Positions 1-64,000 of a stretch of 64,000 nt of DNA are shown piece by piece. How positions within the stretch are numbered: position 1 is the first letter of the stretch; each line of letters starts with the position of its first letter. The notes below the pieces were generated by a model. The model did no database searches, had not been told where the DNA came from, and saw nothing but the letters and a program-made list of their open reading frames with translations. The position numbers and the translations under genes are program-made. This DNA comes from Hormiphora californensis (Eukaryota > Animalia > Ctenophora): positions 9,052,001 through 9,116,000 of the forward strand of contig CM035350.1 of assembly GCA_020137815.1 (NCBI GenBank). Direction: 5' to 3'.

Positions 1-2853
1 GGGTATAGGACCCGGTGAAGGGTGGGGTGCTTCTCCAGGAGGTCCATTGTAATGGGGATCAGGGTGGAGAGGTCCGCATCGGAGGGGAGGTAGAGGGGCA
101 CCAGGAGGGATACCAGACGGGTCCGGTGCTGGGAACTACTACCCTCAACGAGAGAGAGGAGGTCCTCGGCAGGAACTAGATCCCAGAACTGCAGGAAATG
201 TGGTCGGTAAACATGTTGATTGATGCTATTTCTGAGAGAAATGAAGGAGGGCAGACAACTCGTAAACTCTAAACATTTCTAGATAACTCTAGAGTCTAGA
301 CAACTCTGGAAGGGATGTTGGTAAGTTTGTATCTCCCATACCTTCATTATGCGTGTTTGATGGAGTGTCTCCAGAAGGGACACCATGGCATGCCGGACAG
401 AGGAAGAGGGATGGTAGATATGGTTCTGTAACACCGGCATAACTTTCTTGAGAGCGGCATGACAGAGTGGGTTGTTTAGAAGCAGTTGGATACCCTGTGA
501 GAGGTGGGAGAATTAGAATTGGGGTAATTAAAGCACAGAGATAAGAAAAGGTAATACTATGGATCGTAGCAAAGGGAGGAGTAGAACTTGGAACGGTGTA
601 GTCGGGGGGGGGGGGTGTAGTCAGAGAATAGTATGCATGCACGAGAGAGAGAGGAAGAAGAAAGAACAAATCATGCAAATAGAGTAATGCTATACTGAGC
701 TAATTTGTTACCTAAAGGGAGGATGTACCCAGAGGTCGTGATTGCTCAATCTAAGGGTCCCGACGCGACGCGAGGAAACAAAGCGAACCAATTATTGTAC
801 CTGTAAAGCGGTGACGACAACTTCAGTGGAGGTCCGATCTAGAGGGATCTCCGTAGTGAGTGTGGTAAACAGGGCCATTAGATGGTGTGCTGGGATGAAC
901 TCCCAGAACTTGTCCAGTACTTTGGCAGTCCCCCGGACAGCACAAACCCTCACTGTCTCATCATTGTCCATCAGGAGACTCTGGAAAATAGAGGATAGAT
1001 AGTAGACTCAGGACTGAGGTAGTAGACTGAGAGCTAGATTTGAGATTGGTAGTGATACAACCATCTGGCAGTTCAAGTAATTTCCTACCTGTATCTTCCC
1101 ACACTGTACGTTTAGCGCCTCATCAAATTGTACAACAGGGCACTGGGGTCTGATCAGTGGAAAAACGTCCAGGAGGAGGGAGGCGGCACTTGCCCGAACA
1201 TGCCCGTTAGGGAGGTCCAGGGCCCGCCATAAGATCGGGTTGTAGATATCATACAGGGTGTTCTCAATTTGGTGATCCTTCTTGTGTTTGTGGAGTACTG
1301 ACAACACCTAAAGATATGTAAAGATTGAAGGGATCAATACGTGAGTCGTGTGGTTTTACTTGTTTTAGCATGGAGAAATTGAAAGTTCTGGAGAGACTGG
1401 AGAGAGGATGAGAGAAGAAAAGAAAGAGAGGGAGAGAAAAAAAAGAGGGAGGGAGAGAGGGGAAGTTACATAGTACAGAGAGACAGTGCGTGTTAAATCT
1501 ATTGGATGACACGCAATGTTGTGATGATCTCATCACTATGTAAGTATAATAATTATAGTAGGGGATACCGGGGGGGGGGGGGGTACCCGGTACATTGTAC
1601 TCATCACTAGACACTATGTATAACAGTAGGTACATTGTATACAGAGTGAGGGGGTAATGGGTATCTATCTAGGAAGGAATCACAGGAATATATCACCACA
1701 AACAGACACAGACACACATACGGATGCCGGAGGGGGTTGGTTGCCTCAATAGTATGTCTCACCTTCAGTACATCTCCAGCAGCCTTGTTAGGGCCTGTCC
1801 TATGGCAATACAAAGCACACTTCGCTAGGTCCTGTAGAACAGTACTGGTGTACTCAGCTGATAAATTACCAGCCAGCCCCACTGCTTTATAATACACCTC
1901 CCCGATCTTGGGGAGATAACGACTCCCAGGGATAACGCTCTTCAAGGCCGTGTGAGTGGACTTCATCAGCTCAGGAGTGGCAACCAACACATGGGCGAGA
2001 AACTCAACACCCTAATAGTAATGGGAGAGAGGGGGGGGACCGTTAAAACTGTAAGGATCTAATATAACAGAGAGGAAGGGAACAAACAAAGAGAGTGTTG
2101 TAACTTACATCTGCAAATTTGAGGGACTGTGGGTTAGTAGCAGCCAGTCCAACCAGTGAAGAAAGGGTATTACGAGATGGGCAATCGCTCGAACCAAGCT
2201 TTAAAGTTTCTTTGATTCCATTCAATCTCCTCATATCCTCTGCCTTGCCAACCGCAGAAGAAAACCGAGAAAGAAGGTAGAATGGAATATTCAGTGCAAC
2301 AATTCGCTTCTCTGGCAGGTCATTGCTCCACCATTCTTCCAGCAGGAGACAACACACATTTTGGACGTACATATTTTCTGCCGTAAACGACAGCAGATTA
2401 TCTGAAATAGAGAAATTATCAGAATTAGGCAGGCACGGTTTATTTGATTTAATAACTGTTTCCTGATCTGATAGTGAACCTCATACCGTGAATAAGTTTA
2501 ACAGATTCCACAAGAAGATCATGAGAAACACTACGTGTAACAACAGTCCGCATACAGCTCACAGCAGCAAACACTTTCTCCGAGTCGGCATTGACATCGA
2601 CACAGGCTTCTGTCAGCAATTTTGAGATATTTTGTGAGAACAGAGTAAAACGCTCCAAAGAAAAGCCTTCAATCTCCTCTCCAAGAGGATTTAGTGGAGT
2701 AGCAACCTAGAAAAATACAGTGTCAGAATTAAGAACGCTTTCAAATCCGAGAAACTGGCAAGAGTTCAGTCTACTTACAGCTGCTTTGACATAGTCAACG
2801 AAGGCTGCAGCTTCACCACAACAGTTAATCAGTATTTCTACTGGTTCAGCCAT
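1..2853 (-). CDS. NCAPG2: Condensin-2 complex subunit G2, multi-exon, 3' end outside the window
   Basis: ATG at 2853 with GT-AG exons. The exon peptide LYDIYNPILWRALDLPNGHVRASAASLLLDVFPL matches the conserved CAP-G2 motif; the downstream exon reads FWDLVP...RTRLVSLL. Confidence 0.85.
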
Positions 2854-3123
2854 CTTTATTTTACCGTCAGAACTAACATCAAGGCCTCGGGAGACAGCGA
2901 AAGTCGAAACTTTTCGGAGCTGTTTGAGAAGTTTTGATAAAATTTTGTTCCAAATTTTTACTCGAAATGTTGAATTGATCGCGCGCGCCGCGATTTTTAT
3001 GCGTTTAGCGACGCATGTTGCGCCGCGCACAAATCATGTTAATTCAAAGTTTTGTGGTTTTCAACTTTTGTTTTTTTGGTCAAAAAACAAAATTTCCTCG
3101 TTTTTCGTCGATTCAAAGCTTAA

Positions 3124-3252
3124 AGTGTAAGCGAAACAACAACGAACTGGCTGCGCGTCCCGCAACGTTGCGCATATGAATCTCTCCGGTGAGATCGTTA
3201 TGTGCAACGAATGCGCGACGCGCAGCCAGTTCGTTGTTGTTTCGCTTTCACT
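3124..3252. mobile_element. Small palindromic MITE, Kolobok-like (TTAA TSD, AG..CT termini)
   Basis: TTAA|AGTGTAAGCGAAACAACAACGAACTGGCTGCGCGTC ... GACGCGCAGCCAGTTCGTTGTTGTTTCGCTTTCACT|TTAA. Confidence 0.7.
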
Positions 3253-3651
3253 TTAACAAATAACAGTATCCCCTAAAAAGGTTCAAAGCCCTCCAGGAGA
3301 CTCATAACAGCATGGGAGAACAGCAACCAGTAGCAGGAGACTCCCCTGATACGAGAAGGGCATCAACAGGCTCCCCGCTCCAGAGTCCTGACTCCTGTGC
3401 TGAGCGCTTCATCGAATATTACCCTTTAAGATCACGCATGATATTGGAGAGTCTCCTGCTTGCTATTATTTTATGCAGCGGAGTGTGGTGAGTCTCCTCT
3501 GTGGACTGTTTCGCTTGGAGGGCTTGGGGAACTGAGGCTGAACTCTGAAGGCTCCTCCAGCAGCCTGGACTAGACGGTTGACATGTTTACGGGTTTCTGT
3601 TTTATCGATTTCGTTACTCAAATCCCATTTATTAATCTACCGGTTCCTAGG

Positions 3652-6600
3652 ATGATTCAAGGTCCAACTTCCCGATTTATATCCCATGATCCCATCAGTA
3701 ATTTACGGGTGAAAGTCCGCCTGAAAAGGATTACTTCGACCACAGTGTTTGGAGACATGGCAGAGACCTTCTCTAACCCTAACACGGGTAAGAGTTTGTT
3801 AGTCTTGAAACTTAGTTAGGTTGTAAGTTACAACTTGTAACCCCGTTTGTTTTATCAGGGGAGGAGGGAATTGAGATGACACAACGGGAGGAGGCCGGGG
3901 CAGTGGAGGAAGTTGAGATAGCCTGGCAGGAGAAATTGTTTAGTCAACGGGAAGTCATCCAGTTTGGCGATCTAACCAACTGTAGCACTGTCAGAGACAG
4001 GAAGTATCACGAGTAAGTATTCGCGGATCCCACTTGGCAGTGACCCCCGCACTCAATCTTGGTCGCGCACGGTGTCTATGTCACCAAGCATTTTCTGGGT
4101 TCTGTTTTAGTTATTTTGTGTCCAAGATCAGACATCTTTTGACATTCCTCAGGATGATAGTAGCCCAGAACGAATCGGAGGCCACACCGCCCAGCAGAAG
4201 GATATTTACCGTTATTGAGGAGGATGGGTGGGCGGAGAAAGAGAACACTGCACCCAGAACGGGGGCTCTTACCTACCTAGAAAACAAGATACTACAAGCC
4301 CGGCCAGCGGGCAGGAAACAGAACTACCTACCCCTGCAACATCCAATACAAGTTCCTAGTAACGACGCCGCTCGGAGATCAAACCATGTAAGTCTGCAAC
4401 ACATTTTCTACTCGAGCTAGTTGTGAAGATGAAGGGATTATGTAACCCAGTTCTGACATGAAAAATATGAGTTTTCACTTTCTCCTATCCCTGCAGATCC
4501 AGATGGTATCGACCCAGAAGATGCTAGTAATGGCGGATATCGGGCGTGCCCGGGGTCTCCCCCGACCTGAAGATGAAGTCACCCTGTGTACCATAACAAT
4601 GGACAGTAACCGTGTCCTCAGTGTGAGCCCCACATTCACCACCTGTGATGGGCCCCGGACAGTGGACAATAGTGACGGAGATGTATGGGAGTATAGCTTG
4701 GAGCATATCCAGGAGAAAGTCAGGTATTTAGTAGGAGCGCTTAGAGCATTTTGGCGGGAACTGATCTAAGCGCTCCTACTAATTATAGGAATACTGTTTA
4801 TTGTGTGTACCTCCCGTTATACTTCGAGCCATGTGTTGAGCAGCATTTCATTCCACAGTTAAAGTGAGAGTGGACCGAATCAGAATTTGATAAAATTGTT
4901 TTAGGTAGTAGAGATTAGCTTTCTGAGCATTTTGCGTTTTTGCCGCTCAAAATCGACCCACCCATCACTGAGATATCTTTGTTATGTTGGGAGAATTCCT
5001 GCTGGATCAATATTTATCAAACAGGATAGAAACAATCCTTGTGTTTTACTAACACATTCTTTAAATTTTGAATATGCTGGCTTGCATTGCCCTGCTTCTG
5101 TGCATGGACATGTCAACCTCACTGCTTATATTCAGAATGTGTTAGTTATAAAACACCACGATTTTTTCTTTTCTGTTTTATACATACTGATTAAACAGGA
5201 GTTCTCCCAACATAACAAAAATATCTCAGTGATGGGTGGGTCGATTTTGAGCGGCAAAAACGCAAAATGCTCAGAAAGCTAATCTCTACTACCTACAACA
5301 AACTTGTCTGATTCTGATTCGGTCCACTCTCACTTTAAGCAACAATCAATCACCTATTAAACCATTACCCCCACTATTTCAGTGAAGAGACAGAGCGAAG
5401 GGAACGAGAGGTATTGGATGAACTATTTTCCCGCCACGCCTCCCTACTCCACTCTATGGTGGGTGTTAGTTTTACCGAGGCTCCGGACGAAGGGGCAACA
5501 CGTGTACATGTGTTTGGGGAGATAGCCCGGTCCTGGGGGTTCGAGAGGGACAACTTGTTTCTCAGTTACAGTTTCGATCTACCAGTGGGATGGTGCGTGG
5601 AGGAGAGTGCAGCGATAAGAGGTGGGTGTGTAATGTCACAGCCTTGTTAGATATATTACGAGACAATTAATTTAGATAAAACAAGTTGGATGATAGTTAG
5701 TATCAACATAAATTCTTTCTGTACATAACTAAAACATATCTCATTTGTCTCAGGTACAACACAACGCAGTAAAATCCGGGAAACAAAATCTGGGAACATC
5801 TCCCACTACAATCATCCCTTCGAATTGTCTCTCTACCATAGTTCCGAGCACACGGAGGAGGAGGATCTGGGAAGTAGACCCCGGTTATTCCTCGAGGTAA
5901 AAAAGATATCTTTACTTTTCAACTCTCTCTCTATCTGGTTAAAAACTGTGTAAGAGTATCTAAATCTGGCCATGTAGAGATTACTAACATCCCCTTCTTT
6001 TCTGGTGGTTCCGTCCGGGGGTAGAGGGCAGGTCTGGTAGGGTAGGAGGTGGCTGGATAACAACTAGATACACCCACTCACTGTCACCATTCTTGGGGAT
6101 CACAAGCTCGATACTGGGGTCTGGGGATGTGTTGGGAGAGGTGGAGTTCTGTTCCTTGATGTAGGCAAACTTCACCTTTATCTCTTCACCCGCAAACCTG
6201 AGTGAAATAATGGTGTGTTAGGAACAAGCAAGCGAGAGAGATTTCGTCAACCGATGATATTATGCTAAAGACAGGTCAAATGGTGGGAAAATAGGGCGGG
6301 GAAAATAAGTGGTTACGTACCCAGGAGGGCAAAACTTGGCTGAAACAAATCCCTCTTCACCAATCATATTATAACAACAAGGACTAGTAACAAAAAGTAG
6401 AGACGATTGTAACGATTCTAACCTGTGCTTCCACTGAAATGGTGCTGAGAGAATATTCCCGAGTTTACCCATAATAATACTGCAAAGAGAGGGGTGATAC
6501 AAAAGAAGGTTTTGAGTACAAATTGTAATGCGAACTGAGTAGGGTTAGATCAGGAAGTGAGATGATGTGCTATAAATATGAGCCAGGCTGATAAGGGGTG

Positions 6601-7784
6601 AGAGGAAGTGGTCTCAATGTTAGAGAGAGAGATAGAGAGAGAGCATGATGATGATAAGTGATATCGGATCCGGTTATCTACTAATCATCTAATTTGACAA
6701 CTTGCTTGCGATGAGAAGGGGCACACATATCTTGAGACCACAGATAATAATACCTCCCATTCGATTCTGATTAGAAACCTGACACGATTCTTCATGCAAA
6801 TAGTGTTTCTGGGCGCAATAACACTACCCCACATTCCTAGGTGCGGAGTGTTGACTACTGGGAGAGAGTCCGACTGGAGGGATATGGGTATCTTACCCTT
6901 CCCCCATCACCTGGCTGCCAGACAATAAAGGTTGAAACATGGCGACCCGAGGGTCCTGATAATGCAACTCGACTGAGAAGAATGTTTATTGGAGGGACGG
7001 CTGAGTTGAGTGATGTGAGATATACACATGTGCCCAGCAACTACCACACTCACCCAGGTAGGAGACTCTCTTGGTGGTGGGGGTCACAAAATAAACGGGT
7101 TTAGAGAGACTTGGGTCAAAAAAAGTAATGGTTCTTTTGAGACAGCTTTGATTGAATGATTTTCCAGATTCTGTCGCAATTGACCCATTGTGCTCACTTG
7201 ACTAACAACGACTTTGTTTCAGATCAGAAGACACTGCTGGGAAAGTTTGGATTCAGAACGGTCAGTAGTGGGACTGTGGAGGTGAAGTTGAACACAGTCC
7301 ACCAAACTATGCCGTGTTATGTTGAGGATGAAATGAGGTTCAAGAGGGTCGCACTCAAGGTAAGAAGGAGAGGGAGATAGACTTAAGCATAGAGGTGAAG
7401 ATAGAGGTGGAGAGAGAGCGCGCGATAAATAGATATGAGTAGTTGACGCGGTTGACGTTTCATAATGACGTTTTCACAAGCAATACTTCAATGGGTCGGT
7501 AAAGAGACGTGTGTACAATGAATACTCTGCTCAGAAGAGATATCTTTATTCAAGTAATATCCCTTCCCCAATATCACACCTTCCTTCTCCAACAGGACAA
7601 ATACGGTAGACCGGGTGTACAGCTGGGTCTCCTGGAGGCAATTGAAACGTTTTACAAAGCCCGCAAGAGATTGGAGAACGTACGGACATCACTTCAGCCC
7701 TCTCTCTCGCGGTTAGCTCGGAATGTTGCTACAGAGCAGTCAATCATCAAGAAGTGGAGCAAGATAACTTTTGATGATAAATGA
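3652..7784 (+). CDS. MKS1: Meckel syndrome type 1 B9-domain ciliary transition-zone protein, multi-exon
   Basis: N-terminal SHDPISNLRVKVRLKRITS, EIAWQEKLFSQ, and B9 domain VHVFGEI...SVDYWERVRLEGYGYLTLPPSPGCQTIKVETWRP...RRMFIGG, then GFRTVSSGTVEVKLN; stop at 7784. Confidence 0.9.
4729..4781. mobile_element. 53-bp miniature TIR element (TAG..CTA termini, 3-bp TSD ATT), Academ-like
   Basis: ATT|TAGTAGGAGCGCTTAGA...TCTAAGCGCTCCTACTA|ATT inside an MKS1 intron. Confidence 0.6.
4863..5334. mobile_element. MITE with ~115-bp TIRs and TTAA TSD, Kolobok-like
   Basis: TTAA|AGTGAGAGTGGACCGAATCAGAAT ... ATTCTGATTCGGTCCACTCTCACT|TTAA. Confidence 0.8.
5984..6472 (-). CDS. Two-exon 121-aa gene of unknown function nested antisense in an MKS1 intron
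   Basis: Exon 6472-6321 (ATG...CCTGG|GTACGT) splices in frame to exon 6197-5984 (CTCAG|GTTTGCG...): MGKLGNILSAPF...CPPG/FAGEEIKVKFAY...KRRGC*. Confidence 0.5.
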
Positions 7785-8120
7785 ACAATAGAATCAGAGA
7801 GTAGCTATATCAAACCTATAAATTGATGACTGGGAGCCGTGTTTTTGTACAGTTTGACGGATGACTAATATTTATTGTTTTGCATGCTTTTTTGTTCTTA
7901 TCATGTACACACATTTTTACAAAAAAAGAGTTTTTCCTAATCTACTGAAACCTATTCTAATGATAGACCACCATGCCCCCACCCCCTTTGCCCCATTCCT
8001 ACATGCAACAACCTGATCCAATAGTACAATACGATCTTTTTACCCAACGGTCACCAGTATTCCCCCATTCGTCCACTTTTACCCACTCCTAATTTTACCT
8101 GACACAGCTCCAGTATAGAT

Positions 8121-14126
<6,006 letters not shown>

Positions 14127-17100
14127 GAACACGCGGAAGTTCGGACTGTGTATTTATTGAGAGACTATGTGAATTATTGCTCCATTTTTTGTCAGAATCA
14201 TATTTTTTGTTTGTGGTTGAAGCGGGTGTGTGTGTGTGTGCGTAGATCGAATAAAAGAAAACAAGCCTATACTTTAGTTTCGCCTTCCTTAATTACTCCC
14301 CTAGTTTGTGTTTCGCCTAGCTTAGCAGGGTGTCGACTAACTCATGTCATAACAGAAGTTATCTATTTAGATATGACATGTCATAATATGTATCTGTGTT
14401 TGTTAGTCCTAGGTGTGAGAATTGCCCCCAAAATATGTAGGTTATGTTCGTGAGATGATGTGTATTTTTGTTTTCTCCTAAACTGATCTGTACAAAGTGA
14501 TTTACAATTGTGATTCTTCATTCTCTTTTCGCACAATGTCCCCCAGTTGTGCACAATCGGTATTTGACGAGTTTTAATTCTCTCCTTGAACTGCATGCTA
14601 GTATGTGTACTAGTATCTCTAAAATTCCGTTGTGTGTAGCTGGTTTCAACAGCTCAGTCAACTACCAATATCTCAATCACCGTGTTTCTGTGGCGGTTTG
14701 TTGAGTAACTCAACAAGTGGCGGATGTAGTCCTTGTTTCTCTATTTGTCACATCTGTGTGTTATTATTGTCCTATAATAATGTGCTCGAACTGATAAGAG
14801 TGTGCCGTGTTATACCCCCCTCCGTTATAACTGATGTCATGCATAATATTCTCATATTACGAATATATCATTGGGAACTAGTCGAGTCGAGAGAGGGAGA
14901 TTAAAAATGTGAGTAACAGAGTAAGGGTAAGTAGCAAAAACGGAGAAAGGTACGGACCAATTTCAATGTTGGAGAAAGAAGAGAGGAATTTAGAAAGTGG
15001 AAGCCCGGCCGCAGAATATAGATCTGGCCTCTGCTAAAAGTTAGTTCTCATCGGAATTCGTACTGGCATAATAAATGATTATCAATTTTCCGGTCGATTC
15101 CCGTCCGATAATTCAGTAATGTAGCTAAGAGACAGTAATCCTCTGGGAAGAGATTGAGATAGATTGATATATATGTCTATCTGTACAGACTCTAATAATA
15201 AAGAGATATCAAGATATTTAGCTGCTGGAATCTTGATGAAAGGTCTGGCAAAGAAATTGTGAAAGGGAGAGCATGTTCTTTTGAGAGAGGCTTGAAAAAC
15301 TAGGATAGCGAGAGAGAGCGCTCAGAGTCCTTTACACTAAAGTGTAGATAGCTGCAGCACACAGACAGTCCATAATCTCTGCTTGTTTGTCTGATGCACT
15401 AATGTACCGTTAGGTCTCTACTTTAGTAGGCAACTCAATTTAAGATTAAACTTTAATCTTAATTAAACTTTAATCTTAATTTGAGTTGCCTAATAGCAAT
15501 GCAACCCATTTAGAGTTATCTGCATTCTGCTCAATTAGTTTATTCGGTCCATCCTGAAACATGTCCACATGCTCCTAGATGGGCGGTGTAAACCCATTGA
15601 TTTCTGTTTGTAGCTGAATGTTTGGGGTGTTATTCTGGATAATCTTAATGCTGTTTTGCTCTCACTTGGATAATTCTGTATAAATTATATCGATCCAGCA
15701 TAGCAAAAATAGCTGACCTACTCTCCTGGCAGACTGCCCGCTACTGTTTCTTCATTGCTATCATTTTGTAGCAGATCCTTCCTCGTTTAGTTATCTCTTC
15801 TTTCTAATTCCTTCCTCTCTGCTTTCCGTCACGTTTGCACACGACTATAAGTGAGCTACTTATGCATTTAAATAACACTTGCAATTAAACTTATCATTAA
15901 TGAAACACGCTGTACAATGTTCTCTCTCTCTCCTTCTCAGTTCTCACTGTGTCCATCCAATTTCCCTGTTGTATGGCAGGACCATGATAGTGTGATAATC
16001 TCTCGTGTCACGAAACTGATATTGATAATGATATCACTTATAGGATTCATTTTACGATAAAAGTAATTAGTGAAGTTCCTCCACGCGGCATCCGGAAATC
16101 CTGATTTTACTGATACAGCTAGGAACTTTGTTGTTGTTATTATGGAAGGTTGGGAGTCGTATTGGCCATTGTCCCAACTCGGGACAATGCTTGTAGACAG
16201 TAACAGCTGCCAATGCTCGACAGCAGTAATGGTAATGGTAATGAAGTCACGAAAACAATCTAGTTTGTTGTCTGCCGTTTGTAACACTTTTCTATCTTCC
16301 GTTTCCGCATTCAAACTGGCCTCGTTTGTAAGGCAAGGCCTCGTGACGTTTTGTCACCACGTTCGCACAGTGTGTAGTACTGTTGTGGGACATGGTACAT
16401 AAACAAGCTGTGTGTTATAATTCTACCAGCAGTTTATTTCATGTTTTTGCATTTTTCCTGGCACTATGCCGTTAAGTTTTAACTCGCCCTATCCCTGCCC
16501 CTAATTAATATTCTAACCTACCCTGCCCCTAATTAATATTCGATTCGGTAATTATCCCTGACGTAGTACCACACACAACTACCGACTAGACTCTTGTTTA
16601 CAGAGGTGGGGGAATTAGGGAAACCTCCGGTTCTCCCCCTCCTCCCACAGTACAGTACCTTTAGTCACACCACCAGGCCATGTTATTAACGAATTATTTA
16701 TTATCCGTGTCCGTATATTCTTTAGACGGGGGGTTTGGAATGTGTGGTCATGCCAACTAGACAGACAGCGTAATTACATAGTTTTACTAAATGCACCGCC
16801 ACCAAGGTACCGAGAAACTGAGCTTCCTGTTCATTTGACAAGTAAATAATAGGGATGGTATAATTTGCGATACTCCGCATCTATCCATTCAGATTTTCTG
16901 CAATTGAATCAGAATCAAGTCTCATAACAGTCTATAATATTAAATATTTCTTTAGACAATCCTTTCCAATGATTAGTTTACATATATAATAAATTTTCTA
17001 ATCGTTCACATATTTTATTGCGATCATATCAACGGTAGATCATTCGCATTTAATGATTAACGGACAGCCCTCGACGGTCTCCATCCAGCATTCATTCAAC

Positions 17101-17847
17101 TAACAACATAGCTCAGAGTCCTGAATCTCTTATATAATAGAGTTGTTGCAGAATATACCGCACGAGCTAGTTGCATAAAATAATAAAGTTGTTGAATGTC
17201 ACTATTCCCCCTTCTTCTGTGCTCTTTGCGGGCTGCAGCAGTCTTACTTAACAGCATTACTGGACAGATCTCTCTCCCTCTCCCCCTCTCTTTCACTGAT
17301 CACTATCGCACATTCTAGTTGTTCAAGCTAGTGCAGCAGCTTTAGTGGTCCTGACCCCTCTCCCACATAATCTGCAGAAATTCCATGAAAACATATTTTG
17401 CTTGACTCTGTATCACCAACTATGTTGCTCCTTCGTTCCGACACGCCTATAAATTGTAAAACCTCTCTCTTTATCTCATTATTATGCCCATTACTGCGTT
17501 TCCTACCACTGTGGCCTAATTCTCACAGTTGTATATGCTGACGTGTTTGATTTGCAATGTAATTGACACGAAACTGACCGCAGTGACAGAACGTACTGGT
17601 CGATGGCCTCATAGCATATGTCAAACAGTACATAGTTGAACGAGGGAGGGTGGTGAAAATAATTGTCTATAATAGTGATAGGTTAATTTATCGGTAAGCA
17701 TTTTACGATCCTTCATTCAAGATTGAAATATTCTAGTTTCAGCCTGAAAATCCCCTTTAATTTGCACCTTTGCAGTTTACCAATACCAGCATACCGATAT
17801 ATAATTCATATTATAAACCCTGTGTTTTTTGTTTCCCAGGTCTTCGG

Positions 17848-20800
17848 ATGAAGACACTATTGTTAGTGGTTTTAGTAGCGATCCTAAAACCAGCAAAGTC
17901 GTACACTGGATTTGTAACTGCCAGAAACAACCTCCGTCCTAACGGCTTCTGGGGCTATCAGGTAGATTTGATCGTGTAAATCTGTTAGCAGTTAACTTTT
18001 AGTCTGCTACATGTCAAACAGTGTCAGACTGTGTGTCAGGTGAACAATGACCACTGAATCATACTAGTGGTTAGTAATAGCTCAGTATTTACCATGATCT
18101 CCCCTCTCTCCAGAACGGAGTTGCAGACTGCAATTTTGCGAATAGCGGCTGGTCTGAATGGTACCCCCGAACATGTAGCTCCTGTTCTCAGACTAGGTTC
18201 AGGTAAGAACACACGTCTCTTAAAGTTAAACTAGATTCACAAAAAACTCTTTCGAAACTGGGCCGAAGGATTTTTTCCCTTCCTGCAGCTCTCGATTTAG
18301 TGAGGTTTAAATCTGCCTATAGCTGCAGTCGTATCTATTACTTCCTTTAGCCTTAGAATAGGGTAACTTGAATCCCTTTTTCTTTCACCGCAACACATTT
18401 TTCCGATATAATATTCGGGATAATTTAATGATATATGGGGGCCCATCGCCTGGTACATAATATATTATCCCATTCAGATATTGCAAGGGGGTGAGGATAG
18501 GATGCGGGGAGTGGTACTGCTTGGGTAGTAAGGTGGAAACGTGCGGGGCACGGTGTCCTGACCTCCAGCCCCTGGATCCCCGTGTTAGGGTATCGGACAC
18601 GAGGACAGAGTGTGGAACACAGGTCGACTTCTCGTGTCCCAAGTGTTTCCAAGCCCTGCCAGAGGACAGCACCACGGCAGAGTGTCTGTTCAATGGCACA
18701 TGGACTTCACAACCACCCAGATGTTCTCATGTAACGTGTAAAGCACCTGATACACCTCAAAACGGGTAAGTGGGATATTTTGTGATTTAGATTCGTTGGA
18801 AATTGATTTTCAGCGAATGTTTTTTGTAAAACGTTGAAAAACAGGAGCACGTCACACACAAACACAATATTTAATTGGCTGTCTCCCTCTAACCTGCTCC
18901 CCTCCCTATACAGGTATGCCACCTGGGGCAGCAACTGTCACGATAGAGCCACCTTCAAGTGCTACATGGGATACGAACTTATAGGTAATAAGGGCAGTTA
19001 TAGGTGTCAATTAATCAACTTGTGGGCCTTTACCATCTAATTTTAATCTAGTCTACAGTTATAGCAAAAATCAATTTGGCGATCTGTCTTTCATTCAGTG
19101 ATTATTGGGTTGCTATCCAATACGTTTGCAGACTTCATGTTCCATGTTGGTACTAGTCCTTTAAATCCTTCTGTATTTAACAGTAACACACTTCACAGAC
19201 TTGGTCACGCAGTCACCCCTCCACTACAGCTGTGCGAAGTGTGACAAACGAAGCCCAGGGAGGGATGGCATCACCAATTCACAGACTAGTATCCCCATTA
19301 TCAGACAGGATGTACTCTCTAAACCCAGGAGGTTCCTCATCCTGTTCCTCCCACCATTCCTTCCCCACGGACTCCTTCTCATGCAGAGCAGCCTTGGTAT
19401 AGATAGAGCTGGTTCCACTGGGCTGGACTCTCGTTATCCCCTTTGAATCAATCATAACGTCATCAGCATAGGAGGAAGCCCTTTTGTCCTCCATCCGCAT
19501 GTAGTTATCAAAGGGCTCTCCTGCATCCTGCGAGTTGAGTTTCATGTAGTTGTCCTCGGAGTAGGAGGGAGCGATGGGAGGGAGGTCTTCCTCTTCTTCT
19601 TTCTTTTCCCCAATTTGATCGTACAAATCCTCCTCCTCCTCTTTATCTGCTGTGGTGGTGGAGGATGTTGAGGGAGGTTTAGGTGGTGGACCAGAGGGAG
19701 GAGAACCACAGGTAGCCTCAACCAACCCCTCAGGGTAGATGTACTGCTGACTAATCTTCTGCCGAGGGAAGAGACCGGGTTTGTTGTATCTCTTCCACCT
19801 CTCCTGGAATGTCCCTGTCTCAGACTCACTCTGGTAGTACTGCCACGCCAGGAATCCCAGGCCAACAACCAGATGGAATGCACCTAACCCCAGTAAAGTG
19901 TACAGATATGTACTTTCCGTTTGAGTGGTTCTCACAGACTTCTGTGTTCTTGGCACACCGGTCTGTATGCAGAGTGTTCCAGTTGAATCAACAACACTGT
20001 CCAGTGTATTGCATTCCGTGCACTGTAATGCTCCTTCAGTGACAGAGAAAGATCCGTGGGGGCAGGCCTCACAAACCCCAGTATTGTTGTTGAGATAACG
20101 ACCAGGTTGGCACAAATGACATTCCCCGTCATCCCCCAACTCCCTTCCCTCGGTACAGGTCTTCAGAACACATCCAGGTTCACTAGGCTCCCACTCACCC
20201 TCCCACGTGCAGTTAACATGGTTCAGGACAGGTTGGTATCTAGCATCACTACACGTCGCCTCCACTCTACTCAGCGTAGGGATAGCAGCCCATGATGAAC
20301 CGGAGAGAAGAGTTGACGCTGGTTTAGGACAGAAACTTTTCGTTGAGTACATGTAGCTCACCTGTCCAACTAGGTTGGTTCGACGACTTGCCTTTGTCGT
20401 AAGTTGAACGGATAGCGAGACACTACTCTGAAGGCTAGACGAGCAGGACAGATCAGTCCTGATCAGAGAATCTTGGGTGTCGTACAGAACCAAGTCGGTA
20501 TTTCTAGTTAGGACAAAGGAAGACCCTGTGTAGGGTTGGCTAGTAGTTCCACAGGGAGTTTGCAATTGAAACTCAGTGGATGTCACGGACAGTGTGATGG
20601 TCCCTTCTCCACTTTCCTCCGATAGGACAACTTCGAGAGTATCATCCGTGGCATCCCGACTCCACTTTATCTCGAAGTCGTCCTCTTGAAAGTTTAGAGT
20701 TGGAAGCGTTGTCGTTACCTCCAAATCCTGACTAACTGCCAGAACTTCGACCCAATCGCCGTCATCAGTTGTTACCCTAGTGCTACATGCGTACCTGTTC

Positions 20801-21914
20801 CCAATATCGAATACAGCAGCCACACCCACATCTCTGTTCATCACTCGAGTTTCGGGGCCGTATTGGATTGATAAGGAAGAGACATCGAGTCGCATCTGAA
20901 GCCACTCTTCGGTCGATGAAATAGTTTCCGTTGCACTTGATGAAAAACCGTAGCTGTTATCATTTGAGTTAGTGCTAAATGTCACATCTCCACTGGTTTT
21001 TACTTTCATCATCACCTTGTACCTGAAACAAGGCAGATAGATGATTGTTTGGTTTTTTTAATGCTCTAATCTGACATTTATTCGGTATGAAACGCAGACT
21101 ATAATCATACCTGTATGCGGAAGTTGAAGTATCGCTGTTCAATGCATCAAACAGCCTCAAATCCAATACCGTTTTTTCAAATGCCCCTTTACTAAAAGTG
21201 GTTGCCGGGCATTTTAGGAGCAGAGACCCTGTCACAGGGTTGAAATTCTGGTAGGTGTGGGATGGTGGCCATGATCCAGTATATCCGCTGTACCACTGGT
21301 CAAATGCAGTTACCGATCCAAGCAAGAGAAACAAAACCAACATTCTAGTACTATTCATTAGACTGGCAATACGTGTGTGTATTGTTGCTCTGTCGACTTC
21401 CCTTTTCCATTGCTCAACAAGTACACTTCCCTATTTCCAAGCTGCTACATGACCATTTTCCATAAACCATTCTCATCAATAAACTACTATTTCCTCACTA
21501 TAATATTGTAAGTGAGTCGCTTGACACCATGTGCATCAACAATTCAATATGACGTGTTCCAGGTGACTCAGAACAAATGTGCAATGAGCAGGGAGAGTGG
21601 ACGCCCAAAGTGTCGCCGATCTGTGTTCCAATCAAGTGCCCACTCCTCGTATCGCCCGACAATGGCTTCCTTTTCCAGTTATCTCGAGTGTACAGAGCAC
21701 GTGCTTACTTCAGGTTTGTAGAATAATACTTGCGAATTAGCTGCGTTTCATGGCCTATAATACAGTATGTCATTTCGTGACCGGATCTGTAAATTGTTTC
21801 AGGTGTAAGATTGGATACGAGCTACATGGTACAAGATCAATTAGGTGCAGTGCCAGAGGATCCTGGTCCCCTGGACCCCCAACTTGTATTAGGAGTCAGA
21901 TGACAGACGGATGA
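17848..21914 (+). CDS. Secreted protein with a TSP1-like repeat and three sushi/CCP domains, 6 exons
   Basis: Signal MKTLLLVVLVAIL, WSEW..TCS.C.QTRFRYC, and CCP motifs (FSCPK..CLFNGTWTSQPPRC; FKCYMGYELIG/DSEQMCNEQGEW; CKIGYELHGTRSIRCSARGSWSPGPPTC). The last exons, 21563-21713 and 21803-21914, follow a 2.6-kb intron. Confidence 0.8.
19279..21358 (-). CDS. Type I membrane protein (~663 aa): sushi domain, Cys-rich (ephrin-receptor/TNFR-like) repeat, TM and Tyr-motif-rich tail; nested antisense in an intron of the sushi gene
   Basis: Exon 21358-21111 (signal peptide) splices in frame to 21022-19279. Motifs CTWEGEWEPSEPGC and CHLCQPGRY..CEACPHGSFS..CTEC; TM LYTLLGLGAFHLVVGLGFLAW. Confidence 0.8.
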
Positions 21915-23176
21915 ACAAAAAACATAAGCATGTTTCAGTGATATCGAGTTTTCAAAGCGAAGAACAACTATTTTAGTATTTTAAACCAGTTTTTGCCGTA
22001 CCTTTTCAAGAATTTTTTAAAGACTCAGTCATCAGCATAGTAGACTGCCAGAAAAATATCTTTGCTACATTTTGCAGATGTGATAGTTATCAAATGGAAC
22101 AGCTAAGCTATCAGTGATAGATCTCTGTATTCCGTTATCGCTACGTTGTTAAAAACATCAGACCGCTGTTCCTATATATTTATTACACCCAACTTGAAAA
22201 CCATGTGTGTTTTGATGATCTCCACTCAGTCCTCGAGTGAAATCAATACCATCACACAACTATCATCTTTGTTTGTTGTTAGAAACAATTTTTGTTTGCG
22301 AGTGCTGTGATTCAGACTATGCGGCGTTACATGACGTCTTTTGATATACACTTTTGGTAAACATACTCTCCCCAGACATATCATTTTGAAAAAGGGAAGA
22401 AAGTTTTAGTAATGCCCTTATGTATCCTTCTTTGTCGAGGCTATGCCCGTGAGGGACTGGGATTGAGGGATGTATCACAGGGGGCTGCATTCTCCACCCT
22501 GGAGGTCTACCGGGAATGGTTGGTGCCATTCCCAGGGGCACGTGCCCTTTCATCCAATGATGATGTATCATGATCAAGGTATTTTGAGAGGGTGGTTTGG
22601 CAAATATTTGGTGGGGCCAGGGTTATAACTACATATAGATAAGTAGCTTGCCCTTTACTCTCTCTTCGGAGTGGAGCGAGAACATTTGGGTTAGCACAAT
22701 TTGCCTAACAGGATAGAACCAAGAAATACTATGTCGCCTTGGCTATTATAATAATGTCACTAACTGCTAACATCGTCTTTTTTAGTGTCATTCAATTTCA
22801 AATTGGGGTCATGAAATCATCCTTTTCTTCAAATAGAGTTCTGATACACACTGACTCGTACACACACACACAGACACACACTGACTGACCTACTGACTGG
22901 CAGACTGACTGGTCACATGATTTTTCAACAAACGGTTTAGGTCATGCTTTATGGTAACTGTAAGAAGACGCTAGTGCTAGATTGGCAACACGTGCGTCCG
23001 GTAAAATATTGTTTGGCACAGATTACTCTGCCATTTGGCACATTAGGGTAGCCACTGGCTATTTGAAACGGCGGCCAATTTGAAACAGTGTCTGGCTATT
23101 TGAAACAAATGGACTTATCTTCTGATCGCTGACCAGGAAAAGGCCAGAGTTTTCATTCCCATTTGCTCACCAGCCT

Positions 23177-24211
23177 CTAGCGGGGACCTACCCGTGTCAC
23201 TCTGGGCGTGAACAGGATACACACAATGGGATTCACAAGGGAACAGAAGCTAGGCACAAACAAGAAGTAGGCCAAGGCGCTTATTATTATGGAAGTGGGC
23301 AATTCAAAGGGTTTTTGATCCTTGACCGCCACATCTATCAGGTTCCCAATGTTTGATGTATTGATGGTGTAGACAACATAGGAACATGCTGTAAGGATAC
23401 TTCCGAAGTTGTGCACTAAGATCATGATTGTGCTTCTTCGTTTCCTGTTTTCTGAGCGAAGTAAAGCCGAATTAGCCACTTGTTTCATTGAGTTTCGGAT
23501 TAGTTCGAAGATTGTGAGAATTGAAGCGATGAGACCCATTACCTGTGCTAGTACATTGAAGATGTTGGATGCAATGAACACCTCTAGAGTTGAGTTAAAA
23601 GTTATACCCAAGGAATTAAAGGGCCCACCTTTAAAACTTGCAAAGACTCCCTGGGCAATGATGTAGTAGTAGGCCACATCCCCGTCCCCTTTAGTCCTCA
23701 ATAGGTCCACCTTGAACACCAGGCTGTAGATTGAAGTGATGATGATAAAAGCGAGGGGATATTTCGATGGTACATGAGAGAATGGGTATCGGATTTGGTA
23801 AAAGCGACACGCAGCAAGACATCCGGTAATGACACACGGCTGTGTAACAATTGTCCGTACAAAGTTACTGTAGAGACGTTGCCCGATGGATGACTGAGGC
23901 CACCGAAAGTACACATAGTGTGTTGTGCAGTTGACAAGGTATCCAAATTCGGGATCTTTCTCCGCCGCATAACATCTCCAATTCTTGGGAATGAAGGTGG
24001 CGTAGGCAAAGTAAGTGGGTAGGGTGGCACAAGTCAGGAAGTCTGTGATGAACAGGGATAGGTAGAGATTCCGAGCGAGGGAGGTTGATTTGCGAAGGTT
24101 TCTGGTTATCACCATCGCGTTCAGGGTGACACCGAGTGCCGAGAGAAGCACGAGGTAAATGACGATGTAAATGTCAGGGGTGGAGAAGCCTCCATCGGCA
24201 AACAGTGCCAT
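23177..24211 (-). CDS. Intronless rhodopsin-like (class A) GPCR, 344 aa, copy 1
   Basis: Seven hydrophobic segments, LN in TM1, SLFITDFL in TM2, CRFYQIRYPF at the DRY position, VNPIV in TM7. Confidence 0.85.
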   Translation of the reverse strand: MALFADGGFSTPDIYIVIYLVLLSALGVTLNAMVITRNLRKSTSLARNLYLSLFITDFLTCATLPTYFAYATFIPKNWRCYAAEKDPEFGYLVNCTTHYVYFRWPQSSIGQRLYSNFVRTIVTQPCVITGCLAACRFYQIRYPFSHVPSKYPLAFIIITSIYSLVFKVDLLRTKGDGDVAYYYIIAQGVFASFKGGPFNSLGITFNSTLEVFIASNIFNVLAQVMGLIASILTIFELIRNSMKQVANSALLRSENRKRRSTIMILVHNFGSILTACSYVVYTINTSNIGNLIDVAVKDQKPFELPTSIIISALAYFLFVPSFCSLVNPIVCILFTPRVTRVGPR

Positions 24212-24945
24212 TTAACTACTAATAATAGGAGAATTAATACAAACTCTTTTCAAAATTATAGCCCTATAAAAAGAGCTCAAGTTGCTCTTTTCAATGAGCC
24301 CAAGATTTTCGAAATTGCTTGAGAAATGGATGAGTTGGTTTATAATACATATTATGGAGACTTTATATAACTTTTAATGGTTGAATTATCGGAATTATGG
24401 CGAAAATCGTCTCAAATTGTGCTAAAATCTCAAAATGAGGGTTTTAATTGTTCCAGGCTCTGACTACACAACCGCTTTAGAATAAATGCATTATGTTTCA
24501 TAATGTTTCATAATGCTATGTTTCCCCGCCAACCTTTCATCCCTAACATGAAGGCGGACAGACATTTCGGATGATTTATAGATCACACAAACAGTAGGTA
24601 TAGAACAAATCCTTATGTTTTAGTTGCACTAAATTGCACGCCACATAGCGGAATCGCGCGCCACACATTTCCTGAAAACGTGTCAATGAGCAGGTTGTTG
24701 TTGTGTGCGCGGCTCTAGTTGCTACATGTTGCCCCTCGCAACCTGAAACGGGACAAGAGAGCTGACTTGCTACACATAGTCACTATATCCGTTTAGATGA
24801 GCAGGATATTCATTATTGTAGGGTGGTTCCCTTCTTTGGGAGACACAGCTACTAAGCTGTTGAACACAGGGGGAGGACTGAGTCCTGTATGGTCATGTTA
24901 TAATAACGATGTTTTGGCAAATTACGCCATAATCATCAATTCGAA

Positions 24946-25083
24946 CTTTCATCAACTACAACGTAAAACTATTTATTGAGCATTATTGATAATGGCCGTA
25001 CAGCCGAAACGTCTAATAAATGAGCGTCTTCGATGTCATATCGCACCCGCCAACAATATTGGTGTGAACAATGAAACCAAGAT
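24946..25083 (+). mobile_element. 138-bp retro-insertion: spliced-leader-like 5' end plus Penelope-type minimal hammerhead ribozyme, 11-bp TSD
   Basis: TSD ATCAATTCGAA at 24935-24945 and 25084-25094. The insert starts CTTTCATCAACTACAACGTAAAACTATTTATTGAG, then ATTA-TTGATAA-T-GGC cgtaca GCC-GAAACGTC-TAAT, then AATAAA. Confidence 0.7.
24982..25017 (+). ncRNA. Minimal type I hammerhead ribozyme candidate (U3-A8 core variant), predicted cleavage after C25013
   Basis: Core UUGAUAA and GAAA, stem II GGC/GCC, palindromic stem III ACGU, GUC triplet, stem I AUUA/UAAU. Confidence 0.55.
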
Positions 25084-25525
25084 ATCAATTCGAATTGCCA
25101 TGAATTTCGCCAGACCCCGATTTGATTCTCAGTGCACTCAGATGGGGTCCGTGGCGCCATGGATAGAGTGGAGGTAGTTTATTGTTTCAATTAAACCGTA
25201 CATTTGCCTCAGAGTACGTGTACCTGGGAAATGATTTGGCTATGGGTTTCTCTCTCTCTCTCTCTCTATCTCTATCTTTTTTTCTTTCTCTCTATCTTTT
25301 TCTCTCTCTCTCTCTCTCTCTCACTAGCTATCTCACTCTCTCTCTATTTAATTGTATTCACTACGTCCTAGTCCTTTTTGAGCTCTAGGTGTGTCTGCTT
25401 CAGCTTCAACTTGGAGCTACCTTTCTTGTTGTTGCGAAACCATCTATCATCTAAACACCATTAATTTAATTCCCTACGCGTTTATTTCGATTCCAGGTGT
25501 CATTGTAGATACTTATATTTTGATA

Positions 25526-25602
25526 CAGTCGGACCCCGATTTACCGGGCCCCGATTTACCGGAACCCCGATTTACCGGGAGGATAAACTTCCCCCGATAT
25601 GG
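25526..25602 (+). mobile_element. First half of a CAGTCGGACCC-terminus MITE, interrupted by a long-TIR element (second half at 34938-34971)
   Basis: TA|CAGTCGGACCCCGATTTACCGGG repeats; a matching terminus TA|CAGTCGGACCC is at 34936. Confidence 0.65.
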
Positions 25603-26084
25603 TAGTAGAGTCGATAACTACATCGACCTCTCCCAATTGTTCCAGTTTTTGTCACATCTGTTTGGAGCCTCGACACGACCTCTTAACAGGTGTTACTTTT
25701 TCACAAACTGTTTTCATCTTGGTGTAATCAGCAGTTGAAATGTTGTTGATCATAACAAAAACCGAACTATTTTTTTCAACTTGGGGTAAAACTATGGGTG
25801 TCAAAAGTTAGCTCTAGGTCCCCTGAGTAACCATCCGGAGACTCTAAGAGATATTTCAAGCCGTTCTCCCGTAATCATTAATCCCGGTGGAGAAAAAAAT
25901 ACAATGCGGACGTACGTGAGCGCTGGCAGGCTGTTTACATGTTATTGTATGTCTCTCACTCTCTCTGGAAAAACCGCACGTGCGGTTGCGCCGCGCGAGA
26001 TAACTCTTTCTCAAGGGGGAGAAAAGAGAGAGACAGACATTAACGTTATACATTAAAGTTGAGGTTGTAGGCAATTGCACGTAC
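25603..26084 (+). mobile_element. Left arm of a long-TIR DNA transposon (TAGTAGAG terminus, inferred 3-bp TSD TGG), Academ-like; duplicated in inverse at 26192-26674
   Basis: The same terminus and 313 bp of sequence recur at 34972-35284 with 2 SNPs; the flanks read TGG|TAG and CCA|TAG. Confidence 0.7.
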
Positions 26085-27195
26085 GTCCAATGGACATATT
26101 TGAGTATGGACGGTCCATACTCAAATATGTGCTCTACCGGGATTAATGATTACAGGAGAACGGCTTGAAATATCTCTTAGAGTCTCCGGATGTACGTGCA
26201 ATTGCCTACAACCTCAACTTTAATGTATAACGTTAATGTCTGTCTCTCTCTTTTCTCCCCCTTGAGAAAGAGTTATCTCGCGCGGCGCAACCGCACGTGC
26301 GGTTTTTCCAGAGAGAGTGAGAGACATACAATAACATGTAAACAGCCTGCCAGCGCTCACGTACGTCCGCATTGTATTTTTTTTCTCCACCGGGATTAAT
26401 GATTACGGGAGAACGGCTTGAAATATCTCTTAGAGTCTCCGGATGGTTACTCAGGGGACCTAGAGCTAACTTTTGACACCCATAGTTTTACCCCAAGTTG
26501 AAAAAAATAGTTCGGTTTTTGTTATGATCAACAACATTTCAACTGCTGATTACACCAAGATGAAAACAGTTTGTGAAAAAGTAACACCTGTTAAGAGGTC
26601 GTGTCGAGGCTCCAAACAGATGTGACAAAAACTGGAACAATTGGGAGAGGTCGATGTAGTTATCGACTCTACTACCATATCGGGGGAAGTTTATCCTCCC
26701 GGTAAATCGGGGTTCCGGTAAATCGGGGCCCGGTAAATCGGGGTCCGACTGTATCAAAATATAAGTATCTACAATGACACCTGGAATCGAAATAAACGCG
26801 TAGGGAATTAAATTAATGGTGTTTAGATGATAGATGGTTTCGCAACAACAAGAAAGGTAGCTCCAAGTTGAAGCTGAAGCAGACACACCTAGAGCTCAAA
26901 AAGGACTAGGACGTAGTGAATACAATTAAATAGAGAGAGAGTGAGATAGCTAGTGAGAGAGAGAGAGAGAGAGAGAGAAAAAGATAGAGAGAAAGAAAAA
27001 AAGATAGAGATAGAGAGAGAGAGAGAGAGAAACCCATAGCCAAATCATTTCCCAGGTACACGTACTCTGAGGCAAATGTACGGTTTAATTGAAACAATAA
27101 ACTACCTCCACTCTATCCATGGCGCCACGGACCCCATCTGAGTGCACTGAGAATCAAATCGGGGTCTGGCGAAATTCATGGCAATTCGAATTGAT

Positions 27196-27333
27196 ATCTT
27201 GGTTTCATTGTTCACACCAATATTGTTGGCGGGTGCGATATGACATCGAAGACGCTCATTTATTAGACGTTTCGGCTGTACGGCCATTATCAATAATGCT
27301 CAATAAATAGTTTTACGTTGTAGTTGATGAAAG
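27196..27333 (-). mobile_element. Mirror copy of the SL-headed hammerhead element
   Basis: Reverse complement of 24946-25083 within the right arm of the palindrome. Confidence 0.7.
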
Positions 27334-28067
27334 TTCGAATTGATGATTATGGCGTAATTTGCCAAAACATCGTTATTATAACATGACCATACAGGACTCA
27401 GTCCTCCCCCTGTGTTCAACAGCTTAGTAGCTGTGTCTCCCAAAGAAGGGAACCACCCTACAATAATGAATATCCTGCTCATCTAAACGGATATAGTGAC
27501 TATGTGTAGCAAGTCAGCTCTCTTGTCCCGTTTCAGGTTGCGAGGGGCAACATGTAGCAACTAGAGCCGCGCACACAACAACAACCTGCTCATTGACACG
27601 TTTTCAGGAAATGTGTGGCGCGCGATTCCGCTATGTGGCGTGCAATTTAGTGCAACTAAAACATAAGGATTTGTTCTATACCTACTGTTTGTGTGATCTA
27701 TAAATCATCCGAAATGTCTGTCCGCCTTCATGTTAGGGATGAAAGGTTGGCGGGGAAACATAGCATTATGAAACATTATGAAACATAATGCATTTATTCT
27801 AAAGCGGTTGTGTAGTCAGAGCCTGGAACAATTAAAACCCTCATTTTGAGATTTTAGCACAATTTGAGACGATTTTCGCCATAATTCCGATAATTCAACC
27901 ATTAAAAGTTATATAAAGTCTCCATAATATGTATTATAAACCAACTCATCCATTTCTCAAGCAATTTCGAAAATCTTGGGCTCATTGAAAAGAGCAACTT
28001 GAGCTCTTTTTATAGGGCTATAATTTTGAAAAGAGTTTGTATTAATTCTCCTATTATTAGTAGTTAA

Positions 28068-29102
28068 ATGGCACTGTTTGCCGATGGAGGCTTCTCCACC
28101 CCTGACATTTACATCGTCATTTACCTCGTGCTTCTCTCGGCACTCGGTGTCACCCTGAACGCGATGGTGATAACCAGAAACCTTCGCAAATCAACCTCCC
28201 TCGCTCGGAATCTCTACCTATCCCTGTTCATCACAGACTTCCTGACTTGTGCCACCCTACCCACTTACTTTGCCTACGCCACCTTCATTCCCAAGAATTG
28301 GAGATGTTATGCGGCGGAGAAAGATCCCGAATTTGGATACCTTGTCAACTGCACAACACACTATGTGTACTTTCGGTGGCCTCAGTCATCCATCGGGCAA
28401 CGTCTCTACAGTAACTTTGTACGGACAATTGTTACACAGCCGTGTGTCATTACCGGATGTCTTGCTGCGTGTCGCTTTTACCAAATCCGATACCCATTCT
28501 CTCATGTACCATCGAAATATCCCCTCGCTTTTATCATCATCACTTCAATCTACAGCCTGGTGTTCAAGGTGGACCTATTGAGGACTAAAGGGGACGGGGA
28601 TGTGGCCTACTACTACATCATTGCCCAGGGAGTCTTTGCAAGTTTTAAAGGTGGGCCCTTTAATTCCTTGGGTATAACTTTTAACTCAACTCTAGAGGTG
28701 TTCATTGCATCCAACATCTTCAATGTACTAGCACAGGTAATGGGTCTCATCGCTTCAATTCTCACAATCTTCGAACTAATCCGAAACTCAATGAAACAAG
28801 TGGCTAATTCGGCTTTACTTCGCTCAGAAAACAGGAAACGAAGAAGCACAATCATGATCTTAGTGCACAACTTCGGAAGTATCCTTACAGCATGTTCCTA
28901 TGTTGTCTACACCATCAATACATCAAACAATGGGAACCTGATAGATGTGGCGGTCAAGGATCAAAAACCCTTTGAATTGCCCACTTCCATAATAATAAGC
29001 GCCTTGGCCTACTTCTTGTTTGTGCCTAGCTTCTGTTCCCTTGTGAATCCCATTGTGTGTATCCTGTTCACGCCCAGAGTGACACGGGTAGGTCCCCGCT
29101 AG
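28068..29102 (+). CDS. Intronless rhodopsin-like GPCR, 344 aa, copy 2 (one I>N difference)
   Basis: Reverse complement of 23177-24211; SNIG versus SNNG. Confidence 0.85.
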   Translation: MALFADGGFSTPDIYIVIYLVLLSALGVTLNAMVITRNLRKSTSLARNLYLSLFITDFLTCATLPTYFAYATFIPKNWRCYAAEKDPEFGYLVNCTTHYVYFRWPQSSIGQRLYSNFVRTIVTQPCVITGCLAACRFYQIRYPFSHVPSKYPLAFIIITSIYSLVFKVDLLRTKGDGDVAYYYIIAQGVFASFKGGPFNSLGITFNSTLEVFIASNIFNVLAQVMGLIASILTIFELIRNSMKQVANSALLRSENRKRRSTIMILVHNFGSILTACSYVVYTINTSNNGNLIDVAVKDQKPFELPTSIIISALAYFLFVPSFCSLVNPIVCILFTPRVTRVGPR

Positions 29103-30364
29103 AGGCTGGTGAGCAAATGGGAATGAAAACTCTGGCCTTTTCCTGGTCAGCGATCAGAAGATAAGTCCATTTGTTTCAAATAGCCAGACACTGTTTCAAA
29201 TTGGCCGCCGTTTCAAATAGCCAGTGGCTACCCTAATGTGCCAAATGGCAGAGTAATCTGTGCCAAACAATATTTTACCGGACGCACGTGTTGCCAATCT
29301 AGCACTAGCGTCTTCTTACAGTTACCATAAAGCATGACCTAAACCGTTTGTTGAAAAATCATGTGACCAGTCAGTCTGCCAGTCAGTAGGTCAGTCAGTG
29401 TGTGTCTGTGTGTGTGTGTACGAGTCAGTGTGTATCAGAACTCTATTTGAAGAAAAGGATGATTTCATGACCCCAATTTGAAATTGAATGACACTAAAAA
29501 AGACGATGTTAGCAGTTAGTGACATTATTATAATAGCCAAGGCGACATAGTATTTCTTGGTTCTATCCTGTTAGGCAAATTGTGCTAACCCAAATGTTCT
29601 CGCTCCACTCCGAAGAGAGAGTAAAGGGCAAGCTACTTATCTATATGTAGTTATAACCCTGGCCCCACCAAATATTTGCCAAACCACCCTCTCAAAATAC
29701 CTTGATCATGATACATCATCATTGGATGAAAGGGCACGTGCCCCTGGGAATGGCACCAACCATTCCCGGTAGACCTCCAGGGTGGAGAATGCAGCCCCCT
29801 GTGATACATCCCTCAATCCCAGTCCCTCACGGGCATAGCCTCGACAAAGAAGGATACATAAGGGCATTACTAAAACTTTCTTCCCTTTTTCAAAATGATA
29901 TGTCTGGGGAGAGTATGTTTACCAAAAGTGTATATCAAAAGACGTCATGTAACGCCGCATAGTCTGAATCACAGCACTCGCAAACAAAAATTGTTTCTAA
30001 CAACAAACAAAGATGATAGTTGTGTGATGGTATTGATTTCACTCGAGGACTGAGTGGAGATCATCAAAACACACGTGGTTTTCAAGTTGGGTGTAATAAA
30101 TATATAGGAACAGCGGTCTGATGTTTTTAACAACGTAGCGATAACGGAATACAGAGATCTATCACTGATAGCTTAGCTGTTCCATTTGATAACTATCACA
30201 TCTGCAAAATGTAGCAAAGATATTTTTCTGGCAGTCTACTATGCTGATGACTGAGTCTTTAAAAAATTCTTGAAAAGGTACGGCAAAAACTGGTTTAAAA
30301 TACTAAAATAGTTGTTCTTCGCTTTGAAAACTCGATATCACTGAAACATGCTTATGTTTTTTGT

Positions 30365-30716
30365 TCATCCGTCTGTCATCTGACTCCTAATACAAGTTGG
30401 GGGTCCAGGGGACCAGGATCCTCTGGCACTGCACCTAATTGATCTTGTACCATGTAGCTCGTATCCAATCTTACACCTGAAACAATTTACAGATCCGGTC
30501 ACGAAATGACATACTGTATTATAGGCCATGAAACGCAGCTAATTCGCAAGTATTATTCTACAAACCTGAAGTAAGCACGTGCTCTGTACACTCGAGATAA
30601 CTGGAAAAGGAAGCCATTGTCGGGCGATACGAGGAGTGGGCACTTGATTGGAACACAGATCGGCGACACTTTGGGCGTCCACTCTCCCTGCTCATTGCAC
30701 ATTTGTTCTGAGTCAC
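30365..30716 (-). pseudogene. Orphan duplicate of the last two exons of the TSP1/sushi gene
   Basis: Mirror of 21563-21914 in the right arm. Confidence 0.75.
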
Positions 30717-30920
30717 CTGGAACACGTCATATTGAATTGTTGATGCACATGGTGTCAAGCGACTCACTTACAATATTATAGTGAGGAAATAGTAGTTTAT
30801 TGATGAGAATGGTTTATGGAAAATGGTCATGTAGCAGCTTGGAAATAGGGAAGTGTACTTGTTGAGCAATGGAAAAGGGAAGTCGACAGAGCAACAATAC
30901 ACACACGTATTGCCAGTCTA

Positions 30921-31364
30921 ATGAATAGTACTAGAATGTTGGTTTTGTTTCTCTTGCTTGGATCGGTTACTGGTTTTGACCAGTGGTACAGCGGATATAC
31001 TGGATCATGGCCACCATCCCACACCTACCAGAATTTCAACCCTGTGACAGGGTCTCTGCTCCTAAAATGCCCGGCAACCACTTTTAGTAAAGGGGCATTT
31101 GAAAAAACGGTATTGGATTTGAGGCTGTTTGATGCATTGAACAGTACCCAGTCTTCAATGCAGTACCCTATCCGATACTTCATCGGGGAGGAGAACTTCA
31201 CAGCCACACTACCGAGCTTAGAGTCGTCCTTGTCGTACAACTGCACCCTGATTACCTCACCACTACCCAGTGTAGAGTCCGTCTTTATCTGGAGAGGTAT
31301 TGCCTCCAGGTCCCAGGGTGTTATCACTTCCAGCTCTACAGCTGTCCAGTCTGAAACACAATAA
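30921..31364 (+). pseudogene. Truncated duplicate of the receptor's first exon fused to unrelated antisense sequence (147-aa chimeric ORF)
   Basis: The first ~75 aa match 21358-21135 (one A>G change); the sequence diverges at junction 31144/31145. Confidence 0.7.
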
Positions 31365-32016
31365 AATGAACCAATGGTATGTGGTAGTAGCAGTTTGGTA
31401 GATTTTATAGTTTGATAAATTAAATTTAGAGCTTTACCTGCTCTGTAGAAGTCCGATGCTGTGTCAATACCACTGTAAAACATGATCTGCTCCACAACAT
31501 AACCACCCAACTTTGCAACACAGTCGCTATCTGAACTATCTGCGAACAGGTAGTTCAGCACTTCAACACCATTACATGTGATGATGATGGCAGTTTCTGT
31601 TTTGCCAATCGTCCATATCTTCTCCACCGGGGGTTGTACTGACAGGTATGCGGTGCTGGTGCTGCAGGAGCCTATACCGTACAACATTGGGGATGTGAAC
31701 CTTACACCCATACTACTGATATAGTTGCTGTCCTTGTCGTACATCTCAACAAAGATCATATCATCACTACCAAGTGAAGAGTCCGTCTTTATCTGGAGAG
31801 GTGTTCCCTCCAGGTCCCATGGTATCTTCACATGATGCTCTACAGCTTTCCAGTCTGAAACGCAATAAATATATATGGTAGTACTTTGTGGTGTACAAAC
31901 AACTCAACAAGTATTACTGTAAAGGTCGCAATATACGGATAATGTGCCCATTGATACCAACCTGTTAGAACAACTGTCCCCCACGTAGCAGCTGTGAAGA
32001 TAAGGAGCCGAATCAT
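31145..32016 (-). pseudogene. 5' part of a secreted protein gene with tandem ~135-aa PWDLE..PLQIKTDS domains, broken by inversion
   Basis: Signal exon 32016-31962, domain exon 31854-31438, and half-domain exon 31350-31145 ending CIEDWV. Confidence 0.75.
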
Positions 32017-32111
32017 GTTAACACTCATATTATACTGGAGGTGTTTTTTAAACTCTTAGCTTCCAATAGTAAATCAATGTTTGCCGTACTAAGCAGTAAA
32101 TCGGGGTTCCG

Positions 32112-34860
32112 GGTCCTCTGACCCGAAAATCAATTTTCTATTTTTGACTTATTATGACACTACGTGGAAAATCATGAACAATGATGTATGTTTCACCTCA
32201 TATGGTTATCTCTAAGGGGTCTAATTGGGTGTTGACAGGTGTGGAACTTCTCTCCCTTGCTACGGGAGGCAGCACATGGGAAGGGGGGGCTCTTTGTATT
32301 TGTGTGTAAATGTCAGTTATGTTTACATTTTGTTCAGTTTATTGTCGTCTGAGATTATTTATGGCTTATAGGTTTATTAAGTTGACATTTTCACATCAAT
32401 ATTAAGTATCTTATGAATTTCTGTGACCCTTGACTTAATAAATTCTGCTACACACAATCTATGCTAAAGGTTGTCTTTACTCCTTGGGTTGATTTGTAAA
32501 CCGGTACAGGTGTTATTTCTAGGAATAGAGCAATGGTTAGGTTAAACGCCCTGGTAGATGACCCTCTGTTGTTACTAAACATCCGGGGGGGGGGGGGGGA
32601 TTTCCCTTAGACCCTTAATTCTAGATACCCCTTCAACTCTACACCTCACAGCTTAGTAGATACCCTCCGCTTTCCCTCGGATCCAGTATAGGACCTCAGA
32701 ATTTCTAAATACGTTAGTAGCTAACCCTCTGACCCTTTTAGACACTCCTCTGACCCTTCTAGATACCTCTCAGATCCATCGACTTTATCTAGTAGGATCT
32801 GAGGGTCATATTATACACTCTGACGGGTGTCCAGTAGGTTTTGAGGTATATCTAGAGGCGGCTAAGAGATGGGTAACAAACTCGTAGTCTCTAGCAGGGT
32901 CTGAGGGGTATTGAGAGGGTCAGAGGGGTGTTTGGAAGGATCTGGGGATATAATAATAGGGTATACCGGGGTAATTTGGACGGTTTTGGCATTCAATTGG
33001 TATTTCAAGAGCCATTAATTTACTTAATCAATTAGTTAGCTACTCAATTTGTGCAACTGAACCTTTATCTTGAGCCTCAGAACAAATTTGAATCGAAAAC
33101 ATAACTTTTAATTAGCTAATTAACCTTGTTAATGAAGGTAACTCGGAATATTTTTGATCGCGAGACACGGGGCAATTTGGACTAGTGGCTTCTACACCAA
33201 TCACAATGCGCGCATTCAATCACGTGACCGCGACACACCACATTGCCCCAGCTGTAAATCTGCGATGTAAATGGGGCTATTTGGACAAACTTAGATTGTA
33301 GCCACAGTTTTTGAGATATCAATTTCAAACTTTTCAGTCATCTAGTAATTTAGTATCCCGTGCTATTCCTTTTTTCAAAATTAGTTAATTAAGTAGTAAT
33401 TAGCCTAATTAACCAAAAAATTAAGTGTTCATCAGATCTATATCTATAGGGTGCATTTTCGAAAGCTCAGGATTAGCCTAGCCGATTAGAAAAAGATTTA
33501 ATCTAATCCCAAATAGGGTTTTTGATAAAATCGACATCAAAGATCAAAAAGCCACAAATAAAGCTACGGTTTTCAAAGGAATGCTGTTTGTGTTTTCAGG
33601 TGCTTACAAGGCCAGAAGGCAAAAATTACCAGAAATTATTATTTATTATGGGGATCCACTCTAATTAATCATGTTAGTGGCCGATTCCCACTCAATACAA
33701 AGTTGGTTTGTCGAATGCCACACCATGGATTAACTTGTTACCTTGGCAACCAGAGAATTGGTTGTAAAATGCACCTTTTTTCTATTTTTGGTCTATTTAC
33801 TCAGTTTTAGCCATCTATATTGATTGAATAGGATAATTATGAAAGCAGGTTGTCTATGGTTACCATAGAAACGAGTATAATGGCGCCATGAGGCCAATTT
33901 GTCTTAACCAATTTGCCCCATGGGGCAATTTGGTCTAGTCCAAATTGCCCCATGGGGCAATCTGGATTATGACCGAATTGCCCCCGATTTTTTCGTCCGA
34001 ATTGCCCCAAATTGTCCGAATTGCCCCGCTTCATTAAAATGCCAATTAGCTAATTAAATCGAAAGCTAATGTCATTTTGATGATGAAACTGGATAGAAAA
34101 GTATCATATTGTGAAATTCTGACCCTTAATTTAAATAATTATCATAATTAAGTTTACCGAAATAAAGTTTAACTTTAAAGTCGTTATTTTTCGTTATTTC
34201 ACACTAAACAACACAATTTAAAAGTCCCATATAAATCACTAGTCCACATTGCCCCGTCCTGTGACCACATTGCCCCACCGTCCAAATTACCCCGGTCTAC
34301 CCTATCTAGTAACATATGAGAGGTATTTCCCAGTTTTTCATATAGGATGTGAGAGGTATCTAATAACGTCTGAGGCTATAGTAGGCTCTGAGGCGTATCT
34401 AGCAGGCTCTGAGGGTATCTATCAGGGTGTGAGGGGTATCTAGTGGGCTCTGAGGGGTATCTAGTAGGCTCTGAGGGGTATCTAGTGTGCTCTGAGGGAT
34501 TGACAAAAGTATTTAATACTAATTTTCATGTGTTTAATTCATGTATTTAAATACAAATCATTCACTAATTTGAAGAAACGTGTTTTGAGATTTCCTTTTT
34601 ATGTATCATGGATAATTTATGATATCACACTTGTCAGTAATGTCATTGTTTGTAAATGTAATCCGTTTTTGTGTGTAAACACAAAGGGGGGAGAGGTCCT
34701 ATGTGCTGCCTCAGCTCGGAAGGGGTGGCGTGGGGCAACCTTTTAACACCTAATTAGAGGGGGAAGGAGGAATCCGTAGAGTGTGAGATAACCTGGGATC
34801 TTCATGATTTTTCATGTACTGTCAATTTAGACAAAGTTGTTTTTTCGAGTCAGAGGACCT
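32112..34860. mobile_element. Degenerate TIR element (Kolobok-like) with an internal ~21-bp minisatellite
   Basis: GGTCCTCTGACCCGAAAA ... TTTTCGAGTCAGAGGACCT|TTAA; imperfect sub-terminal inverted similarity; TCTGAGGGGTATCTAGTAGGC repeats. Confidence 0.55.
32959..34302. mobile_element. Nested non-autonomous pogo/Tc1-like element, TA TSD
   Basis: TA|GGGTATACCGGGGTAATTTGGACGG ... CCGTCCAAATTACCCCGGTCTACCC|TA, with internal GGGGCAATTTGG subrepeats. Confidence 0.75.
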
Positions 34861-34971
34861 TTAATAATAATATTAATCAGGGGCTAATTAAATATTAATT
34901 CAAGTCCAAATGTAATTAATTTTCTAGATACAAAATACAGTCGGACCCGGTCAAATGCCGTTATTTTCCCA

Positions 34972-35284
34972 TAGTAGAGTCGATAACTACATCGACCTCT
35001 CCCAATTGTTCCAGTTTTTGTCACATCTGTTTGGAGCCTCGACACGACCTCTAAACAGGTGTTACTTTTTCACAAACTGTTTTCATCTGGGTGTAATCAG
35101 CAGTTGAAATGTTGTTGATCATAACAAAAACCGAACTATTTTTTTCAACTTGGGGTAAAACTATGGGTGTCAAAAGTTAGCTCTAGGTCCCCTGAGTAAC
35201 CATCCGGAGACTCTAAGAGATATTTCAAGCCGTTCTCCCGTAATCATTAATCCCGGTGGAGAAAAAAATACAATGCGGACGTAC
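34972..35284 (+). mobile_element. Original right TIR of the Academ-like element, now inverted
   Basis: 313-bp match to 25603-25915, preceded by the second half of the interrupted MITE. Confidence 0.7.
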
Positions 35285-35288
35285 CCAG

Positions 35289-35878
35289 TGGGTAGACCTG
35301 TTAGTACAGCCCCCGGTAGAGGTTGACAAGATCTGGACGATTGTTAAATCAGAGACCGCCCTCATCATCATATGCAACAACGTTGAGGTGATGAACTACC
35401 TGTTCGCGGACAGTTCAAAGAGCGAATGTGCTAAAAAGAAGGAGGGGGATGTTGTGGAGCAGATCAAGTTTATCGAGGAATATGACACAGCATCTGATTT
35501 CTACAGATCCGCAGGTTAGCGTCTAAACTAACGTTAACATTTAACTTGCATGAAATTAGACTAATTTATGATTTGGTTGGAAGTTAGCGAGCTAGTGGGT
35601 TTAGACGCTGGATCAGCCATAGTAAACTAGAACCTTCAAGCTGTATGCAATTGATATCCCCTTATAGCTTTCTCCTAACTTCCTGAACTCTTTCCACTCA
35701 GTAAATTGTCCTGCCTTCTCTGTTGAAGGATCAACACAAGGAACCTGGACTACTTCACTAACAGGGACAAACACCACAATCGATTGTGCTACTAATCATA
35801 TCCTAGTGGGAAATTCTAAGTTGACTTGTCAGGAGGATGGAGCATGGTCAAGTGATGTGCCACAATGCGATACAATCG
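35289..35878 (+). pseudogene. 3' part of the split gene: second half of domain 2 (35289-35514) and a sushi exon (35702-35878)
   Basis: WVDLLVQPPVEVDKIWTI...DTASDFYRSA completes the half-domain at 31350-31145; sushi exon NCPAF...IDCATNHILVGNSKLTCQEDGAWSSDVPQC. Confidence 0.75.
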
Positions 35879-37080
35879 GTACGTTCAGTGATCAGCACCT
35901 AACTAAGATCTAATTCAAGATTTCTAAAAAGGTCGATATTTTTTGAAAAATTAGTTTATAAAAGCTTTGCTACTTTGCTTTTTAGAGGACCCGACGGGCG
36001 GCGATTCGATCAGATATTCTAGAAAATTGTATGGTGTATCCTTATTCCTTGGTCCCTACAAAATATATGACGCTGATCATTTTAATGCTGTCCCTAGTCC
36101 ACTTCTTTCTAACCCTCCTTTACATTTGGGGGAGGGCGTAGAGCTAGGCAACCACTTCTGACACTTATATTAACAGGATACACCAAACAACTTTAGCTGC
36201 AAACATTGCTGCTGCTTGCTCTTGCACCAACGGCAACAAATAACTTAGATATTTACCAGAAAGAGAGAGGGGGGAGAGGGAGAGAGAGAGAGAGAGAGGG
36301 ATATTGCAGTATCGACTTGTCAGAAAGGTCGCTGGTCGGATCCTTGCTCTGCTGTTGGTTTCGAATATGATCATGACAATGCTCTCCGGTGGGAGTTTTT
36401 GAAGTTGTCATCCCCTCACGTTAATTTGTTTTGTACCCTCGTCCAGCGACGACTGGCCTTGTACCTCCCGGGAAAGGAGCATAATAATCGGGGCTGGAAC
36501 TCTTCAAGTTATTATTTAAAGTGCTACCAAGCCACTACCGTAAAGCCATACATTTTCGCGGGAATTAATTTTCGCGTTTTGGCCTAGACTGGCTCCTGGT
36601 TTTACGGTTCTTCACATCCGTTCACAGTTCTTCACATCCGTTCACAGTTTCAATGATCAAATGTCGCTGAAATATTTAGTTGTTGTCCTCTGTTGCATCG
36701 AATATGATCATAGAACAATAATTGTGGTGCAATCTAATTTAGTAGTGATCTCTGTCTTTCTCTCTCTCTCTCTATCTCTCTATCCCTCTATCTCGTCTAA
36801 CCTTGGTATCTAATCATGGTTAGCATTATATATTATATTTGAGACAAAGAGGACTAGCTGAAAGTTATATTATGTAGGTAGCTGATATGTAATTGCACAC
36901 TCTCGTAGTGGCCGGGTCTGTTTCAAGTTGAGATAAACAAAGAGTTGGCGTTGTTTTTTGGTAGCCCAAAAATTTAATCGATTTAGCAGACAAGGTTACG
37001 CAATATTTGCCCTAAAAACTACAGACTATCTAGCTGCACCCTCATTACCCAGATTGCTGCAGTTGTCCTCAGCTCTTATA

Positions 37081-38307
37081 ATGAATCTCTCGTGTGGTGT
37101 TATTCTGGTTGTGAGCCTTGTAACACCCTCCCACCACACTACTGTTATTCTACACTGCAAGTTTCGATCGGGCTCCTCTCGTCTCGGGGAACTTTTTAAC
37201 CAGAATCCAGATGTGTTTTATGTGTTTGAACCACTGCACAACACGCCTTCAACTCAACACCCACAGGTACTATAAACATACATCTAACAGATGCGCTTGT
37301 ATATTGGAGTAATTTTTTTTGAAAACTAGGTAGAAAACTAGGTTTGATATTTGCGTCCTGCCCCCATTTTTAATACAGATACTGGCCGATATCGTGAACA
37401 CATGCAGCTCGAATCACTGGGGTATTACATCCCGGTCAAAAAGTTTTGAAGATCCAGCCACCGTATTCCGACAATTGCCTGTTCTCTAAACTGCGTGTTA
37501 TAAAGGTAAGAATTGAAGATTATAATGGCCACTACAGCTTTAGACTCCAAACATGCGTATTTTCAGACCATAAGACTGCGTTCCAAAGACCTCCTATCCA
37601 TATCCTTCATTAATTTGGGAGCACCCAATTGTGATTCACTTGATCAGAGATCCCCGAGCTGTTCTTGCTTCCCGCCTTGCCTATCCCAGAGCTGTGGTCG
37701 AACGGAAGAAGGTTTACAAAGGACCGGAAGGGTGTAGGTGAGGCGGCAGAGCAACTATGTTCTGCCTACACTACAGATGAGAGATATCTTAGGACCGAGT
37801 ACATTGGTTAGTTCATGGTTCCTTCCTCCCTTGTTACTTGTTACTGGCGCGACCCATCTCGGTCGCGCCAGGTGTCTATGTCACCAACCTTGTTACAACC
37901 TTTGTTATTGTTGTAATACCAAGCTGTTTAGTTAGTAAAGTGGGAAGTTAATCCAAAACTTGTCAACAGGTCCGTTTTTAACAATTACATTTGAGGAATT
38001 GGCCATTGAACCCGAGAAGACAGCAGCCAAGTTGTATGCCTTTCTAGGAAGATCACTGCCACCACAGGTTTTATTTTTGACAAATCTTGGGCCTTTCTTA
38101 GGAAAATGTTGAAGCTAATATCTTCTACAGGTCATAAACTATCTCGGGATTGTGGGAGACAAAAACGAAAACTGGACGTCAACGCATCAGAACCCGGAGA
38201 AAGTTTTGGACAAATGGAGACACACACTTCCAAGGAACTTTCTGTGTGAAATAGAGAAGTCGTGTCATAGTTTTCTTGGCATGTTTGGATATAAAGAGGA
38301 GTGCTAA
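37081..38307 (+). pseudogene. Carbohydrate (GlcNAc/Gal-6-O) sulfotransferase-like gene with three apparent frameshifts
   Basis: 5'PSB motif [31 protein letters not shown], 3'PB motif IHLIRDPRAVLASR, FEELAIEPEKTAAKLYAFLG and DKWR...FGY; the motifs lie in different frames within exons 2 and 3. Confidence 0.75.
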
Positions 38308-38457
38308 ATACAAATACGCATTTATTGTGCATCAAATGATTTCATAAAATCTTCACGTTGTATCAAGTCGTACTCTGAATGAGGTTCTCAAATCTCAATT
38401 GTCTCCAGGCAGCATGGCAGCAGCTTCTCTGACCTCTGTTTCCACACCATTGAGACC

Positions 38458-38681
38458 TAGTGGAAGCTCTTACGGTATTTCCCACGCCCCGTGGGAAAGT
38501 TTTTCGACCGTGGTAAAGTTTTCAAACCGTGGGAAAAGAGAGATACATGCAATAACTAATAAAAAACAATTTATTTTTTATAGTTATTGTATGTATCTCT
38601 CTTTTCCCACGGTTCGAACATTTTCCCACGGTCGAAAAACTTTCCCACGGGGCGTGGGAAATACCGTAAGAGCTTCCACTA
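38458..38681. mobile_element. Palindromic MITE, TAG..CTA termini, 3-bp TSD ACC (Academ-like)
   Basis: ACC|TAGTGGAAGCTCTTACGGTATTTCCCACG ... CGTGGGAAATACCGTAAGAGCTTCCACTA|ACC. Confidence 0.8.
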
Positions 38682-38699
38682 ACCCGCATAGCATACGAC

Positions 38700-39674
38700 G
38701 GTAAGTCGGAAGAACCTGTCCGTTCCTCTCATGAGCGCTCATGAGTGTATCATGAGTGTGTCATGAGTGTATCATGAGTGTATCATGAGCGCTCATGAGA
38801 CGTTTTTAGGTGTTTCAACGTCTCATGAGCGCTCATGAGTGTATCATGAGTGTATCATGAGTGTGTCATGAGCGCTCATGAGTGCTCATGAGACGTTGCT
38901 CATGAGCGCTCATGAGACATATGTCTCATCCCATCTCTGTTTCAATGTCTCATGAGCGCTCATGAGACGTTTTGACCTACATGTGCTCATGAGTGTATCA
39001 TGAGACATGTCTCATGAGACATATGTCTCATGAGACGTTAGGGTTAGGGTTAGTGTTGGGTTTACGGTTGGGCTAGGGTTAGGGTTATCCTTTAGGTCTA
39101 GGGACCCGTAGGGATAGGGTTAGTGTTGACCCATAGGCCTGGACCTAGCCCTACCCTCTACGGGTCCCTAGACCTAAAGGAAAGCCCTAACCCTAGCCCA
39201 ACCCTAAACCCAACACTAACCCTAACCCTAACGTCTCATGAGACATATGTCTCATGAGACATGTCTCATGATACACTCATGAGCACATATAGGTCAAAAC
39301 GTCTCATGAGCGCTCATGAGACATTGAAACAGAGATGGGATGAGACATATGTCTCATGAGCGCTCATGAGCAACGTCTCATGAGCACTCATGAGCGCTCA
39401 TGACACACTCATGATACACTCATGATACACTCATGAGCGCTCATGAGACGTTGAAACACCTAAAAACGTCTCATGAGCGCTCATGATACACTCATGATAC
39501 ACTCATGACACACTCATGATACACTCATGAGCGCTCATGAGACGTTGAAACACCTAAAAACGTCTCATGAGCGCTCATGATACACTCATGATACACTCAT
39601 GACACACTCATGATACACTCATGATACACTCATGAGCGCTCATGAGAGGAACGGACAGGTTCTTCCGACTTACC
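38700..39674. mobile_element. Foldback element built of TCATGA-core tandem repeats with a central TTAGGG-like block
   Basis: GGTAAGTCGGAAGAACCTGTCCGTTCCTC ... GAGGAACGGACAGGTTCTTCCGACTTACC; almost the whole element is palindromic; no clear TSD. Confidence 0.8.
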
Positions 39675-40071
39675 CTCTGATGTTTTCGTGTCGGAGGATG
39701 GAATTTACCGCCTGCGTTGGCATAAAAAGTACCCCCAACATAGATTGTAACGTTGGTCGCTGGTCGCCGTGACCCCCCACCCCCGGCGACGCTGCGTTTT
39801 TCAGTTTAAAAATCGGACTTTAAACAGGCCACGAAACACGGGCGCCGTTACGATCTGGGTGTTTGGAGGCCTGTTTACAGGTGCGCGCTGCCAAAAAAGT
39901 TGATTCACTAAAGTCTAAAATGGCTCTAATCGCCAAACCACTCAACCGTTTTGGCTGATTCAAAGTTTATCTGGTAGGGAATGTCAAGGCCTAACCCCAA
40001 CCCAAACCCCAACCCTAACCCTAACCCTACTTTAGCCCTAACCCTAAAAAGCCGTTTGTCAGCACTCCCAA

Positions 40072-41558
40072 CACGGTGTCCCTTAAGGAGGTGAAACCTC
40101 GGCTAGATAAAGTTTTTTGGAGACCGGACCTAGGTTACGTATTTTTGACCGAGGAATCCGAAAAAAATAAAATTAAAATCGAAAACGTAGCGGTTTTTGC
40201 GTAAAACGGCAAAAACTGTCATTTTTCAGCGATTTTCGACTTTTTACGCTTTCTAGAGATTTAAAAAATATTTCCTTACAAGATATGATCTTGTGCTTCT
40301 AGACTAATAAAATACAATCGATTTGCTACAAATTGGTCCCGGGTTTGTGTGATTTGGTCAAAAGCTCTCTTTACTGTGGCCCATCAAAGATGTATACTCT
40401 GCAAATACGTTTTTGGCTCCTATGGCCACAGTTGTGGACCAAAAGAAGATTTATTATACACCAAAATTTGCGTCTTCTCAAGGCGAACAACCTGGTTTTT
40501 ACGACATTCCATTTCATGCAGGCGTTAAGGAGTTACAGCTGAAAAACTGGTACAGTGGATTTTGGAAATACCCCTACTTCAACGAACCCTAATCCAGATA
40601 AGATTTCGAAAAAGATACATCTTCATACATGAAAATGAAGCTCAGACAAATGCCAATGTGATGCAAAAAACGGGAAGTGTCTAACTTATTTCGTTTAGAA
40701 GCTATAGCCAAAATAAAAGTGCTTATATTTGCCTTGAAAACACCCTCTAAAAGCCCTGAAAAACAGCAAATCTGTCTAAAAATGCAATACGAATAAAATG
40801 TCACCTCCAGTGCACCAACTTATTCCCTTGTGGACAGCATTTGTTTGAAATTGTCAGAAATTGTCTAAAAGTATGGTTTTTAGAGGGTGTTTTCAAGGCA
40901 AATATAAGCACTTTTATTTTGGCTATAGCTTCTAAACGAAATAAGTTAGACACTTCCCGTTTTTTGCATCACATTGGCATTTGTCTGAGCTTCATTTTCA
41001 TGTATGAAGATGTATCTTTTTCGAAATCTTATCTGGATTAGGGTTCGTTGAAGTAGGGGTATTTCCAAAATCCACTGTACCAGTTTTTCAGCTGTAACTC
41101 CTCAACGCCTGCATGAAATGGAATGTCGTAAAAACCAGGTTGTTCGCCTTGAGAAGACGCAAATTTTGGTGTATAATAAATTTTCTTTTGGTCCACAACT
41201 GTGGCCACAGGAGCCAAAAACGTATTTGCAGAGTATACATCTTTGATGGGCCACAGTAAAGAGAGCTTTTGACCAAATCACACAAACCCGGGACCAATTT
41301 GTAGCAAATCGATTGTATTTTATTAGTCTAGAAGCACAAGATCATATCTTGTAAGAAAATATTTTTTAAATCTCTAGAAAGCGTAAAAAGTCGAAAATCG
41401 CTGAAAAATGACAGTTTTTGCCGTTTTACGCAAAAACCGCTACGTTTTCGATTTTAATTTTATGTTTTTCGGATTCCTCGGTCAAAAATACGTAACCTAG
41501 GTCCGGTTTCCAAAAAACTTTATCTAGCCGAGGTTTCATCTCCTTAAGGGACACCGTG
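40072..41558. mobile_element. Foldback element with ~680-bp TIRs, CAC..GTG termini and 4-bp TSD CCAA (Chapaev-like)
   Basis: CCAA|CACGGTGTCCCTTAAGGAG ... CTCCTTAAGGGACACCGTG|CCAA; mirror ORFs in the ORF track. Confidence 0.8.
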
Positions 41559-41629
41559 CCAAAACACCCAGATTTTAACGCTGGCCATTATAATCGCGCC
41601 CGCCACGAAACACCCAGATTTTGTTTTTT

Positions 41630-41785
41630 TAGTGGAAACCCTTACGGTTTTCCCGCGTGCGCGGCTCAAATTCTGAGCTGTAATTGGCTGAAATTTCGAG
41701 CGCGCGAAATTTCAGCCAATCAGAGCGCAGGATTTGAGCCGCGCACGCGCCGCGCGCGTGGGAAAAACCGTAAGGGCTTCCACTT
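41630..41785. mobile_element. Small palindromic MITE with termini related to the 38458 element
   Basis: TAGTGGAAACCCTTACGGTTTT ... AAAACCGTAAGGGCTTCCACT. Confidence 0.6.
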
Positions 41786-42181
41786 CCGTGGATTTTGGAA
41801 TGGAACTTTTTTACCCTTTTCAACTTTTTGTCCGGACGGTCCGTGCAATTTTTTGCAGCGAAAGCTCATCTAGTTCCGGAGTAAGGAGGGTTCAAAAAGT
41901 GCCGAAATGGGCTTGAACTGAAATATCCACCCTGCTGGCAAGCCGGCCCCCTTTTTTGATTTTTCAGGAAACGTTTTTGGAATGGTCAATGGGCCACTTT
42001 TGCGCTTGCTAGCGCAGTGATAAAAATATGGATCTTACTTGTTGAGTAAGGGGGAAGGGTGTGAGTCTTACAGTCTTCCCCCTTAGGGGAAACTCTAACT
42101 GAATGGCATCCCATTAATGGGATCCCATCAACAGTAAAACTCTAACTGATAATGGACCACAGTGATGGTTCTTTCTCTGTA

Positions 42182-42213
42182 TCATCAACTACAACGTAAA
42201 ACTATTTATTGAG
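42182..42213 (+). other. Spliced-leader-like 32-mer at the LINE 5' end
   Basis: Identical to 24949-24980; AT-rich and ending in TTGAG, like ctenophore SL exons (from recall). Confidence 0.75.
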
Positions 42214-42287
42214 CAGGTAGATATGTCACAGTGATCGCCCAGGAGGGCAGGCAACTTTCTACCTACTGTGGTGATAACAGAAAAGCT

Positions 42288-43586
42288 ATGGCTTCCGATA
42301 TCTGCAAGTGCGGCGAGGAAACTGATCCAAAGGGAGTTCGTGTACAGTGTGCTAACTGTAAGAGTCACTTTCACAAGACCTGTGCCAATCCCTTTTTTGC
42401 CAACTATACTGGTAATACGCTCCCGAAGAATTTTAATGACTGGTGGTGTACTCAGTGTCTAGTATTGCGGGACATTGATGAGGGAAACCAGGTGTTAATC
42501 AATTCCTTGACAGCTAAACTAGCTCCTCATTTCGAGGCACGTTTTGATGACCTCTCTAAGGAAATGGACGGTAAGGTGAACCAATTGAATGATCAAATTG
42601 AGTCTAAGATTCTTGCGGTACTCCAGTCCTTCTTCCCCAATAGATCACCTTCTCCATCAAACCCGTCATCTGCTTCTCCCTCCCTAGAGATCCTCCAGGA
42701 CTCTATGGCAACTCCTATCAAAACCTCCACTTCCCAATTCGTTACCACCCCCAAATCTTCAACCACCTATGCATCCTTGATTGATAAACCAGCTGCCCCC
42801 ACAGCTGATCCGCTCCCCATCATCCCACCACCGCGTCCCGCTCTTAAATCGGCCCCATCTCTGAAACTGAAGGTGCAATGTCCCAACAAAGATGCTTCCG
42901 AAATAGCTAAGACCCTTGACAGGGTATTGGTGTCGACCCCTCTGAACTTCCTTGACTGCAAAGGTGAGGATCAAATCGTTATTGGATTTCCGAGCTCAAC
43001 GGACTTGAAGTCTGTAAGTGATATTATTGACGAAAAGACTCCTGATGAGGTTACTGTTGCTCCAGTTACCCTAACTGCAAAAGTGACCGTTCTTAGCGTG
43101 CCTCTGGAAATTGAGGGAGTAGGGAAAGAGGCTCTCAACAAATTGGTCCTGCACAATCTTCTATCCAAAAACCCATGGCTCAGCTCTGATAACACTACTG
43201 TCGTTGACGTTAAGAGCCACTTCAAAAACAAGCAGCTGTGCAATGTTGGTCTTAGGCTTCCAGTAGAGATGCAGAAACGTTTGCTGCAGGAAGGCAAGTT
43301 GTATTACGGCAGATCGAGGCTGAATGTTCAGGAGCGCTTCTATGTCCAGCAATGTTACAAGTGCCAGGGGTACAATCATGTTAGCAAGGACTGTACAAGT
43401 GATGTCTCGGTATGTAAGAGATGTGGCGGTGACCACGATGTGAAGAAATGTGACGCTCCCCATACAAAACTCTGTGTTAATTGTAACCATTCTGCTGAAC
43501 ATAAAGCTAATGCGATAACCCATTTCAGTGGTGATCACAAATGCCCAGTGCGCCTCAGCATAATTAATGGGATGGCAAAAAACTAG
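42288..43586 (+). CDS. LINE ORF1: PHD finger, coiled coil and CCHC zinc knuckles
   Basis: CKC...VQCANCKSHFHKTC...WWCTQC; CYKCQGYNHVSKDC, CKRCGGDHDVKKC, CVNC...H...C. Confidence 0.9.
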   Translation: MASDICKCGEETDPKGVRVQCANCKSHFHKTCANPFFANYTGNTLPKNFNDWWCTQCLVLRDIDEGNQVLINSLTAKLAPHFEARFDDLSKEMDGKVNQLNDQIESKILAVLQSFFPNRSPSPSNPSSASPSLEILQDSMATPIKTSTSQFVTTPKSSTTYASLIDKPAAPTADPLPIIPPPRPALKSAPSLKLKVQCPNKDASEIAKTLDRVLVSTPLNFLDCKGEDQIVIGFPSSTDLKSVSDIIDEKTPDEVTVAPVTLTAKVTVLSVPLEIEGVGKEALNKLVLHNLLSKNPWLSSDNTTVVDVKSHFKNKQLCNVGLRLPVEMQKRLLQEGKLYYGRSRLNVQERFYVQQCYKCQGYNHVSKDCTSDVSVCKRCGGDHDVKKCDAPHTKLCVNCNHSAEHKANAITHFSGDHKCPVRLSIINGMAKN

Positions 43587-43588
43587 AG

Positions 43589-46500
43589 ATGTTAGAGGCT
43601 CCTTATCTCAGATTTGCAACCTTGAACTGCTTTTCTATCCGGAATAAACTTGAGGAGGTCATGATGTTAGTCTCTGAGAACTGTGTCGATGTTATGTGCA
43701 TTACTGAGAGCTGGCTCCATGAAGAAGAACACTCCATTAGCAGACAAATTTCTGAGTTTGATTATCAACTAATCAACCTCTCGAGAGGATCCAGAGGTGG
43801 GGGTGTAGCGGTTATCTCTAGGAATGGTTTGACGGTGAAGCGGTGCAAAACTAACAGACAATTTTCATCTTTTGAGTGTTTAGAGGTGACGGTGGAGGGG
43901 CGAGGAGTAGAGCTCACTAGAGCGGCTGTTGTTTATCGCCCACCAGATGCGTCTAAACAGACTGCTTTCTTGGACGAATTTGGAGATTTCTTGTCTGACT
44001 TCACGACCAAGTCAGGCCATCTAGTATTAACAGGTGATTTCAACATTCACATTGAGAACCCCAGCTGCTCTTTTTCCGATAACTTCATGCAGATAGTTGG
44101 AGACCATAACTGGCAACAGAAGATCGACCAGCCAACACACATAAATGGAGGTTGGCTTGATTTGGTTCTCACAAATGATGATTACCTCTTGAGTGATGTC
44201 GATGTTTTACCTACCCCAGAAGTCCCTGATCATTTTCTGGTGTCATTCAACGTTCACTGTGGCTCATCAAACCGTCTTCCTCAGAAAAAGACTGTTGTAT
44301 CTAGATGCATGCGAAGAGTGACGGTGGAAGCTATAACTGAAATGATCCAGAAATCTGAGCTGAAGGGCCCCAATTTTCCTGGGCGATCTCTTACTGAGTG
44401 CGTTGAGATGTATGATGAACTCTTATTAGACATTCTAGACGAGCTTGCACCTCTTGAAGAGAAAACACTTTTGATCGGTGACAAACCTCGGTGGTTTGAT
44501 GTTGACTGCTATACAGCACTGAAGAGCAGGCGTGGGGCTGAGCGCAGGTATCGACGGCTTTACAAGAAGAAGCTAAAGAAGCCCAATCGAGTTACTTATG
44601 AAGAACTTGATCTAGCGGAAAGGGAGTTTGTAAGAGAAGTGAGATACGCAAGGTCAGTGTTTAGACGGGCTAGACGAGAGTTTTTCAGACGCAGACTTCA
44701 GGCTGCTGAGGGCAATCCATCTGCTACCTATCAGGTGATGAACTACCTGCTGGGTAAAGATAAAACCCCGAAAGCACTCCCAACAGTGCCTGATCCTGCT
44801 AAACTTCCGGATTTACTGAGTGAGTTCTTTCACTCCAAAGTTGAAAAGATTTATCAAGATATTCGAAATGATCCATCCTTCTCAGAAACCTTGCCTAACT
44901 TGCCCGATACGAGAACACCAACATCAGTGCCTGTCCTTGCATCGTTTAAACCGGTATCGGATGAACAACTTGTATCTACCATCCGAAGAATGAACCAAAA
45001 ACATTGTTCCCTTGACCCTATACCGACCTCTCTACTCACAGGTGCCTTACCTCATCTCCTACCAATAATCTCGAAGATCGTCAACTCCAGTCTGTCCCAA
45101 GGAGAAATGCCTGATAACTTGAAAACAGCTGTAATAAGACCTGCTCACAAAAATGCGTCATTGGATCCGGATCAATTGAAAAGCTACAGACCTATTTCCA
45201 ACTTATCATTTTTATCAAAGGTAGTAGAGAAATGTGTAGCTGAGCAGCTAATTGACCATCTTGAAAAACATGATCTTTTCGCTAAATTCCAGTCCGCCTA
45301 TAGAACGAAACATTCTTGCGAAACGGCGACCGTGAAAATTGTCAATGACATCCTCTTACAGATTGACAGCAAATCTCAGGTGATTCTTGTGTTATTGGAC
45401 CTCTCGGCCGCGTTCGACACCATCTCGCATTCAGAACTGTTACGGCGACTTGAGAATGAATATCGAATTGGAGGTAGTGTTCTGAAATGGATCAAATCCT
45501 ACCTGTCAGGACGCTTTGCGAAGGTTAAGATCGGATCGACGGAGTCCAGTTCGAAACCTATTGAAATCGGAGTGCCCCAAGGGTCTATTCTTGGCCTGTT
45601 GTTGTTTATCCTACCGTGTGCGGCAAAAAAAATCCCCCCCCCCCTAGACCACCATAGTTGCCGATATGGTGGAGAGCTGTAACTTGGCAGGGTTGCTCCA
45701 CTATGTCTATCTTGATCCTGACAGAAAAATCAGAGCTCTAGCTCAAAATTCATTTTCATGAACGGAATGAACCTCTCCGTTCCTTCGATATGAGACCCCC
45801 TCATCATTCAGAATTTTTTGCCCGTCTTTGGCTATCGATTAGCTTTCCAATGTGACCAAGATCATCTAAATTGGACAACCACAAGAGACACAGTGTCATG
45901 TTTCTTAAAGTTAGTCAGGTCATGTGATCCTCACCGAATCGTTGAGTATTCAGTATTACGAATCAGTCTAAGTGGTAGAGAATCACGTATCACGGCTACT
46001 AATGAGGGATGACGATGCTGATTGGTCATGAGATCTGTAGCTCTGTGATAAATGTCCTCTTTCCTCGAATCACATTACCCTGTATTGGTACACATACCTC
46101 ATTAGCGGCCGTGATACGAGATTCCTCTGCCCCTTGGCTCGATTAGCAATCCCGGATAATCAACGATTCGGTGAGGATCACATGGCCTGACTAACTTTAA
46201 GAAACATGACACTGTGTCTCTTGTGGTTGTCCAATTTAGATGATCTTGGTCACATTGGAAAGCTAATCGATAGCCAAAGACGGGCAAAAAATTCTGAATG
46301 ATGAGGGGGTCTCATATCGAAGGAACGGAGAAGTTCATTCCGTTCATGAAAATGAATTTTGAGCTAGAGCTCTGATTTTTCTGTCAGGATCAAGATAGAC
46401 ATAGTGGAGCAACCCTGCCAAGTTACAGCTCTCCACCACATCGGCAACTATGATGGTCTAGGGGGGGATTTTTTTGCCGCACACGGTATATATGAAGGAC

Positions 46501-47406
46501 CTGGAAAAGATTGCTGCATTATACGACCTAACCATACATATGTATGCTGATGATAGTCAGATATATGTTTCATTCTCACCAGAATCAATCGGTGAGGTGA
46601 CCGAAAGACTACAGAAATGCATGGCACACATAAAATTGTGGATGGCTCATAGTATGCTGAAGCTCAACCCAGAGAAAACGGAAGTTCTCATCCTGAAAAA
46701 CAAATGGAGTAAATCACCTGATATTGAGAACATATTGATCAATCCAGAAGATGGCGAAACAGAAGTCGCCCCAAGAGCGAGAAACTTGGGCGTAATGTTT
46801 GACAGCACATTATCAATGGCCGATCACGTTACTAAAGTTGTCAAAGCTTGCAATCTACAACTGGTACAGATGTGGAGAATAGCCGGAAAATTGAGTAAGG
46901 CACAGAAAACTAAGCTGGTTTCAACCCTTATTCATAGCCGTATCGATTATTGCAACTCTCTTTTGGTTTCATTAAAGGATTCTGACCTGAAACGTCTACA
47001 GAAAGTTCAGAACAGTGCGACACGATATATTTATGGGAAAAGAGGAAAACGCGGTGTAACAAAACTTCGTATGAAATCACACTTCTTGCCTGTGAAACAG
47101 CGAATAGAGTACAAAGTTTGCTTGATGGTATACAAGACTCTTCATGATCAATCCCCTCCATACATGTCTGAGATGTTAGTGAAGCGGCCCCAGAAAGTGA
47201 AATCACTCCGAGTGGATAATGACGTCACCGCTCTGAAAGAGGTGCGGAGGAGTGAGTACCACTACGAGAACACTAGAGGCGCTTTCAGTATTGCTGCACC
47301 TAAATTATGGAATCAGCTACCACGATCAATCCGGGACTCAGAATCCCTTACTACTTTTAAAACATCCCTGAAGACGCACTTGTTCTTTAGAGCATACAAC
47401 CAATGA
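43589..47406 (+). pseudogene. LINE ORF2 (APE endonuclease plus reverse transcriptase, ~980 aa reconstructed), interrupted by a MITE
   Basis: CITESWL, VYRPP, GDFNIH, LDLV, PDH; YRPISNL, LDLSAAFDT, GVPQGSILG, YADD, DYCNSLL. Removing 45614-46488 restores FIL-YMKDL in frame. Confidence 0.92.
45614..46486. mobile_element. Tc2/pogo-like MITE with ~330-bp TIRs and TA TSD, inserted in the RT domain
   Basis: TA|CCGTGTGCGGCAAAAAAATCCCC ... GGGGATTTTTTTGCCGCACACGG|TA. Confidence 0.88.
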
Positions 47407-47519
47407 TCGGCAAAATAATCCTCACTTCCCTACATTTGGTACATCCACATGGATTCCTGAGTAACTACTGTCTCCAACTCCTATTCCTGATTCCTGGGCT
47501 CCCTTTTTCTCGTGTATTC

Positions 47520-48280
47520 CTTCACATCGATACCTGGGTCCTCTACTCCTACCTCCTCCACATCGATCCCTGGGTCCTTTACTCCTACCTCCTCCACATC
47601 GATCCCTGGGTCCTCTACTCCTACCTCCTCCACATCGATCCCTGGGTCCTTTACTCCTACCCTCTCCACATCGATTCCTGGGTCCTTTCCCTACCTTGCT
47701 CCACATCGATCCCTGGGTCTTTTCCCAACCTCCTTCACATCGATCCCTGGGTCCTTTACTCCTACCTCCTCCACATCGATTCCTGGGTCCTTTCCCTACC
47801 TTGCTCCACATCGATCCCTGGGTCCTCTACTTCTACCTCCTCCACATCGATCCCTGGGTCCTTTACTCCTACCTCCTCCACATCGATCCCTGGGTCCTTT
47901 ACTCCTACCTCCTCCACATCGATTCCTGGGTCCTTTCCCTACCTTGCTCCACATCGATCCCTGGGTCTTTTCCCAACCTCCTTCACATCGATCCCTGGGT
48001 CCTTTACTCCTACCTCCTCCACATCGATTCCTGGGTCCTTTCCCTACCTTGCTCCACATCGATCCCTGGGTCCTCTACTCCTACCTGCTCCACATCGATC
48101 CCTTGGTCCTTTACTCCTACCTCCTCCACATCGATCCCTGGGTCCTTTACTCCTACCTCCTCCACATCGATCCCTGGGTCCTTTACTCCTACCTTGCTCC
48201 TCATCGATCCCTGGGTCATTTACTCCTACCTCCTCCACATTGATCCCTGGGTCCTTTTCCTTGCGCTGCTCCATATCGAG
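47520..48280 (+). repeat. 34-36-bp minisatellite (~21 units) in the LINE 3' UTR
   Basis: Unit CACATCGATCCCTGGGTCCTTTACTCCTACCTCCTC, with recurring shorter variants. Confidence 0.92.
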
Positions 48281-48824
48281 CACATCCTCATTCCTCATTC
48301 TACAAACTATTTACAACATCCCTTCTACACGCTACTCATCACTTGTTATCACGACAGTTTATTGATTCTGTTTTTTGTACATACAATGTGATATTGAAGA
48401 GTGTTTGAATTAGACGAGATAACCCAGCTAGAGGTAGCTACGGGCGGAAACGTCCGCATGTTGGACATATTTATTTTAATACTTGTGAACCAATATGTTT
48501 AGTGTATTAGCGGGGTGTCAATAATTACATTTATTTAATTTATTGACATTATAAATATAATTTTAATCTTGTAATCTTGTAATCTTGTAATCTTGTATTC
48601 TCTCTGTAGGCAGTACATCTATGTACTGTCTACAGAGAGAATACAGAGAAAGAACTATAGGGCATGCCCGGGCACGGGCGTGCACACAGAGAGAATACAG
48701 AGAAAGAACCATCACTGTGGTCCATTATCAGTTAGAGTTTTACTGTTGATGGGATCCCATTAATGGGATGCCATTCAGTTAGAGTTTCCCCTTACTCAAC
48801 AAGATCTTAATTCTTACAGCTTAC

Positions 48825-49220
48825 CAGCTTTGCTTTTTCCCTTGCGATCTCTCCGCGTCCTTAGTGTCACCGAAGGCTATTTTGGGGCCCTTTGTGAAAC
48901 AATGAAACTCCCAATGCAATGCCTCTTGTTTGCCCCCCCCCCAGTGCCTTCTCGGCCCGGCGCTGGTCATCCTGGTCACGCTTGGCAGCACGAAGAACAG
49001 AACTAGTTTCATAGCGGTTGAGCAAAGAAGAATATTATCGAGCTGCGTTAAATGTTGGTTGGAAGGCACTTCTAACAGCCCCTTTTTATAGGGGGCATGT
49101 CCCGGCCCCTTCGATCAACCGATCCTTACTCTCCAACACGGAGTGCTGTCCCCTTCGAGCACCACGTGGGCACCATGTGGTTATAAAGCACCTTTATATC
49201 ACTAGCGCGAAATATTCAAG
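48825..49220 (-). pseudogene. Diverged duplicate of the promoter and signal-peptide exon of the Cys-rich peptide gene
   Basis: Colinear similarity with 50338-50585; ATG at 49012 (MKLVLFFVLPS), an insertion, then the same AAGCTG|GTAAG donor. Confidence 0.55.
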
Positions 49221-49376
49221 CTGGTTCAAGTAAAACGATAGATCTTGTGTATGATGTATTCAAAATTCTATTCAAATCTCACAATTTTGACAAAATATTT
49301 TTCTATCATCACAGTCGACGTTTTGTAAGGTCCAATAAAAATAGTCTACTCGGAATGCTGTCCGAACACAACCCAA

Positions 49377-50395
49377 TTATACACACCAACCCGGGCCCCA
49401 ACCACAACCCAAATAATCGCAATCGGATCTAACTCCGTCACAGTCGCCGTCCGTCTTACATTTGTGATTTCCCCCGGAAGCCCTTTGATAACACCATTTA
49501 GTACCTCCGCACCATTTCCAGCATTTCCCACACCAACAGCCATCACTTTCAGCTCCTGAAACAGGGGGGGGGGGTAATTGGTACTCATTTCATTTCATGA
49601 TTTACTGGAACCTCAATTTACCGGATTATAGTACAATATAATATAATAATATATATACCCTGCTAACTTAAATAATGCGCCAGTGGCGAGAAGTCCCACT
49701 AGCGCGCTCTCGATAACCAGCCAGTCCAGCGGCAGATTATTTCCCACTGGCAGGTTATTTATTTTTAACTCCTATGTTACATTCAAAGTGTGTGTAAATG
49801 ATCAGTTCTTACTGAAATACAGAGGGAACACTGTTTGGAAGAGTTACACACTAAATTGGAGAGAAAGAAACAACACATTCCGTCAATTACTCTCTCTCTT
49901 TATCTTCCCTTTTGTTTCACTATCTCAATTCCTCTGTGTTATGTCTGGCATGCCCCATATCTTGTTATTTCTTTCTCTCTCTCCTTAGTAACTGTTACCA
50001 AACAATGTACACTCAATTGAGAGATGTTTTTGACTGTTTCTCAGTTCTCTTTGTGTGTTTTGATTAGTGTTCTCTCTCTTGTTAGTGTGTAATACTTGTA
50101 ACAAACAACTAAAGCAGGGTATATAACCCATAAACTCTTGCCACAGACGCGTTATAGGTTTAAACCCCTCCGCCTCTCCCTCGGCTACGCCTCGGGATCG
50201 TCGTCGTGATTTAAACCAGTTTATCCGCCAGTGGCGGATAAACTACAGCTACCTTCTCCCAGCGGCGCGCTGGGAGAAAGGTATCTGAAATAACGCGCCA
50301 CTGGCAAGAGTTTATGCCTCATGTATATGGGTCTTACCAGCTTCGCTTGGTAGCACGAATAACAGAACTAGAAGGGTGCACAAAATCAGTTTCAT
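49377..50395 (-). CDS. Secreted 78-aa peptide with 10 Cys and 6 Trp in the mature part, two exons (absent from the ORF track)
   Basis: Exon 50395-50338 (MKLILCTLLVLLFVLPSEA, phase 1, GTAAG) plus exon 49555-49377 (TTTCAG| GAESDGCWCGKCWKWCGGTKWCYQRASGGNHKCKTDGDCDGVRSDCDYLGCGWGPGWCV*). Confidence 0.75.
50129..50316. mobile_element. Short TIR element with several internal hairpins, in the peptide-gene intron
   Basis: CATAAACTCTTGCCA ... TGGCAAGAGTTTATG; internal hairpin GTTTATCCGCCAGTGGCGGATAAAC. Confidence 0.55.
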
Positions 50396-51343
50396 AGCGG
50401 TGTAGTAGTAGTAGTTGAGCAAAGAAGAATATTATTGAACTGCATAGAATGTCGGTTGGTACTTCTTATAGCACCTTAGGTCAACCGATCCTTACTCTCC
50501 AACATGGATTGCTGTCCCCTTAGAGCACCACGTGGGCACCATGTGGGTATAAAGCACCTTTAAGTCACTAGTGCGAAATATTAAACCATGCCGTTCATTA
50601 TTCTATCCGAGGGTGAATGAACGCTTTGAGCTATGTGAGAGCACACCTTTACTGATGCACGTATCACACTTCGTTTAATTTAAGTCGTCAGTTAGCACGT
50701 GCCGTTGTATATCTCCCCATGAGCAGGTCATCCTCCAGACGCAGCGATCACAAACAAACAAACAAACAAACAAACACCATATGAGGCCGTTATATGAGTC
50801 GTGGACAAAATATCATTAGTTTATAACTTGCAGTGGTGCTCCCTACGTTATATTGGCCGCTCACATTATTAGCGTCCACGACGTCTTTTTGACAGTTTAG
50901 GGAATACTATGCATCTTATTCACCACCCACATTTTGGGACCCACCGCAGTCAACATATTTTATGGGCCAAAGTGATCATGATAGAAACTAACAAACGGTG
51001 AGAGAGACTAGATTACATTTGTATTGTTTTCTTCCATCACAATTAAATGATTAAAATAATGACGAAAAATAGATTAAAGGCTAGAACTAATTTACATCAA
51101 AAATTAACAGTTTTACAAGTTAATTACAACTACAGTTTCTCGGTTATCGTCTTGTGGCCAGTTCAACTTGTGCACGAACGGTCCTATGCTCCTCAACATT
51201 CTTGCAGCTGCAAGAGACTTATTATAAAGTGTTAGATATCCAACTATTAGTTTCACTTACCCGATACATGCAGATAAGCAAAAATCATTACACGTCATTA
51301 TGAACAGTATTTTTAGCTAGTTTTATTTGTCCAGTTTGAAGAT

Positions 51344-53139
51344 CTACAAAGAGTTGCCAATAGAGTCTTTTGGATTAACAGCAGCGGAATGTCTCACTTT
51401 TAGAAGTTTTCTAGCCTCTTCCTTGAAATCAGGCAGGGTGAAGAGGAAAATGAGGGGGTTCAGGGAGGAATGGATGTACCAAAGAACGTGGAATGCCATC
51501 CCAATAGCGTTAGGAATCGTCGTTATGACCCCTGTGGAGATATGATCATATAGATTGAAACAGATTAATGATGCCCTATAGTACGGCTTGAAGGGCGTAG
51601 AGCGTGTATAATATTAGCATATTGCTATTCCGTGTTGTTACCTGCATACATGAGCAGTCCAAGACAGACAACAGGAAAGTTGAACACCAGCACCAGAGCG
51701 ATGATACAGAAGATGGTCATGGAGAGTTTCATTCCCTTTGGCATCGTCTTCTTCTTGTTGTTGTTCCTCACCTCATCTGGTTTATTATGTACTGCCACGT
51801 GTGAATTACTCACACTACTCTCCAGAGCCACACTCGTTACCAAGATCTCTGCTAGGGAGGAGAGGCATTATAGTACGGTTAGGAGGAGAAGACCGGTTAG
51901 AAGTAATCCGAGGAGAGTATATATCTGTCTAGTGTCTGTGCACAGACACTAGACAGATGGAACAGTCGTGATTCAACTTCAGCTTTCTATTAGCACACTT
52001 TTCAAGACTAAGTACGGTTCAGTGTCGACTGTTTCCCCCGTTATATTATTGGAAATTCAGAGAATGTTACTAACTAGAAGCAATCACACTTACTCTTTTT
52101 CTTCGCTTTGTTAGACTTCTTCTTATTATGGATGATGGTCCACCCAACGTAGAATATGTTACCATAGCACCAAAATGTTACAATTATCGGAGGGAAAAAG
52201 GCCACGAGCGAGAATATGAGGAACCATTGATCCGCGAAGACCCCCTTGATCTTTAGCCCACATGAGAATGTGGATGGACTGTACCTAGTAGGGGTGGAGA
52301 GGAGGTGGTGGGTGTTTTAGAACCTGATTGCAATTTGAGAATCAAAGCGGGGTCTGGCGGCAGACAGCTAGACAAGTATCCCCAGTGTTACTACCAAAAT
52401 ATACTGTGAAGAATTTTCAGCTTACCCGTACTCGGCGACTCCTAGAACAGGGGGGAATGAGAGGAGGGCAGAGATTAGCCAAGCTACCAATGCCATCGTT
52501 TTGATAACGTGTGGCCGCATCCACCTCCTGTAGGCTGTCACCTTCGTAATCCGCACATATCTGAATGGGGGAGAGTCATATTAAAAATGGAATAGGATTC
52601 ATATTTAAAATGGTTTGTATCTTGTTCAGATAATGGTTGCACAGTTCTCGAACTAAAAGTATTGATTTGCTGAAGGACCGCTCAATTGGCGTATCATCAT
52701 CCATTACTTACCGCTCAAGGCTTATCATCATGATAAGGTACATGCTGGTAACGAGGCAGATGTTATCCAAGAGGGCGGACATCATACAGAGTGCTTTACC
52801 AAACAACCAGCTGTTCGTCACCATGGAGATAGCCACGGCAACCATGCTGCAACATCCCACAAACATGTCTGAAGCAGAGTGAGATTATATTGATTTAATT
52901 CAATAGGAATTCCTGGTGATTATACAGATACCGTACCAGATCATATATCATGCAGTATACGTACCGGCAACTGCAATATTGGCGATCAAAGTGTTGGCGT
53001 TCTTCTGAAGGGAATGTCTCCGAAGGTAGAGGAGGACGATGAGAAAGTTCCCGAAGGTTGCCATGACAGCCATAAGAAACATTATAGTTGCCATTAGCAA
53101 CCGAATATCTTGAGGTGTACTTTCCGGTGCTCCAGACAT
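51344..53139 (-). CDS. Rhodopsin-like class A GPCR, ~6 exons
   Basis: TFGNFLIV, NIAVA/DMFVG, SWLFGKALC, MISLER/Y, FPPIIVTFWCYGNI, FNFP, HSSLNPLIF. Confidence 0.85.
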
Positions 53140-53304
53140 GTCTTATCTAGAAGTGATAGAGTCGATAGATTTAAGTGATCTCTAAAAATCAATAGGAGTA
53201 AGAAATATTGACTGATCAAGATGCAGTGATATGTTGTAACAGGGAATTGCAAAGAATGATTCTAGTAGATCTAATCCAGTATCTCCACCTACGCTATAGA
53301 GAAC

Positions 53305-53366
53305 GAACAACCAATCAGAACTCGTTATTTAGGTCACGTGACTGGTTATCAGCCAATCAGGGACCT
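53305..53366. repeat. Fragment of a dispersed repeat (CCAATCAG...GGTCACGTGAC...CCAATCAG)
   Basis: Recognised from memory as a high-copy ctenophore repeat; only one copy is in the window. Confidence 0.4.
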
Positions 53367-53481
53367 GATTCTATAATAGAGAACGGAAAGCCAGTAGGTG
53401 GGGTAACATCCGTAAGCTTGCATTGGTGGCATTAGGGAAAGCAGCTGTAGTGGATTCGCACTGTCAGAACATACCATGTGA

Positions 53482-53580
<99 letters not shown>

Positions 53581-53594
53581 TCTCTTCTCTCTCT

Positions 53595-53625
<31 letters not shown>

Positions 53626-53631
53626 CTCTCT

Positions 53632-53682
<51 letters not shown>

Positions 53683-56213
53683 TCTTGACTCGCTTTTGTT
53701 GCATTTACTAATGTCACCTTGCTGCCACACGTGAAAATTAATTAGAAAACCAAACCCCAGGGGGTGGTTCATTGACGAGATGCTGCTACCATGACGAACA
53801 GCTCTCGTTGGCAAAAGATGCAGCGTTCGTGTTCTCCTCCTTTTTGGGGTGAGAGAGAGAGAGAGAGGAGGAGAGAGAGAAAGGAGGAGAGAGGGACTTA
53901 GGGAGTAAGAGATGGAGAGATTCGAGGGGTGGGAGAGGGAGAGGGAGTAAGAGATGGAGAGATTCGAGAGGTTGAACGTCAGAAATAAAGTAAGATGGAG
54001 AACAAATGAGTTGGATGCAGCAATGTGAAAGTGGGATAGAAATAGAGCAGAGACGAATAAATGACTTATAAACGGCATCTTTTTAATATCTCAGTTTTTG
54101 CTCTCCCCTCTTGTCATTTCTTTTCTTCTCTTCTTCTCGATCTCGGTGGGGGTCCTCCAATAAAGCATTATTTCAAACCGGAAAAGGGGAGGATGCATGC
54201 TGATTGAATGATTGAACATGTTGGGAGGAATTGACAAGTAAAAAGACATAAAAGATTCGATTGGGATTCAAATGTGTGTGCGTCACGAGAGAGAAGAAAA
54301 AACTAGGTTTTTGCTCGAAAACCTCATGCTTATTATCATGCCTCCAGCAGCATGTCAAACCCAAGCCGCGGCCGTGTTATCTCTGTGACGCAGTTTGTAT
54401 AATCACCTCACCATGCCATGTCAGGTGAGAGAGGGCGGGCCCTTACAAATTATCCCGGGCCATCATGTGATTTTCACCACAAGACGCCATACTCACCCTG
54501 GTACTTGAGTGGCACCCAACCATAGATAACAAATTAACAAAGCCTCACATGAGATGGGAGAGAGATGGCCCAGTGGTCTCGTGCGTAAACAAGAATTATT
54601 TTGGTAGCAATCACATGAGAGCGGCTCCTGTAACTTAATTGTGGTGCTGGAATTTTCTCCAGAAATAACCATGACCAACCTGTTTTTAACACAGTATACA
54701 GGGTTCCATGCTTATCTGCCCATGCAGTACCGGCACTCTCAGACAATGGCTATACGCGTTTGCGTCATTACAAGCAAGCATTCGCACAAAAAGGATCAAG
54801 TGTTCATGCCTCCCAGAACAGATCGTAAAGCAGATGTGCCCTACGAAGAAGAAGATTAAATACTGGGTGTCAAAAGTTGGCCAAAACTGCACGTTTTATA
54901 CCCCCTCTATTGTGTGCTGGTATAATGCATTCATTATTCAAGTGCTCCTAGCGTCTGTTATATAAGGGGGATGTCAAGATGGTGACATGTGCCCGCCACA
55001 CGTGGAATAGAGTGCCCTCTGAAGGACCAGATGGTGTCTATAGCCCTTCATTAGCAGCTTGAGCAGTCCATTATGAGAAATGGCAGGCTAGACTGCAGCT
55101 GGCATGGCTTCTAGAAGATTCGGTGGTTATTTTCTGTCACAATAAACGTCACAGAAAACCCTTGGTCATTTACAAACACAACGAAGGGAAAGGGATACGC
55201 TGAATTGAGGCTGTTGTAGTATAATAGCGGTAGTAGCCTTGAATTGAGTTTCCTGATCTGTCCATAGCATCCAGGGCTGTCTGATAATTTCAAGAGCTTA
55301 GAACTATAATAATTAATCAATCCCATTGCCATTCTCATAGGGGTCAAGGGATGCCGATAAACAATTTTCTAACCATCAACAACAGCAATGTGTGGACTGC
55401 TGTACTGCTCATGCTCCTGCCTCCTAGCCTTTCTCTCTCAGATGTAATTAATAATATTATATGGCTCAGGGCTCTGCTGCCCTCTTTAGTCTTCATTTAA
55501 TATATAAGACCCATGAATGTAGGTGCTGCACTGTACGAGACTTTTGGCTTTTGAAAATAAAAAGTTGAAACTAAAGTGAAGGCGCATAACCGCTGAATGG
55601 AAAGAATGTTCCCTCTTATCGCTTGCATAGTTCTCTAGATCAAAGGTCATCACTCATCCCATCCTCACAAAATGAGTGGCCGGTCATAGGATCAATCTCC
55701 AGTGCCACTCCAATTTATCCAGATTTCCGTAAGAGCGGTTGCAGTATCGAGACAGAGAGGACAGAAGAGGACAGAAGGACAGAGGGAGAGAGAGGGCACC
55801 AGTATATATCAGTAGCTAGTAGCTCAGATGGGGCAGGGAAGCTGTAGGGTGACCTTGTGTTTTTGTTTTGAAGCCCCACCCCGGTAGAGTGATTAGCAGT
55901 ACGAATAAGTGCATTACAGGGTTCAATATATTCCACTCACGCGTTGAGAGACTTGTGACGAATTCAGGAGCTGATACAGGAGATAGTCAGAGAGAGAATC
56001 AGAGAGAGAGTCAGAGAGAGAATCAGAGAGAGAGAGAGAGAGAGAGAATCAGAGAGAGAAAGAAAGCAAGCATAGATCGATGTATTATAGAAGTCAAGGG
56101 GGTGTAATATTACAAGCGTTTTAAAGATAAGAACACGTTGCATGGGTATAAAACCTTGCTCTTTTGAACCTTCTAACCAATATAGCTTTTATTTCTAGTT
56201 TTTAGTTTACATC

Positions 56214-59200
56214 ATGTTTAGCGTAGTATTAGTTTTTGTGTTTTGTGTTTTTCTTAGGGGTAAGTTTAACGAAAATATGTTATCCTAAGTGTCACAGTAT
56301 ACCTCCTAAAAGTGAAAACGTCACACACAAGTCTTTAGAAAGTTATCCAGGTCTGTAACGTCTCTATTTAGGTGGTGCAGCATCATGTGAAGCAGGGTGG
56401 AGAAAGGATCCAGATTCTAATACATGTCTCAAGTTCTTTCCAGCCAAGCAAACCTGGAGCAACGCCAGAAATAGGTTGGAAATGATAGACACATGTAGTA
56501 GACTTCCAATTGTTGGATCCCGATTTACGGCCGGGATATTCGGGGTTAAGGATTTTAGTTTTTACCCGGTATATCGGGATCAAATAATTTTCTAACTACT
56601 ACTCCCTTGATACAGTTGTCTCCGGCAAAACAGTATTCTGGTGGCAGTCCACAGTCAGAACTCCAATGACTTCATCACCAAGAATATCACGGGAGGTATC
56701 CGAAGCTGGATCGGCCTTCACGTCCAGAAGTAAGTTGTTATTTCAAGACAATCAAGAAGGAACTAAATAAACTTTTGAAGCCCTTTGGCTCTTTTATACC
56801 CCAGCAGACAAATTAACTTTCGCAAAGTTGGGGAGGGGCTTGCCAAAGAACTAGACCAATTAATATGCAGTTTTTAACAGGAATGTTCTCGACGAACAAC
56901 TGTCCCAAAACTTTTTTGATGGTGAAGATTGGAAGACTAATTCTTGGGTGTGGAGTCTGAAAACTCGGTCCCCACTATAATATTCCACTGCACATAAACA
57001 ACCATCTCCTAACTAACTCATCTCTCCCTTCTCTAGTTCCACTCGGGATGACTGGAGGTGGTCCAGTGTGGCATCCCCTGTGGAGTACCTGAACTGGGCT
57101 GATGGAGAACCCAACAACCACCTCTCCCTGATTTACGGCTCAGAGGAGTGCGTCGAAATAGAGGACAGTTCGGGGGAGTGGAACGATGAAAACTGCGACT
57201 CACTTCGGCCTTACGTCTGTCAGAAAAGTAAGAGCAGTTGTTGTAGCTTTAAGGTATTACGGCTTTGAAAAATATTTGTAAGTTGTAACTCGTACCAGGT
57301 TAAGAAGACAGGCTTATTGTAGGGTTATTGTCAGGGAGACACACGTTATAGAAGACACTCTGCTTTCATTAACCTAGTTGTATATTGATATGAAATAACA
57401 AGGCACAAGGGATGATGAGCTGGTGAGAGGGGGTAACAGAAGTATCCTTTTATGGGGCTCGATTACACAAAGCTGCGTGCACTACATTGTTCTCTCAACA
57501 GCTAACTAACCTCCCCCCTAATTTTAGGTTTGGGTTGTCCTAGCAACCTGGTGGAGGGATACAGTGATAATACAACCCTGGCAAGCTCAGGAGACCAGCT
57601 GTCAACCAAGGCCCACTGCATGACAGGATACAGAGCTGATAAAAGGACAGTCAACGCGACCTGTCAGGCTGACTCAAAATGGGCTATCGACAAGTTTCAT
57701 TGTTCAGGTAAATGAAATATCATTTTTGTCCTTGGTCACGTATCAAGTTCGAACTAAGTATTGAGGTTAAAGGAGAGATTGTTATAATTGGCATGAAATG
57801 AAACATCAATGGCGAGTAGGAAAACACGTGAAGGAGAGAGAGGAAGATCAGTGAGAAAGAGAACATACACAGAAAGAATAGAGACAGAGAGAATACAGAG
57901 CGAACACAGAAAGGGGGGTGATGCTACGGGCTTGAAGAAGAAGTGTATCAAATCATATTAGATTGGGAAAGCAGTGAGGGTGTGATCTGCATACGTTTAG
58001 ACTGTGATGCATAATATGAGAGAAGAAAAATAGAGAACGTACATCTTAGAGACAAAGACGAACATCTTTTTTACGGAGAGTAATTTGAAATTTCGTGATG
58101 AGTATGATTAGTAAAACACTATGACTGGATTCATAGTATCCAAGAATAGATTTGAATTAATTTAGAAAATTCTTGAGCATCTTTCTGTGGGTAGAGAACT
58201 TTGTAATCATGATGGGTTAACACACGATATATACCCTAGTGATGAAATAAAACAGAAAAGTGCTTGGTGGGTCGTAAGAAGATATTAATGACTTACTTCT
58301 TGTCTCGATCGGCTTGATACACCAATGTATCTCTCTCTCTCTTTCTCATCCTCTCTCTTTCTCACCCTCTTTCTCATCCTCTCTCTTTCTTCCTTTGACT
58401 ACGTTCTAGAAAGCATTTATTATCGTTGTCGGACAGCCATAAAAACTCCGATAATTTTCAAAGAGCAGCTGTATGCACTAGAACATATACCTATATTTAG
58501 TCGAGAGATAGAGAATATTTATAGATGAAAAAAGAAGGGCACTGCTATAGCGTGTGGACCACATGTAGGTAGGAGACCTAATTTATCTCTGCTGATGAAT
58601 AAACGCAGCATAGCCTAGAAGAGATTAGAGAAGATAGAAAATGGGAGATACATAGCTGATATAGGACCCTCTCTCTCTCTAAGCATATATTATATGCCAA
58701 CAAATTCTGCAGAACCATGGGGGTGCAGTACAAGTACTTCTATCATCTTACATGAATGCCCATGGTCTCTTCAATGCAGTAGTACCTCTATAGCGTCATC
58801 AATGAGGGGGGGGCCGGGGGGGGGGGTAATGAACAATGATACCAACTAAATAGCTAGCCTCATGACAACACTACAGTATACTGGTACTGACCTACTGATA
58901 ACTTCATCACATGGAGCCTAGAATCTAGGAGATTAATCAACTAGATCTATAGTTGATTAATCTCCTTGCAATATGTCACGACTATCTCTCACTAGTAGTT
59001 GATAGTGACAACACATGAACTATCTCCCACTATTACAGAGATACACTGCAGCGACCCGAGGACTACTTCTCTACACAACGGCCGTCTCTATATTGATCCT
59101 GGACAAGGGGTTAGTACTAATATAATATGATTACAGTCGAACCCTTATTTACCACCCCCCCCTCCTATTTTAGTAGAACCCCGATGTCTAGGAAATTAGC

Positions 59201-61596
59201 GATACGGGGACAAAGCTAAAGATACCAGTAGATACTGTTTAATGTGTCTGACTTGGCATTTACCTGTTACCCGCAGTCCGCAATCCTCCCCCCGCCCCCT
59301 CGCCTGGATATATTATAACAATATAATTATGTCTGCCCCTCCCTTCTCCTATCTGTGTTACTCAAATCTTATCCATCCACCCTCATTTCACGAATCATAT
59401 CCTTACCCCTCTCTTCTCCTCTCACATGTGTACCCTATCTTACCCCACCACCCTCATTTCACGAATCCTATCTTACCCCTCATTTCACGAAACCTAACAT
59501 ACCCCTCTCCTAACCCCTCCCTCCCCTCCTCCAGCCGTACAGTGTGGGTGCAAGGATAAGTTACAACTGTGAGCTGGGTTTCACTCTACACGGTAACGAG
59601 GTCAGCATCTGCCGAGACATTGACGATTCAATTCCCTTCGCTGTCTGGGACCAGCCGCCTATCTGCCTCAAGAGTAAGTAAACTACTGTCATAGCTATCA
59701 GAAGTTTGGCACTATAATTAAAATTTAGTTGTAGAGAATTCATCCTTTAGCACTTGCCCTACCCTAGTGTTTCAGGGCTAAATAGCCGTGACTGAAAGCT
59801 AAGGTTCAGTTTCTCCCGTTGTTGTCGATTGATATCTAGTCAAAAGAGGCATATAAGCTGTTTTGTATGACTTGAAATATTCGCTCTTGTACGATCGGTT
59901 CGATCATAACCAACTCAAGCATCCGATCGGATCGGATGCTTGAGTTGGTAATGAGATTACCCCTCAACGCGAGCTACTGGAGCGTAATAGGGATGAATTC
60001 GTAACTAAATCTGTGAGGGTGTATTCTCAGGAAATAAAATAACAAAATATCGGCCACACACATATATATGTAATGAATGCAGCTGCAACGGCGCCGATAT
60101 AAAGCCTGATTGGCTCCAAGAGGAAGATAGAGTGAGGGGGAGATAGAGTGAGGGAAGAGAGAGGGAGAGAGAGGGAGAGAGAGAGAGGGAACTTGTCGCG
60201 ACGTCGGGAAATATGATGAAATGAAACTTGGTGTGAGATGCTTTAGTGGCATGCATGCAGTTTCGTGTCACTTAATGCCGCGAGGTATACTGAATGTGTT
60301 CCCTTGACAACAGTGAATGTCTCCATAGCAACGGTTAAACAGCTTCACCGATGGGAAGTATCAATCAATACAAGAATCACGTACTGAAACTCTCTCTACA
60401 TTTATTGCTTCTTTAGAATGCCTATATATCACTCCTTCACTAGATTCCCCCTGAATCTCAAGCTATCCCCCCCCCCCCTAAATGGCACCCCCTCCCCCCT
60501 AAATCCCCCCCCCTAAATCTCACCCCCCCCCCCCCCCACCCCTAAATCTCACCCCCATCCTCAGGCCCAACGTGTGACCCAGGCTGGATGAGCTACAACA
60601 ACTACTGCTACCACGTGGTAGAGGAGTACATGGAGTGGCATGATGCGGATATCCACTGTCAACATCTCGGACCCAACCCTAGCGCCTGGGTTAGTAGATA
60701 GGATGAAGCACTTATATTAGAAAGTGGAGCGGCAGGTAGTGATAAGTGAGCTACAGTTTGTCATGGAATGAAAGACGTGAGTAGCCACTGATCAACTCCC
60801 ACCAGGCAAGATTGGTAACGGTTACGCTCGCCTCCGAGAATAGGATGATTATGGATCAACTAATGCCCAACTCAACGGAACGAATTTGGATTGGGCTACA
60901 TGATGTGTGAGTATGAATCCCATTAACATGATTGTTTCAACACATTGTTGCCCCATTTTTTGTGCTCTCCCTCTCTTTCTCCCTCTCTCATTCCCTTTCT
61001 GTCTCTCTCTATCCCTCCCTTTCTCTCCCCCTCTCCTTTACAACCATTAGTTGTGTCTCAATTCATTCATGAACGCTAAAACTCGCGACTCTACTACAGT
61101 CTGCGTCACATTTTAACACCCTTAATGATCACCCTTTCGCTTTCTTCCAATCAATCAACTCCCCAAATTTTATCACCCCCATGTCGTTCACTATCTCTCC
61201 CCAAACAGTATGCCCCATCCTCTGTCAGGCCAATGCTCTGACAGCCCATCCTACCATCACTCTTCCAAATAGAATGTTCCATCCTTTCACTACCACCTCT
61301 CCCGAAATAATATGCCCCATTCTACCATCTCTCTCCAAGTAATATCCAATCTTACCCCCTAAATCCTAATCCTACCCCCTCTCCCCCGATTCAGCCCGGA
61401 GGAAGGAGTGTGGGAATGGACGGACAACTCTGCTGTCAGCTGGAAGAACTGGGCCCCAGACGAGCCCAACAATGGAGGCCTCATCTTTATCGGAAATGAG
61501 GACTGTGTCGAAATGGATCTTGCCACGGGGCTCTGGAACGATGAAGAATGCGACCGGAGGAGGAAGTTTGTGTGTGAAAAATTCGTCGCTAATTAG
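56214..61596 (+). CDS. Secreted C-type lectin: CTLD-sushi-sushi-CTLD, ~10 exons
   Basis: TATAAA at ~56146 and a signal exon; CEAGW..W..AR..C, WIGL, EPN and WND in both CTLDs; CCP exons at 57528 and 59535. Confidence 0.85.
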
Positions 61597-62123
61597 ATGG
61601 ATATCAGACAGTCGTTTTGTTTTTTTAGATCTCACTGGAGATTTTGAGGTGAACTGGTGCTTTAGTGCTGTGGTTCTGCTCAAATGAACTTTTTGTGGCT
61701 GACGACTGTGTGTGAGTGTGTGATAGAATTGCTCCGACCCTGATCACTTTTTTTCTGTCATTTTGTACGATAGATAAAAACTTGACAAAGATTTATAATG
61801 AGAACGTGTTCGTTTCAATTTGAACATGAGCACAAGAATCGTGCGGATCGCTGAGGAAGAAAGAGAAATATATCATGGCGTGGGCTCGAGTTACGACAAA
61901 ATGGATAGCATATATCAAAGCAGAACTCAAACCAAACGGTGAACAACACACTCACAACAACACTGTGGGGCCCCATTAGCAAGATGAAATTAAAACACGT
62001 GCTTCTCTTGGACACATGTGGGATATATCCGAGCACAGTGAGCTTCTGCAGTCTAACCTATTGAATTCATGAACCATAACACATATCTCTCTCTATCTCT
62101 ATCTCTCACTCACTCTCTCTCTC

Positions 62124-62181
<58 letters not shown>

Positions 62182-62283
62182 GGTCCCCTTTTTATCTGTA
62201 TTGTTCTTGTCTCACCCACACGATTCTCTGACAAACACTGTATAATTTTCTAGAGTTAAAATAGCCATCACCTATCATGTGAC

Positions 62284-64000
62284 TCATCGGTTACTTGTTC
62301 CATCATCATAAATGCCCAATCGTGCCCTCCATACATCCGCTGCCCGTTCCGCAGCGACCTTGGGGTCCTTTGTGGGCAGGGACGACTCGGCGGCAGTCGA
62401 CCAGAAGTTCATGGCCTTGTCCGTTCGTTTCACCTGCTGGCCGTGTCGCTCAAGGAGTGGTTTACTGACCTCCCTGAATAATCGGTCTCCACCAACACAG
62501 GCTGAAATGAGAGAGGGGGTTAGAAACACATTATAGTTGGACAATAAAATTTAAAGGTCATAGAACATTCTTTGTATTGTTTATTTGAGCCTCCTCCTCA
62601 TTTTTGTCTCATCGAATTGTAATGACCAATTCAACCACACTCACCTATCACGGAGTTCTTGATGACCTTCTCGAACTCATTAATGTCCATTCTGGCCATC
62701 TTCACCAGCTCCAGGATGATATTGATCTCCTCCTCCCTGAGATCCTCACACTGCTCATCGTCCACTGCGGAGTACAGATCCTGGATATGCCTGGACAGCT
62801 CCCGACCTGAGTTGTGCTCCTCGATCTGACAGGGGAGGGAGGTTTATAACTGAAATTGTAAGTTAGGATTTTTTTTCCCGTCAGACCTACTCCCTGGTTG
62901 ATTTGCTAACCTGTCGTTTGGAGTTAGACCACTTGTCCCAGATTGGTTGAGTGACTGTGAACACGGTTCCTTCCTTCGTCTTGTACTCCTCGATCATCTT
63001 ACTAATCTCTTCAGACATCTGTACCTCCCTTCTCTGCTTCTTCTCCCCCTGGACTTTCTGCACTTGCTCGAGATTTACCGACCTCTTTGCTTGGAACTTC
63101 TCAGCAACGTCCGCAACTAGTTTGTGATGGTCTTGGAGGGTTTTCTTGCAGGAAGCCTCCGAGACATATCCATCTACCCAGAGGAGATCTACTAGTCTGG
63201 TCTTGATCTTGCTCAGAATCTGGGCTACCTTCACCTTTGTTCCCTCCTTTCCAGCGTGAGAAACTTGGAGTTTAGCCAATATTTCACCCATCCTCTTATC
63301 AAAGTTCTTCAGGGTATCCGCTGTCTGCTGGTAAATGTTCCTGGCGGCGAGAAATATATTAGTTAGTGTGAAGGATACGACGAAATAATACAACTGTGGT
63401 TTGGACGATAGTTATCTTCCTGATATCTCTGATACTTACTTTCTGAGCTCGTTGATACAGTCATCCTTGGTAATGACCATTTGTTTCCCCTCCTCCTCCA
63501 GTAATCTAGCATGTTTCTCCTCTAGCTGATCCTTTGTTTTCTGCTGTTTCTTATTCAGGGCCTTTCCAGGAGTAGCGTTGATGGCAACCCTCCTCTCCTC
63601 CGCAAACTTCTCTTCGTATTTCTTTAGCTGTGCAATGTCCTGTAACCATAGCATCTCAACTCTGAAATAAGGATTCATCTTTTAGCGATCACGCTTTCGT
63701 CACGAAGTAACAACACTGCCGGGCGTGTTTAACAACTTATCAAAAATCTGAAATCATCTTGTCAAAAATAGGAACATGTGTTAAACTAACCGTTTGACTG
63801 CTCGGATTCTGCTCATGAAAAGCATGTTTATGACGGAGAGAGCCTGGTGTTGGTGGACGGACATCATATGTTCCCGGTCCTGTTCCGTCAGTCCACTCTG
63901 TGTCTGTAGCACCTCTGCCACGGCATCCTCCTGTTCACCCAGCAGCTCCTCCTGGTCAGCGCTCTGCTTGTGCATCTCACTGTCCAGCTTATCCTTCATA
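62284..64000 (-). CDS. 3' exons of a large coiled-coil protein (weak resemblance to EVC/EVC2, unconfirmed)
   Basis: Five consecutive E/K/Q/L-rich minus-strand exons with GT-AG boundaries; stop at 62284. Confidence 0.65.

Follow-up and report, generated by a model that had tools for sequence, protein, structure and literature searches.

The LINE at positions 42183-48595 of the window (the whole 64-kb stretch of Hormiphora californensis DNA analysed here) begins with a DNA copy of a host spliced leader (SL). We believe, with a probability of roughly 0.85, that the template for its transposition was an mRNA that had received this leader through SL trans-splicing, that many other retroelement families (dozens of them) behave alike in this genome, and that the leader is renewed. 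Direct RNA evidence is lacking for the window family itself, but the location of the leader within the insert, a matching SL RNA gene, the ends of mRNAs and leader turnover in sister families largely support what a preliminary description of this DNA had inferred, namely that the transposition intermediate was an SL-capped RNA.

Leader DNA at the head of the inserted LINE

An exact-match search of the window detected the 32-mer TCATCAACTACAACGTAAAACTATTTATTGAG three times, while no occurrence is expected by chance. Two copies are on the forward strand, at the 5' end of the LINE (42182-42213) and at 24949-24980, as previously noticed, and the third one is on the reverse strand (27299-27330). 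The copy at 24949 was already thought to head an insertion flanked by target-site duplications, and an 11-bp duplication, ATCAATTCGAA, is indeed found on both sides of a 138-bp insert. This insert represents another family, also present at loci L007 and L024 (cluster 4), and its insertion is independent of that of the LINE. As the third copy mirrors the second one inside an inverted repeat (24000-25345 and 26934-28279; 1346 nt, 99% complementary), with identical flanks (L013, L014), the window contains two independent occurrences of the 32-mer rather than three. A pattern search of the window revealed neither a copy of SL-B, the leader already published for this species, nor any other leader 5' end.

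The LINE is inserted in one arm of a palindromic host element (Table 1). The left host flank terminates with ...TTCTTTCTCTGTAT at position 42182, and TAT at 42180-42182 and at 48596-48598 constitutes the left and right copies of the target-site duplication, so that the inserted segment is bracketed by a duplication of 3-5 bp (TAT or TGTAT). T42182 can be assigned to the host or to the leader alike. The other arm of the host palindrome provides the uninterrupted site, GTTCTTTCTCTGTAT directly joined to TCTCTCTGTAG, and the right arm (about 48627-48760), once reverse-complemented, reads through this empty site. The leader therefore belongs to the inserted segment and lies between the target-site duplications. 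The preliminary description had fixed the 5' boundary of the LINE by means of the host element, and the clean interruption, the short duplication and the return of host sequence after the tail all agree with this placement.

The inserted element is an APE-type non-LTR retrotransposon: it lacks LTRs, carries a 3' tail and a target-site duplication, and its copies are variably truncated at the 5' end. The distance between leader and ORF1, previously estimated at about 74 nt, is 74 nt, with the ATG at 42288. The stretch at 42237-42250 of this 5' UTR consists of a small hairpin, GCCC-AGGA-GGGC, and a subsequent AG. The hairpin recurs in other leader-headed families, with 24 of the 74 loci and 8 of the 40 clusters containing it (background, 0.7%). 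ORF1 matches the PF00628 profile with E=1.5e-4 (just below the Pfam cut-off) and PF00098 with E=2.1e-4 (above the cut-off), and is similar in tblastn comparisons to the first ORF at 18 further leader-headed loci, which belong to 12 clusters. The N-terminal part of ORF2 encodes an apurinic/apyrimidinic-type endonuclease (PF03372, E=3.7e-13; PF14529, E=2e-7), and for part 1 of ORF2, which includes this domain and the first part of the reverse transcriptase, the best relative of solved structure is the human LINE-1 ORF2p (E=2e-7). The reverse transcriptase profile (RVT_1, PF00078) is matched in two parts (E=4.5e-19 for profile positions 6-132, and E=6.8e-7) divided by a nested MITE, the match breaking off at profile position 132 before the MITE and picking up at 133 after it. 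As the MITE interrupts the reverse transcriptase domain, the window copy is unable to encode an intact ORF2 protein, and a frame change near 47403 further splits the rest of ORF2 into two ORFs (46474-47406 and 47403-48365). The earlier characterization of the LINE as full-length thus stands, but the copy is not intact, owing to the 873-bp MITE and to this frame change.

Table 1. Location of the LINE, of its host element and of the other leader copies in the window
Feature	Position	Strand	Remarks
Duplication ATCAATTCGAA, 11 bp	24935-24945 / 25084-25094		Brackets the 138-bp insert
Short leader-headed retrocopy	24946..25083	+	138 bp: 35-37 nt of SL-A and ~103 nt of non-coding sequence
Mirrored counterpart of the leader copy at 24949	27299..27330	-	Inside large inverted duplication
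Left arm of host palindromic (foldback/MITE-like) element	42040..42182	.	LINE insertion target; ends ...CTCTGTAT
SL-A exon DNA copy, 3' 32 nt	42182..42213	+	~10 nt short at 5' end relative to the 41-44 nt on most copies
LINE 5' UTR, 74 nt	42214..42287	+	First bases CAGGTAG; same junction in L063, L062 and L107
ORF1, 432 aa	42288..43586	+	N-terminal PHD-like zinc finger, CCHC zinc knuckle
ORF2, part 1	43589..45613	+	Apurinic-type endonuclease and first part of reverse transcriptase
Foldback MITE nested in LINE, 873 bp	45614..46486	.	Long inverted arms, TA / TA flanks
Rest of ORF2	46489..48365	+	Reverse transcriptase profile positions 133-193, then C-terminal region
LINE 3' UTR	48366..48563	+	Precedes the 3' tail
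Simple-repeat 3' tail, (TAATCTTG)x4	48564..48595	+	Followed by TAT, then TCTCTCTGTAGG (host element resumes)

Other copies of the window family show the same arrangement. At the same junction, the leader measures 41 nt in L063, 32 nt in the window and 9 nt in L062, while L064 and L065 are truncated inside the element (at element positions 10 and 106). An environmental copy, L107, whose body is 90.8% identical, has a different flank, a full leader and the same junction. Upstream of the 32-mer, aligned copies add just the remaining leader bases and then pass into unrelated flanks (L063, L107), which shows that the 32-mer is not internal to a longer family-specific UTR, an outcome that would have refuted the initial interpretation. 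No 5'-complete copy of the window family without a leader was found in the genome search (which gives a lower bound), nor was any unspliced version of the family which could reveal its acceptor.

SL-A and its copies in the genome

The 32-mer corresponds to the 3' 32 nt of a leader of ~43 nt, which we named SL-A. It had been proposed to be a ctenophore SL exon, and SL-A is a genuine spliced leader, as evidenced by an SL RNA gene and by the 5' ends of transcripts from ordinary genes. The gene (L040) consists of the exact SL-A exon followed by GTAAGC, a hairpin, GUCUUUUGGUG and a terminal hairpin, with an Sm-like site between the hairpins, and thereby combines the exon, the GT donor and the Sm site anticipated for it. 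Three environmental DNA contigs (L101, L102 and L106) contain this gene in conserved form, with indels confined to hairpin loops. Covariation in the aligned gene sequences provides no support for the consensus fold, because these sequences are too similar. A 26-mer from the SL-A intron has no match with up to three mismatches elsewhere in the genome, SL-B genes included. H. californensis thus has a second leader variant with a gene of its own.

The prediction that the 32-mer should occur at mRNA 5' ends was met by eight transcript-like metagenome contigs, which carry a 28-mer SL-A core at their extreme 5' end and run into ORFs for NAC, a PH-domain protein, tektin, doublecortin (DCX), a TPR protein and RIB43A. 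In addition, contigs from RNA libraries (assembled from three runs of metatranscriptome or metagenome type, and from a small one labelled as the same species) reach a depth of 4498 over the leader of the window, against less than 10 elsewhere. They continue past the leader into many different sequences, and the missing 5' bases of the leader, TTTCAAACTT, form their loose end. Among these contigs, none bridges the leader and the UTR of the window family, and the LINE body is covered solely by metatranscriptome contigs of ~95% similarity. SL-A and the published leader of H. californensis, which 56% of the Iso-Seq reads carry (PMC8527503), are close variants of each other.

There are 179 copies of SL-A in the genome for a single gene, most of them preceded by (G)TTTCAAACTT, and 640 copies of SL-B for 15 sites at which SL-B is followed by GTAAG (~15 genes). 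All 30 sampled SL-B copies head retroelement-like or other non-donor sequences. Leader lengths form a peak at 41-44 nt that tails off to 26 nt, and leader-headed elements possess simple-repeat tails and target-site duplications. They comprise autonomous LINEs, ~1.2-kb elements with a single ORF, and short non-coding retrocopies. As loci were collected by exact leader match with a bait of 26-28 nt, conservation of the bait is partly due to ascertainment, and only the 13-18 nt located further 5' are unbiased. A leader copied at the head of a retroelement implies that the template RNA had been trans-spliced; most leader copies in the genome can thus be identified, on the basis of their sequence context, as putative heads of retrocopies, and not as leader genes.

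This bears on the 718 'leader sequences' reported in the H. californensis genome paper (PMC8527503). The published leader has the same sequence as SL-B, but only ~15 SL-B copies are followed by a GTAAG donor, and SL-A falls outside the '>90% identical' set. The genomic copies were then taken as leader loci or mapping artefacts, without any mention of retrotransposons (PMC8527503). The 718 loci therefore need rereading, as may leader-based gene models sharing a "first exon" and operon calls. Conversely, the leader constitutes a natural tag of complete 5' ends, by which full-length retrocopies can be recognized and recent retrotransposition events counted and dated.

Probable renewal of the leader and competing explanations

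Leader variant and junction both turn over between nearly identical copies of sister families. L026 and L085 are 99.1% identical over 1170 nt, and L003 and L079 are 98.7% identical, yet the first member of each pair carries SL-A and the second SL-B. Different leader variants on copies of one family, which the preliminary description had named as decisive support, were seen in at least four sampled families. Junctions may also differ: the bodies of L004 and L016 are 100% identical, but the leader is followed by CAAATG in the former and by TTTCAGCAAATG in the latter. In sister families, all five alternative downstream junctions lie directly after an AG (CAG, TTTCAG twice, CATAG and CCTAG), whereas in leader-headed source copies the AG at the junction is the terminal AG of the leader itself. 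Cluster 3 includes 26 copies which retain the first 39 nt of the UTR, and TTGAG precedes 25 of them, four with SL-A and the rest with other leaders. The suggestion that the AG of a copied leader, followed by CAG, could regenerate an acceptor is consistent with these 25 leader-headed copies, and with the GAG/CAG/GAAG junction pair of L079 and L068.

Stacked relict leaders had likewise been proposed as a signature, and one was found, at C4:8221338, where AGCTTTTTAG separates an SL-B-like end from a full SL-A downstream. This case is the only one, and its upstream leader matches SL-B at all but 3 of 21 positions. The search relied on exact patterns with spacers of at most 30 nt; the full 93-nt pattern (SL-B, spacer and SL-A) had no match in the genome with up to three mismatches, while a shorter pattern matched.

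Two alternatives accept that trans-splicing took place but give it no continuing role. The leader could have been captured once by an ancestor of the LINE family and since then inherited as part of its DNA, and would be retained in new copies since transcription begins at the leader or further upstream, without continuing trans-splicing in the window family. As passive inheritance predicts, the copies in the window, L063, L062 and L107 all carry SL-A at the same junction. As all informative copies of the window family share this one leader and one junction, renewal is established in sister families only; being a minority leader, however, SL-A on four copies out of four is weak evidence either way. 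Conversely, sister families that share the UTR hairpin and the type of ORF1 contain copies of 98.7-99.1% identity with unlike leader variants or junctions, and L107 diverges by 9.2% after the junction although its 41-nt leader is identical to the exon of the SL gene, which makes a single capture quite improbable. Alternatively, leader-headed copies could be dead by-products in families each driven by a master copy that has a promoter and, upstream of the acceptor, a longer 5' region (outron), trans-splicing being incidental to the life cycle. Junctions of the type SL/TTTCAG imply that the TTTCAG acceptor once lay inside a longer transcript, and one cluster-3 copy (C4:8589059) has no TTGAG upstream. 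Its upstream bases, however, match TTGAG at no more than one of five positions (beyond the limit of three mismatches), so that no AG can precede the junction and no usable acceptor is available there. Moreover, no 5'-complete copy of the window family lacks a leader, and families contain several diverged subfamilies, each leader-headed, suggesting that new copies repeatedly became sources. As our searches give only lower bounds, a hidden master is not fully excluded, and we regard it as unlikely.

The remaining alternatives would dispense with trans-splicing of the LINE RNA altogether. On reaching the 5' end of the LINE RNA, the reverse transcriptase could have switched to the SL RNA or another leader-bearing mRNA as template (compare U6/L1 chimeras). 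Odd events do occur at the RNA 5' end during copying, as seen in L030/L032 and L038, where stuttered partial leader repeats precede the leader, and in L007, L081, L078 and L087, which have head-to-head leader palindromes. Yet the junction is always the exact 3' end of the exon, without any SL RNA intron bases, while another mRNA as acceptor would bring bases of its own; on the element side, junctions occupy fixed positions, which follow an AG in all five alternative cases, instead of being scattered like truncation points. We consider template switching very improbable. Finally, nothing except the adjacency of leader and LINE would suggest an element inserting specifically into SL genes (of the type known from trypanosomatids, SLACS/CRE/CZAR, or from nematodes, NeSL-1), for which the leader would be target DNA. 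Such elements use a restriction-like endonuclease, whereas that of the window LINE is of the apurinic type. In addition, the flanks differ at every copy, and the window structure refutes such an identity, since the leader lies between target-site duplications inside a host transposon, which resumes after the tail without any SL intron; this explanation can practically be dismissed.

Proposed cycle and known systems

In the trans-splicing cycle that we favour, reverse transcription at the target would reach, or nearly reach, the 5' end of the trans-spliced RNA, so that the leader would become the first bases of the new insertion; a slight 5' truncation would explain why the window copy holds only 32 of the ~43 nt. 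The leader would be renewed rather than inherited. A resident leader-headed copy would be transcribed from its leader or from upstream, and the 3' splice site would be formed by the U-rich end of the resident leader with its terminal AG, or by a nearby AG (CAG, TTTCAG). A fresh leader, whichever variant is drawn, would then replace all upstream sequence, and the resulting RNA would be translated and copied.

The absence of an own promoter, and the reliance on read-through or host transcription, are inferred, as there are no transcription-start data. Promoters located upstream of the transcription start are not copied by LINEs, and new insertions therefore risk being silent. LINEs are known to have solved this problem with internal promoters, with self-cleaving ribozymes, or by inserting into host repeats that are transcribed. 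In the present case, the host trans-splicing machinery apparently supplies the 5' end and the cap, with the copied leader itself restoring the acceptor.

A broader possibility, which we advance only tentatively and which could well be wrong, is that a whole guild of ctenophore retroelements, composed of autonomous LINEs, of 1.2-kb elements with a single ORF and of short non-coding retroposons, has lost its own promoters and lives on SL trans-splicing. As leader DNA ends with a U-rich tract and AG, every insertion would bring a ready-made trans-splice acceptor, through which any read-through transcript of the host would become a capped element mRNA that can be translated, and the trace would be erased in the next round. 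Such a strategy would count as a fourth solution to the 5'-end problem of LINEs, next to internal promoters, ribozymes and site-specific co-transcription. Bolder still, leader exon DNA might also act as a portable internal promoter element, as it reportedly does in the SL RNA gene of the nematode Ascaris.

By analogy, trans-splicing may fill the role that HDV-like ribozymes have for R2 and RTE elements. Such ribozymes process co-transcribed LINEs, including R2, RTE and L1Tc (PMC3185411, PMC4035085). In both systems, elements without a portable upstream promoter obtain a defined 5' end from a longer host transcript, and the processing signal, being the very first part of the element, is carried along with it. 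However, in the present case the spliceosome would cut and add a capped host exon, and this exon is itself copied into DNA. Dinoflagellate retrogenes provide another parallel, as they start with relict spliced leaders from reverse-transcribed trans-spliced mRNAs (PMC5585692, PMC12014239): here too, the DNA copy begins with the leader and can be trans-spliced again. Those are nevertheless retrocopies of host genes, in which re-splicing at an internal AG produces stacked truncated relicts, whereas in H. californensis the main carriers are autonomous LINE families and their dependants, and re-splicing at the terminal AG would leave no trace.

In Hydra, a leader is present on ~30% of the Iso-Seq reads derived from TEs (PMC12220107), indicating that TE RNAs use the host trans-splicing machinery; as far as the accessible part of that report goes, it concerns RNA, without genomic LINE heads, variant turnover or a role in the element cycle. 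SLACS, CRE, CZAR and NeSL-1 are also non-LTR retrotransposons physically adjoining spliced-leader sequence, but their leader is target DNA, while that of H. californensis is inserted cDNA at dispersed sites. Our literature search yielded no report of leader-headed LINE families, the nearest cases being the Hydra TE transcripts and the dinoflagellate retrogenes with relict leaders.

Processing of the LINE by a ribozyme of its own was considered and rejected, as no self-cleaving fold was found at its 5' end and a ribozyme would also remove the leader. Rfam searches with L063, which has the full 5' end of the family, and with seven other loci gave no HDV-like or hammerhead match at E<=1. Several short leader-headed elements begin with CUGAUGA-hairpin-GAAAC. 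A hammerhead was not retained for them, given the absence of an Rfam match and a manual fold that could not be completed; a box C/D snoRNA origin is possible, although no test of it was made. The microRNA matches obtained with Rfam merely reflect perfect head-to-head palindromes.

Leader-headed elements in the window

The boundaries of the window LINE are set by its palindromic host element, as the preliminary description had proposed: the left arm of this element stops where the LINE begins, host sequence is found again after the tail, and the uninterrupted insertion site can be read in the other arm (see table). Since the host site is interrupted by the LINE and empty in the other arm, the leader lies within the inserted segment, between duplications of 3-5 bp. 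The same 32-mer had been noted at the LINE start and in an unrelated insertion; both copies are present (42182-42213 and 24949-24980, plus strand), together with a third on the minus strand (27299-27330), for a chance expectation of 0. The proposed short gap between leader and ORF1 also holds, the ATG being at 42288, 74 nt past the leader. The minus-strand copy mirrors the one at 24949 within an inverted duplication of 1346 nt. The corresponding palindrome (24000-28279) has 1346-nt arms which are 99% complementary, and encloses two further inverted repeats (651 and 196 nt). As the short leader-headed retrocopy is present in both arms, it is older than the inverted duplication.

ORF1 of the window LINE encodes a PHD-like finger and a CCHC knuckle, and ORF2 an apurinic-type endonuclease and a reverse transcriptase (RT), the nearest solved relative of ORF2 being LINE-1 ORF2p. 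This copy is not intact: a foldback MITE is nested in the RT domain, with Pfam profile position 132 as the last before it and 133 as the first after it, and a second frame change occurs near 47403. The 5' region of the family was found in five copies, which are 99-100% identical and all lie in unrelated flanks. In addition, an environmental DNA contig (L107) carries a diverged copy, 90.8% identical past the junction between leader and element, with another flank, a full leader and the same junction. As the leaders of L063 and L107 meet the element at the same junction in unrelated flanks, the 32-mer is not internal to a longer family-specific UTR, an arrangement that would have refuted the original proposal. 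In L062, a leader-headed retrocopy of about 190 nt abuts the leader remnant of the LINE; either the LINE inserted in the tail of the short element, or the two form a chimeric cDNA.

Coordinates and junctions of individual features (G000, genome of the window; C, its contigs; L, sampled leader-bearing loci)
Feature	Location	Detail
Host palindromic element, left arm	ends at 42182	end ...CTCTGTAT
LINE 3' tail	48564-48595	(TAATCTTG)x4, then TAT, then TCTCTCTGTAGG
Foldback MITE, 873 bp	45614-46486	TA/TA duplication; inverted arms long, nearly perfect
LINE family copy L063		41 nt of SL-A, then CAGGTAG
LINE family, window copy		32 nt of SL-A
LINE family copy L062	G000:C2:~6602584-6602820	only TTTATTGAG of leader, right after (AAAT)n tail of another short leader-headed retrocopy
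LINE family copy L064		5' truncation at element position 10
LINE family copy L065		5' truncation at element position 106
Junction shift 1		GAG/CAGGAAG vs GAG/GAAG
Junction shift 2		GAG/TTTCAGCAAATG vs GAG/CAAATG; bodies 100% identical
Junction shift 3		TTTCAG shift as in shift 2, second family
Junction shift 4		...CATAG/ATATG
Junction shift 5		...CCTAG/GTTTATGG
SL-B + GTAAG, tandem array	G000:C13:3181663-3195355	roughly 0.7-kb spacing
SL-B + GTAAG, divergent pair	C5:~6431352/6431976
SL-B + GTAAG, divergent pair	C9:~4528296/4528843
SL-B + GTAAG, divergent pair	C11:~221868/222492
SL-B + GTAAG, single site	C12:4023269
Head-to-head pair L007/L008	G000:C1:~3717109-3717185
Head-to-head pair L081/L082	C1:~3434329-3434395
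Stuttered leader repeats L030/L032	G000:C2:~9041050-9041130
Stuttered leader repeats L038	C9:~8063220-8063305

Two spliced leaders and their genomic copies

We searched the genome (110.7 Mb, 45 contigs) for leader copies and detected 179 copies of the 28-nt SL-A core, vs 0 for the control. As (G)TTTCAAACTTTCAT precedes most of them, the full SL-A exon is about 43 nt long, and the window copy lacks roughly its first 10 nt. GT follows the leader at ten sites, nine of which run into repeat open reading frames. The remaining one (L040, contig 13) is built like an SL RNA gene, with the exon followed by GTAAGC, a hairpin, single-stranded GUCUUUUGGUG and a terminal hairpin. Public metagenome contigs were scanned once, which returned 13 contigs, and 3 of these contain the same gene; its exon, donor and Sm-like site do not vary, indels are restricted to hairpin loops, and divergence among gene copies is too low for covariation in the fold to be assessed. 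In eight of the 13 contigs, the leader lies at the extreme contig end and an ATG with a long ORF follows 1-63 nt on. Six of these ORFs match Pfam families (NAC, PH domain, tektin, doublecortin, TPR repeats and RIB43A) and two have no Pfam match; judging from sequence alone, these contigs have the appearance expected of mRNA 5' ends in a ciliated animal. Finally, RNA-library contigs mapped on the window reach a depth of 4498 at the leader vs less than 10 elsewhere, extend into many different sequences, and show the missing TTTCAAACTT as a loose 5' end. The two matches called for by the preliminary description were thus obtained, namely an SL RNA gene with the exact exon, GT and an Sm-like site (L040 and three environmental contigs), and the leader, as its 28-nt core, at mRNA 5' ends (eight transcript-like contigs, from metagenomes only). 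The 32-mer belongs to a genuine spliced leader.

The leader published for H. californensis is GAGTTTCAAACTTTTCAACACTACTTTAAACAAATTAATTTGAG, reported on 56% of Iso-Seq reads and in 718 genomic copies, between which and retrotransposons the genome paper draws no link (PMC8527503). This leader is SL-B, and SL-A is a related second variant. The 26-mer of SL-B occurs 640 times in the genome and is followed by GTAAG at only 15 sites, which are likely true SL-B RNA genes, on the basis of this pattern alone.

Our census sample comprises 74 distinct leader-bearing loci (44 SL-A, 30 SL-B) falling into 40 sequence clusters. They were chosen by exact leader match, so that statements on conservation of the bait portion are biased. 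L040 is the only leader gene among them. An ORF of at least 300 aa begins within 250 nt of the leader at 39 loci; the first ORF resembles window ORF1 at 18 loci (12 clusters), and the start of an endonuclease ORF is seen as well in two clusters. Several clusters are made up of elements of about 1.2 kb, in which a leader and short UTR precede a single ORF (about 320 aa, without Pfam family) and which end in a simple-repeat tail, for instance (TAA)n or (TTTACA)n. Target-site duplications can be recognised, such as TGGGTACGGA at L026 and TGGCTAT at L095. Other loci are short non-coding retrocopies, like that at 24946-25083 in the window. Retained leader length peaks at 41-44 nt with a tail to 26 nt, the pattern expected of reverse transcripts which mostly reach the RNA 5' end. 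At L092 (G000:C1:~5371593-5374618, minus strand), a 5'-truncated SL-B precedes an ORF of at least about 500 aa, open at the locus end, in which an AlkB-like 2OG-Fe(II) oxygenase domain is combined with a GDSL esterase domain; this could be a LINE ORF1 of the esterase type that carries an unusual fusion.

Leader re-acquisition between transposition events

Closely related copies carry different leaders. With the junction unchanged, L026 (SL-A) and L085 (SL-B) are 99.1% identical over 1170 nt and L003 (SL-A) and L079 (SL-B) 98.7% identical, and in another family the environmental copy L104 carries SL-A while both genome copies examined (L089 and L093) carry SL-B. The element side of the junction also varies: in five pairs with shifted junctions, AG precedes the shifted junction every time, for an expectation of about 1 in 16 under random breakage. 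In cluster 3, the first 39 nt of the UTR are kept in 26 copies (25 exactly), and TTGAG lies upstream in 25 of the 26 (SL-A in four, other leaders in the remainder). In the lone exception, at most one of the five upstream bases agrees with TTGAG, which rules out an AG directly before its junction. Recent copies must therefore stem from sources which were themselves leader-headed, the AG offered by these being the terminal AG of the resident leader. Stacked leaders occur once, on contig 4 (G000:C4:8221338-8221410), where the 3' end of an SL-B-like leader (CTTCAAATGAATTAATTTGAG) is followed by a 10-nt spacer (AGCTTTTTAG) and then by a full SL-A. The upstream member shows three differences from SL-B in 21 nt and could be SL-B that has aged, or else a third variant; such stacking is the expected outcome when transcription enters a resident copy from upstream and the transcript is spliced at a flanking AG. 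Variant leaders within a family, here seen in sister families, and stacked relicts had both been anticipated. These data show that the template RNA of leader-headed insertions bore a spliced leader gained at an AG, and that leaders are re-acquired between closely spaced transposition events.

Site-specific insertion of LINEs into leader genes is excluded by the structure of the window itself. If the RT instead switched template onto the SL RNA, it would have to do so with the junction exactly at the exon end on the leader side and after AG on the element side, which speaks against this explanation. One ancient leader capture followed by passive inheritance is contradicted in the sister families, although it cannot be formally excluded for the window family, in which SL-A is the leader of all four informative copies. 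A promoter-bearing master copy with a longer 5' region might also remain hidden; none was found for two families, these searches being lower bounds.

Under re-acquisition by trans-splicing, we infer that a resident leader-headed copy would be transcribed from at or upstream of its own leader, the U-rich end and AG of which would act as 3' splice site. Through trans-splicing, the element RNA would obtain a cap and a defined 5' end some dozens of nt ahead of ORF1, and reverse transcription at the target would copy it back into DNA. Transcription may arise by host read-through, to which the stacked case points, or be driven by a signal in the leader or UTR. Hydra TE transcripts bear leaders in Iso-Seq data (PMC12220107), relict leaders are known on dinoflagellate retrogenes (PMC5585692, PMC12014239), and the 5' ends of R2, RTE and L1Tc are cut from co-transcripts by HDV-like ribozymes (PMC3185411, PMC4035085). 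Our literature search found no report of LINE families with leader-headed genomic copies, nor of leader turnover between copies.

Other features of the 5' regions

In 8 of the 40 clusters, including the window family, a hairpin GCCC-N4-5-GGGC with AG directly after it is located 12-24 nt past the junction (background 0.7%). It is found at 42237-42250 in the window and at 23 other loci (e.g. L003, L004, L006, L012, L020, L056 and L076), with an invariant stem and varying loops across eight otherwise dissimilar families. The elements of about 1.2 kb in clusters 3 and 7 have a similar GCCCACAAAAA(A)GGGGC close to their 3' end.

Some short non-coding elements (L081, L069, L090, L094, L070 and L078) show CUGAUGA (or CUGAAGA), a small hairpin and GAAAC in the first 35 nt or so past the leader; none matches an Rfam hammerhead at E<=1, and this start is similar to either the core of a hammerhead or a box C motif. 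Short leader-headed elements also occur as head-to-head pairs, with leader 5' ends abutting or overlapping in perfect palindromes (L007/L008, L081/L082, L078, L087 and L024), which give spurious Rfam microRNA hairpin matches. These pairs may have arisen by snap-back as cDNA synthesis reached the RNA 5' end. Finally, stuttered partial repeats of internal leader segments, such as (AACTACAACGT)n or repeated CATCATCAACTAC, are found just upstream of leader-headed LINEs, and their form suggests that slippage or repeated jumps between templates took place at the 5' end.
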